Shown one piece after another: positions 1 through 64,000 of a stretch of 64,000 nt of DNA. The stretch spans positions 130,585,036 to 130,649,035 of the forward strand of contig NC_085842.1 in assembly GCF_035594765.1 (NCBI RefSeq), written 5' to 3'. The position numbers were made by a program, and so were the translations under genes. Source of the stretch: Anolis carolinensis. Lineage: Eukaryota. The notes under the pieces are model-generated. The model did no database searches and had not been told where the DNA came from. It saw only the letters and a list, made by a program, of their open reading frames with translations. Every line of letters starts with the position of its first letter. The stretch's first letter is position 1.

Positions 1-164
1 CCTTTCAAAGTTAATCCACATTTCCCTCATTAATTACACTAATTGCTAGATAAACACCCCAATATTATCTTGAGTAATAGGGAGGTTAAATATGAAGAAA
101 GCTCTAAATGAATGTTTAGGACTGTCTTGACTGTTTGGGTAAATGTGCAAAGCACCCTACATTG

Positions 165-289
165 AATGTGTTGTCGAAGGCTTTCATGGCCGGGATCACA
201 GGGTTGTTGTATGTCTTTCGGGCTGTGTGGCCATGTTCCAGAAGCAGAATGCTTCTGGAACATGGCCACACAGCCCGAAAGACATACAA
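165..289. mobile_element. Short inverted Penelope terminal-repeat insertion
   Basis: Hairpin centred near 248; 12-bp direct repeat CACCCTACATTG at 153-164 and 290-301. Confidence 0.8.
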
Positions 290-3200
290 CACCCTACATT
301 GCTTAGTACAGGAGGGAGTGGGAACCAAGAAGAAGAGTCAGGAAATAAGGATTATCTTCTGCTATAGCTTCAGGACTGCTTAGAATGCTCTCAGTACCAA
401 TATAGAACTGACAAATTCTTCAGGAATGAGAGCACCTCTAGACCTAAATATAGCTAGGGAAGCAGCTCAGCAAACGTGCACCATTGCACACCTGGGGCTG
501 AGAGCTGCTGTAACACTGACAAAGCAAATCCCTGTAGAGGTAATCTGAGCCACTACTGCACCTGAAAATTTCAGAGTGAGTGAGCCTCTGGTTCTGGGAC
601 CAAATCTGGGTGCTTGAAAAGTGAACCCAGCTATGTCCCTTCATCACAATACCATCATTGTGTGCTTTCCCATCTCTTGTACTTTTACTGTTGTTCGCCA
701 TTCTAAAAATTGAACTACCACTGCTAAATCAATGTCAGCAAAAACTTTAAAATAAAAACATCCTGGTACATGGGTCCCATCCTTTGCACCACCTTGCCGG
801 AAGAATATCTCTTAAAGTTAATTTATCCCTCTAGCTAAAAGATATTTCAGAAAAAGAAACTGTCAAAACCACCTCTTAGCATTCATTGCCTAAGGAAATT
901 CATGGCTTGTAATAAGTTAAAAAAGTTGAAGGCAAATACGCACTCATGCATTGGACTACAGCACAGCCAACTGATGTAGAACCACGTTTATCAACTTCTT
1001 ACTTAATCACTAATCAGATATTAGATTTATACTGTTAATATATACCAAAGCAAGAATTAATCCACACTCATTGTTATGGATGGAAAAATCAGACTATATG
1101 AATTCACTATACATCATGACATGTGAAGTATGTCACATGTTTCCCATTCTTCAAATATCTTCACACTATTATGAAATATCCTTACACCATATTCCCATCA
1201 GGAGAAGCCAATTTCTTATGCAGGTATCGAGATACTTTCCACATGGGGGAAATGAGATAGAATTAATTTTTTTATTTAGTCTGAAAGGGCCAATTCAAAC
1301 TTCCAAAATATTTTACTGTTGCAAATGGAATTTAAATTTTACTGCCTTTGCCTTAGTTCCCATCTGGCCAAGAGAGCAGTGGCCTCTGCCTGCATTAAGA
1401 TTCCTCCAGGCCAACTGAACTACAGCAGAGATGACATCTGCTATAAATTGTAAGCTTGTGACACCAACACCATTCCCTTTTTTCGTTCCTCTGTATGCTT
1501 TTTAAAAACTTCTTTTGTCTGATGAAGTGGAGCTTAAAAAATACATGAGGTGTTTTGTGCATTTTAATTGACCAACAAAGGCATTACTCTTTTTTGAATT
1601 TTCCTTTACCACCCAGTTAATATGAATCTGCAGCATTAGAGAAGCATATTTGCAACTGTAACACCTAGTATACATTAGCATTGGTTTCAATTTCTGCTAC
1701 CAACAGGTGTTTCCTACTCATCCAAGCACTTACAAGTATTTATCCTCCTCAGGCTGCTAAAGGAAAAGAGCCCATAAGTCCTCTAAGAAATCATAATCCT
1801 GATTTATCATCCTGCTAACCAAACATGGAGAATCTTCAGCACTGTAAGGAAGACACAGGGCATTTGCCATCATAGAAATCTGCTGCTGGGTGAGGCAAGA
1901 ACAGAAAGCCTCTCACACAAATGGTCCCAAAGGCTAAGCCACTAATTCACGTTGAGGGAAGGTTCTCTTTGAATGAACTGGATATCCCATTAGCCTCGGG
2001 GATAATGCATTATGCTGCAGTGAAAGAAAAAGGGATCAGTAGGGAGTTTGGACTTATCACTCTTACATGCACAATTGAGCCAAAAGATTAAAAAAAAACC
2101 TCAGAAAAAACTCAATTTGTTGCCAGATCCTGTAGTTTACACTGATTTATATTACATCTGCTAACACTTTTACAGGAATGGAAAGAACTCTGTTAAAAAC
2201 ACATTTCTGGAATTGTAGTTGGGATAGCATGGTATAGAACTCTTCCACAAACTTTCATGCAACACACGCTAGCACTTAAAAGTCCAAGCACTGGTTATTT
2301 CTGCTAAAATATGCTGAGATTACACAGCAATGAATCAGGAATGGCAAATGAGATTCTAACCCGTGGTCGGCATGCATCCACTGCCATTATTTTCTAGCTG
2401 ATAGTACAAGTCTGCTACACTGTAATGTGTACAAGGCTCACCATGGAAACCCAAAAGAAAATATTGACAAGGGTAGCAGCAAAAAATTAAGAGCCTCTGC
2501 TTTTACTGGAAATGTTACAGCCCCAACGGTTATCGTTAGGAAGTCAAGTGCCCACATATCTTAGGAACTAAAAGTGACTTATGCACCACCAGAATACTGA
2601 AAGGCAGAAAATACACGAAGTACAAGTCAACTTGCAAGAGCAGGTTACCAAAATATGGCAAAGCAACACCTAAACTAAATTAGGCAGACTGGAAACCTTC
2701 TAGATTAATTCAAATTAATCTGTAGTTTATTGCAATTTTAATGTTAAATACAGTGCTTGTATTTTGTCAAAGCAATGAAATCACTAATAGTACCGACCAC
2801 TAAGCCAGCAGTGAGAATTGCTGCCTTCCTGATATTGTTAAACAGCTAATTACTATGGGCTGTGCCAGCTGGGCAAAACATCAGAGGGCCACCTATTCTC
2901 AGCCCTGCCTTAAACAAAATATTATTTTCCTTCCTGTTCAATACAGTGCCTCCCCACAAAATATGGCTGCTGCTCCATGACAGCCTTCTCTACTGTGCTG
3001 TGCTATGTTGCACTGAGCATTGGGACTGACAACATATCACTCTGTAACTAAACTGTGAATGGATAAGGGCAAAGTCCCACTAGTAAGACTCTACAGAGTG
3101 CCCAGGAGAGTCCCGAAAAATAAGATAAAGTTACTTTCAGAAAGGATGCAGACAATAACCCTATTCAGGATTTTCAGAGTTATGAGTGAGAAACCCGTGG

Positions 3201-4175
3201 TTCTGCAGATGTTACCAGACTTCAACCAGACAGTATAGTGAATAATGAGGAGCAGCCAAGAAACATTTAAACTTCAAACTCTTCAACATTTGAAGACCAA
3301 GACAAACACAGCAATAAAGGCATTTCTAAGCTGCACAGAATTCATCATTGTCCTGCCCACAATTCTCAGCTGAATCCTCTCAAACTTAGTCCACATGAAT
3401 TCTGACTACATAATCCTTATTAACAGAAGAAGAAGGTTCTAATGCTGAACTATCCCTACTTTGAAACAGTATGAATAATTCCCCCAGCAACGGTATTTCA
3501 TTTTAAGGAGGAGAGGCATTACTCTTCAAGCCTGCCTGAAAGAACCATTCATTCTATCCATCTAAACCGAGCAACATGGGGATTACTTACAAGGCATGAA
3601 TGAACTATACTATACATCCTCTGATATTCCCTGACTCCAGCTAACACTAATATCACGTCCTAGTTGAAATGAAGCCCTGATCCATATCTATGCCCATGTC
3701 ATGAGTCACCAAGCTTTTTAAAGTAGTTTAGAAATGGCATATGATTTCACACGTAATGGATACCATTCACGAAACAGTGGGGCTAAAAAGGTATGAGATC
3801 TAGCCATCCCTGTCCCAAAGCATCTCTGCAAACAAGGTAGGGATACATGCACAGTATAGCGAAAATAGAGGCACAGCAGCAAATAGAATATGACGTGATT
3901 GCTGCTATCACAATCTTGAGATGTCAAGGACTAGAAACCCAAATAGATGTAACATATGAAACTTTGCCTTCAGGCACGTATACCCTGCTGAATTAATGCA
4001 GTCTGACCCCACTTTCACTGCCCTGGCTCAAGGCTATGGGATCCTGGGAGATGTGGTTTTACAAGGCCTTTAGCTCCTTCTGCCCAGGAGTGTTGGTCCC
4101 TCACTGAGTGGCAAATTCCAGGATGCGACAGCACTGAAGCAAGACAGTGAAAGTGGTGTCAAACTGCAGTGTAGC

Positions 4176-4536
4176 TATTGAGTTTTCCAGGCTGTATGGC
4201 CATGTTCCAGAAGTATTCTTTCCTGACTTTTGCAGGTATCCTCAGAGGTTGTGAGGTCTGATGGAAACTAGTTATGTGGACTTTGTATATCTGTGGAATG
4301 TCCAGGGTGGGAGAAACAACTCCTGTCTGTTTGAGGCAGGTGTGAATGCTTCAATAGGCCAGCTTGATTAGCATTGAATAGCCTTTCACCTTCAATGTCT
4401 GACTGCTTACTGCCTGCGGAAATCCTTTTTTCCCAACATACCTCACAACTTTTGAGGATACCTGCCGTAGACGCAGGTGAAACGTCAGGAAAGAATGTTT
4501 CTGGAAGATGGCCATACAGCCCGGATAACTCACAGC
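4176..4536. mobile_element. Penelope terminal-repeat fragments in inverted arrangement
   Basis: Same family as 22040-22390; minus copy followed by plus copy. Confidence 0.8.
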
Positions 4537-4539
4537 AAT

Positions 4540-5200
4540 GCAGTGTGGCTGCTGCCCGCTTTGTCTTGGCTTTCCTCCCCGCCCCGCAGAGAGCGCTCAG
4601 GGGCAGCCCCGCGCACACGAGGCCCCTGCTCTCCAAACGCAAAGCGGGGGAAAGGTTGCTTTGTGCGGATGGAGCCACGGAAGGCTCCAAGGAAGGGGAG
4701 GCAAGGGACCCTCCCTCCACCGCTCATTTCCCCTCCACGCGGGACCCACAAAGGGCCGGCCCGAGAGCGGCGTCACGCCCTTCCCACTTCACGGGAAGCA
4801 GCCCCACGCCGCGAGACCCACAGCCGTCCCAGGGAGGGGAAGAAGAGGGCAGAAGAAGGCCCGGGTAAGAGAAACGGGCCCTTCCCTCGCCGGCACCCGC
4901 CCTCACCTCCTCCTCCTCCTCCTCCTCGCCGCCGCCGCCGCTGCTACTGCTGCCGCCTCCGGTGACAAGCGTCGCCCGCCGCCGCCCAAAATCCTTCACC
5001 CCGCCCCTGCGCGCGCACGCCCCCTCACTTCCGCGGTGCCACCTGACGTCACTTCCTGCTCTAAGCGGACCGGGTTTTTTTTCCTCCCTTCATAACTCGC
5101 CCCACCCTTGTTTTTATTTTTTCATATACTGTATATAGATTCCACTTCCGTCATGCGCGCCTGACGTTGGTTCCCAAGGCGAAGGAAAGGAAGCGACAGA
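4540..5200 (-). promoter_or_regulatory. CpG-island promoter with non-coding first exon (about 4907-5050), probably ARHGDIA
   Basis: GC/CpG-rich; minus-strand donor AG|GTGAG at 4906; CRE TGACGTCA at 5044-5051 next to ETS ACTTCC motifs; gene identity rests only on conserved gene order because no coding exon lies in 1-4900. Confidence 0.6.
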
Positions 5201-6094
5201 AAAGCGAGGGGAGGTCCTAGAGAGGCTCCTAATGGCAAGAAAAGGAGTGCCTTGAGGAAAGCTGACTTGTGCTCTTCCAGGTGAAACAGAGCCAATGGTT
5301 GTGAATAAGGAGCTGTGGGTCCCCAGGTGTATTGGCCTTCAACTCCCAGAAATCCTAACAGCTGGTAAACTGGCTGGGATTTCTGGGAGTTGTAGGTCAA
5401 AACACCTGGGGACCCACAGGTTGAAAACCACTGGATTAAACCCTTGTGCCAGCTGGACTGCTGACCTGAAAGTTGGGTTGCTGACCTGAAGATTGCCGGT
5501 TCGAATCCGCGAGACAGGGTGAGCTCCTGCCTGTCATCCCTATCTCTCACTTGTGGGGACATGAAACACCCAGTAACACATCTGGGTGTCCCCTGGGCAA
5601 CGTCCTTGTAACCTGTCAATTCTCTCATACCAGAAGCAACTTGCAGTATGGTCTCAAGTCGCTTCTGACACAATTTTTTTAAAAGGAGACCTTAGGCCCG
5701 AGTGGCCACTAAGTTCTAACTCTGGAGTTTAAAGTACCAGAGAGGCCACGTCAGTCACAGGATATTGGGGGTGCATTTGGAGAAAAGGATGTTTGTGAAT
5801 ATGAGTTCATCCAGGGATGAGTCCAGTCCATCAGTAAACATTTGCGCTGCTGAAGGATCCAATTGGCTCCCGGCAGATTGTAGGTGCATCTACAGTACAC
5901 TGCGGAATGCAGTTTTATACAGCTTTAACTGCTATAGCTCAATGTTGTAGAATCCTGGAACTTGTAGTTTGGTAAGGCACAGCACTCTTTGGCAGAAAAG
6001 GATTTGCTTCGTAAATCTCCAGCTCTCATGATTCCCTATTACTGAGCCAAGGCAGATAGAGGGGTGTCTACTGCATGGATTCTACTGTGTAGAT

Positions 6095-6202
6095 CAGGCA
6101 TGGGCAAACTTTGCCCCCTCCCCTGGTGTTTTGGACTTCAACTCCCACAATTCCTAACAGCTGGTTTGGGAGTTGAAGCAGGGCAAAGTTTGCTCGTGCC
6201 TG
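6095..6202. mobile_element. Palindromic hAT MITE
   Basis: CAGGCATGGGCAAACTTTG...CAAAGTTTGCTCGTGCCTG; 8-bp TSD GTGTAGAT at 6087-6094 and 6203-6210. Confidence 0.85.
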
Positions 6203-8275
6203 GTGTAGATAATAGTTGAATTGACTACATCAACATTTTCTGTGCAGGCTGCAGTGTCTAGTAGGAGGCACTGGGATGGCTTTGCGTAAAATTAGACTTG
6301 CTTATTTGCAGCTATTGGTTCCAACTCTGGAGTTTAATGCACCAAGGACCACCTTCTGCCTCTGCAGTGAATTATAATGCAAAAGGGCAATGTATCTGGC
6401 ACTATAGGGGCAGACCCCAAAATGATGAGAAATTCTTAAGGTGAAACTACTCAACCTTAGTATGGAAGTGTGCACCTGGGGTCATGCTACAATTTCTTCC
6501 TATGGATGTAAAGCAGAAACTGTAATGTCAAGAAATTCAATGGTGTCTCTTCATTTGCTTATGGAACATAGCATCCGACTGAATTATGTGTTTAAAGTCC
6601 TAAGTCAGTGACCAAAACAAGCAACAGTCTACTATCCTATCACATTTATATTCTTTTGTGAGTGAATGAACTTGTTTATTGCTTTCTCGGTCACAAATAA
6701 AGGCCTAAACAAATAAATTTGGGCCATATTGTGGCAACTGGATTGTAGATTGTGGTATTTCAACTCAAGTCTGTTTGGTACAAATGTTCTATCGAATTTC
6801 AAAAATCTTTTTAAAAGAACCTTGCTAAATTTGCATGCAATACGAAGAGATTTAAATGATAATTCCCCATTATCCATTCTTTAAAAGTGATGACCACTAT
6901 GTTGTATTAAGCCTCAAAAATATATAGTCTTATTCAAAAATATTGTTTCAAGATGCCATGTTTCAAAAACTCCATGCTCGATTTCTCAAAATGTACATAG
7001 AGAAAATGTTTTTGACTTTGGAAGACTCAGACTCATTTGAGTTTTAAAGCCAAAGAAATATTTCACCACATGCTAAAGTTATGTGAGACCCCCCCCCCCC
7101 AAAATTAATATACTTTCCACACCAAATGCCTGTACTTATGAAATTTTGTATATCATTATGAACAGGAACATTTCTTTCAATATTGTTTCAAATTCTGAAA
7201 CTATTTACCATGATTATATTCTCCCTTATTATTTAGCAAGTTATTTGTTATATCATCTTTTTGTCTTTTAAATTGAATTTATGGTCATCTTAAATTGATC
7301 GTAGTGATATTATTGTAAACCTTCCTAAACTCTTTAGATCAAAGGAGGATATAAATATTTTAACAGATAGGTGTCCTACGACCACAAAGAGCTATTTTTG
7401 TTAAATGTTTTCTTTGACATCAGTGTTCAAGCAATATTCAAAGATTGATCATTAAGTGTTGTGTAACCTTGGTATCTTACTGTGTCTTTTTTTCCAAATT
7501 ACTGATGCAACCCCATTCCTTTGAGCATTAAAAAGCCATTGTCACAATAATATTCAGAAATTAATCCTTCTGAGATTTCAAAACTGAGTCTTATTTGTCA
7601 AAACGCTCTATTATGGATGAAAGGTTATAATTCTACCTGCTGGTAGTGTTGCTATATTATTCAGTTTATACTATGCCATTCGTAACACATTATTTTTACA
7701 AGTATTCTGTTTCCTCCCCACCCTCCCCATGACCAGTAAATAAGAACAAATAAAATTGCCAGCAAATTATGTGAAATAAGAATTCAGCAGGGAGTTGCAA
7801 GTTGAAAGACTAAATCTTTACTTGGCATGTTGGAGTCACTGAATTATCACAGTAACCATTTTACAGTAAAAATACTAAGGTGGGACCATCACTGAACTTT
7901 GGAATCAAGTGTTAAATACAAAAAATGACTTTAACAAGTGTTCTCCCCCTCTCCTTGATCACAAAGGGTGAACCTTTTCCATTGGATTCTACCCCCCAAC
8001 CACCTCCCTGAAAAAGTAGTCTTACTGTTTGGCTTTAGCATAGAAAGGAGGAAGATAAACACACAGGAGGTTGGAGATACAGAGTTTGTAAAGCCCCAGC
8101 AAGGAGGAGAGAGACCTCACTCTCTCCCTGTGGGAAGCACAATGAGCACCAACACTTTTGCTAGGGGCCTGCAGGCAGACAGTTGCTCCCCTACCCATCT
8201 TGGTTTCTGCAGTCTCAAAGCTGGACTCCAGCTGCAACAGGAAGCAGACATTTACAGCTCTAGACACATTTCTAT

Positions 8276-8281
8276 TTTATT
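8276..8281 (-). terminator. ALYREF: Probable ALYREF polyadenylation signal
   Basis: AATAAA on the minus strand about 270 nt after the stop codon. Confidence 0.7.
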
Positions 8282-8550
8282 ATTGCCATGGTTAAAAAGT
8301 CACCGTGGCCCAACTGGCAACCAGTAAAATTTTCCCAAAAATAACTCAGTACAAAACAGATCTGTTCCAGAATTTTAAAAAAAGAAAAAGAAACCTTTAC
8401 ATGAGTTTAAAACCTATTCCAAAACATAAAAGTAAAACAAATTCCATTCTTGATATTAGTAGCCGCCGCCATACACCTTTCCCCCTCCCGCTGGGGAGCA
8501 TGGAATGAGATGTCTGCAGTCCTTCCCATGCACGTGATGCATCAACAGGT

Positions 8551-8565
8551 TTAACTGGTGTCCAT
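8551..8565 (-). CDS. ALYREF: ALYREF exon 6, coding part (MDTS-stop)
   Basis: CCTAG|ATG GAC ACC AGT TAA; the six exons total 771 nt = 256 aa plus stop. Confidence 0.93.
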   Translation of the reverse strand: MDTS

Positions 8566-9045
8566 CTAGGAGGGAAAAAAATAGTTACTTGGTTGCTATC
8601 AGCCTAGGAAAAAGATGAGAAAGCCATAGGTTTGGGCAACCTCACTCCCCAGCAGCATAGATCAATTAAACCCATTATCACTTCGATTAAAAAAAACTCA
8701 AGCTCTAACAATGTTTCCCTGTCAAGATGGCAAAATACTGGTTTTTTTATTCTAAGACATCATCCGTTGTAAGACACACACTAATTTCAGTACCACCAAA
8801 AAAATAAGGCCATATTTATATACATAAAAGGGCAACTGTTATTCTAAGATGCATCCCATTTTTAGATATATTTATATGGGAAAAATGTTACTACAAAGCA
8901 TGAGTCCACATTTTTAATACTTTTTAATTATCTTTTACTTTAACAATATCCATATTGTTAGCAGTGATCACTATTTTACAGTGAAGGTTTAATGAAAATG
9001 TCTTTTAGTTTAAAATATTGTTAATACAGAATCAACCCCCAAATA

Positions 9046-9122
9046 CAGGGTGTTTGAAAAAGAACTCCCTATTCATCATTTAAATTAAATGGTGAATAGG
9101 GAGTTCTTTTTCAAACACCCTG
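9046..9122. mobile_element. 77-bp palindromic mariner-type MITE
   Basis: CAGGGTGTTTGAAAAAGAACTCCCTATTCA...TGAATAGGGAGTTCTTTTTCAAACACCCTG with TA flanks. Confidence 0.8.
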
Positions 9123-9927
9123 TATATTCCAAGTGCAAGAGCTACTTTTCATAGCAGTAGCGTATCTGGTAAACTGATAGTAAAGTATCTCCATGATGTC
9201 CAGGTAATTTAAGTTATTTAATGTACCATATATAGTCATGTATAAGTCAATCTCATGTCAAGCACAGGTTTTGAGGCTGATTTCTTGGCTAAAGAAATTA
9301 GACTTACACATGAGTATATAAGATATATTAGAAATGAAACATTCTATTAATAAATAAAGTCATCAACAAACATATTGAGTAAAGTCTCTATTTAATGCTG
9401 CACAATTTCATTATGCTAAGTAATGGAAATCTAAAATCTACATCTACACAGCATTTGAAGCTCACGAGATATGGAGGCTTCTCCTTAACAGACACCTTGC
9501 TGCCAGCAAGATTCTAATTTTGAATCATGTCTAGATGATTTGAATAGGAGACTACAAAGCAGCAGACTGTGAAAGACATGAAACTGTGGAAGATGTCACT
9601 TTTGCAAACTCTGATATATTTCACCAGCATTCTATTATAAAGTTCAGTTAATTGCAAAATCTAATACATAGTTGACAATGGTGTCATCAGAAGCACACTT
9701 TGTCTTGCTGGAACTGCCTCTACATACATGAAAGGGGTAGCAAATAGAAATGCAAGGAAAAGCACAACATACTTCCTATCCTCCAGGCAAATTACCACAG
9801 TCCTCATGTATTGTACTTTTTGTGAAGCTGTACTTTTTCATCAGAAGACTAACACTACTAGTGTGCACCAGTAATACTGACTCATTTGTCTCCCCCCCCC
9901 CCCCCCCAAGCACTCACTGGTACTTAC

Positions 9928-10099
9928 CCTGGCATTGTAAGCATCCAACTGTGCATCCAATTCTTCAGCAGAGAGTTGCTGTTTGGAACTTCTGCCTGCA
10001 CCTCTACCTCTGCCTCTGCCACCACGGCTACCTCGTCTGTTGCCACCACCAAAGCCACCTGATCCGCCACGGTTTCTTGTCATGCCTCCTCTATTTATG
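9928..10099 (-). CDS. ALYREF: ALYREF exon 5
   Basis: [12 protein letters not shown]...[19 protein letters not shown] (RGG region plus C-terminal REF motif); AGG|GTAAGT donor; 172 nt. Confidence 0.96.
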
Positions 10100-10368
10100 C
10101 TAAAATAAAAAAGACTAAATTAGAAGCACATAAGGTAATTTGTAAAAGGGAAAATACAAGTTATACATTCTGTGAAGAACTCTGAAGGGAGATAAAGTAT
10201 GGCAACACGGCTGAAAATTTTTAAAAATTCTGCAAAACCCACAAGGATACAGGATAGAAAGTGCTCCTACACAACCAAAATTCATGTTGCACTCCTTTTG
10301 TGTAGTTCCTAAAACTGAAGTTACCACATAACTAATTAGCAGGCATCAATAAAGATTAAATCTCCTAC

Positions 10369-10432
10369 CTCTGTATTGGTCTCCTCTGTGTATCTATTTG
10401 TGATGTAACCAGCTGGATATTCATGGGACGTC
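10369..10432 (-). CDS. ALYREF: ALYREF exon 4
   Basis: (G)RPMNIQLVTSQIDTQRRPIQ(S); 64 nt; splice phases match exons 3 and 5. Confidence 0.95.
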
Positions 10433-10752
10433 CTAAAAAAAGGACACGTGATTACAAGGGTTGTTAGTCCAAAAACCTTACTAGTCTGTAAAATAATGCT
10501 ACTATACTTCTTTAAAGAACCAGGCGTTGGAAACTTCTCAAGACCAAATCTTTTTAAACTGTCTTTTTGGTTTCTATGCCAAAAAACATACCCCCATCCT
10601 TCCCTTGCCACTCTTACATGGAATACTACACACACACACACACCACAAACACGGTTCCTTGTCACTTATAACTACCAGATGTGCTTAAATTCAAGGCTAG
10701 CTTATCTCTTATCCCACCATGTAAATATCAAGATAAACAGTGAAGCACTTAC

Positions 10753-10900
10753 CATCCAGGGGAACTCCATTGTACTGTTTCATAGCCTTCAGAGCATCTG
10801 CCTTCCTCTCAAAATGAACATCTGCAGTACCCAGACTACGCCCAGATCGGTCATAGTGCACTGCTGCCTTCTTCAATGTACCAAACTCTGCAAAAAGTTC
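10753..10900 (-). CDS. ALYREF: ALYREF exon 3
   Basis: [49 protein letters not shown], the RRM core; AG/GT bounded; 148 nt. Confidence 0.97.
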
Positions 10901-11046
10901 CTGAAAATGATATGGTAAAAGTAGGAGGTTATCTCAACTTGGAGGATTTGGTAAAGTATTCAGGTCTTTCTAGAAGGATTACCCATTAAAGTGGTAAACC
11001 CTTTCACTCTCACATTTGCCATTTTAATACAGCTACAAATCAGATA

Positions 11047-11309
11047 CAGTAGAGTCTCACTTATCCAACGTTCTGGATTATCCAACGCATTTTTGTAGTC
11101 GATGTTTTCAATGTATTTTGATATTTTGGTGCTAATTTCGTAAATACAGTAATTACTACATAGCATTAATGTGTAATGAACTACTTTTTCTGTCAAAATC
11201 AATCTATTTTGATGTTTAATAGGCTTTTTCTTAATCTCTCATTATCCAACATATTCGCTTATCCAAAGTTCTGCTGGCCCATTTATGTTGGATAAGTGAG
11301 ACTCTACTG
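11047..11309. mobile_element. Tc1/mariner-superfamily MITE
   Basis: 23-bp TIR CAGTAGAGTCTCACTTATCCAAC, flanked by TA on both sides. Confidence 0.88.
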
Positions 11310-11676
11310 TATCACATTAACTTTGCCTCATTTTCTACTTAAATTAACCCCAGAACTTAAGGAAAAATGCAAGAAATGTAGGGCAGATCTCCTGTGGATA
11401 CAATGTTGCTGAGGCCCAGGCCTCCACCAAGGTGCCCTAGCCCCAAAATAAAGTGAAGTGGTTGCATCTCCCATATCCCCTACTACAAATAAGATAAGAA
11501 TGATTCTAGAAAACACGATCCCTGATATACTACCCCACTCAAGCCACAAACTCCTAAATAAGTTAGTGATCTTGCACTATATAAACTGTTGCCCTGTTTG
11601 AATCTCGAGTCATGCAAGTGACTTTCATCTTATGCTGCTTTAAGAGTTGGCCCTCATGAATCTAGTGTGTGAGCAT

Positions 11677-12734
11677 CAGGGCCGGCCGGAGATATTTTTT
11701 AATGGGAAGCGGGGGTGCTGAAAAGCGCCCCCGCCACCCGCGCCCTGGCCCCGCCCAGCGTGCCCTGGCCCCGCCTCCCACGCTGCGTGGGAGGCGGGGC
11801 CAGGGCGATTAGTGAGGGGGGCGGGGCCACAGTTGGCCCCGCCCCCGCCCAGCGTGGCCATTTTGCCCTTAGTAACAAACTAAGGGCAAAAATGGCTTAT
11901 CTGGCTGTGCGCATGCGCACAGCCAGATAAGCCATTTTTGCCCTTAGTTTGTTACTAAGGGCAAAATGGCCTAGGTGTGCTGTGCGCACGCGCACAGCAC
12001 ACCTAGGCCATTCGGGCCTGACTTCCTGGTCGCGGCCGGCGACCGCCCGGGCGATCGCCGGCCGCGACCAGGAAGTCAGGCCCGAATGGGCTATCTGCGC
12101 TGTGCGCACGGGCACAGCGCAGATAGCCCATTCGGGCCTGACTTCCTGGTCGCGGCCGGCGATCGCCCGGGCGGTCGCCGGCCGCGACCAGGAAGTCAGG
12201 CCCGAATGGCCTAGGTGTGCTGTGCGCGTGCGCACAGCACACCTAGGCCATTTTGCCCTTAGTAACAAACTAAGGGCAAAAATGGCTTCTCTGGCTGTGC
12301 GCATGCGCACAGCCAGAGAAGCCATTTTTGCCCTTAGTTTGTTACTAAGGGCAAAATGGCCTAGGTGTGCTGTGCGCACGCGCACAGCACACCTAGGCCA
12401 TTCGGGCCTGACTTCCTGGTCGCGGCCGGCGACCGCCCGGGCGATCGCCGGCCGCGACCAGGAACTTCCTGTCGCGACCAGGAACTTCTCTGGCATGCGC
12501 ACAGCCAGAGAAGCCATTTTTGCCCTTAGTTTGTTACTAAGGGCAAAATGGCCTAGCTGTGCTGTGCGCACGCGCACAGCACAGCTAGGCCATTCGGGCC
12601 TGACTTCCTGGTCGCGGCCGGCGACCGCCCGGGCGATCGCCGGCCGCGACCAGGAAGTCAGGCCCGAATGGCGCCCCTAGCAGCCAGCGCCCGAGGCGGC
12701 CGCGTCCGCGGCCGCCTAGTAACAACCGGCCCTG
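11677..12734. mobile_element. Non-autonomous hAT-type element with nested palindromic interior (ALYREF intron 2)
   Basis: TIRs CAGGGCCGG...CCGGCCCTG; perfect 8-bp TSD GTGAGCAT at 11669-11676 and 12735-12742. Confidence 0.9.
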
Positions 12735-13606
12735 GTGAGCATACGGTTCTCTTAAGTAATAAAAGCCACTGTAGCCTACATCCAAACCACAATATATTCT
12801 AGTTTATCACCTAATACAACATTGGTTTTCTTTCAAAGGATAAACAGTACTGGAAAATGTGGCTCAACAAGATAAAATCTCTCTGCAAAAGAGCACTTTT
12901 TGTCTCCATATGGGTTAGCTTTAGTTTCAGACTTCCCTGCACAGAAAAAAATCCAACAGACATCCACATCTCCCAAGGATTACAAAAAGAACAATGTTGA
13001 GCAGATATATCTACTATAGTACTAAGTTTATGAAACTGCCTGTTTTGGAAATGTTCATATATGCAGTCTACACAAAACAAGACAGCCTATGAATATCAAT
13101 GAGTTTGCTAGCAATCCCAAACTATCAAAGGGGGCAACTAATAATGCTGATAATTTCATAGCTAAGCATTTCTGCTTTTCTCCAAACCCACCTCCACAAA
13201 TGAAATTTGTAACAAGAGATTATCAGGTGCCCAAAATAAAGGCACCTCCTGTCTTTGGAATGCCCTCCTGAGGGAAATCAGGCTAGCCCTCCCTCTACAA
13301 GCCTTTTGCACACAATTGAAGACGGTTTTTCAACAAGTCTTTGACCACATTTAGATTTTTTAAATGAATATACGTGAGGACCCATTGATTCACTAAGCAC
13401 TTTACCTGATAGAGATAGATTATTGTTGTTCTATACCCGCAGCTATTGCTGTTTTGGCTTTTACTGTTTTATGTTGTTTCTGCTATCTTTGTATTTTGTG
13501 CGTTTGCACCTTTGAGCGCTTTGCAAGCTGCCCAGAGTCCCTCTGGGAGATGGTGGCAGGGTATAAATAAAGTTGTTGTTGTTATTATTATTAAACAACC
13601 TTATCA

Positions 13607-13837
<231 letters not shown>

Positions 13838-13977
13838 TTAAGGCTTCGTGTCCCCATATGTTTCCCTGCGTTTTCTCCCCCACATACAGGCCCAAGTGCT
13901 ATCACGAGTTCCGCATCCACCGAGAGTCCATTTGCGCCCAAAGGCAGGCCCCCAGGAGCCGCCTCAGCGAAACTTAC

Positions 13978-14217
13978 CCGGCTGTAGGGCGCCGGCCTGT
14001 TCCTGCCGCCTCCCCGGGACAAGGCAGCTCTGTTCCGGATGGGGCCTCCGCCTCCTGCGCGCCCCGCGCCGCCGCCTCCTCGCCCGGCGCCTCCGCCGCC
14101 TCCTCCTCGCCCCGCGGCCCCTCGGCCCCGACCTCGCCCGGCGCGCCCGCCTCCGCCTCGCTGACTCCGGTTCAGCTTGATAATATCGTCCAAAGACATG
14201 TCCATTTTGTCGCCCAT
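13978..14217 (-). CDS. ALYREF: ALYREF (THO complex subunit 4) coding exon 1
   Basis: [22 protein letters not shown]...RNRPAPYSR, the N-terminal REF motif plus RGG region; CGG|GTAAGT donor at 13977; 240 nt. Confidence 0.97.
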
Positions 14218-14620
14218 GATGGCGGCTCCCTCCGGCTCCTGGGGCCTACGCTTCCGGCCGCGCTGCGCGGGGAGGGGACCGGAAACGGATGAGGCGGGGA
14301 TACTGAGGGAAGGAAGGGCGGCGAAGGAGAAAAACAGGCCGCGGTGAGGAAGGGAAAGGAAAAGGAAAAGCGCTGCGAATGGGTGGGTGAGTGGACGCGC
14401 TCGGGCTCGTGCTCGGCTCCGCTGAAAGAAATGCGCCAAGTTGTCTGTCGTGCTCGGCTTTAAGGGCTTGGGGCCGCGAGGAACTATGGGAGAGCCTTGG
14501 GGGAGGGACTTCCGGTAAGGGGGTAGGTAGGCGTAATAGGCGGGAAGGTTGGAGGAGGAGGAGGAGGCGGAGGCCGCCTCAGGGCAGCGGGCTGTTCCGC
14601 CAAGGCCCCCGTCTACACAA
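14218..14620. promoter_or_regulatory. Shared divergent CpG-island promoter of ALYREF and ANAPC11
   Basis: CpG island just upstream of the ALYREF ATG; ETS/GABP-type CTTCCGG near 14252 and 14509; candidate plus-strand donor CCG|GTAAGG at about 14515 for a non-coding ANAPC11 exon. Confidence 0.7.
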
Positions 14621-14855
14621 CGTTTCATACAGTTCGGCAGCCAGGCAACAAACGCCCATCAAATCAAAGCCCTTAATGTGCCTCAGGGCTCTCAACACCA
14701 TCTGGGCCACAAACTGGTTACAGAAACAACGCTCAGAAAAAAGGGGAATTCCAGACATGAGACAATCAGGGCCAGGCCAGCTAACACCTCCCTACAAAGG
14801 ATTCCCCTAGGAAGGAATCAATCAGGCCTTGAAGCAGCAAGGCTTTTCAGTGCTA

Positions 14856-15271
14856 CCGTGTTTCCCTGAAAATATGACAGTGTCTTATATTAATTTTTGC
14901 TCCCAAAGATGTGCTAGGTCTTATTTTCAGGGGATGCCTTAGTTTTCCATGAAGAAGAATTCACATGTATTGTTGAACAAAAGAATGAACATTTATTATA
15001 TACTGTACAGTAGTTGTCATCACAAACCAGCATAACCAGACAAACTGAATCCTATCAAGAATTTCTTGTTACTACCAATATTTCCATGTGCAACACTCTA
15101 TGGTAGGTACCTTTACCGATCCTGCATGCTCTGGTGTTCTGTTCGATGGGCATGCTTCCAAACAAAAACTTGTCTAGGTCTTACTTTCGGGGAGGCCTTA
15201 TATTTAGCAATTCAGCAAAACCTCGACTAGGTCTTATTTTCTGGGGATGTCTTATTTTAGGGGAAACGGGG
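14856..15271. mobile_element. Tc1/mariner (Tigger-like) MITE nested in a Penelope terminal repeat
   Basis: CCGTGTTTCCC...GGGGAAACGGGG termini with TA TSD; splits the Penelope sequence at tgcTA|atcaag. Confidence 0.8.
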
Positions 15272-15499
15272 TAATCAAGTTCATTAATTGCAACATTCAC
15301 ACTTTGTGTCCAACAGACAAGAGTTCTTTCTCCCACCCTGGACCTTTCATAGATATATAACTCCCCCCCCCCCTTGCCTAGTTTCCAATATACAGTATTT
15401 CATAATCTCTGAGGATGCCTGCCATAGATGTGGGTGAAACGTCAGGAAATAATGCTTCTGGAACATGGCCTTCCAGCCTGGAAAACACAGCAACCCAGT
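15272..15499 (+). mobile_element. Penelope terminal repeat (5' part at about 14712-14855)
   Basis: Family sequence ...ctgaggatgcctgccatagatgtgggtgaaacgtcagg...cagcaaccc. Confidence 0.85.
15406..15446 (+). ncRNA. Minimal hammerhead motif with intact core, sense to ANAPC11
   Basis: TCT-CTGAGGA-T-GCCTGC-CATAGAT-GTGGGT-GAAAC-GTC^AGG. Confidence 0.65.
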
Positions 15500-16809
15500 G
15501 GTTCTAGGTTTTTCTATGTGGTCATTTGCACAGCAAAACTGCTCTCTTCCATACCGCTTTGGGCTCTGTTGATGTTTGGTGGCTGTTCTTTGGTAAAGAG
15601 ATCTGAACGTGATGCACTGCCCAGGCCAAGCTGCTGGTTCCAAGGAGAGCAGAGCTATTAAATTGATGGAGCTTAGATTCGTGCCGGTTGACCACACAGC
15701 AGTCAGTGTGTGCCTAACTGTTGTAAAGGGGCCAAGCCCTGTCTGATCTTGGAAACTGCATAACGCCTGGATGGGAGAGGGCCAGCAAATATCAGATACT
15801 GTAGGCCACGCATGAACAAACAGCCTTAGGCTGGGAGTTTAAGTCCAAAACACCTGGAAGGCCAAAGTTTGCCCATGCCTGCTGTAGGCTATATTTCAAA
15901 AGAAGGAGATGGCAAAACAAGCTCTGAGGATGCATTTACACTTTGGAATTAAGGCAGTGTGACCCCACTTCAAGGGCTTTGCCTTAGTGGTATGGAATTC
16001 TGGGGTTTGTAGTTTGGGAAAATATCAGCTGTCTTGCAAAGAAGGCTAAAGACCTTGTAAAACTACAGCTCACATGTGGCCATAGCATTGAGCCATGGCA
16101 GTTAAAGTGGAGTCAAACTGCATTGATTGGACAGTAAGTGTAAAGGTTTCTTGCCTAAGAAAACCCCATGAAATGAAGAATCAATGATCAGCTTGAAGTG
16201 TTGTGTGTACTATACACAGATAGACAGTTGATACAAAGAGCCTGCTGTAGTTGAAGATGACCATAATTTTAAACCACTATTATAACTTCATCACACTGAG
16301 CATCTATCCACTTTAAATCCAGTTTCTGCTTCCTGCATAATTCTGGGATTTGTAGTTTAGGAGGAGCTTTAAACAGCTCAGCCAGAGAGGTCCTGGGCCT
16401 CACTAAACGACAAACCTCGGAATTCTTCTGCGAGGAGCAACTGGATTTAAAGTGGATAGATGCAGTAGTGAGATAAAGTAGCAGCTGCCTAGGTTTTTCT
16501 TCTTGCTAGTCTTTTAAAAGAAGACAGGAAGTTATGGGGAGCTGGCAATCGAAGATGCAGTGTTTAAAATATTAATCTGATAATATGTAATTGCCCACAT
16601 GAGAGAGTGCTTTATTTTTAATATGCACTTTAAATAATTATATACTGCTTTAACATGATTATTTTAATTGTTTCAATGTTTTATTCTTGGGTTTTTATTA
16701 ATTTATTTTGTAAGAAAGGCAGCATATAAATTAAATAAGACTCAGTTAAGGATGTCCTGCAAAATGTGGATATCTTTTGCTTCTCTTCCTTCCTAATTAT
16801 CCCGCAGAC

Positions 16810-16944
16810 CAATGGTTTTCAACCTGTGGGTCCCCAGGTGTTTTGGCCTACAACTCCCAGAAATCCCAGCCAGTTTACCAACTGTTAGGATTTCTGGGAG
16901 TTGAAGGCCAAAACATCTGGGGACCTACAGGTTGAGAACCACTG
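16810..16944. mobile_element. Palindromic hAT-like MITE (related copy at about 5293-5433)
   Basis: CAATGGTTTTCAACC...GGTTGAGAACCACTG near-perfect inverted arms. Confidence 0.75.
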
Positions 16945-18275
16945 CCTTAGGGCAAAGAGATGTTTATCCACATAATGTGTGAATAGCCATAGAAATGCAA
17001 AACAAGTACAGGACAGTCCAAGAACTCCCTCCACCATTCATATGCTTATCCTCTTATCTTGCCTTTAGGCAACATCATCTCGACTTCCTTTGTTCCTCAG
17101 TGAGCATCATTAACACTGAACTAATCATTTCATCACTATGCCCACAAATTTGCATTTCTGTGGCTACTCTGACAAAATGGACTTGATGTTATCAAATATG
17201 TCTCTAAGGTACTGTAAGATCCCTTTGCATAGTGGTATTCCAGACTAATGCAGTGATGCCTTTGAATTCTACCCGCATGGGATAGACTTAATTATGATTC
17301 CTACCTGACTACTTCAAATTTTGTTGAGTTCAATGGAGCTTGCTTCTTGCAGTGTAATAATATTTTCAAATGATTAGCTATTATTGTTTTATCTCATTAG
17401 CAACACTGAGATAATTTTTGCATGAATTAGTGTAGTAGTCCTCCATTTCATTTTAGGATTATTATACTGGGGCTTTCCCATAATACCAAGCAGAGTATCA
17501 TTTTATCTTTCTCTAACTTGTGTGTGTGTTAAGTTTTATATCCAGACTCAAGAAAAGCAACTAGGAATTCAAAAGTATGCTCCCTTAGCTGCTACAAGTA
17601 AAGAAATAACTTTTTCTTTTGGACCAAGGTAACTGATGCAACCTTTGACTAGTTGCAATTTTTGGCTTGTGGTTGATTTGTATGGTCTGTTATAAACCAA
17701 TCTTTCAGGTAGCAGAGGCAGAGGGGGCATGAGAGCAAATGCCATCCACTTCAGGAGCTAAAACTACCATTCTAGCTCCCAAATGGTTGAGGAGCCACAA
17801 GGCAGATTTCTCTCCCAAGAGGGATGGCTTTCTCCAGTGTTCCCAGCTTTGCAGTGTCTAACGCCACTGTTTTTCTGCAATGTTTCTGTTTAATTATGCT
17901 GGGCATTAGGACCTTGGCATTCAACTGCTGTATAGTGATAATATAAAAACAATCTATTCATAGGTAAAACTAATATATATTAAGACCTCTGCTCCCATCC
18001 TGTCCTAACCTGGAATTTGATTGTAGGTATGAGTCTGGACATGAGTTTGGACTGTATATACACTGTAAGGTGAATATTAATATCATTTATAATGCCATCT
18101 GTTGCTATCATGGTGAAAAGATTAAATAGTTTTAAAAATTACATTCCTCTTCCAATCTTGATAAGAACAGAGACTGTCACACTTTGATTTCTAGAAACTG
18201 TGATTCCCATTGTTCCTTTTTCTCCCTTCAGGTGCTAAACTAGCTTGATCTAAGTGTTGTGTTTAGTTGAACAAA

Positions 18276-18384
18276 ATGAAAGTGAAAATCAAGAGCTGGC
18301 ATGGAGTTGCCTCCTGGCTCTGGGTTGCCAATGATGAGAATTGTGGCATTTGCCGGATGGCCTTCAATGGCTGCTGCCCAGATT
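18276..18384 (+). CDS. ANAPC11: ANAPC11 (APC/C RING-H2 subunit) coding exon 1
   Basis: MKVKIKSWHGVASWLWVANDENCGICRMAFNGCCPD; donor T|GTGAGT; upstream acceptor tctcccttcag ending 18231. Confidence 0.97.
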
Positions 18385-18478
18385 GTGAGTAATGGGACTG
18401 TCTGCCCTCTGACATTCTTCTTGATCAATGTACAATGCCTTTTTCAGCTTTTCCCTAGTAACTGTGTGTGTTTTGCAG

Positions 18479-18624
18479 GTAAGGTGCCTGGAGATGACTG
18501 CCCGCTGGTGTGGGGTCAGTGTTCACACTGCTTCCACATGCATTGCATTCTCAAGTGGCTTAACTCCCAGCAAGTCCAGCAGCACTGTCCAATGTGCCGA
18601 CAGGAGTGGAAGTTCAAGGAATAA
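18479..18624 (+). CDS. ANAPC11: ANAPC11 coding exon 2
   Basis: CKVPGDDCPLVWGQCSHCFHMHCILKWLNSQQVQQHCPMCRQEWKFKE-stop; total CDS 255 nt = 84 aa; 94-nt intron. Confidence 0.97.
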
Positions 18625-20209
18625 TGAGGTCAAGATTTCTCCCTTTTTACGGATTTCATATCCTCTTCTTGTAGCTTCATGGAGAGTCATCCTTCCTACC
18701 TCTTCCTCAAGCCTGGACATTTTACTTGCTCTTATTGTATTGTATTGTATTGTATTGTATATCGTAAGCCTTCCCATAAACTGAATCAAAAGAAGTGCAG
18801 GAACTGTATGCTATTTGTGAGAAGGTCAGAATACTGAACAAGAAAATATAATGATAGTTTATTTTGATATATGCTAGATATTATCTAGACCCCTCTTGTA
18901 AGATTTGAGAGCTTGTGTCTTGGTGAATCGTCTGAAACTCTAGTTTCTAGGAGCTGTGTCTCAGCTGCATGAATGTTTAAAAGAAAATAGTTTCAAAACA
19001 TTCTTCCTATTAAACATATTCCCTTGTTAGATTTTGAAATATGGAGCATCTAAACTTCCTTTCCATTGCTATGTTTTGTGTTTCATGTATTGCTGCAACC
19101 TTACTGCCAGTCTGATTTCCTGGCTCTGTAGCACAGCCTGCACTTGACCATTTAAACCACAATTCTGTTTATATTTGAGCCAGTCCAAAATTACCAGGAT
19201 GCAGACTTCACAAAATCCCATAATTGTGCATGGACCTAAGACAAAAATTGTGCTAGAGATTACAGGGAGGAACTAGGATTTGTGCCCGCGTCTTGCTGCA
19301 TAGTTGGCCTGTAGTCCAATAATATGTTTGTTCCCAGAAGGCTGTAATGCCAAGCACTTTTGTTGCCAAAAGCTTGCCCACAGTCTTAGTGAGGCCACTT
19401 GTACTGTGGGTGATTCCAATAAATGTTGTGATTCATTGCCTCCAATGCTCCCTGCCTTTTTCCATATGAGATGGGATTCTTCAAAGATGTTCTCAGTAAG
19501 TAGTGCAATTTTTTATCTATTGCCAGTATTCTACTATCATTGTGAGATTGTAGTATGTGACTTGTGGGAAAGGATGAAATGTTCTTGGTTACTTTTTAAA
19601 ATGATACCTATAATTATTTGTAATAGGAAAAGGTTCCTAGTTTAGCTATTTAGCCATACAGCCTACAGACCAGCTGTTTTTGATGCTTCATCCTGGCTGT
19701 TGGGTGCCCAGTACTTTTGGTATGTATGCCACCCCCGCCTGCAATGTGTAATAGATGGCCCCTTGTGCACCCAAATGAGAAGGTGGTGTTAATAAATTAT
19801 TCCAATTGGTGACCTTTATAATACAGTGAAGGTTACCGCTCGCTAAATTGCAAGTTTAGCCACAAAGAGGAGGGCTGGGGGATTATTTTGCAGGCATAAA
19901 AAAGAAAACCTTCAGAGGGTCCTTAAAGTACTCCCAAGCCTTGAGAGATGTGCTCTTTCACAGAAAAGCACAATGTGAGATTTATTAGCTTAATATAACC
20001 ATTGACTTTGACTTGAAGTATACTGTGCTTCCATGTTCTCCAGACCTCTAATCGCTAAGAAATAATTTTCATTAAAACTGAAAAAACATTCTCCCTATGT
20101 ACAGAAATCTTCCTTTTTAATCTAGAAAACATGCTTTTATGTGTTTTAGTATCTGTTCCTCTCTTGTACCTGTCTTCTGACAATCAGGAAAGTGAACAAC
20201 AAAACATAA

Positions 20210-20535
20210 AAGGTAAAGGTTTTCCCCTGACGTTAAGTCTAGTCGTGACTGACTCTGGGGGTTGGTGCTCATCTCAATTTCTAAGCCGAAGAGCCAACGT
20301 TGTCCATAAACATCTCCAGGTCATGTGGCCGGCATGACTGCATGGAACGCCGTTACCTTCCCGCTGAAGCGGTACCTATTGATATACTCACATTTGTATG
20401 TTTTTGAACTGCTAGGTTGTCAGGAGCTGGGGCTAACAGCGGGCGCTCATTCCGCTCCCGGGATTTGAACCTGGCACCTTTTGGTCCACAAGTTCAGCAG
20501 CTCAGCGCTTTAACGCACTGTGCCACCAGGGGCCC
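20210..20535 (-). mobile_element. Sauria-type SINE
   Basis: tRNA-like head and (ACCTTT)n tail on the minus strand; same family as 34966-35282. Confidence 0.85.
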
Positions 20536-21444
20536 CAATAATATACAAAAACACATAAGGACCATCAGCAATAACATCTTTGGAAAATGGGTGTTCTAGT
20601 CCACTCTGTAACTGAGTAAACTTAGTGCTGATGTATGGAACAATTGCACTATGGTTGATAGGAGATGATGCAGGAATATGGTATAGCGGGTGCTTTCCAT
20701 TAAATTATTTAGCCTCAGGGGAATGTTTAATTCATTTCTTAGTACATTCATTTTGAAAAATGATCTAGCATCTTTGCAGAACTGTTGAAATTTCTCACTC
20801 AGTTTCAAGATGTTTCCAAAAGTAAGAGCTACAGAATATAGGTTTTCAAAATATGTTTTCAATCTGCTTCCTGCCTTACAAGGGTCCAGCAGTACCCAAA
20901 TGGTACTGGAAGCATAGAAGTGATGTTAGAAACAACCCCATTCCTGAGTAATACTGAGCCCTAGGAAGCAATCAATGCAAAAAGAGATTGCAATTTTCGC
21001 TCATATAGTACACCCCAGCCCACTAGCAGGATGCTATGGTAGCACAGTAGACATGACCTGGCAGATTTCTGCCACTTCCTAAGTCCGTATGTATAATGAC
21101 CCAGGTATTGTCCCAATGTGAAAAGGTTGCTACATGTCCCACTCGGCTTCCCACGACAGTTACATAAATTTACTGACTAAGGAACATGACCTACATTTTG
21201 GTAAACCTATGACTACAAAGTATTTTTGTGTAATTTGAGAACTAGTTTCTAGCATTTTAAAGACCATTTGATCTAATAAGGAGGTTTCATATTTGCTCTT
21301 TTTGATTTGGCAGTACTAGCAAGCACTCAAGCTTTATACGTGATTCATGCTGTCATTCCAAGCTAGAGACCAGTGTAGGAAGGCCTGGCATGTGTTAGTG
21401 TCTCATTTGAGGCCACAGTATCAAATAAGGTACCTTGCTTCATC

Positions 21445-21549
21445 AAGCTTGCTCCCTCCTCCCTATGACTTCCCCTCACATATTTATACATGGCTATCAT
21501 GTCCCCTCTCTGCCTTTTCTTCTGCAAGCTAAACATACCCAGCTCTTTT
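21445..21549 (-). mobile_element. CR1 ORF2 fragment fused to Penelope
   Basis: [35 protein letters not shown], nearly identical to the CR1 at about 45225-45330. Confidence 0.85.
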
Positions 21550-21551
21550 CT

Positions 21552-22390
21552 AGTTTGTAGGTTGTGTTTTTTCATCAGCTTCCCTATGCGGTCAGTGGTT
21601 CCCTTAATGTATGGTAAGAACACCTTTCCTCTGGGTGGATCTTTGTCTTGACTCTCATGGCTTGTTCTTGGCCTTGCAGCTCTTCTGATGTCTGTGGTGG
21701 AGTATCCATTGGCCTGTAGAGCCCAGTTTAGGTGGTTTAGTTCACCTTGGAGGAGGTGAGGTTCGCAGATTTTTTGTACACGGTCTGTCAGGGCTTTGAT
21801 TGTGCTTCTTTTTGACTTGGGTGATGGTTGGAGTTTTTCTGAAGGCATTTATCCATGCGTGTAGGTTTTCTGTAAACTGTGTGGCCCAATTGTTGATTGG
21901 GTTTGTGGATGACTAGAACATCTAGAAATGGCAGTTTTCCTTCATTTTCTTTTTCCATGGTGAATTGGATGTTTGGGTGGATGCTGTTGAGGTAGTCCAG
22001 GAACCTGTTGAATTCTTCTTGTCCATGGCTCCAAATGACTTAAACAGAGGAATTCCAGACATGAATCAATTAGGTGCAGCTAACACCTCCAAACAAAAGA
22101 TTCCCCCAGGCAGGAATGAAGCTTGCAAGGCCATTAATGCTAATCAAGGTGATTAATTACAACATTCACACTGGTCTCCAATAGACAAGAGTTCTTTCTC
22201 CCACCCTGGGCCTTCCACAGATATATAAACCTCCCTTGTTTAGTTTTCCAATATATCTCACAACCTCAGAGGATCCCTGCCATAGATGTGGGTGAAACGT
22301 CAGGAGGGAATGCTTCTGGAACATGGCCATACTGCCCGGAAAATGCACAGCAACCCAGTCACTTTGCTCATGAAAGCCTTTGACAACACA
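21552..22390. mobile_element. Penelope-like retroelement fragment: RT C-terminal ORF piece (minus) plus inverted terminal repeat (plus)
   Basis: HPSQKRSTIKALTDRVQKICEPHLLQGELNHLNWALQANGY...KVFLPYIKGTTDRIGKLMKKHNLQT is the typical Penelope region between RT and GIY-YIG. Confidence 0.88.
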
Positions 22391-23034
22391 ATGTACATTT
22401 AGATTATACTAAAAAGTGTTCACTTATTAGAAAGTTTTGCATCACACCATATCCTTGGGTATTGAATAATATTATATTTAAATCAGACATTTCCCATCCA
22501 CAGATGCATGCCTGCACAAACAAACAACACCACAAGGGGACAGCAAGAAACTCTAGGTGCTATTTAATGAGTATCGTGCATTCTACCATAGGTGTATAGA
22601 AATTCATTGTTTGCCAGCGGGTGCCTTCAAATTGTCTCTGATTTATGAGAAACCTATCCTGGGTTTTCTTGGTAACATTTCCTCAGAGGAAATTTATCAT
22701 TGCCTTCCTCTAAACCGCAGAAAATGTGGATTATCTGATTTGATAATCTGGATGAAATGGCTTTAGAAAGACAGAGCAGCACAACTTTTGTTTGTTAAAT
22801 TAAGAAAGAGTGCAGTTTCAGCCTTGGACCATGACTGTGGAGACCAGAATTGAATCCCTGCTCTGCCACAAAACCTACTGGGCTGACTTTGGGTTGGTCA
22901 CGGACTTTCAGCTTCACAGGAGGGTAAGGACAAGTCTCTGAACAAATTTTGCCGAGAAAACCCAGTGAGATCTTCAATGTAGGGCTGCCATTGGTTGAGA
23001 ACAACCTGAAGGCAGGCAACCAGTATCAGAAAAT

Positions 23035-23700
23035 GGGTTGCTGTGAGTTTTCTGGGCTGTATGGCCATGTTCCATAAGCATTATTTCCTGATATTTTACC
23101 TGCATCTATGGGAGGCATCCTCAGGAGTTGTGAGGTTTGTTGAAAACTAGTCAAGTGTGGTTTATATATCTCTGGAAGGTCCAGGTTGGAATAAAGAACT
23201 CTTGTCTGTTTAAGGCCAGTGTGGATGTTGCAATTAATCACCAAGATTAGCATTGAATAGCCTTGCAGCTTCAAAGCTCGGTTGTTTCCTGCCTGGGGGA
23301 ATCCTTTGTTGGGAGATGATTAGCTGGCCTTAAAATAAGGAGAGTAAATAAAGAACAACACTCAAAAATGGGGATTTCAGATAAGAAACAATCAGGGCCA
23401 GGTAATCACCTCCTGACAAAGGACTTCCCCAGGCAGGAAGCAGCCAAGCTCTGAAGCTGCAGGGCTATTCCCTGCTAATCAAGGTGGCCAATTGCAACAT
23501 TTAAACAGGCAAGAGTTCTTTCTCCCACCCTGGAGCTTTCACTGATATATAAACTTCCCTTGCCTAGTTTCCAACAGATCTCGCAACCTTTGAGGATGCC
23601 TGCCATAGATGTGGGCAAAACGTCAGGAGAGAATACTTCTGGGACGTGGCCATACAGCTTGGAAAACTCACAGCAACGCAGTGAAAGCCTTCGACAACAC
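23035..23700. mobile_element. Two inverted Penelope terminal repeats just upstream of NPB
   Basis: Minus copy about 23035-23330; plus copy about 23335-23700. Confidence 0.85.
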
Positions 23701-23805
23701 AAGGATCAGAAAAGTTCTTGTGTTCCTGTCGGAAAGCGAAGTCACGGTCTTGGCAGTGCGTGGCACAGGAGAACCAGGCCTCTCTTCTCTCCTCGGTGCC
23801 TCCGG

Positions 23806-23966
23806 GCAGCAGCAGCAGCAGCAGCAGCAGCGCCGTCCCCTCCGCCCCCGCCACGCCAAGGAGGAGGATATAAGGGGCGCCGCCCGCGCGGGAGCTGCCC
23901 AGCCGCATCTCCATCCTCATCCCCATCCTCATCCGGAGCCGCATCCCGATCCCGAGTCCCGGCAGC
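23806..23966 (+). promoter_or_regulatory. NPB: NPB proximal promoter with (CAG)n tract, GC box and TATA-like element
   Basis: About 8 CAG units at 23807-23830, CCGCCC boxes, TATAA at 23869-23873, ATG at 23967. Confidence 0.7.
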
Positions 23967-24320
23967 ATGCGGGCGGGCCGCACCCGGACGGGGCCCCCGC
24001 GGGCGGCGCTGCTGCTGCTCTGCCTCCTGGCGCTGGCGGTGCTGCCCGGTCCTCCGGCCGCCGCCGAGGCGTGGTACAAGCAGGCCGCCGGACCCAGCTA
24101 CTACTCGGTCGGCAGGGCTTCGGGGCTGCTCTCGGGGCTCCGGCGCTCGCCCTACAGCCGCCGCGCCGACGACAACGAGCAGCCGCAGCAGCCGCAAGGC
24201 GGTGGGAGCAGCAGCAGCAGCAGCTCCGAAAACGGCGTCGTCCCAGGACTCCCTCCAGCCGCCGCCTCCTCTTTCTGGGCAACTGAGCCGCGCCTGAGCC
24301 CCGGCGGACTGAGGAACATG
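23967..24320 (+). CDS. NPB: Neuropeptide B precursor exon 1
   Basis: Hydrophobic signal peptide, then [31 protein letters not shown] (mature NPB23/29 starting at 24072); ATG|GTGAGA donor. Confidence 0.95.
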
Positions 24321-24793
24321 GTGAGACTCGGGGGAGAGGGAGGGATCTGCGGGTGAGCCTACACCAGGCCTGGGCAAACTTCGGCCCCCGAGGTGTAGAT
24401 TAGGACAGTTTTAAAAACGTGTTGTCGAAGGCTTTCATCACCGGGATCACTGGGTTGCTGTGAGTTTCCCGGGCTGTATGGCCATGTTCCAGAAGCATTC
24501 TCTCCTGACATTTCGCCTGCATCTATGGCAAGCATCCTCAGAGGTTGTGAAGTTTATTGGAAACTAGGCAAGTGGGGCGTATGTCCAGAGTGGGAGAAAA
24601 AACTCTTGTCTGGGTTGCTGTGAGTTTTCCGGGCTGCATGGAAACTCTTGTCTGTTTGAGGCAGGTCTGAATGTTGCAGTTGATCACCTTTATTAGCATT
24701 GAATAGCCTTGCAGCTTCAAAGCTTGGCTGCTTCCTGCCTGGGGAAATCCTTTGTTGGGAGGTGATTAGCTGGCCCTGATTAATTCATATCTG

Positions 24794-24794
<1 letters not shown>

Positions 24795-24840
<46 letters not shown>

Positions 24841-24860
24841 GTAATAGTAATAATAATATA
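24795..24860. repeat. (AAT)n microsatellite
   Basis: Direct reading. Confidence 0.95.
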
Positions 24861-25304
24861 ATAACTTTATTTTTATATCTTGCCTTCATTTCCCCGAAGG
24901 GATTTGGGGCGGCTCACATGGGGACAAGCACGAGCCAACAAAGATTAAAACCGAACACAGATGAAAACATATCTCAGTAAAATCAACGACATTACAAGGA
25001 GACAATAACAAAAACAGCATCATCAACAGCCAATAGTCTGAGCAATAATGGGTACTGAAACTTCTGTTTTTGAGTGTTCTTCTTTATTTACTGTCCTGGT
25101 TTTTCATGGACACCATGAGAATGAACAAAATTTGGCTACCAGTATTTAAAAAAACCCTCTAAAATCAGGACAGTAAATAAAGAACAACACTCAAAAACAG
25201 GGAAAATCCAGACATGAATCAATCAGAGCCAGTTAACACCTCCCAACAAAGGATTCTCCCAGGCAGGAAACAGCCAAGCTTTGGAACTGAACGGCTATTC
25301 AGAG

Positions 25305-25581
25305 GTTTGTTTGTTTTTTTTTCGTGTCAGGAGCAACCTGAGTCGCTTCTGGTGTGAGAGAGAATTGGCCGTCTGCAAGGACGTTGCCCAGGGGACGTCC
25401 GGATGTTTTGATGTTTTTACCATCCTTGTGGGAGGCTTCTCTCATGATCCCGGATGGAGCTGGAGCTGATACAGGGAGCTCATTCGCAGTCTCCCCGGGT
25501 GGGATTCGAACCTGGCAGCCTTCAGGTCAGCAACCCAACCTTCAAGTCACAAGGCTTTAACCCACTACGCCACCAGGGGCT
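25305..25581 (-). mobile_element. tRNA-derived SINE, second family, nested in a Penelope repeat
   Basis: 11-bp TSD GCTATTCAGAG at 25294-25304 and 25582-25592. Confidence 0.85.
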
Positions 25582-25903
25582 GCTATTCAGAGCTAATCAA
25601 GGTGATCAATTGCAGCATTCAGACCTGCCTCAAACAGACAAGAGTTTCCATACAGCCCTGACAACTCAGAGCAACCCAGAAAAGAATTATTTCTCCTACT
25701 CTGTATTTTCCACAGATACATAACCCTACTTTGCTTAGTTTCCAACATACCTCACAACCTCTGAGGATGCCTGCTATAGATGTGGGCAAAACGTCAGGAG
25801 AGAATGCTTCCGGAACATGGCTATACAGCTGGAAAAACTCACAGCAACCCAGTTTTAGAAACCTTGTAATTGTAGTTGATTTTGCCTCTGAAATATAGCC
25901 TAC

Positions 25904-26115
25904 AGCAGGCCTAGGCAAACTTAGGTCCTCTCTCCAGGGGTTTTGGACTTCAACTCTCACCATTCCTCACAGCCTCAGGCCCTTTCCTTTTCCCTCTCAG
26001 CCGCTTAAGCTTAAGCGGCTGAGAGGGAAAAGGAAGGGGCCTGAGGCTGTGAGGAATGGTGAGAGTTGAAGTCCAAAACCCCTGGAGAGAGGACCTAAGT
26101 TTGCCCAGGCCTGCT
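25904..26115. mobile_element. 212-bp near-perfect palindromic MITE in the NPB intron
   Basis: Arms mirror around AAGCTT (centre 26009/26010); same family core (ttttggacttcaactc) as other hAT MITEs here; no clean TSD seen. Confidence 0.8.
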
Positions 26116-26201
26116 TTAGCTTCTGAAAGGACTGGTGGGCTGCAACTGCTGTGGGTTGGAGCTTGACCGGAGCCTCTCGGTCCTTCCTTGCCTCCCTGCA
26201 G

Positions 26202-26333
26202 GCGGTGTGCGTGAAAGAGGTGTCCCCGGAGCTGCGGAGCTGCCAGCTGCTGCCAGGCTTGCCCAGCGTGGTCCAGTGCCAGGCCGACGTCACCGTCTCG
26301 CTGGACCCCGCCGACTGCAGCCCCGTCCCCTGA
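26202..26333 (+). CDS. NPB: Neuropeptide B precursor exon 2
   Basis: cctccctgcag|AVCVKEVSPELRSCQLLPGLPSVVQCQADVTVSLDPADCSPVP-stop, the four-Cys C-terminal pro-peptide; AATAAA at 26439-26444. Confidence 0.93.
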   Translation, partial: AVCVKEVSPELRSCQLLPGLPSVVQCQADVTVSLDPADCSPVP

Positions 26334-26689
26334 AGACCCGCCGCGGGAGGAGACGAGGCCAGGCGCCCCCTGGAAGAAGCCAAGCCCTCGGGGAGCCACG
26401 GGAGGAAGGCCTGCCCCCCGACGCCCTCACAGACAAGAAATAAACGCGCTTGAAACGGCTCTCCTGTCTCTCTCTGTGTGTCTTGATAGACAGCCTCCAA
26501 AGGCAGGCAGGGATGCGGGAAGGGAGCGGTGGGGAACCCACACCTTGTTTGTTTGAGAGGCCCAGAAAAACCACTATCGGGACTGATAGCATTTTCCTCT
26601 CTGCCACACAAATGCGGTTTCTCAACTGCGCTGTCCCTGCTTGTGGGGGATTGTTGTCATCAGACTCTAAGAAAATTGAATTTTTAAAG

Positions 26690-27063
26690 CAGGGGTCCTC
26701 AAACTTTTTAAGTGGAGGGCCGGTTCATGGTCCTCAGACTTTGAGGGGCCAAATTATCATTTGGAAAAAAAATACAAACAAATTCCTATGCACACTGCAC
26801 GTCTTATTTGTAGTGCAAAAACAACAACAACAACGGAGCAATACAATATATTTTTTAAAAATTAACCAACCTATCAGGATTTCAATGGGAAGTGTGGGCC
26901 TGCTTCTGCCCAATGAGATAGTCAAGTTAATTAGGATTGTTGTTGTGTGCCTTCAAGTCATTTCAGACTTTGGGCAAGCCTAAGTTAAAACTGAGGGTGG
27001 GGGGCAGGTAAATGACCTTGGAGGGCCGCATCCGGCCCCCGGGCCTTAGTTTGGGGACCCCTG
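26690..27063. mobile_element. Charlie-type non-autonomous hAT element
   Basis: TIR CAGGGGTCCTCAAAC / GTTTGGGGACCCCTG; TSD TTTTAAAG / TTTCAAAG (7/8). Confidence 0.85.
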
Positions 27064-27304
27064 TTTCAAAGCATTGAGTTGTTGAGAGTTTTCCGAGCTG
27101 TATGGCCCTGTTCCAGAAGCATTCTTTCCTGACGTCTCGCCCACATCTATGGCAGGCATCCTCAGAGGTTGTGAGGTCTGTTGGAAACGGGACAAGTGGG
27201 GTTTATCTATCTGTGGAATAATGCCCAGGGTGGGAGAAAGAACTCTTGTCTGTTGGAGGCAAGTGTGAATGTTTAAATTGGCCACCTTGATTACCATCAA
27301 ATTA

Positions 27305-27630
27305 CTGGCGCAGTGTCTGATCGATTAAAGCGTGAGCTGGTGAACTTGCAGACCAAAAAGTCCCAGGTTCAAATCCCGGGAGCGGAGTGAGCGCCCTCTG
27401 TTGCTCCAGCTCCTGCCAACCTAGCAGTTTGAAAACATGCAAATGTGAGTAGATCAATAGGTACCGCTCCGGCGGGAAGGTAATGGCACTCCATGCAGTC
27501 ATGCCAGCCACATGACCTTGGAGGTGTCTACGGACAATGCCGGCTCTTTGGCTTAGAAATGAAGATGAGCACCAACCCCAGAGTGAGACATGACTGGACT
27601 TAACATCAGGGGAAACCTTTACTTTTACCT
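27305..27630 (+). mobile_element. Sauria-type SINE nested in a Penelope fragment
   Basis: ggttcaaatccc B-box-like motif; ends ggggaaaccttttacttttacct. Confidence 0.85.
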
Positions 27631-28257
27631 TAGTCTTTCAGCTTCAAGGTCTGGCTGCTTCCTGCCTGAGGGAATCCTTTGTTGGGAGGTGTTAGCTGGC
27701 CCTGATTGATTCATGTCTGTTATTCACCTGTTTTTGAGTGTTGTTCTTTATTTTCTGTCCTGATTTTACAGTTTCTTAATGCTGATAGCCAGATTTTGTT
27801 CATGTTCATGGTTTCTTCCTTTCTGTTGAAATGCTCCACATGCTTTTGGATTTCAGTGACTTCTCTGTGTAGCCTGACATGATGGTTGTTAGAGTGGTCC
27901 AGAATGTGTTCTCAAATAAAAGGCACTGCAGGCTAATCCAACCGGAGAAGTCAGCTTTAGCAGAGCACTTGAGGAACCAACCTGGACACCACTTAGGAAA
28001 CAGAGGAATTCTAGACCTGAATCAATCAGGGCCAGCTAATACCTCCCAACAAAGGGTCCCCCCAAGCAGTAAGCAGACCTTGAAGCTGAAAGGCTATTCA
28101 GTGCTAACCATGGTGGCCAACTGAAACATTCACACCTGCCTCAAACAGAGAAGAGTTCTTTTTCCCACCCTGATCTTTCCACAGATACATAAATCCCCCT
28201 TGTCTGGGTTGTTGTATGTCTTTCGGGCTGTGTGGCCATGTTCCCGAAGCATTCTCT

Positions 28258-28298
28258 CCTGACGTTTCGCCCACATCTATGGCAGGCATCCTCAGAGG
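28258..28298 (-). ncRNA. Minimal hammerhead ribozyme motif, mirror copy
   Basis: Exact reverse complement of 28347-28387. Confidence 0.8.
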
Positions 28299-28346
28299 TT
28301 GTGAGGTATGGAGAAAACTAAGCTTAGTTTTCTCCATACCTCACAA

Positions 28347-28387
28347 CCTCTGAGGATGCCTGCCATAGATGTGGGCGAAACGTCAGG
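28347..28387 (+). ncRNA. Minimal type I hammerhead ribozyme motif (Penelope-borne)
   Basis: CCT-CTGAGGA-T-GCCTGC-CATAGAT-GTGGGC-GAAA-C-GTC^AGG: intact CUGANGA and GAAA core, helix II, GUC cleavage triplet, palindromic ACGT in place of helix III. Confidence 0.8.
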
Positions 28388-30164
28388 AGAGAATGCTTCG
28401 GGAACATGGCCACACAGCCCGAAAGACATACAACAACCCTGTGATCTCGGCCATGAAAGCCTTCGACAACCCCTTGACTGGTTTCCAACATCCCTCACAA
28501 CTGCAAAGCTCACAGCCTTGCTGCGGTTGTGTTGGGTCCTCGGAACCTAACATGCGAGAAGTCGTCAATGGGACTCCGCCACACCACCCTGGAAAAACAA
28601 AAACACAAAAACTTTGAGATGCCCAGACAAACCATTACCCCAGGCTCACGGGACCTTCCTTTCGGCCCTACAAAGCCATTTCTAAGTGCCCTGCCCTGTT
28701 TGTTGGCATCACATTCCAACAAAATAGTTTTTCAACAATTGTTTTACTGGAGGAGGGGGTGCTGCACCCAAGGGATGTCAGCATGGGTTCAAAGCTAACA
28801 TCATTATAATGATTAAATTAAAAGTAAATCCCATTGAATGCCAGGGGCTTACTTTGGAGAATGGAGATCTGTCTGTCCGGGAAGGTTGCTTCTGTGCCAG
28901 GACTTTGAAGTGTGCCCCCTCCCATGCCATTGATTCCCTTTTCCATCTTAACTGGGCTGAACTGTTGCTTTAAGGAGGGGGGGGGTCAGTGGGCCATCTT
29001 CCCCTTTTCATTAAAGGATGTGGAAGACCTGGGACAGCACAGAAGGCATGGCTTTCCCTAACAGAGCATTTCAAACCCATGCGTAGGCTTCCCTGTCTCT
29101 GCAGTAAGTGGCAGAGATCCCTCATTTTAAGGAAACTTATTCAGTAATAGTTGTGTTGGCTTTCAGAACAAAATCACAAATCCACAAAAAGGTTTTTGAT
29201 CTTTTATAAATCTTGGATTTTGTTGTATCTTCTTTTAAACGTTTCCTTCCCTTTGCAGAATAAAACAGAATTCACCGGCAGATAATATCCACTAAGTGGG
29301 AGTTACTAAAATCTCACAAGTGCCTACAAACTGTTGAGCTCTCCAGGACTAGCATCCACTAGATTACGTTTCAACTGTATCCTCGGCTGCTTCTGACATG
29401 ATAGATAAATAAATAATTAGACGGTGCACGCTTTCAAGTTTGCCAGAACTGTGGCATTTTAAAATATGGTTAATGATTGTCAGGCATCTTCATCTCCATT
29501 TTACTGAGCCCTTTCTTCTCCCCTTTCTAATCTAAGTCGTATTCAAGGCAGGGACATCCCTGGAACTCAGGCTATGTGGGGAGTGCAGGAGTATGGAAGA
29601 GAGGAATTGCTCTGGACATTGTAGGTTTAACCTGTTCTTGCCCCCTCCAGCAGTCATTTCCCATGTTCTCTTTTCAGGTTCTCTGGAACCTTTGCAGAGA
29701 TGCCAAGTAATTGGGAGAGGCATCAACTTCAGGCAAACCACTGACTATTCCCTTGAGCATTGGTTCTCCCCCCCCCCCCCACTTTTGTGTGGGAGGGAGC
29801 AGGCATGTGCGGCTGGCACTGAAGGCAGAGCAGTATCTTAGGAGCCTCCCCAGCTCTGTTTGGACACAAGGAAATCTAAAGGCACATATATTTGGGGGGG
29901 GGGGGTTGTTTGTTAAAGAGTCACATCCCATAGAGGAGAGGAAGGATGTGAAGTTTTGTTGTTTTGTTTTAAATAGTAGAACTAGGTTCCAGACAGAAAC
30001 CTGAAAACAGTGGCAAAGAGCACTGTCCAGGTTGGTTCCTCAAGTGCTCTGCTCTGGCTGACTTCTCTGGTTGAGTTAGTGTGCAGTGCCTTTCATGTTC
30101 CTTGATTTGTGTTTGGGCAATGATGTGTTTGGTGGTCCCTATGCAGACTTGTCCTCAGCTGGAA

Positions 30165-30683
30165 CCAACCTGGACACAGAAATGCTGGACCACTCTAACA
30201 ACCACCATGTCAGACTACATAGAGAAGCAACTGAAATCCACAAGCATGTGGACAATATCAACAGAAAGGAAGAAATAATGAAAAGTACAAAATTTGGCTA
30301 CCAGTATTAAAACAAACTCTAAAATCAGGATAGTAAATTAAGAACAACACTCTGAAAACAGGGGAATTCTAGACATGAAACCATCAGGGCCAGCTAACAT
30401 CTCCCAACAAAGGATCCCCCCCCCAGGCAGAAATCAGCCAGGTTTGAAGCTACAAGGCTTTTCAATGCTAATCAAGGTGATTAATTGCAACATTCACACT
30501 TGCCACTAACAGACAAGACTTCTTTCTCCCACCCTGGATCTTCCACAGATATATAAACCTCCCTTGCTTAGTTTCCAACAAACCTCACAACCTCTGAGGA
30601 TGTCTGCCACAGATGTGGGCAAAATGTCAGGAGATAATGCTTCTGGAACATGGCTATACAGTCCAGAAAACTCACAGCAACCC
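30165..30683 (+). mobile_element. Penelope 3' fragment (end of GIY-YIG plus terminal repeat)
   Basis: TEMLDHSNNHHVRLHREATEIHKHVDNINRKEE followed by the terminal repeat. Confidence 0.85.
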
Positions 30684-31204
30684 AAAGTACCTCATATTCA
30701 CAGCAAAGCATATTCATACAGAAGCTGCTCTGCCCCAGATATTCACCCTTTTGATTAGTCAGATATATAATTCTTGTAGCTTAATAAAGTGTAACGCATA
30801 CCTTATTCCCCAGCACTCTAAATACTTTATTAAGCTACAAGAATGATATATCTAGGAAATCAAAAAGGTCATTTCCAAAGGGAAAGACACATCTTCCTGT
30901 GAAAGAACTATGCAGCAGTCTAAAGTATTCTTCCATGAATTTAAAAATTTTCCGATGGAGATGTAAGTAATTTATTCTTTTCTCCCATTTGAACTGGTTT
31001 ATAATTGCTTGCCCCGGAAATCTGACATGAAAGGTCAAATCAGGAGGCAAATGTGGGTTTGGTAAGGACTTGGCAAAATAATTCACACCATTGAAGTTTC
31101 CTGATTAGTTCAAACTTGCAGGAATTGCATTGGTAAATCCCCCCCACCCCGAAATTGTTAGAGGGATTCTGTGTTTTGAGTGGCAACACAACTGCTCCGT
31201 ACAA

Positions 31205-31610
31205 ACCAGTGTTTCCTGGCATATTCTGTCTAGTTCTGGACACCACATTTCAAGAAGAATATTGATAAATTGAAACATGTTTGGAGAAGGGTGATCAAAA
31301 TGGCAAAAGGTTTAGAAGCCAAGTCCTATGAGGATCCGTTTAAGCATCTGGCTGTGTTTAGCCTTGAGAAGAGAAGGTTAAGAGGGGGCATGACAGCCAC
31401 GTTTAAACATTTAAAAGCATGTTATATTGAGGAGGGGGCAAATTAATTTTTTTCCCAAAGCAACAGTAAAAGAGCTTCCACCAAAACATTGGGTAAGAGC
31501 TGTTTGACAGATATCACTATCAGGAATGATTGCATTGTGTATTCCTGCATGGCAGAATGGGATTGGACCTGGATGGCCCATATGGTCTCGCCTAACTCTA
31601 TGATTCTATG
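31205..31610 (+). mobile_element. Old CR1 3' fragment
   Basis: Degenerate match to the CR1 ORF2 end and 3' tail (ctctatgattctatga). Confidence 0.75.
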
Positions 31611-31972
31611 AAACGCATAAAATGAAGGCCACATAAACATGTCTTTAAATTTCTGTGTACCCAAATTGGGACAGAGTTTCCAAACATGCACACACATGAT
31701 GAAGCCTCGAGAACCACTGGCATGTGAAGCAGAAGCCCTCACTTACTCATCTTATCTGTGGACATAAATTATAAAATTAATCAGAGGGTTGGAGCCCACC
31801 ACTTAACAGTAACTAATACTGTCAAGCAGAACCAGTAACCTTTCCTGAGAGATGGACAAGCTTAATTGTAAGTGACAGGCCAACAGGGGGGAAAGAAGGG
31901 GCAGAGCCAGCAATGGAATCCCTGCTGCAGAAAGGGGAAGACCAAGGGCTGCCAGGAGCAGAGCCCAGCTGT

Positions 31973-32017
<45 letters not shown>
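31973..32017. repeat. (CAA)n microsatellite
   Basis: Direct reading; source of the poly-Q/L/V/C ORFs. Confidence 0.95.
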
Positions 32018-32178
32018 TGAACTGTCAACAATATCTGGACATAGCAACATTACTATAATGATCCCTCTTGTTGCTATCTAATCTATCACTTATGGTATCC
32101 CTACTGTAGATTTTCTTGATAGGATTTTCACAGAGGAGGGGTGCCACTGCCTGCCCCTAAGGCTAAGAGACAATTAGA

Positions 32179-32522
32179 GGAGTCTACCGTATACTGTGCA
32201 ACTGTGGACAAGTCTACATAGGGACCTCTAAATTCAGCGCCCAGACACAAATCAAAGAACACGAAAGGCACTGCAGACTAATTCAACCAGAGAAGTCAGC
32301 CATAGCAGAGCACTTGATGAACCGACCTGGTCACAGAATATTATTTGAGAACACAGAAATGCTGGACTACTCTAACAACCATCATGTCAGACTATGCAGA
32401 GAAGCCATGGAAATCCACAAGCATGTGGACAATTTTGACAGAAAGGAGGAAACCATGAAAATGAAACAAAATTGTAAGCCGCTCCGAGCCCTAGGGGAGT
32501 GGCGGCATATAAGTTTGAAAAA

Positions 32523-32569
<47 letters not shown>

Positions 32570-32784
32570 AGACAGTAAATAATGAACATCACTCAGGGCC
32601 AGTTAACATCTCCCAAAGAGGATGCCTCCAGGCAACAAAGGCCAGGCTACCTCTATGCAGATACCCTCACTGATTTGCAAACTTAATGGCTACTCAAATG
32701 CTAATTCAAGCTTGCTAACTGCAACATTCACACCTTCTTTAAACAGACAAGGGTTCTTTCTCCCACCCTGGACATTCCACAGAT

Positions 32785-32847
<63 letters not shown>

Positions 32848-33237
32848 TTCATTTTATATTGTATTATTGTTTTTACCTATGTTATACTGTGAATTGTGTA
32901 TTGTGCATTATGTTTTTGTCTACTCTATTTTAATTGTGTTGTTGGGCTTGGTCCCATGTAAGCCGCCCCAAGTCCCCGCGGGTAGATGTTGGAGGGATAG
33001 AAAAATAAAGTTGTTGTTATTATTGTTGTTGTTGTTGTTGTTGTTGTTGAGAGACAGAGCTAGAGAGAGAGCTAGAGAGAGAGAGACTCCACTTGTCTTG
33101 CCTCCAACAGACCTCTGAAGATGGCAGCCAAAGATGCAGACGCAATGTTAGGAGAGAATGCTGCTTGAACATGGCCATACAGTCCGAAAAACTCACAGCA
33201 ACCCGGTGATTCCATGCTTGAAAACTTTTGAGAATAC
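32179..33237 (+). mobile_element. Penelope GIY-YIG endonuclease fragment and terminal repeat, interrupted by LINE tails and microsatellites
   Basis: GVYRILCNCGQVYIGT...KEHERHCRLIQPEKSAIAEH...REAMEIHKH; (AAAT)n 32518-32570; (GATA)n 32787-32843. Confidence 0.85.
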
Positions 33238-34965
33238 ACTAAGAGATAATTGTTTATCCAAAGCCATTGAGTAGGTTTCTGTGTCTGAGTGGGAATTCAA
33301 AACCTGGACTTTCAGAATCCTTGGCTGTTTCCACACTGTAGGATTATAGCAGTTTGATGCCATACTAACTGCCATAGCTCAGTGCTATGGAATTCTGTAG
33401 TTTTGTGAAATATTTACCCTTCTCTGTCAGAGAGCTCTTATGCTATAACAAACTACAAATCCCAGGATTCCATATGATGGATGGTCTTCTTGATTTGCAT
33501 TCAAAGCATGTACATCCAAGGACAGCCTGTAGCAAAATATTTTTAAATGGTGTAATGTCTTTACTAAGGCTAAGCAAAAGATGTAAAATACATTATGAAG
33601 GCTTTCAAAGCTCAAATGGTCCTTCATCACGTATGGGTGTTAAAAAGTCATTTTAGAAGGAGAAACACAACAGTGTACCGGCACAAAGCTGTATTTTTCT
33701 TGAGATGCTAAACCTAACTTTAAGATGGGGGAGGGAACTTTGATGCAGGTAAATCCCAGCCTCTTGCTGGCCACTAGTAATACTTATTCAGAGGAGGATG
33801 CTGAATCTATGGTATCACTGGAGGGAACTGACATAAACCATATATCTATGTTAGCAAGATAAGAACTGCTTAAATACCTCATACAATGCCTCTCTTTTTA
33901 GAAATGTCCAAGTAAACCAGTAATTTACATTTTCAGCTGGATGCCTCTGTGACCCTGAAGCTTACAAAAAACTCACTTTCAAGTCTTTATTAAATCCTGT
34001 TGTTAGTTGTCTTGATTTTTCTCATTCTTCCTTTTTCCATTATCTTCCTCTTCTTCAGCCCAGCTCTCCTCATCTTTAAAGAAAATAGGAAAACACCCTC
34101 AACCAGAAGTTTTCAAATTATCCTTTGCATCAAATATTACAGATGTTTTCATAAAACTTGGCTCATCCAGGACATTACCAAGACAAGAGTTATTAAAGAT
34201 GAGGCACATATTGTGCTTTGATTTGTTGAACAAATAAATCGATCCTCAATATTTTATTAAGTGATCTGATGAAATTCAGAGCATTTCATTGCAGTCTATA
34301 GTTCTGGCCTGAATACCCTAAGCAAACTAAGCAAGGTCACCTGTGGTCAAGAACTTGGATGGGAGACCACCACCCAATTCCAGGTGCTGAAGACTACATT
34401 TCAGAGTAGAGAATTGGGAAGACCACATCTAGATATTCCCGTAAAAAAGCCTGTGAAATACATGGGGTCACCATAAGTTGAAAGGCCACCCAAAAACACA
34501 TACACCCATGCAAGCAAAAATACTACCCTGAGTAAAGACAGGAAAAATATGAAAAGAATCACACAATATTCTGTTCATCAATGAAGACTTTAACAGTATG
34601 TTAACAACCAACAGATTAGTTATGGAAGAGATTTGGGAGTACTAAACTTCAGTGTCAAAGTCTAATGATCAAACCACTACAACATGTAAGCTTTCAAAAT
34701 ACATACATGGGTTTAAACAGGTTTGTGCTGCCATATAATGTCACAAAGAGAATTCTAGTCATTGTTCAGCTCTTACTGGAGCCAGATACACTGCCATTAT
34801 AACATAGATTGAACTGGATTACATGACAATGTAGACTCATTTAATCCAATTCAATGCAGTTCAATCTGCATTATATGAGTCGAAACTGACCATATAATGC
34901 AGTTCAAGCTGTATTATATGGTAGTGTAGATGAGGCTAAAGTTAAGCTGTAGGTGTGGATGATCT

Positions 34966-35282
34966 AAAGAGCCACGGTGGCACAGTGGTTAAACCACTAA
35001 GCTGCAGAACTCGACGATCGGAAAGTTGGTGGTTTGAATCCGCGGAACGGGGTGAGCTCCCGTTGGTAGCTCCAGCTTCTGCCAGCCTAGCAGTTTGAAA
35101 ACATGCAAATAGGTACCGCTCCGGTGGGAAGGTAATGGCACTCCATGCAGTCATGCCAGCCACATGACCTTGGAGGCATCTATGGACAACACCGGCTCTT
35201 CAGCTTAGAAATGGAGATGAGCACCAAACCCCAGAGTCAGACACGACTGGACTTAATGTCAGGGGAAAACCTTTACTTTTTA
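34966..35282 (+). mobile_element. Sauria-type SINE with TSD
   Basis: 10-bp TSD TGGATGATCT at 34956-34965 and 35283-35292. Confidence 0.9.
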
Positions 35283-36266
35283 TGGATGATCTGTTAGCAG
35301 AAAGCCAAGAAAATGCCAAAAGGGCTGAATTAACACAACAGGCAAGAGAAGACTGAGAGTACAGCAGAAAGATCATGAGTCCACAAGGGGCAAAGGAATA
35401 GAGCTTTCCAAAGTTCTTATTTTTACAGTTTGAAAAATCCTGAAGCACAATTGTAGCAAAGTAATTTTACTACCGTAGTTACTGAATCATGGCAAGACAG
35501 CAAAGTGAAAGATAGAGGAAAAACATAGCAGGATTTATAGCAGCACAAACACAGATCAGGATAGAAAGAGTTATTATAAATCAACAGATAGCCTCTGGCA
35601 GCTCGCAACATGTATCCCTAGACTGTAAGAAAATGCTCAATAATGTACAGTCTCTCTAGAAAGCTGGTCTGACTATAAGCGCCATTTGTACTTCCAATAT
35701 GCTTTATTATAGGCCAAGTTTATGAACCTGTCATTTTATAATGTAAATTACCCTTAGGTGTCTGACTCTATCAAGCAATTCTACCACAAATCCCTCCAAG
35801 AAAAAAGAGCGCTGCTCATAATTGGTGCACATTAGCCAGGAACATGCATTTGATCACTAATGACAAGGAAAATGCTGGCTGAAATACTTCAGGTAGTAGA
35901 CATTCCCTGAGTAATTTAAAGGTGATGCCTCTGTGAAAGTAAGAAGATTAGGGAGTCTGGACTTAACAGAAAGCCTGTGGGCCCTTCCACACAGCCCTAT
36001 ATCCCAGAATACCAAGGCAGAAAATCCTACAATATCTGCTTGAACTGGGTTATCTGAGCCCACACTCAGATAATGTGGGATTTTCTGCCTTGATATTCTG
36101 GGATATAGGGCTGTGCAGAAGGGCCCTAAGAGTGATAAATAGTCACTGTGTCTCATGTGTGGCAAGAACATTATGGCCCAAAGGGGAAACACAGATCTGA
36201 AAAAGAACTCACATTTGTACAAAACCTGAATATGATGATTATAGAGATGCAAGTTCAGGCATAACT

Positions 36267-36513
36267 GGTGGCGTAATAGGTTAAAGCCTTGTAACCTGAA
36301 GGTTGGGCTGCTGACCTGAAGGCTGCCAGGTTGGAATCCCACCCAGGGAGAGCGCAGATGAGCTCCCTCTATCAGCTCCAGCTCCATGCGGGGACATCCC
36401 ACAAGGATGGTAAAAACATCAAAAAACATCCGGGCATCCCCTGGGCAACGTCCTTGCAGACGGCCAATTCTCTCACACCAGAAGCGACTCAGGTTGCTCC
36501 TGACACGAAAAAA
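36267..36513 (+). mobile_element. tRNA-derived SINE, second family (ends GCTCCTGACACGA-polyA)
   Basis: 10-bp TSD AGGCATAACT at 36257-36266 and 36514-36523; further copy at about 5434-5680. Confidence 0.85.
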
Positions 36514-39149
36514 AGGCATAACTATTATAATTTATCTAGAATTACAATTCATTCCACTTGGTGGGGCTTTCTGTTGTTCAGCTGTGAATTTTTCAATGTT
36601 GGGCAACTTTGACTCTTTACCTGCCCTCTCTTCTCTAATTATACAGCTAATTTCATTCGGAAGGCCTTTCAAACAGAGAATCATCTTTTGTGAAGGAGAA
36701 CTCATGGTACATACAGGAAACAGCTTTATAGTACAAGGAGCTTCCATATCTCATGGTTGATTCAAACTTCATCCCTGGGAAAAGACTGTTAGCAACTATT
36801 AGAAACCACTCTGTTGGCAATTCTAGATTCATGTTTACTCTAGTGTTACATCAGAATGTACTGAATATTGTTACTGTCCCTTCCTGCGAGCTGGAATCAG
36901 GTGGCTGTTGACTTCTGAGCCAAGACTGAGATGAACTACAGTTTCTGTCTAAATTTTGGTAAAGCTGAGATTCTTGGATCAATCTTCCCTTGAACACAAG
37001 TATTTTTGCTAGGACATTAAAGTCTTTATAGGGTAGAGTGCTTAGCTGTGGTTGTGCAAGTATTTTAATACATTTCATTAATTGTTTTATGTTTGTCAAC
37101 GAGAGTTTATAGAGTTATCTGCCATGTTTGTAAGCACAGACTTACCTGGAGAACAGTATCAAAAATCAGGACTGAAGTTTATGTTTTTTAATTATCAGGT
37201 CCTTTAAAAATATTTATTTATTTATTTATTACAATATTTATATCCCGCCCTTCTCACCCAACAGGGGACTCAGGGCGGCTTACAATAAAACAGACATATA
37301 AAAACAGTACAATACACTATAATATGTGCTGTTTCTTGCTTTGCTTATATCTCATTTATCTTTATTTTCTGTAACCGGTTTGAGATGTGTTAAATTGTAA
37401 GGAGAGATGACAAAAATGATTTAAACAAACACATCTAAAATAGTAATAATTAATAGATTCAGAAAATGTCCAGAAAATGTCTTCGAAATAACTATAGTTG
37501 GCTATTCAAAAGTCGGACAGCATTGATTTTTGGAAAGTTTATGGATTGTACAGAGTCAATCAATCATTCTCAGTCACTAACAAGTTACCCTTTGCTCCTT
37601 TCTCTTACTCCTTACTGCTTTTGTATATCAGCGTGTCACATATTTCCCAATGTGCCTGCCAGCCACAGCATGAGAATATAATCACTGGAACTGCCAGCTC
37701 TTTGTTCGTACTGAACTTATTATAACAACATCCCCAGAGCAGAAAACGAGCATTTAGAAAACTATCACACACTCATTCGCACAATTGTGTCATCACAGAC
37801 CCCTGCCATGTGTATTTGGATGGGTGCTTTGGAAAATTATTCTGTTGGGCAGGCTATCCTGGCTGAGAGGTGTTGGTTTTCCAAAAAAAAACCCTTAATT
37901 GTTCCAAGCTTTGTCTAGAATTGTGTTGAGACTGGGAGAGAAGACATGGAAAACCAGCAATGGGGGGGGGGGGGGGGGCTGCTGGACCAGCAGAACGGGA
38001 AGTACCATTTCTGGGGTCCTAGGAAGCTTTTGTATTAGCTTTACTGTTGGGCAGTAAGTGGGAGCAGAGCAAACTGAGATTGTGAAACAGAGAAATGTGG
38101 GTAGCAAACTACAGTCCGTCTTTCAAGTCTCTGTGTTTAACTTCTATGGATTTGATTAATATGGTCCTTCTAAAAATCTCAAGGCCCACCTATGATAAAC
38201 TTTCAATAGACATTGAACATCGAGTTGCACTGGAAGACCTGTAGATTCCTAGAGAGGTGTCCTCTTAGGAAAACATTTTATGTGGGTCTTGTTCCCCTAA
38301 CTCCAACAAATGTGAAGGGCCTACCGTTGATATATTTGGATTCACTGTGCTGACCGCACTTTTTGTGCAGCTGTCTCTAGGCATCAGCCATTACTAGTTG
38401 CCTTCTTTGTGTCAACAGCTGATAAGGCTACATCAGGACCAGGGAATCCGTGGCCCCCTGCTTGTTATTGGGCTTTATTTCTCATCAGCCCTAGTGAAGT
38501 CATCTAAGGTAGTCTAATGGGGGAGACATGAGAGGCATCATAGTTCAACAATATCTAGAGAGCCATGGGATCCCCATCCTTGATCAACATGTCCTCACTC
38601 TCTCAGACTGGATCTACACTGCCATATAATGCAATTTCACTGACTAAACCACTCCCTGTATGGAAGACAGGGATTGGAAAAGGAGGAAGGTGATATCCTG
38701 TCCCTTCCATACACTAAACCACTCCAGATTTTGAAACGTTATTTTCACCCATGACCATCCTATAGCAATACCTACCATTTGTCAAGCAGAATCCTTTTCT
38801 TCTGTCCCTTACTGACAAGAAAATGATTCCACAGCCCTCCTGGGTCCCATCAGGTGCAAGCTTATCTGCTCCTGCCAAATGCCACCACTGTTCAGCCTTT
38901 GGAAAATTACTAGCTGGAAGCAACTGGCAAATTGGCTCTCATAAACTATGCACTTCTTCCTCCTGAGCTCCATGGCTGCAACCAGCAGAAGGACCATGGA
39001 GCTGGTAGGAAAAATAGGAGAAATGTGAGACTGAAAAAGGCAATTTAAAGAGAAGGATGTGGGTGTGAGCCAGGAAAGCCAAGGGACCAGTGGGACTTCT
39101 TGTCGCTTTCCAAACGTGTCAGGATTGTTACCATGTGCTTCTTTCTCAT

Positions 39150-39452
39150 TAGGTTAGGTTAGGTTTTCTACTGACATTAAGTCTAGTTGTGTCCAACTCT
39201 GGGGGTTGGTGCTCATCTCCATTTCTAAGCCAAAGAGCCAGCGTTGTCTGTAGACATCTTCAAGGTTATGTGGCTGGCATGACTGCATGAGTGCCGCTAC
39301 CTTTCTGTTGGAGTGGTAACTATTAATCTACTTACATTTGCATGTTTCTGAACTGCTAGATTGGCAAAAGCTGGGGCTAACAGCGAAAGCTCATCCCGCT
39401 CCTTGGATTCGAACTGCTGACCTTTCGGTTTAACTCTGCACCATTGAGGGCT
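39150..39452 (-). mobile_element. Sauria-type SINE, diverged
   Basis: Homologous to 20210-20535. Confidence 0.8.
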
Positions 39453-40943
39453 TCTCTCTCTCATTAGCCATCAATACTAGTGGGATTCTCTTTCCTTCCA
39501 CTACCAGCTGCTCCACTGGTCCTGGCACCAGTGTTTTCATTATTCTTCCTCAAAACTTCCCTTCCAGGCCTCTGTTCCTTTATCTAACCTCTTCCCAGGG
39601 ACCCTTTGCCAGGTCTTCTCTTTTGATGCCCTTCATTGGAAAAAAAAATCAGCACCACCATCCTGAAGAAAGCCAGTGCGATGTATAGACAGTCCCCAAG
39701 TTACAAATAAGAATAGGTTTGTTCTTAAGCCTTAGAAAGCATAGGGAAGGGTCAGCACCCCTGTGGTGTTTGTTTTCACTTCACTTTCTGTCCCTGTGAT
39801 AATTGGCTTGTTGTAGAAACAAAAATTGGTGAGAAAGCTTGAGTGAAGACACCTTTTGCCCATGATAACTCTACAGGAGTTTCCCTTCCTGGGGTAGATC
39901 TCTATCACCTCTGTTGCCTTGCCCCATTCTTAACTATGAGTTATTTGTAAGTTGGATGTTTTTAACTCAGGGACTGCCTGTAGTGGTTTGAATACTGGTC
40001 TGGGACTCCACAAATTAGGATTCTCTGAACAAGGCACTCTCTCTTATCCTAAGAAGAAAGGAACACCAAACCTCTGAATAAATCTTGCCAAGGAAAAGTG
40101 AGAGCTGATATGAAAGTACATAGACAACCACCATGAGCTCTATTGTTGTGGTGTGCCTTCATGTTGTTTATGACTTATGGCAACCTTAAAATGAACCTCC
40201 CAAAGTATCCTTTAGAGGAGTTCACAAGTAGAAGGGCTGGATCTCTTCACTCGTTCCGAGACTGGTTTTAGCAAAATAAGGCAAACAGACATGTTGCAAA
40301 TTTCATTGCTAAGAACTTTACTAATTAATGTAAAGGCATATTCAAATATATACAAAAGCAGTGCCTGACTACCGAGAGGAAAGTTTCAAGAGGAGCAGCT
40401 CCAGGTACAAATACTAACCCGAAAGGCTCTCTGAGCATATACTGTAGTTGCTTTGAAGGGGACTGAGCAAATGGAGAAATTCCTAGAGACAGCAGGTACA
40501 GTGTGGGAATATGCAAGAAACCTTTAGAATACCATTGCTCTAATAGTAAATGGGTGATGGCAGTTAAGGGGGATGCTTGGTTAAGAAGCATTTTGCAACA
40601 AATGTTCCTCTGAATTCACTGTGATTGATTTCTGACTGCATGGGTCAACTTTTTAAACTGCAGCTTAAGGTTTAACAGAATAAAGTGTGTCCTCCCAAAA
40701 TGTATTCATCAGAGCTTCTGTTTGACATTTTTTTTAAATTACACATGCTTAATAACATTAAAGTATCCAATAGAAGTTCTGCAAAATTACAAGAGAAACT
40801 TAAAGTGAGGTTTGCAACTCAGTGCTCTAGCAATGTACAAGGCATTCTTGCTCAGAGATAATATGAAAACCTTACAAAATGTAATGTAAGATGGAATATA
40901 TAACTTTGATTAGAATCAAAGGATTCTAATTACTTTATTATTA

Positions 40944-40948
<5 letters not shown>

Positions 40949-40984
<36 letters not shown>
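40949..40984. repeat. (TA)n microsatellite
   Basis: Direct reading. Confidence 0.95.
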
Positions 40985-40987
<3 letters not shown>

Positions 40988-41482
40988 AAAATATGTTTTT
41001 TGTATGTTTGTATGTGTATGTATGCATATTTGGTCCACAAAAGCTTCTACATCTCTTCATGGATCAGGACCAAACCTGCCACACAAACTCATCATGACCA
41101 ATTTAAAATAGTGCAGTTTGAGGGGCATTGAGGGAGGATGATGGGAGTTGAACTTCAACCACAGAAAGCTGCTGAGGGTGTGGCTTTCCTTCAAACTAGT
41201 TAGACAACTCAGCCTATTTTCCAGAATGCATTTCCCAACATCCTTACCCCTTCACTAGGCAGGCTGGGGATACTGAGAGCTCCAGCCCAAGAAGAAGGCT
41301 GAACTATCTGACTTGTTCAGAAGATAACCAGATCTGGGGCTGATGGGATTTGTGGCTGGCAAGATATGGGCTTGATGGGAATTGCAGTGGGCCAGAACCA
41401 AATGTACCAAGCTATAGTCCAACAGAGGTGCAAACATTAGCTAGATAACACAAATAGCGAAGCAAAATGTCTATTACGGGGT

Positions 41483-41974
41483 TGTAAGCCAATTATGAGA
41501 GTGTCTAGAGTACAAGGTTGAATCAGAATCCACCAGCCATAGATCTGGCTATCCTCTGAACAAGTCCAAGGTAAGTCCAGAGTTCAGGAAACGTGAGATA
41601 GCAAGAGCCCAGGGTCGTAGCTTCTAGAACTGACATTGCAGCCAGCAACAAAGTGCCACCCCTGAGCTCCTTCAATCCTAAATTCACAGGATTCACCTGT
41701 TGCTGGCTTTCTTCCCAGCTAATCTCAGGACCTGTGAAGCTGAGACCTATCCCTTCGCAGATCCATGACAGCTGGAACAGTTAGCTCTTCCTCAGCCTGC
41801 TCAGGGGAACTTCTTTGCACTTGTTCTGCAGGCTGGGAAGTAGTAGCTCCTTCCATGGGTCCTGCTTCAAAGCTTGGCTGAGGGAGCTGCTGGGCACTGC
41901 TGGGCTTCCCAAACTTGACCACTGAGCCTTCCACCAGCATCTCCTCATCCACGCTTTCCAAGCTGTCCACAACA
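41483..41974. mobile_element. Possible solo LTR (Gypsy-like)
   Basis: TG...CAACA-bounded non-coding segment; no TSD found; left boundary uncertain. Confidence 0.4.
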
Positions 41975-43524
41975 CATAAACACATTCTCATTTTAGATCT
42001 TAGTGTTGTTGACCGCGTTTTAGGGGATCGGGCCCTTAAGGAGAGACCTGATCCGGTCCTGAGAGAACGGACCTTGGCGAAGCCAAAAGGAGAATTACGA
42101 GCCGCAATACAACCTGAAGCCGAAATGAAGAAGGTCCGCCAAAGTTGAAAGAAAACATGAAGTGGAAGAGAGAGAGAGAGAAAAAACTCACATATAGGAA
42201 AATACATCCATTCTTCCACCCCCCTTTCTCCCTAAGATAAGGGAGGTTTGAGAAGAGAGAGACAAGAAAAAGTTAAAACCACAGAAGCAGCAGGATTTCT
42301 CTGGGGGGGGGGGGGGTGGTCACAAAATATTAGGGCTTGAACCTTTGAAAATAGGGAGGTGAGATGGCACAGAAGAAAAGGGAGAGAGAGAGAGAGCATA
42401 GCACTAAGCTAGTCCATTCCAGCCCTCCTTCCCAGAAAACTATCTATCACTGGTGGCTTTTAAGGCAAAGGGATGAGTAGAGAAGAGTTTACAGCCCACA
42501 CATTACATAAACACACAAAATTTAATCAACACTTTTCTGGGAGTCCCCCTCCCCCACCCAAATCCTTTGCCATGCTTCCCAGATGGGAGAGAAAGAAAAG
42601 GGGAAATTAAGAAACAGAAGCGGCTAAAGGAATGCCCCCCCCCCCCATTTGTAAGGACCAAAGGAAATATAAGACAACACTGAGGTAAAACGTTAGGGAT
42701 AGTGTCTAGAAAATGGGAACAAAGGGAAATAAGGGATTTTAAAAGGTGAGAAGAGAGGAAGGAGAGGAGAAATGGATTTGAGATTTGAGAGAGAGAGATT
42801 TTCACTCAGGCCGGGGAAGAGAGAGAGAGAGGAAAAGGAAAAAAAAGGGTACAATTTGAGGGTAGGCAAGGCAGAATATCAAGTTGGAGAAGGTTTGATT
42901 TGAAAGAAGGAAGGGATCCTTGGAGAACTATAGATCTTGGTGGCAGGCTTCAGGACTGAATCTTCTCCCCCCTTTGCCCCTCCAAAAACAGGAAGAGAAA
43001 AAAAGTGTCCTCTTTGCACAATCTCCCCACGGCCCCTCCTTCTCCTCTCTCTCCAAGAGAGGAATGAGCGCAGAGAGAGAGAGAGAGAGAGAGCGAGAGC
43101 CTGGTGGGGGCAAGAGAAGGAGGGGGATGGTGGGGCGATTCTTCCCATCTGAGGAAAACTCAGAATGTGGCAGGAGTTGAGTGGCAGGGGCAGATACAAT
43201 TTTGGGGGGGGGGCATCAGGCTTCAATGAAACGGCTGGGATGGGGGCTGAGAGAGAGTGTGTTAGTAAAACCCCTAACCCATTGTATGCACAGTCATTCA
43301 AGAAGAGAGCAAACAAGAGAGAGAGAGACAGGAACAGAAAAGATAGATCAGGGAAGAAAACCATGAAAAGGAACCAAACTTGGCTCCCAACATTTAAAAG
43401 ACAGGCAAATTTCAAAATCAGGACAACAAACAAAGAATATTACTCAGAGAACAGGGGAACCCCAGGCAGGACTCAGCCAGTTCCTGAAGATGGAAGGTTT
43501 TCCATAAATACACAATAACCCCCA

Positions 43525-43770
43525 GAGAGGGAGAGGCTGAGAGAGAGTGGAAGGTTGGGGAGTGGAGGGGTTGGGAGGAGGAGAGAGAGGGATGGTTGGG
43601 GGGGCTGAGAGAGAATAGAAGGCTGGAGAGTGGAGGGGAGATGAGGCTGAGAGAGAGTAGAAGGTTGGGGAGTGGAGGGGGATGAGGCTGAGAGAGTAGA
43701 AGGTTGGGGAGTGGAGGGGAGATGAGGGAAAATGGCAGGGGGTTGAGAGAGTGAGTTTTGGAGGGTGGGG
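43525..43770. repeat. Purine-rich minisatellite inside the ERV gag region
   Basis: Repeated unit of about 40 bp, gaggctgagagagagtagaaggttggggagtggaggggagat. Confidence 0.8.
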
Positions 43771-43993
43771 ATCCCTGGAAGCAGAGGTTCTCTAGAAGGG
43801 TCAATTTGGGAGTCCTGGATCGGTGTAGGACTCAAGACAGGGGGAGAAAAATTAGGGATAGGGATGGGGCAGAGGGCCTGGGCTGATGGGGTGGGGGAGA
43901 AGGCAAGCAAATGTGTCCAGAAAATCCTCTGGAGGAGGGGGTAAGGGGAAAGGGTCTAGAGAGGAATCTTTGGGGGGGTTGTTTTTTGGAGCC

Positions 43994-44347
43994 CTAATCT
44001 CTGCATGGGAAGACGTGGACCCCCTCCCCCCTCCCATTCTCTCTCTGGCTTAGGGCCATGAACATCGCGGCATAAGCAAGCTGGGACCACTTGCCCTCCC
44101 CATGGCAATGGCTCTGGAGTCTCAAGATGAGACTCTCATCCACACTGCCATGTGGGGGGGGGGGGGAAGCTGTTCCCCCTTCAAGGGCCACAAGGGGCCA
44201 CTTATGCACGCTGAGTTGGCCCAACCTGGCCTGCACCGTGTTTTTCAATGCAAACCCACCCCAATTGGCCAGGATCTTACCCAATGGAGAATCCCTGGGG
44301 ATGTCTGCTGGGGTGGGACACCCTAGCCGTGCTGAACAAACACCCAT
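43994..44347 (-). pseudogene. gag: ERV gag matrix (p15-like) remnant
   Basis: MG... PLGKILANW...WPLVALEGG...PPHGSVD...ILRLQSHCHGEGKWSQLAYAAMF resembles HERV-W/ERV9-class matrix; premature stop, then Pro-rich low-complexity sequence. Confidence 0.8.
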
Positions 44348-44930
44348 CCTTAGCTCAGCCCCTGCCTACACCGACAGTTAATGGAGTAACGACTCACCCA
44401 ACCGGTAGGATGCAGCTCGTCCTTTCAATAGTCCCCTCCACTAAGGCTGGATGGCTAGAGTCCGTAGAATCCGTAGGTGACCCGGGAGCACAACCGTTCC
44501 CCTACCCTACGATCCTTGAACCTGCAATCTGCAAGCTAGACTGCTCTCACATGCTTTTAGGTGCCAGATGTTCCCGCGTTTCACCAGGATTTGTTACCGA
44601 GCTCTGATCCAAAGTGCAATACCTCCAGAGCTCCTCCCACCTGGGTCTTAACAACGGAACCGGTTCCTTTTCAGGGCGTCCCCTGTTTCACGTTGGCGCC
44701 TTTCCTTCGAGGAGCTAAAAATCTGCTTCCTCCTATCTGGCTCCTTTGTTCAGTGCCCTGAATCAGATCTAGAGAGAGAAAGGGACTGCCAGAGAAATTT
44801 GGATGTGAAATGAGGTCAAATTGTTGGTCGGAGGGCCCTCCTTGCAGCCGTTTCTCTCCCCAACCTGTTCCAGAATATCTGGACCAAGGTCGCCGCTTGG
44901 AATTTTAGCCTAAAAATTGATTTTTTGGAA

Positions 44931-45794
44931 TCATAGAATCATAGAATCATAGAATAGTAGAGTTGGAAGAGACCACATGGGCCATCTAGTCCAACCCCCT
45001 GCTAAGAAGCAGGAAATCGCATTCAAAGCACCCCCGACAGATGGCCATCCAGCCTCTGCTTAAAAGCCTCCAAGGAAGGAGCCTCCACCACGGCCCCGGG
45101 GAGAGAGTTCCACTGTCGAACAGCTCTCACAGTGAGGAAGTTCTTCCTGATGTTCAGGTGGAATCTCCTTTCCTGTAGTTTGAAGCCATTGTTCCGTGTC
45201 CTAGTCTGCAGGGCAGCAGAAAACAAGCTTGCTCCCTCTTCCCTATGACTTCCCTTCACATATTTGTACATGGCTATCATGTCTCCTCTCAGCCTTCTCT
45301 TCTGCAGGCTAAACATGCCCAGCTCTTTAAGCCGCTCCTCATAGGGCTTGTTCTCCAGACCCTTAATCATTTTAGTCGCCCTCCTCTGGACGCTTTCCAG
45401 CTTGTCAACATCTCCCTTCAACTGTGGTGCCCAAAATTGGACACAGTATTCCAGGTGTGGTCTGACCAAGGCAGAATAGAGGGGGAGCATAACTTCCCTG
45501 GACCTAGACGCTATTCCCCTATTGATGCAGGCCAGAATCCCATTGGCTTTTTTAGCAGCCGCATCACATTGTTGGCTCATGTTTAACTTGTTGTCCACGA
45601 GGACTCCAAGGTCTTTTTCGCACACACTGCTGTCAAGCCAGCAGTGCTGTCCCCCATTCTGTATCTTTGATTTCCATTTTTTCTGCCGAAGTGAAGTATC
45701 TTGCATTTGTCCCTGTTGAACTTCATTTTGTTAGTTTCGGCCCATCTCTCTAGTCTGTCAAGATCGTTTTGAATTCTGCTCCTGTCTTCTGGAG
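44931..45794 (-). mobile_element. 5'-truncated CR1 LINE inserted in the ERV leader
   Basis: ORF2 end ([18 protein letters not shown]...[19 protein letters not shown]...RRLRGDMI); (ATTCTATG)n tail; flanking TGGAA repeats; one frameshift near 45650. Confidence 0.95.
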
Positions 45795-45810
45795 TGGAAC
45801 TTCCAAGCAA

Positions 45811-45830
45811 GTCCCTTCGTGGTAAAGCCA
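45811..45830 (-). other. Primer-binding site, tRNA-Arg-like (imperfect)
   Basis: TGGCTTTACCACGAAGGGAC 5 nt after the LTR end, compared with the Arg-type TGGCGACCACGAAGGGAC. Confidence 0.7.
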
Positions 45831-48800
45831 AATTATGTTGTCGACCGCGTTTTAGGGGATCGGGCCCTTAAGGAGAGACCTGATCCGGTCCTGAGAGAAC
45901 GGACCTTGGCGAAGCCAAAAGGAGAATTACGAGCCGCAATACAACCTGAAGCCGAAATGAAGAAGGTCCGCCAAAGTTGAAGGAAAATCCGCCAAGGAGT
46001 CTTTATTGAGCAATTCAGCTGAAGAGGACTCTAGTAGCGATCATTCAGTCTACTAGGGTACCATACAATCAAAATAAAGCCATACTTATACAAAATTTCA
46101 GTCTGACAACCCTTTGAATTTCCCGCCCTGCTTCCCCGCCCATCTGATCGTTGATAGGCTAGAAGGTTGAACGAGGCGGGCTTTCGTTTCCCGCCTTGCT
46201 CCGTTGGCCCAATAGGAAGCTGCCTTTTGTCTCTACTCGGGCCAATCAGGAAAGAGAAGGCGGGAGTTATCGAAACAATGAGGTGACGGGACAGGAACTA
46301 GCGGATTAAGTCCTGCTAGACCGATTTCTAAAGGGTGCTTAATTTATTAATGGCAGCAATCAAGGGTGTCTGGGTTTCTGTCACGTATACAGATTTTAGA
46401 TATGCCTTGGGGTGTCAGAGATGGAAGCAAAGATGGGTGGTGATGAGCCATATTGACAGGCTCTGCAGGGCGCCTTCCTGAGGTGTCCTGGTTTTTCCTT
46501 TGGGTGAGATATGACAATGTTTGCCTTGGGGCGAATCACCTTTAGGTCAGCAAACTCCGAATTTGGCGACTCAAGCCCTATATTGTCCATGCAATTTGAA
46601 TTTGATTGGATTTAGCGGTGGCAGATGATCCTTTTGTTTTTGGGAAAGGAAGCCTGGGTCATAGGAAATGGGATAAGTTCTGGGGTTCAGGTTGAGTTCA
46701 AAATATTTCCTATTTGATTTCATGATTTGACAATTATATGAAATAAAATGAAAAATAAAATAAAGTTGGAATATAAACCATGCTGGGAAAAATACATATT
46801 TTCCGGGGATTCCAAAGAGTACAAATACATATAGGCAGATAGATAGATTTCATGGAAATAAGGGAGAATTCATAAAAGTGAGTTACCTTTCATAAAGGGG
46901 AATCATGAATGATATAAACAATTGAAAATATTTGATAAGAACGAAGTTCATAACATCTGGAGAACCCAGCATGGAAATTCATAAAAGTGGAGTTTTAGCA
47001 GCATGATTTTACAATTCATGAAGTTGTTATCTCTTGCCTCAGGCTAAAAGGTCAAACACCTTTTGTGCAGAGAGTCACAGTAAACTCCAGTAAAAAGTCT
47101 CAATCACCTTCTACTATAAATATATGGAATATAAAACATAAAGTCTTGAATTTTGAACTATCTTTTACAAAGTCCTGGGGGGGGGGGTGGTCACCTCGAT
47201 CACATTAGTGAGATATATTTTAATTTCAGGCACATACAAAAGTTCACAACAGCCCTACTCCGCCCTAAGCAACTATAAATTGGGCATAGGAATTACGTTC
47301 CTCTTTGGATGCTACATTGACCACTTAGCATGCCATATGCTTATTTCTGTAAAATCCAACAATTAGCTCTTAAAATTGAAAATTTAAAATATTGTGTGAA
47401 GACATGTGACTCTTCAAATCGCCAGTGGGCAGTAGAAACCACAGCAAAGAAACAAGATAAAAACAGGGAGCCAGGCTGTGATGGATTGTTCCCCACATTC
47501 TTCTACGATAATCTGATACTCCGCAAACAATAGTCACATTCTTATGCCTTGTTATACCTCATTTGCTTATCAATGAGCTTTGGTTCCCCTGTTGATTCAG
47601 TAAATTATATGATTAATTCTGTTCTGGGAGTGGGTAGGATCAAAGCTACAATTTTCTGCCCCTGCTTCCTTTCCTGAATTTATTTTATCTTATTTTATAT
47701 TTATGTCCCACCCTTCCCTCAACATGGGAACCAAGGTAGCTTACAACAAGGGTAAAACAAAAGATAATATAAAAGTTAAAATAATTTAGTAAACTATCTG
47801 ATTAGGACACCATTTAATGCAAAAAAAACTACAAAAACATGACTATAAAGATGAACAGGCTACATATCAAAACTACATGTTAAAGAAATAACATTTTTGA
47901 ATTAAAACATTCAGAATCCCCTAGTCAGGGTAAATAGTGACATAGTAGCTGAGAGATTTGGGGTGTTGTAGTTCAAAAAAGTATTCTTAGCTCAGCTCTA
48001 AACAAACTACTGACAAACTGTTGTGCGATGGAAAGCAATGGAATAGAGGGAACTATTGTTAAACTATTCCTGACATACATCGTACATTTCCCATTGTTCA
48101 CATTATCTTAGTACTAAGTTGAAACTTAGAGCAGGAAAGATAAAGCTAAGCACTCAGCCCAGCAAGTCCCTCCTTAACTATTACATCTGATCTATTCCAC
48201 TTTCGATGGTCTTATGGCTCCCTTTGTATTTTATTAATGGGGCAGTGATTGAACTGTCTTCCAGTGTTGTAGCTCCCTTTTACTTTTTTTCCTCAAAAAT
48301 AGCCAACAAAGGGCAGTTTACTAACTTTAACAGGCTCATGAAAGTTTCCTTTTAACTGATGGTTTCTTGGCTACAAGCATCAGGACTGACCCAGAATATT
48401 TTTGCTGTGGAGATAGTTTCCTGCATTTCACTTGCTTATGTTGACCAGACTAGTTGCTGAATTTTACTTCAATACTAGTAACTAGAGAGCATCCCTTATC
48501 ATTTTACCTAATAGCACAGACCACATGAAACAACATAGCTCTGCCTTCAAACAGAGCACAGCCAAGAGTTTACTTCTATATCTGTTTATCCCAGGCTTTG
48601 TTTATTGCCCAATGTGCCTCAAGATCAATGAGAGGAACTCTCAAGAAGTTTGCCTTTTCTGATGCTTGGCCATTTCTTATCTCCTGATACTTTCAACTCT
48701 TCCTCAAGGAGGTGAAGCCTGGGGCAGATGGAAAACCCCTTTTATGATGAAGGGGAGTGAACTGGGCCTTTGCCACTAGGCAGATGGATTGGAATTTCCA

Positions 48801-51800
48801 TTAAGCCAAACATTAACAACTTGCCCATCAATCCACCACTTTGTGACCTGACGCGACAGTTGAATTGCTTTGCAAAGACCCATGTCTTTTTTATTGTCCT
48901 GGCAGTGACAGGAAATATCCAGCATTAGTGTGCTGATCTTTGTCTCATATTATTTTGCCTCACTATTAGCTTTACAAGTTTTGCAAAAAAAGTGGTGCAA
49001 ACAAGAAAGCGTTGCCTAATAGGCACACTAGTAGCCCTGCAATTGTCATGACTAGCACAACGAAAATCTATTTTGTATATCCAAAGTATGAGCAGCCATG
49101 CTGTTAGCCAACAACTTGCCCATCTTGTCTTCTCTTCAGCTGTCACCATTTTGTACTCATATTTGTAATGTTTTTCCCTCTATATAAAAAAGATAGCTTC
49201 CCTACTCTACGTAACAGTCTACATCTCATAAATAGTACAGTAATTGGTATAATGACGAGAAGCATTACCATATCATCATCACCCTGCCTGTTCCCTTGAA
49301 ATGGAATGTGACTTACAAAAACTAAAACAAGTAGAGTTGAAAGTACTTATTAACACATAAGTAAAAATATACAAATGTTATTACAAAATGCATTTAATAG
49401 AATTAAAACCATTTAAAACCAACCCTTTAAAAGACAAAAACCAGCAAACAGTACACCTTTCAATCCGTTTCTAAAAGGCTGTCGAAATGGAAATAAATGA
49501 ATGGCAAATATACACCTAGTTGAATGCTGAATGGTAAATACTAAATACACACCTAGTGTAAATCAATGTAATATTTTTGTTCTATCTGCAACTTGTAATT
49601 TGGTTTAGGCCTGAGGCATCAACTCCCAGAAACAAGGGGAAAGTATTAAGGAAGCTGAAGTCCTAGGCTATAGAAGGTAACAAATCAGAGTTTGATGAAG
49701 CTTAATTACCTCTATTGTATTAGGCAAATGGGTCTTAAGTAGCTAGCAAACATCTGAATGAATGTGGATTCCCCCACTGCAGCCCTTAAATCGTTGGCTA
49801 AATTTCTTTTTAAAATGAAAACATTTTTCAGAGTTGTAGTTCTCAGAAAAAAATATCAGACAAAACCAGGCTGAGTAAAAAAGGAGCTCTGACATGGAGG
49901 TGCAGCATTTATTGGTATACTTAATTCCTTATACTTAACCTAGATGTAGGTAATAATCCATGTATCACAAAAATGCTATAACCATTGAAATATCTCTCAG
50001 TGGAATTCATGGTATCATTTCAAGGAAACAAAACTCTTTGAGGAGTTAAGATTCCTAAAGTTCTAACAGACTGCTTAGACCATGGGGTTCAAGGGTACAT
50101 CAACGTTATTTGTGTTTATATTATTTCAGTGGTTTGAGTGTTGCACTGTGACTCTGGAAACTAGGGTTCAAATTTGCACTCAGGCATGGAAACTCACTGG
50201 GTTGCCTTGGACAGGTCACACTCTCTCAGCTTCAGAGGAAAGCAAAGGCAAAGTCTCTGAACAAATCTTGTCAAATACCATGATGGATATGCCTTAGGAT
50301 CACCGTAAGTTGGAAATGACTTGAAGACACACAACAACCATATATTATATCTATCCATTCTGAAGACATAGGGATATGTGCTTTGAAAAACAAGCATTGT
50401 TAATATTGCTGTAATTAAAACAGTTACATACAGATAATTACTACACATGCTTTCTAAGTACTACTTTTTGTGCCGTTTAATCAAGAGTAAAGTGTTAGTT
50501 AAACAAGTGAATGTACATTGGTCTTTTCCTTTCCTTACTATTAAGGTGTTTATAAATGACCCATTCTTAAAAGATATCAGTGGTGAACAATAAATGTAAC
50601 CAAAAGGATCACTCAGTCCTATTTCACCAATGCAGTACAAACATAAAACAACACCAAAAGGCAGTAAACAATACAACAACTTAAAATGCCCAGAGCAAGA
50701 GACAAGTTTTGATGTGACACTAAAACAGTTTGCCTGGATAGCACAAGTGGGGAACATTTCTTCCCATTTTCTACTATTAATTGACAGTTGGATCCTCCTG
50801 CTTCATGGAGGCTGCAACACTAAGCAGACACCCTAAGGCGGCAATAACAGGGGAACGAGCTCCTCCGTGAGTCCTCTCACTTCCATATTAATCACTTCAC
50901 CAGCCTGGAACCACCTGCACAGCCAATTAACAGTCTGGAGGTGCCAGAGAGTGTGACAGTCACAAGGAACGTGCGATTGTCATGTGACCACAAGCAGAAG
51001 ATGAATATGGAGTACCAAGGGTTTTAGCTCAGTGAGAGAGTGCACCTTATACCAGGTTCAGTCCCCAGTATACCCAGAGCCATGCCCTAGTGGGCTAGAA
51101 AGGAAACAGCCTCCACCTTAAGGGTGACACAAAACCACTCAGAGAATCAGCCGTCAATCAAGGTAGTGCTTTCTAGAGAGAAATGGGACCAACCCTACCA
51201 TGTAGAGAAAGCCCAGGAGCCTGCCCAACGACAAACCTGAGATTTAAAAAGAATTGTAACCCTATACAACACAGGCTGAATCCCTATTCCTTGATTTGCC
51301 ATTCAATTGACCAAAAGCATCTCTGATTTGTCTGCATTAAGTTTCAGTTTGTTTTCTGCCATCAAGTTCTGTGGTTTTCAACCTTTGGCCCTCCAGGTGT
51401 TTTGGAACTCAACTCGCATAGCTGTTAAGACTTTCTGTGGAATCGGATAGAAAAGAGTTTGGAACCATCAGCATCCAACTTCAAAACTCCGAGTAACCTC
51501 TTCCAACAGTTTCATGTACTATATGTGATTGCTCTGAGGTCAAATATATCATCTTGAAGCCCCAATCTTTTCTAAGGCAATATTATTAGCATCAGAACAG
51601 ATGGATATAATGATTGTTCACTGAAACCTATAAGAAACCACTTCAATTCAAAGGGCTGAGCACAATGTACAGTGAGATCTAATGGAACATCTGATTTGCA
51701 ATACACATTGGTTTGGGAAGGATTTTTTCACTTTTAGTTGCTTAACAACCAGAATTATTTTACCAATTTAAATTACAGTGCTGAAGAAGGTTGTGGCATG

Positions 51801-52975
51801 ATTAAAAGGAGATAAATAAGAGTAAGCTTACACTAACTTTGGAGCTGAAAACAAATTCCAAGTCACAGAATATTCCCCCAAACAGCACATTGTTCTTTAA
51901 AGATATCCTTATTCTACCTATTGCACCTATCTTGAGTTGGTGGATCTTGAGGAGAAATCAGATTTGATACACCTGAAGTCTGCTTATCTTGGAGATAAGC
52001 AGACTTCTATCTCTTGGGAGGTCTAATTTATTTATACCTAGACTGTAGATATCCATCAAAGACTGATATAAATAGTTAATTGTTCATGAGTCCTGGAATT
52101 TGTTTTGTGCACCAGAAAAGAATTGAGTTTACAGCCCTTCCACATATAAATCTATCCCTCGATCCCCTGAGTAGTTGTCATTTTAGCAGTATAATTCAGA
52201 ATGGGAAAAGTAACTATTGCTGCTGCTTTAAACATTTGAGATTAAAAATCCCTGTCAGGTACTACTGTACCAGCAGGTCCAGATCTGTCTTTTCTAAGGG
52301 ATACTAAGCACGAGATACCAGCAAAACACCCACAAGGGAGAGCTGTGATGTTTCTCTTTAAGGAGTCTGTGCTTCTCTCCCTTCTCCTCTAACTCTATTT
52401 TATTTCACTGCCATTGCACCTTACACAAATCATTTAATACACACACACACACACACTTATAGTTATATAAGTACACAAAAAGGAAGAAGAGAGGAAGATA
52501 GATAGGAAAAAACTTTGGAAGGTTAGAGTTTGACAGTCTTCACAAATCAGTCTTCACCAAAGCACTCAAGGAAGGTTTATCATTTTTTATAATCTGAGTT
52601 CTTCTTGCTCTTATTGAAGAGTGCTGGCTGTCACTGCCATCTGTAATGACTCCAGCTCCAACTGTCTCTGCAACATCTGCTCACCAACTTGGCAGCAGCA
52701 ACTACATTCTCAAAGTCCAAGGCTTCCTAACTTCCTAAAGTGACCTATAGTTTGGAAATGCAAAGAGATTATTCACAAATGAGAACTTAATATTTAGTCT
52801 AGTGGCTTGTCTAATGAAGAAAATAATTATTCTAATAAAGCAGCAATAACTACATAGCATGATAAGGCACTTCTTAAACAGGTTGATCACCCCTTACTTG
52901 GAATTCCAAAATCTGATATATTACACAATCCACCTCATGAAATAGTGACACCTTTACTTTCTGATGGCTCAATGT

Positions 52976-53109
52976 NNNNNNNNNNNNNNNNNNNNNNNNN
53001 NNNNNNNNNNNNNNNNNNNNNNNNNNNNNNNNNNNNNNNNNNNNNNNNNNNNNNNNNNNNNNNNNNNNNNNNNNNNNNNNNNNNNNNNNNNNNNNNNNNN
53101 NNNNNNNNN
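52976..53109. other. Assembly gap (134 N)
   Basis: Run of N. Confidence 1.
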
Positions 53110-53605
53110 TTATGTATGTATATGCAAGCACTGGTGTTATAAAATAAAATAAAATCCAAAACACTTTTCTCAGCTGTGCTCCAGGTTAGCCAACCCTTGG
53201 AAAAATTATTTTTCTTGGATGATGCATGACTCATTTACAGCATCATATGTTGTTGGATAGGAAATATGGTACTTTCATTCCAGGCATTTATTTGTAATGG
53301 GGAAAAGATGGAAGTCTGACAGTGTGACGTCAGGCGAATGTGGTGGTTGTGATAATAATTTGAAGTTAGTCATTAATTTTTTTGCAGCGAAATAATAGCG
53401 CAATCCACAACATGGTTCTGACTACTGGGAGTCACCATTTTCCCCCGATGTTTCCTGCCATCATCAGAGAACAGACTTTTGCACACAGGTGAAATTTGGT
53501 GGGACTTATAATGAAGAGTTGCTCTTGCCCAGGAAGTATTTTGGTCATCCCACAGTGCCTCCTTTGCATATGGTCCATGGGGAGAAGGTTTCTCCACAAA
53601 CCTAG

Positions 53606-53743
53606 GGCCCTTCCACACAGCTATATAACTCAAAATATCAAGGCAGATCATCCAAAATATCTGCTTTGAACTGATTATCTGAGTCTACACTGCCATATAA
53701 TCCAATTCAATGTGGATTTCATACAGCTGTGTGGAAGGGGCCC
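53606..53743. mobile_element. Palindromic Harbinger-like MITE (related copy at about 35979-36126)
   Basis: GGCCCTTCCACACAGC...GCTGTGTGGAAGGGGCCC with apparent 3-bp TAG flanks. Confidence 0.65.
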
Positions 53744-56230
53744 TAGTTCCTCCAAAGCAGGATTTCCAAAACTTTGGTCTTCTGAGTGGTTTGGACTTCA
53801 GCTCCATAACTCCTTGCATTGGCCAAGGTAGCTAAGGCTTATGGGAGCTGAAGTCCCAAAACCGGAAGAACTAGAATTTTGGAATCACTGCTGTAAGAAA
53901 ATATCTCTAGTAATAATTAAGCCTTTAAAAACAAACAAAACCCCTATGACATGACATGCAGTGAAAAAGTTAAATTTCCTGTAACAATTTCTGGTGTTTT
54001 GCTCCCAATTAAGTGGGCTATGGCCAGTTTTAGTCAGAACTTGGACAGATACTTGGTGGACTGCAACTCCTCAAATACTCCATCAGCATCCCAAAGTTAT
54101 GGTACTTCTGATAGCTTCAACCAGTGATACTTGCAGGCATACATCCATAAGCAACCAGCTGCTTGTCAACAGAAAGTTTCCAAGAAAGAAGCAATGGTAG
54201 CCAGTGAATACAAATATGGGGGATATATTAGTTCTTCACCTCCACATAAGAAAGTTTAAGAAGCTCTAGACAGCCTTGGTGAGGAAATAATCTGTATTAA
54301 GCTAGGTTGTCTTGGGCTCTACAAAACAGCCAAAGGAACAAACAAAAACAAAAACAAAAAAACCCCTCAACCATCAGTTGGTTAAAGAAGAATGTAGTTC
54401 TAATAAAGGCAACAAGGTTGCTCCTCAAAGTGCACAGTAACAGCTACCAGGCCTTAAAGGTTTTATTGAGAGAGGCAATAGTTTACAGCTGCCATTTGAA
54501 ATTCATAAACTTTCTTCATAATTAATTACCTTTCTTTCTCATCCCACCCAAGGGTAAAAACAACACATTCTAAAATTCCAGCATAGAAAGGAAGGTCCCC
54601 ACAGGCATTTGGAGAGAAGAAAAATGTAAAATGCAAAAGGAATTGTGATCAGAAAGAACAATTAGGTGCTGTGAGTAACTTCGGCTTTGCCAGGCAGTGT
54701 TCATTGCCTCTGACTGAGTGAAGCTGAAGTTCCAGACCTGGGCTGGAGAGTGGCAGGAAAAGCAGAAATTAAATAAGTCTGACATTTTTAATAACAGTTT
54801 CAAGGAGTTGGATGCCAGTGGGAGCATTCTCCTATGGAAATGCACTGCCTGTGGTTGATTTGCCACTTTGGGCTGAATTGTTTGCATTTAATGACAAATC
54901 CTTTTCAAATCTCTCACTTGCAGGAGCAACAGGGCCCGGAGGAATCTCATATTTCAGAGAAATTAATTCAAAAATGGTAACGAGCCCAAGATTAAAAACA
55001 AACATAAGACGCTGTGAAGGGCTGAAGGCTCAGGGCATACGTACCACTTTGTTAGGTTAAAATACGAGCTCTGTTGGCAGCCAATAGACTGACTGCCTCA
55101 GGAAAGGAGAAAAATTGTCATGTGGACTATGCCACATCATCTTAATGACCCAATAACACTGTTAAGAGTAAACATGGTGGACACAAGCCCTAATGAACAT
55201 GGTAAAGCCCTCAATTTGTAGATATCCTCTGTTTGAATGATCATGTCCTCTGATTTCTGTTAAAATATACACCATCCTAAGAAAGGACAAGTCTTGAAGT
55301 TGCCAGTAAACAATTTTTAGCAGCTGGACATTTATTTATTATTTACAGTATTTATATTCCGCCCTTCTTTCTCACCCCTCAGGGGACACAGGGCAGATCA
55401 CAATGTACATATATATGGTAAACATTCAATGCTATTAAACAAACACACAGACAGACAGAGGCTTTTTAACTTCCCAGCTTTTGGCTTTGTGAGGGTATGC
55501 TCGATTCTGGCCACAGGAGGATCTGCTGCTTCATCATCCACTGTGACGACAAGTCCTTTGGATGGTGTACTTCCTCATCCAGCACGCAGGCTGCTGGACT
55601 TTTTTATGGTGTTGTAAATCAGTTAAATTAGCCTCCCCGCATAAGCGGTCCCTAAATTTTTCTACTTGACAGATGCAACTGTGTTTCAGGTTGCTTAGGT
55701 CAATAACGAGCAGGGCTATTTTTTATTTTAATTGTCGGGTGCTCACTCCACCTCTTGGCCATAGTGATTTATTGCAGCTGGCTACTAACCAGCCTGCGCT
55801 GCAGCTCGGCCCCATCAGACTAAGTAGGTGGTTATGTCTCCTAGCTAGTTTTCCCCATAATGGTGAAATGTGCTCTATTTCTGTTTAAAATAGAGATTGA
55901 AACTGTTAATTGCTACAGGCATGCAATGCAACTCTTCACTGTTTGGAACATTAATGCTTCACTAATGGAACCTACTACCTAAAAGGAAAACAGTTGCCAC
56001 TGGAATAAACAGACAAAAGCACTGTGTTGTTGTGTGTTTTCTGGGCTGTGTGGCCATGTTCCAGAAGCATTCTTTCCTGACGTTCTCTCCTGACATCTAT
56101 GGCAGGCGTCCTCAGAGGTGTATATTTCCCACTCAATGTCAGATTTAGAAGGTTTCCTGTTAGACTGCCCCAGTAGGACAATATCAAGCTGATGGTTTGC
56201 CAAAGCACTAGGGATGCTGAAAGCTGTGGG

Positions 56231-56560
56231 CAGAGGCGGTTCAACCACCAGGCCAACTAGGCAGTTGCCTGTGGCACCATCTTGTTGGGGGCGCCATCGA
56301 GGCAACTCCTGTCTCCTGTGGCCTGCCTCCGCAAGGTATTGAACTGCTTTTGCTGTTGATTTGTTGTAAAACATGTTTTAGTGCTTAATTTATAAAATCT
56401 TAATGTAATTTGATGTTTAATAGGCTTTTCCTTAATCCCTCCTTAATTATCAAACATTTTCGCTTATCCAAGGCTTTTATTTTTCAGTGATTGGGTTTTT
56501 TTTGGGGGGGGGGCAAAATTCTGTTTGCCTACACTTGAAAAATACCTAGGGCCGGCTCTG
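56231..56560. mobile_element. Non-autonomous hAT element containing a mariner-MITE fragment
   Basis: TIR CAGAGGCGG / CCGGCTCTG; perfect 8-bp TSD GCTGTGGG at 56223-56230 and 56561-56568. Confidence 0.85.
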
Positions 56561-57088
56561 GCTGTGGGCAGTATTGTCTCATCTCATTCGAGAGGTGAAA
56601 TGGCGGGAGAGGCTACAGCAGCCTTTGTTGCTGTCAATGTTTATCAAGCCAGTGTCTACTTATGGAAGCAAAGTCCAAATAAACTCACTGAAATAACCAA
56701 GGTCAACAGACCAGGATCAGAAGTGCTGATTAGTCCTTAGAAAGCAACAGAATAGTCAAATGTCTGATCCAGAGACAGAAACACAGTTCAAGAAAACAAA
56801 ATGTCACAAGCCAGATTACCAGAGGTCAAAGCAGAAGTCCTTGAGTAACATGTCGCTAAGTGGCCGTCAGATTCCAAGATGAGACCAAGCAGGCATTGGA
56901 CTCAAACCAGGAAACGTTGTCCTCTGCATTGTCAAAACACTGAGGACCTTTTCTCTCGTGCTGCTTGATTGTTTCTCAATCTCTAAAACCTGTGATATTT
57001 TGCCTAATTTTTCCTATGTTTTAGAGATGTGGGTAAGTGTAACCCTCTGTAGCTTGTTCAGATGTGTTTGTTTCAGCATTCTCTAAAG

Positions 57089-57223
57089 CAGAGTTTCTCA
57101 AACTGTGCTCCTGCAGATGTTTTGGACTTCAGCTCCCACAATTCTTAACAGTTAGCAAGCCTGGTGGAATTTCTGGGAGCGGAAGTCTAAAACACCTGGA
57201 GGAGCACAGTTTGAGAAACACTG
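57089..57223. mobile_element. Palindromic hAT MITE
   Basis: CAGAGTTTCTCAAACTGTGCTCC...GGAGCACAGTTTGAGAAACACTG; TSD CTCTAAAG / CTCTAGGG. Confidence 0.8.
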
Positions 57224-57289
57224 CTCTAGGGCTTGCTCAGATTGTTGGGGGGTATTTGTATCTGTTGAAGGCTCAACTGAGTTAGGCTG

Positions 57290-57600
57290 GGCAGACACTT
57301 GAGAGATGCTGTCCTCCATCTCCTCTGCTCCTCCTTGTCCTCACTATCTGAGCTGTTCATGATACCTGTTTGTACAATTTACCAAGGTTTTAATTGTGAT
57401 TTTTTAATGTCGATATTTATAAATGTGTGTAGATTTTCTGTATACTGTGTGGCCCAGTTGTTTGTTCGGTTTGTGGATGACTAAGACCTCTAAAATGGTA
57501 GTTTTCCTTTGTTTTCTTCTTCCAAAGTAAATTGGAATTTTGGGCAGATATTGTTGATATAGTCCAGAAACTTGTTTAGTTCTTCTCTGTAGCTCCACAT
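57290..57600 (-). mobile_element. Degenerate Penelope RT fragment
   Basis: LEVLVIHKPNKQLGHTVYRKSTH; homologous to about 21850-22030. Confidence 0.7.
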
Positions 57601-59652
57601 AGTGAATGTATCATAAACATAACAAAACTATATAGTGGGCTTTTTTGTGTTTTCAGGGCTTGTTTCTCAAAGTGTTCCATATAAAATTTTGCTGTGAAAG
57701 AGCTAAGAGGGCTCCCTATGGCTACCCCATCTTTCTATTCTCAGAATTCATTATCCCACTAGAAGTAGCTTGTAGTGAGGCAATGTTGAAACAGGGCTGT
57801 GATGTCTTTTGGGAAATTCCAATTAATAAGTGCCACGGTGAATAGGAAAACCACATTAAAGCTGATCAGTTTGTCACTGAGGTTGAGTTTAAGATTGCTT
57901 ATTTTTTTATGAAGCGGAACGAGTCCTTAATGTAGTGTAGTAAATCCAATATGGGTTTGTAGTTGTGCAGCCAGAAATTTTACCAAATTTTCCCAGATTT
58001 GAGGAATCTGAAATATAGAAGTTTCTCCTGCTGACATTAAATACACAGCCCCCTGACAACATAGAAATAAGAAATATGGTCAGTTGGCTGTACTTCCATT
58101 CGCTATTTTACCCCAAGTCAGCGCAAGTCATATTGAGATTTTGACCCTCCTGTCTCTGTAATAGAAAGAAATTCAGCTGTTTTTTTTCCCTTATCATATC
58201 CTTCCTTATTAATGAAATAAGTTACCCCTAGAAATCTCCCATCTTAATTTTCAAAACCGAATATTCTGTACAATAACAAAAGCCTTCATTGCTGAAAATT
58301 ATGAACTACGAAAGACACACACAGTCTTCCTGAGATTAGTACAGAGGTGTTCCTCATGCTCATAGCAAATGGGGGAGGGCAGATTGAGACACTGTTCACC
58401 AAGACCACTGAGAAGATTATCTCCTTACAACACCATATCGGAGGATCCACCTCCATTCACTGCAACCACATCTTGGGTTAGAACTAAAGTCTTGGTCATC
58501 TTTTCTCAGTTCTAGGTCTTACACCAGCCATTGACACAAACATAAGTTATTGATGTTTTATTATTTTCCACTGCTGAAAGTGCACAAGAGAGATAGAAAA
58601 GAGCCTATCTGGACAAGAAAGAATCCCACCCTCATGAACAGCTCCTGTGTACATTCCCACCCTGCATGAGAAAGAAGTCTGAGGCAAGTGATGGATCTGT
58701 GAGCCTCACAACAATGCATCCTACTTTCACCGTACAAGGCATTTATCCACAATGGGCTGTATGCTGAGCTGGGGCTACCAGATATCTCAGTCCCTCTGTA
58801 CAAGAGCCACAAGGCCAGCACGGAGCAGAGTAGAATCCCTATTGCAAAGCAATGTATTGGAGTTTTAATAAGCGTATCCATCCAAAGCAAGATTTCTAAA
58901 GATTGGGAACATGTAATAATGCAATCTCACCAACTCTTGCTTAGCCATGGATCTAAAGAGGCACATCTGAACATGGGATAATGGGAGCATACTGTGTGCC
59001 ACTGGGAAGACTAGGATGCACTAAGCTCTAACCAAGACTTTGAATGTATCAAATTCAGTGTAAGGCAGTAAAAGCAACTGGCTCTCTTCCTCCCTTTTGG
59101 GCCCAGCTGAGAAATGCTATTGCCAGTATGACTGCAACCTTCTTCTCAGAAAAAGGGGAGGCTTCAGGGTATCTGGCCCAACTTGACAGGGTACTGCTAT
59201 CAAGTGAGTACCCTAGAGTCTTGTTAGTGCTGTGTAGGAGATAAGCCAAACTAGACTGGACGGTTTTGAAGATTAGAAAATTTTGCCTGCTGTGGCAGGC
59301 AAAAAATCAGAGGGATGGTCTGAAATGTGCAGATTTTAGAAGAAAGCTGAGCAGAGGTTATTCCTGCTTCCCAATTCCAATAGGTCACAGAGTGTTAGAA
59401 GATAAAACCACGCAGTGTTGCAAATATTCATTGGAATTAAAATCTCTTATTGGTAGGTCAATATTAAACCCTTCCCATGTGAGTGGGCTTGGGCAAATTA
59501 TATAGCAGCATCCTGGATCTTTCTGCATGTGCAACTGTGGACTTGAAGCCAGGAAAATCATGACCACAGACCTTGCTGAGATTCACAGCAGTATCCTATC
59601 CTTCAAGAAAACTGCTCCAGAAGGGAGGATTCTGCTGCACCTTTCTTCCATG

Positions 59653-59785
59653 CTAGCTCTCGTAACCTTTGGACCCTTTTAGGCCTGCCTTCTGCTGGGA
59701 TACTTCTTCCTCTTTTTTCTTCATAGCCTCCAGCACAGCCAGCTCCTTGGCTTCTTTTTTTTGGTTCCGGGCTTCAAACTCCAGC
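59653..59785 (-). CDS. PCYT2: PCYT2 last coding exon
   Basis: (R)LEFEARNQKKEAKELAVLEAMKKKEEEVSQQKAGLKGSKGYES-stop; phase matches the previous exon; candidate AATAAA at 58557-58562. Confidence 0.93.
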
Positions 59786-60649
59786 CTGAAATGACCAAGA
59801 GTGATTTAACTAATGACCAAGAGTGATTTAACAGTGATTTAACTAAGAATTTTTAATTAGTTTGGAGTTGTGTTCCTGGAAAGGACAACCCCTCCCTGGA
59901 GGTCTGCTGGGCTCTCACCTCCAGTAAAGTAAATGAAGTGTTTGGGTTGACAAAGTATTTTTGCTCCCAGCTGGACTCTTAGGGCTTGGTGACTTTAGGC
60001 ACAACACAGTATCACCAATATCTGGAAGCTTGTTAAGAATTGGAGAACTAGGAAAGGGATATTGTTTAAATACTATCAGGATACCGTGTGTGGGGGATAC
60101 TTTGTAATCCCAAACACATAATTTATTTTACCTCAAATGACCCTGATAGGAATAAGAAGCACCAGAAAAGAGCCAGCACTGCAATATATTGTGAAAAACA
60201 GAGGTTCTCTATTACCAGTGAAGTCTTAAAACATCATCTTCTAGCAAAACATCAAGTGCAGGAGTCTTCTGTATTCTTACAGGCATGATTCATTTTGTGG
60301 GATTGCTAGTGGTACTTCTCTCCAGTTTCTGCACCAAAGTCACAGCTCCAAGTGGACTCTGAAGAGATCCATGGTTTGTGTACATGTGCACAACTGATTC
60401 TGACTGTAATATTATTTACATATAATTCAGGACTTGCAATGCCAAGTAACTAAAATACTATAGACTGTGGCTTTAACATAGACATGAAACCATTGGGAAC
60501 AAGAATTGTGCAGAAAAAAGAATGTCTACTTTAAGGCCCACTTTTCAATTTTATGCTTTTGTTATGTACTAATTTGCACTAATAACATAAGTTCAGAGGT
60601 TTTCCAATAGAGCCCTCTTTCTTCCTTGTATTTTTTTCAGTTGGGAATG

Positions 60650-61565
60650 GAATGGTTGCTTACCTGTAACTGTGTTTCTCTGAGTGGTCATTTGTGAAAT
60701 TCCTACATATGGTATTTCCTGTGCCTGCTCGGTCAGTTTGAAATCTTCTAGAGTCTTTAGGATACATTTTGGTGGTAGCCTTACCCACACTTTCCAAGAA
60801 GGTATATAGTCAGTGGGAGGGGCTACAGCCTCAGTTCCTCTGCCACAGAGTAGCAGCCTCGAAGAACCAAGGCATGACAAAAGTGGGGAGGACGGGTGGG
60901 GATGTGTGAATTTCATAGATGACCACTCGAAGAAACACGGTTGCAGGTAAGTAACCATTTCTTCTCCTTTGTGGTCTCTGTGGAAATCACATATATGATA
61001 GACTAGCAAGCTGCTAACCTTGGATGGTGTGCGTCATGCCACTGGAGAGAAGAGGACCATTCTGTAAAAAGCTGAATCTTTCTTAAAAAGAGCATCCACC
61101 TTGTAATGGATGACAAAAGTGAGCAGTTTAGACCAGGCGGCTGCTTGGCAGACGTCCTCCAAAAGCCTCAAGGAAGGCTTGAAAAGTGGCCACGGCCCTT
61201 GTGGAGTGGCCTCTGATATGTGAAGGTAAGTCACGACCTGCCAACTAGTAGGCCAAATGGACAGCAGACACAATCCATGAGGACAGTTGCTGTGGGAATA
61301 CTGGAAGGCCACTGGCATCCTTCTGGTATTTAAGGAAAAGTCTGACAGGCGTTCTGTATCCAGAGAGATTCCTTAGTTGCTGCAAAAGCGGCGTACAAAA
61401 GGAACTGAGGGTGTAGCCACTCCCACTGGCTATATTCCTTCTTGGGGAGTGTGGGCAGGGCTACCACCAAAATGTATCTTAAAGACACTAGAAGATTCCG
61501 AACTGACTGCGCAGCTGCGTAGAAAGTACCATATGTACAATTTTACAGAGACCACAAAGAAGAAA
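60650..61565 (-). mobile_element. Internally deleted DIRS retrotransposon in the last PCYT2 intron
   Basis: Tyrosine-recombinase C-terminus EDVCQAAAWSKLLTFVIHYKVD; inverted terminal repeats about 60685-60840 and 61400-61560; internal complementary region about 60905-61000. Confidence 0.8.
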
Positions 61566-61649
61566 TGACTGATTAGTGCAGGGCCATAATTGTAAAGACA
61601 GGTGAGAATGGTTTTTATGGTACAGTGCAAGGTAAGCCTCATTGAGCTA

Positions 61650-61772
<123 letters not shown>

Positions 61773-62549
61773 CTAGAGACACAGGGAACAGAATAAAATT
61801 GATAGGCAATAAGGCCTTCAGGAATAATCTTTAGAAATATTTCCAAATAATTTAGTTATGGAAATATGACCCAACTTTTTGTTGACAGATGCTACAGCAC
61901 AAAAACATTTATTAAGACAATGGTGGTTGCTAGAAGATGCAGCAGCTGCTGCACTGTTCTCACTTTTTTTCTTGTCCATAATGGATAAGAAGATTTTGAG
62001 AGAGAGAGAGAAAGATTAGGAACTTGATCTTTCTTTCCCTGCCTGCTTGGTTCCTTTGTCTGCCATCTATACCAAAGCATTATGGGTAGATTACATTGTC
62101 TGGTTCAGACAGGTTACTCATATCACTGCCCTTCATGGTACCAAAAGAGCCAACTGGGGCTGACTATGTTTTCTTTCTGCCCTTTGCCAACTGGGCATTC
62201 CCCCTCCCCCTCTCCCTCTCCAAGGATAAAGATGTGCTGAAACATATATGCTTACCATCTTTATTCGTCTAAAATAGTTCAGTGAGGGTCAGGCCATTCT
62301 TAAAGAATGGATTTCTTTAATAAATGTCCCTCCTTTTCAGGATCTGAAAACCTATTTTCTACCTCCACTTGGTTTTTGTGAACTCATTCTTCTAAAGTGG
62401 GCACTTCTGCTGTTGCTAGAAAGGAGGCTCTATTGTGGCTTTATTTCAAAAAATAATCTCATTGTATCCAACCCATCGAGCAATAGCTAAGCAATGGAAG
62501 TTAAGAGTACTGCTCAAAGGCTTTTCACACAGACAACAGCTTAAGGTCA

Positions 62550-62777
<228 letters not shown>

Positions 62778-62849
62778 CTATGTGGGTAGAAGATAGATAT
62801 GGATTGGCTGATATATTGGTTGATAGATCTCTGGATTATTTATAACAAA

Positions 62850-64000
62850 GCAAAAACTATTGACTTGTAATTGTTTAAAAAAAAACAGTTTTCCAACAAA
62901 CTAAAAAGAGAAAAACAGAAAAATATAATTACAACAATTGAAGAAAATGGTCAGGAAATCACGGGAAATGCAAATATACAAAAAATCTTTATAAAGCATT
63001 ATCAAAACTTCTATAAAATACAATCTGTTCATCATGATGAATTATAGATCTTAAGAAGTCCAATTTAACCACCATTACAAAAGAAGATCAAGAGTTGTTA
63101 AATAGCCCTATAACTATGCACGACATCACAACAGCCATTAAAAATCCAAAAAATGACAAAGCCCCTGGCCCAGATGGGTTTACAACTATTTTCTACAAAA
63201 AAATGGAAGATGCTCTAACTCCTCAACTATATAAAATAATCAATGAGGCTTCACAAAATGGAGTGATTCCCAATTCATGGAAAGAAGCTAACATTACTTT
63301 AATCCCAAAGGAAGGCCATGATACAAAAAAAGACTCAAAACTATAGACCCATCTGTCTGTTAGACACAGCTTACAAATTATTTATAGCCATATTGGCCAA
63401 CAGGTTAAAAAAAATACTAAGAACTTGGATAAATATGGACCAAGCAGTTTTTTTGCCTGGTAGACAAACTAAAGACAATATGAGAATGATAATTAACCTA
63501 ATTTAATTTTTACAATCCAATAGAAACAAACAGGCAACCTTTATATATTTACAAGTTAAAAAAAACATTCAATAAGATTCACTGAAAATTCATAGAGGAG
63601 GCTTTAAAAATGATAAACTGCGGAAACTAATTTCTTAATGGAGTAAAGAGCATTTACTCCAATCAAAGGGCTACAGTAAAACTCAATGATGAGTACTTGG
63701 ATCCCTTTCCAATCCAGAGGGGAGTTAGGCAAGGCTGTTCACATGCCCCCATTATTTTTTCTTGCAATAGAAATCTTGGCTAATAAAATTAGAGATTCTG
63801 AAAAAATCCAGGCATAATTGTCAAATAAGAAACATTTAAAATAAGACTCTTTGTAGAAAATGTGGTCCTAATGATAGAAAAGCCTCTCAAATCCATATCT
63901 AGAATGATAAAAAAATAGTTGAAGAATTTGGAAGATATGCTGGCTTCACCATAAATAAAACCAAAACCAAAATTCTAACTAAAAATATAATCTCAAAAGA
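62850..64000 (+). mobile_element. Degenerate L1/Tx1-clade LINE ORF2 (RT) fragment
   Basis: KAPGPDGFT..., YRPICLLDTAYKLF..ILANRLK, GVRQGC motifs with frameshifts and stops; antisense within a PCYT2 intron. Confidence 0.88.

What the first reader, a model, noticed from the sequence alone, without database searches (positions are those of the whole stretch)
11677..12734. Self-similar nested palindrome carried by a hAT element in ALYREF intron 2
Seen: five hairpin modules (A gccattttgcccttag-taacaaa-ctaagggcaaaaatggc; B centred on GCATGC; C ctaggtgtgctgtgcg..cgcacagcacacctag; D about 80 bp centred on CCCGGG; E gctatctgcgctgtgc..gcacagcgcagatagc) in the order A-B-A'-C-D-E-D'-C'-A-B-A'-C-D(trunc)-B(trunc)-A'-C-D. 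A-B-A' is itself a palindrome. 11856-12361 is a 506-bp near-perfect palindrome overlapping a second one at 12143-12464, and there is a 390-bp direct periodicity. Asymmetric loops occur in flip and flop orientations. The whole sits between 9-bp TIRs and an 8-bp TSD. Inference: repeated hairpin-primed fold-back synthesis (the logic of rolling-hairpin replication) built this cargo. It would form cruciform DNA and about 250 bp of dsRNA in the pre-mRNA of an essential mRNA-export gene.
Basis: partly seen in the sequence, partly recalled or inferred. Interest (0 to 1): 0.85.

Follow-up and report, generated by a model that had tools for sequence, protein, structure and literature searches.

The report
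Hairpin-array hAT transposon in ALYREF intron
A 1,058-bp non-coding cut-and-paste (hAT) transposon made almost entirely of stacked DNA hairpins sits in intron 2 of a lizard ALYREF gene; the structure is real and striking, but the insertion is a young variant missing from four other individuals, and it belongs to an abundant repeat family.

Summary
Window 11677-12734 is a 1,058-bp element with a 9-bp TIR (CAGGGCCGG) and an 8-bp TSD (GTGAGCAT). It lies in ALYREF intron 2; the gene is on the minus strand. Its interior holds perfect palindromes of 116, 360 and 322 bp and a 390-bp period.

The "self-similar" look has a simpler description. Two hairpin classes alternate strictly. They form a 390-bp higher-order unit (A B A' C D E D' C') with two dyad centres, B and E. 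This unit is repeated about 1.6 times, followed by a rearranged junction and a 180-bp re-copy at offset 192.

Contigs from four other runs of the same species join the flanks exactly, with one TSD copy. The insertion is therefore segregating and recent. All modules are high-copy in those genomes.

Other repeats in the window match TcMar-N7/N8_AC and hAT-N8_AC, which points to the green anole. The closest published TIR group is the orphan hAT-N6/7/8_AC.

Hairpin variants differ only by strict Watson-Crick changes on both arms (6 pairs two-sided, 0 one-sided). This argues for templated arm-to-arm copying, that is, template switching or fold-back synthesis. That step is inferred. No evidence supports a parvovirus-like rolling-hairpin replicon.

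The hairpin cores coincide with NRF1, YY1, ETS and Sp1 promoter motifs. This is an untested lead.

The parts
11669..11676 (.). Left copy of the 8-bp target-site duplication, GTGAGCAT
   Evidence: The empty-site contig has 8 letters that fit either side of the joint.
11677..11685 (+). Left terminal inverted repeat, CAGGGCCGG
11677..11856 (.). Left arm (L). It is GC-rich, with GC boxes, TIR-like GGCCAGGGC/GCCCTGGCC repeats and two small hairpins (11762-11806 with a 22-nt stem; 11817-11846 with a 13-nt stem).
   Evidence: This is the most highly repeated part in other genomes (bins 11669-11802).
11857..12246 (.). First 390-bp higher-order unit: A+ 11857-11896, B1 11897-11930, A- 11931-11970, C+ 11971-12006, D+ 12007-12089, E 12090-12127, D- 12128-12210, C- 12211-12246. 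Dyad centres lie at B (11913/11914) and E (12108/12109).
   Evidence: and 62 (TRF periods 75 and 120).
12247..12464 (.). Second, incomplete unit: A+ 12247-12286, B2 12287-12320, A- 12321-12360, C+ 12361-12396, D+ truncated 12397-12464. It is 216/218 identical to the first unit; the only difference is the mirrored B1/B2 pair.
12143..12464 (.). Perfect 322-bp palindrome without spacer, centred on B2. Its right edge coincides with the truncation of D.
   Evidence: (I3).
11929..12288 (.). Perfect 177-nt arms around a 6-nt loop, centred on E. This is the core of the roughly 520-bp near-perfect palindrome 11847-12370.
   Evidence: (I1).
12465..12512 (.). Rearranged junction. The 21-nt filler 12465-12485 consists of fragments of the D arm in both orientations; 12473-12488 is a direct re-copy of 12453-12468. 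It is followed by B2 with a 7-nt deletion (12486-12512).
12513..12671 (.). Third block: A- 12513-12552, C3 12553-12588, D+ 12589-12671. With the B2 remnant it repeats 12301-12464 at offset 192 (162/164 identical; the only difference is the mirrored C/C3 pair).
   Evidence: (I2).
12672..12734 (.). Right arm (R), with a small hairpin (11-nt stems 12694-12704 / 12707-12717) and the right TIR at 12726-12734.
12735..12742 (.). Right copy of the TSD, GTGAGCAT
10901..13663 (-). ALYREF intron 2, the host of the insertion. It is 2,763 nt with the element and 1,697 nt without it.

Best explanation
This is one recently inserted, still segregating copy of an abundant non-autonomous hAT transposon of a green-anole-type genome. 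It has no coding capacity.

Between a 180-bp left arm and a 63-bp right arm lies an array of two alternating hairpin classes. Class 1 is A/D, with a stem base GCCATTyyGsCCT. Class 2 is B/C/E, with a core GCTGTGCGCAyGCGCACAGC.

The array is organised as a 390-bp unit, A B A' C D E D' C', with two dyad axes. Tandem repetition of that unit automatically produces the overlapping long palindromes.

The inferred mechanism is polymerase template switching at the hairpins: fold-back (inverted) copying and slippage, as in quasipalindrome correction and small inverted triplications. This would occur during replication or during repair synthesis after excision. I place it mostly in the family's history, before this copy inserted.

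Shown here: the anatomy, the mobility, the high copy number of all modules, and the strictly two-sided changes between hairpin variants.

Inferred: the switching mechanism, its timing, and any effect on ALYREF.
For: - TSD, TIR and anatomy.
- Empty site: a 933-bp contig in X1, X2 and X12, and a 342-bp contig in X6, join 11668 to 12735 with 8 ambiguous letters. The X2 contig has 0 differences over 466 nt of right flank.
- Copy number: module depths are 10^2 to 10^3 times the flank depth in all four runs, including module E.
- Variation: joints that skip C, E or other modules appear in other copies (table 5).
- Class-2 hairpins: 24 stem pairs, 99.3% of cells paired, 6 pairs changed on both sides, 0 changed on one side only, no G-T intermediates, 0 of 500 shuffles as high.
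- Within this copy, the only differences among repeated blocks are two mirrored pairs, B1/B2 and C/C3.
- Only about 118 of the 815 array bases are not copies or inverted copies of earlier bases.
- The junction at 12453-12492 shows a 16-nt re-copy and D-arm fragments in both orientations.
- Species and family context: a TcMar-N7/N8_AC-type TIR at 11047, and a 329-bp element at 56232-56560 with hAT-N8_AC length and TIR (PMC3014272).
- Published TIR of the orphan hAT-N6/7/8_AC families is CAGAGSCGGYCC. Very low divergence is reported for N6, and some hAT families are called certainly active.
- 25,165 polymorphic hAT insertions are reported in green anole (PMC7561263).
- Template switching that homogenises and expands inverted-repeat arms, and small inverted triplications of about 150-bp segments, are documented (abstracts, PMC13334657).
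Against: - No full-length second copy could be read, so the family consensus, the progenitor form and the order of events are unknown.
- The TIR matches the published hAT-N6/7/8_AC TIR at only 10/12 (left) and 9/12 (right). The length of 1,058 bp fits none of the three.
- Similarity to the hAT-N8-like copy in the window is confined to 26 terminal nucleotides (81%, E 2.4).
- Two-sided changes could also be kept by selection on a symmetric protein site or on a DNA/RNA stem.
- The covariation count rests on 6 distinct sequences from a single element.
- The internal order of this copy has no independent read support.
Confidence: 0.72

Rival explanations
1. First reader's model. The cargo was built by repeated self-primed hairpin extension of a single-stranded or broken end (rolling-hairpin logic). 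Each round doubles what lies behind a terminal hairpin: first A-B-A', then ...C D-E-D' C'..., and so on.
For: - Each large palindrome is centred on a small hairpin (B or E) that could act as a snap-back primer.
- Inverted copies start 0-6 nt after the fold point.
- Arm-to-arm copying explains the two-sided variants.
Against: - The centres B and E are homologous members of the same hairpin class as C. They obey the strict class-1/class-2 alternation, which fits a tandem array better than arbitrary turn-around points.
- A 390-bp direct period and a 192-bp direct re-copy need forward switches as well.
- There is no terminal hairpin, no nickase or Rep gene and no ORF with a family match.
- The ends are a TIR plus TSD, as in cut-and-paste transposition.
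Confidence: 0.12
2. The hairpins are kept because they function as a mobile array of promoter-type transcription-factor sites, a CpG-island mimic. Class-2 cores would be NRF1 palindromes, A bases YY1-like, D arms ETS-like, and the L arm Sp1 GC boxes. Symmetry would be partly selected, for example to keep copies unmethylated and accessible to transposase. This reading is compatible with the best explanation.
For: - All 6 GCGCAYGCGC sites in the 64-kb window lie in the element, against 0 expected.
- The B core contains TGCGCATGCGCA, 12 of the 13 bases of the FMR1 NRF1 site quoted in PMC3820735. NRF1 binds GCGCATGCGC as a homodimer (PMC10810270).
- 5 GGCCATTTT sites, 8 of the window's 12 CAGGAAGT sites, and 2 of its 4 GGGGCGGGG sites lie in the element.
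- CpG observed/expected is 0.91, against 0.1-0.2 in the surrounding sequence.
- Sp1, ETS, NRF1 and YY1 are four of the nine 'cardinal' promoter motifs.
Against: - The YY1 and ETS assignments rest on remembered consensus strings. No binding, methylation or accessibility data exist here.
- Stems are perfect for 21-23 bp, well beyond any factor's footprint.
- High CpG may simply reflect youth.
- The motif counts are not independent, because the modules are copies of one another.
Confidence: 0.2
3. The internal arrangement is an assembly or sequencing artefact, or arose at this locus after insertion through palindrome instability.
For: - No independent read set spans this copy, because all four runs laid show the empty allele.
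- Bins 12339-12472 have no or little depth in three runs.
- The junction at 12465-12492 looks like a repair scar.
Against: - The perfect TSD and TIR show a real insertion.
- All modules, and most junction words, exist at high depth in other individuals: 0.80 of sampled words are held by X1 although it lacks this insertion.
- The zero-depth bins are explained by multi-mapping contigs being placed once.
- A 1-kb element is far shorter than the long reads of modern assemblies (inference).
- The insertion is very young, with flanks identical to an empty allele, which leaves little time for local events.
Confidence: 0.08

Closest known systems
Orphan non-autonomous hAT families hAT-N6_AC / hAT-N7_AC / hAT-N8_AC of Anolis carolinensis (Novick et al. 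2010, PMC3014272)
   Same: - 8-bp TSD and a closely similar terminus: CAGGGCCGGCCG against the published CAGAGSCGGYCC.
- High copy number and very young age.
- No known autonomous partner.
- A 329-bp hAT-N8-type copy lies in the same window (56232-56560). Its right end resembles this element's left end over 26 nt.
   Different: - The TIR differs at 2-3 of 12 positions.
- The length of 1,058 bp compares with 810, 288 and 329 bp.
- The paper does not mention palindromes or hairpins.
Template-switch products at inverted repeats: quasipalindrome correction, and small inverted triplications (DUP/INV/DUP of about 150 bp; PMC13334657; abstract of PMC13100816)
   Same: - Segments of 120-230 bp are present three times with the middle one inverted (C D, then D' C', then C D).
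- Turn-arounds lie at short hairpins.
- Arms are made identical by copying.
- There is a messy junction with short re-copies.
   Different: - Here the product is carried inside a mobile element and amplified to hundreds or thousands of copies.
- The units are themselves hairpins in strict two-class alternation.
- No mutant background or direct observation of the events is available.
Foldback-type transposons and hairpin-forming MITEs (Drosophila FB, Galileo)
   Same: Non-coding mobile DNA dominated by inverted and tandem repeats, able to snap back into long hairpins.
   Different: - In FB and Galileo, the long inverted repeats are the termini themselves.
- Here the terminal inverted repeat is only 9 bp, and the L and R arms are unrelated.
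- The dyad centres (12108/9 and 12303/4) are not at the element's midpoint (12205/6).
Parvovirus rolling-hairpin replication
   Same: Asymmetric hairpin loops are seen in two orientations. Self-complementary sequences could in principle prime synthesis.
   Different: - No terminal hairpins, no linear ssDNA genome and no Rep/NS1 gene.
- Both orientations occur within one molecule as mirror copies, not as alternative states of one terminus.

Membership tests
hAT superfamily, non-autonomous element | 8-bp target-site duplication, usually nTnnnnAn | tested here: met
   GTGAGCAT lies on both sides, with T at position 2 and A at position 7. The empty allele keeps one copy. The consensus pattern is from general knowledge.
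hAT superfamily, non-autonomous element | Short terminal inverted repeats beginning (C/T)AG | tested here: met
   9-bp perfect TIR CAGGGCCGG.
hAT superfamily, non-autonomous element | Mobility by cut-and-paste: presence/absence alleles with exact boundaries | tested here: met
   Contigs in four runs from four studies join 11668 to 12735.
hAT superfamily, non-autonomous element | A hAT transposase source with matching ends | not testable with these tools
   No genome-wide search of this species was available. Novick et al. also found no partner for the CAGAGSCGGYCC group.
hAT-N6/N7/N8_AC group | 12-bp TIR CAGAGSCGGYCC | tested here: inconclusive
   The left end matches 10/12 and the right end 9/12.
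hAT-N6/N7/N8_AC group | Consensus length of 810, 288 or 329 bp, and internal sequence | tested here: not met
   The length is 1,058 bp. Apart from 26 terminal nt there is no similarity to the 329-bp copy in the window.
Rolling-hairpin replicon | Terminal hairpins on a linear genome plus a Rep/NS1-type nickase | tested here: not met
   The hairpins are internal and the ends are a TIR plus TSD. The stop-free frames of 226 and 243 aa have no Pfam match.
Foldback (FB-like) transposon | Long terminal inverted repeats that make up most of the element | tested here: not met
   The TIR is 9 bp, the L and R arms are not complementary, and the dyads are off-centre.
Inverted triplication by template switching | Three copies with the middle one inverted, and junctions at short inverted repeats | tested here: met
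   The order is C D (11971-12089), D' C' (12128-12246), C D (12361-12464), with B and E hairpins at the turns. This shows the pattern, not the process.
Known RNA families (Rfam) | Score at or above a family's gathering threshold | tested here: not met
   Only sub-threshold generic miRNA-hairpin matches were found.

The most novel reading that the evidence does not exclude
The family is a currently active 'mobile CpG-island mimic'. It would be a hAT passenger built from palindromic NRF1, YY1, ETS and Sp1 site hairpins. A templated arm-to-arm copying process would keep the stems perfect and let the array grow in 390-bp steps. Individual insertions, such as this one 1.45 kb downstream of the ALYREF start codon, would add long perfect palindromes, unmethylated CpG-rich DNA and about 250 bp of intronic dsRNA to housekeeping genes in carriers.
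Probability: 0.15. Interest if true: 0.7.

Novelty: new member of a known kind. Interest (0 to 1): 0.4.

Why it matters
If the reading holds, this family is a natural experiment on three questions.

- How hairpins are created and kept perfect by template switching. The family would provide hundreds of copies in which two-sided and one-sided changes can be counted.
- How long a spacer-less perfect palindrome (322 bp here) a vertebrate germline tolerates.
- Whether an active DNA transposon with an unknown transposase source carries promoter-type sites.

For ALYREF itself the consequence is limited. The insertion is a segregating allele, so any dsRNA, cruciform or splicing effect concerns carriers only. 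Carriers and non-carriers could be compared directly.

Tried and rejected
- Rfam scan at a permissive threshold gave only sub-threshold matches of perfect hairpins to many unrelated miRNA models. These were rejected as generic.
- Exact-pattern scans for module A (metagenome contigs) and the module B core (viral contigs) found nothing.
- The D 23-mer hit 11 metagenome contigs and 2 bacterial MAGs. None extends beyond the 23 bases or is palindromic, so these are chance matches in GC-rich DNA.
- blastn of the element against the rest of the window found no other copy, only the 26-nt terminal match to the hAT-N8-like copy.
- Pfam on the two long stop-free frames found nothing.
- Full-text search for four module strings found no paper. 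Novick et al. hold no supplement as text.
- The search of earlier findings by sequence and by relatives was blank.
- A heterozygous state of the laid individuals was considered, but contig data cannot settle it.
- The RNA status of run X12 is a guess, so no statement on expression, editing or intron retention was possible.
- An alternative parse treats the third block as a 198-bp deletion from a three-unit array rather than a 192-bp duplication. The two cannot be told apart with one copy.

Full report
**What is there**

The stretch 11677-12734 is bounded by a perfect 9-bp terminal inverted repeat (CAGGGCCGG). It is flanked by an 8-bp direct duplication, GTGAGCAT.

The interior was checked in several ways.
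- The repeat finder reports inverted arms of 259 nt at 98% (11847-12105 / 12112-12370).
- It also reports arms of 161 nt at 100% with no spacer (12143-12303 / 12304-12464), and a direct repeat with 390-nt spacing.
- Exact extension gives perfect palindromes at 11856-11971, 11929-12288 (177-nt arms, 6-nt loop) and 12143-12464.
- Module probes occur 5 and 8 times in the window, all inside the element, against 0 in shuffles.
- The 826-nt array folds at -853.5 kcal/mol as RNA on the gene's sense strand (z = -79) and at -550.6 kcal/mol as DNA (z = -57). It contains a roughly 250-bp near-perfect helix.

**Host gene**

ALYREF-type exons lie on the minus strand. Exon 2 ends at 13664 and is followed by GTAGGT. 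Exon 3 begins at 10900 after a CAG acceptor. Intron 2 is therefore 10901-13663. The element lies 929 nt from the donor and 776 nt from the acceptor.

**A simpler description of the 'self-similar' pattern**

- Modules B, C and E are homologous. They are one hairpin class with the core GCTGTGCGCAyGCGCACAGC.
- Modules A and D share the stem base GCCATTyyGsCCT and form a second class.
- The two classes alternate without exception, giving TRF periods of 75 and 120 nt.
- The unit A B A' C D E D' C' (390 bp, 11857-12246) has two dyad axes, at B and at E.
- Repeating such a unit in tandem necessarily creates overlapping long palindromes, each centred on a B or an E.
- The second unit (12247-12464) is 216/218 identical to the first.
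- It stops inside D. A junction follows at 12465-12512. It contains D-arm fragments in both orientations, a 16-nt direct re-copy of 12453-12468, and a B hairpin lacking 7 nt.
- Then comes a block that repeats 12301-12464 at offset 192, with 162/164 identity.
- A copy/inverted-copy factorisation needs only about 118 new bases for the 815-bp array.

**It is mobile, young and abundant**

Contigs of four runs from four studies of the same organism were laid on 11200-13200.
- All four contain a contig that joins 11668 directly to 12735, with 8 letters fitting either side. This is the empty site with one TSD copy.
- The contig is 933 bp long in three of the runs.
- In X2 its 466-nt right flank is identical to the window.
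- A clean single TSD indicates the pre-insertion allele rather than an excision footprint (inference).
- In the same runs, all modules, including E, have summed depths 10^2 to 10^3 times that of the unique flanks.
- Many contigs join modules in other ways, for example skipping C or E. The modules therefore belong to a high-copy family with variable arrangement.
- The particular order in this copy has no independent read support, because these animals lack the insertion.

**Whose genome, and which family**

- The same intron holds a 263-bp MITE (11047-11309). Its TIR, CAGTAGAGTCTCACTTATCC, is the published TIR of TcMar-N7/N8_AC.
- The window also holds a 329-bp element (56232-56560, TSD GCTGTGGG). 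Its ends, CAGAGGCGGTTC and CAGAGCCGGCCC, fit the length and TIR of hAT-N8_AC.
- Both come from the Anolis carolinensis catalogue of Novick et al. (PMC3014272). The window is therefore from the green anole or a close relative.
- The nearest published TIR to this element is that of the 'orphan' hAT-N6/7/8_AC group, CAGAGSCGGYCC. That group has no known transposase source, and N6 shows 0.6% divergence.
- The match is 10/12 and 9/12. The length fits none of the three families. Similarity to the hAT-N8-like copy is limited to 26 terminal nt.
- I therefore file it as a hAT non-autonomous element related to that group, not as a member of a named family.
- Polymorphic hAT insertions are common in this species: 25,165 are reported in PMC7561263.

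**How the array was probably made**

- Across the seven class-2 hairpins (six distinct), 24 stem pairs are 99.3% paired.
- Six pairs differ between variants, and all six changed on both sides. None changed on one side only, and there are no G-T states. No shuffle out of 500 reached these values.
- Within the element, the only differences among repeated blocks are two mirrored pairs, B1/B2 at 11899/11928 and C/C3.
- A and D differ at five stem positions, all compensated (read from the sequence).
- Strict Watson-Crick symmetry points to DNA-level copying of one arm from the other, rather than selection on an RNA stem.
- The known processes that do this are polymerase template switches at (quasi)palindromes. 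These homogenise and extend arms, and produce small inverted triplications of about 150-bp segments (abstracts).
- The order C D, D' C', C D, with hairpins B and E at the turns, has the inverted-triplication pattern. The junction at 12453-12492 looks like a multi-switch scar.
- This part is inference.
- It does not support a rolling-hairpin replicon. The hairpins are internal, the ends are cut-and-paste ends, and the two long stop-free frames have no family match.

**A lead that was not part of the finding**

The hairpin cores coincide with common promoter motifs.
- All six GCGCAYGCGC sites in the 64-kb window lie in class-2 hairpins, against 0 expected.
- This is the palindromic site bound by the NRF1 homodimer (PMC10810270). 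The B core contains TGCGCATGCGCA, 12 of the 13 bases of the FMR1 NRF1 site quoted in PMC3820735.
- GGCCATTTT (YY1-like, 5 sites), CAGGAAGT (ETS-like, 8 of the window's 12 sites) and GC boxes in the L arm are also concentrated in the element.
- CpG observed/expected is 0.91, against 0.1-0.2 nearby.
- The YY1 and ETS assignments are from memory, and nothing was tested functionally.

**Verdict**

The 'nested palindrome' is a hairpin array with a 390-bp two-dyad unit, carried by an abundant young family. The copy in ALYREF is a segregating insertion.

The mechanism (template switching at hairpins) is plausible and partly evidenced. Rolling-hairpin replication is not supported.

Novelty is modest. 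This is a new, or at least undescribed in searchable text, member of a known kind. Its unusually clean architecture is worth a family-wide census.

The N run at 52976-53109 was left untouched.

Noticed in passing
window 11047-11309: A 263-bp MITE lies in the same ALYREF intron. Its TIR, CAGTAGAGTCTCACTTATCC, is the published TIR of TcMar-N7/N8_AC of Anolis carolinensis. Its k-mers reach depths of millions in the laid runs.
   Followed up: partly
window 56232-56560: A 329-bp hAT element with TSD GCTGTGGG and ends CAGAGGCGGTTC / CAGAGCCGGCCC, matching hAT-N8_AC in length and TIR. Its interior (positions 163-240) is 85% identical over 78 nt to the interior of the TcMar-N7-like MITE at 11047-11309, so the two superfamilies share a module.
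   Followed up: partly
window 11742-11808: The left arm carries three copies of a motif resembling the element's own terminus (GCCCTGGCC twice, GGCCAGGGC once). They may be subterminal transposase-binding repeats.
   Followed up: no
window 12717-12727 versus 11868-11880: The right subterminal sequence CCTAGTAACAACC resembles half of hairpin A (CCTTAGTAACAAAC). Hairpin A may derive from the subterminal region, or the match may be chance (rough estimate p about 0.1).
   Followed up: no
window 11495-11496 and 12775-12813: The empty-site contigs carry a 3-nt insertion after 11495 (CAG or AAG). In three runs they also carry four linked SNPs at 12775-12813. X2's empty allele matches the window's right flank exactly, so the insertion arose on that haplotype.
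   Followed up: partly
window 11873 and 12263: About a quarter of genomic copies of hairpin A have an extra C in the loop (table 4). This marks a subfamily.
   Followed up: no
   Followed up: no
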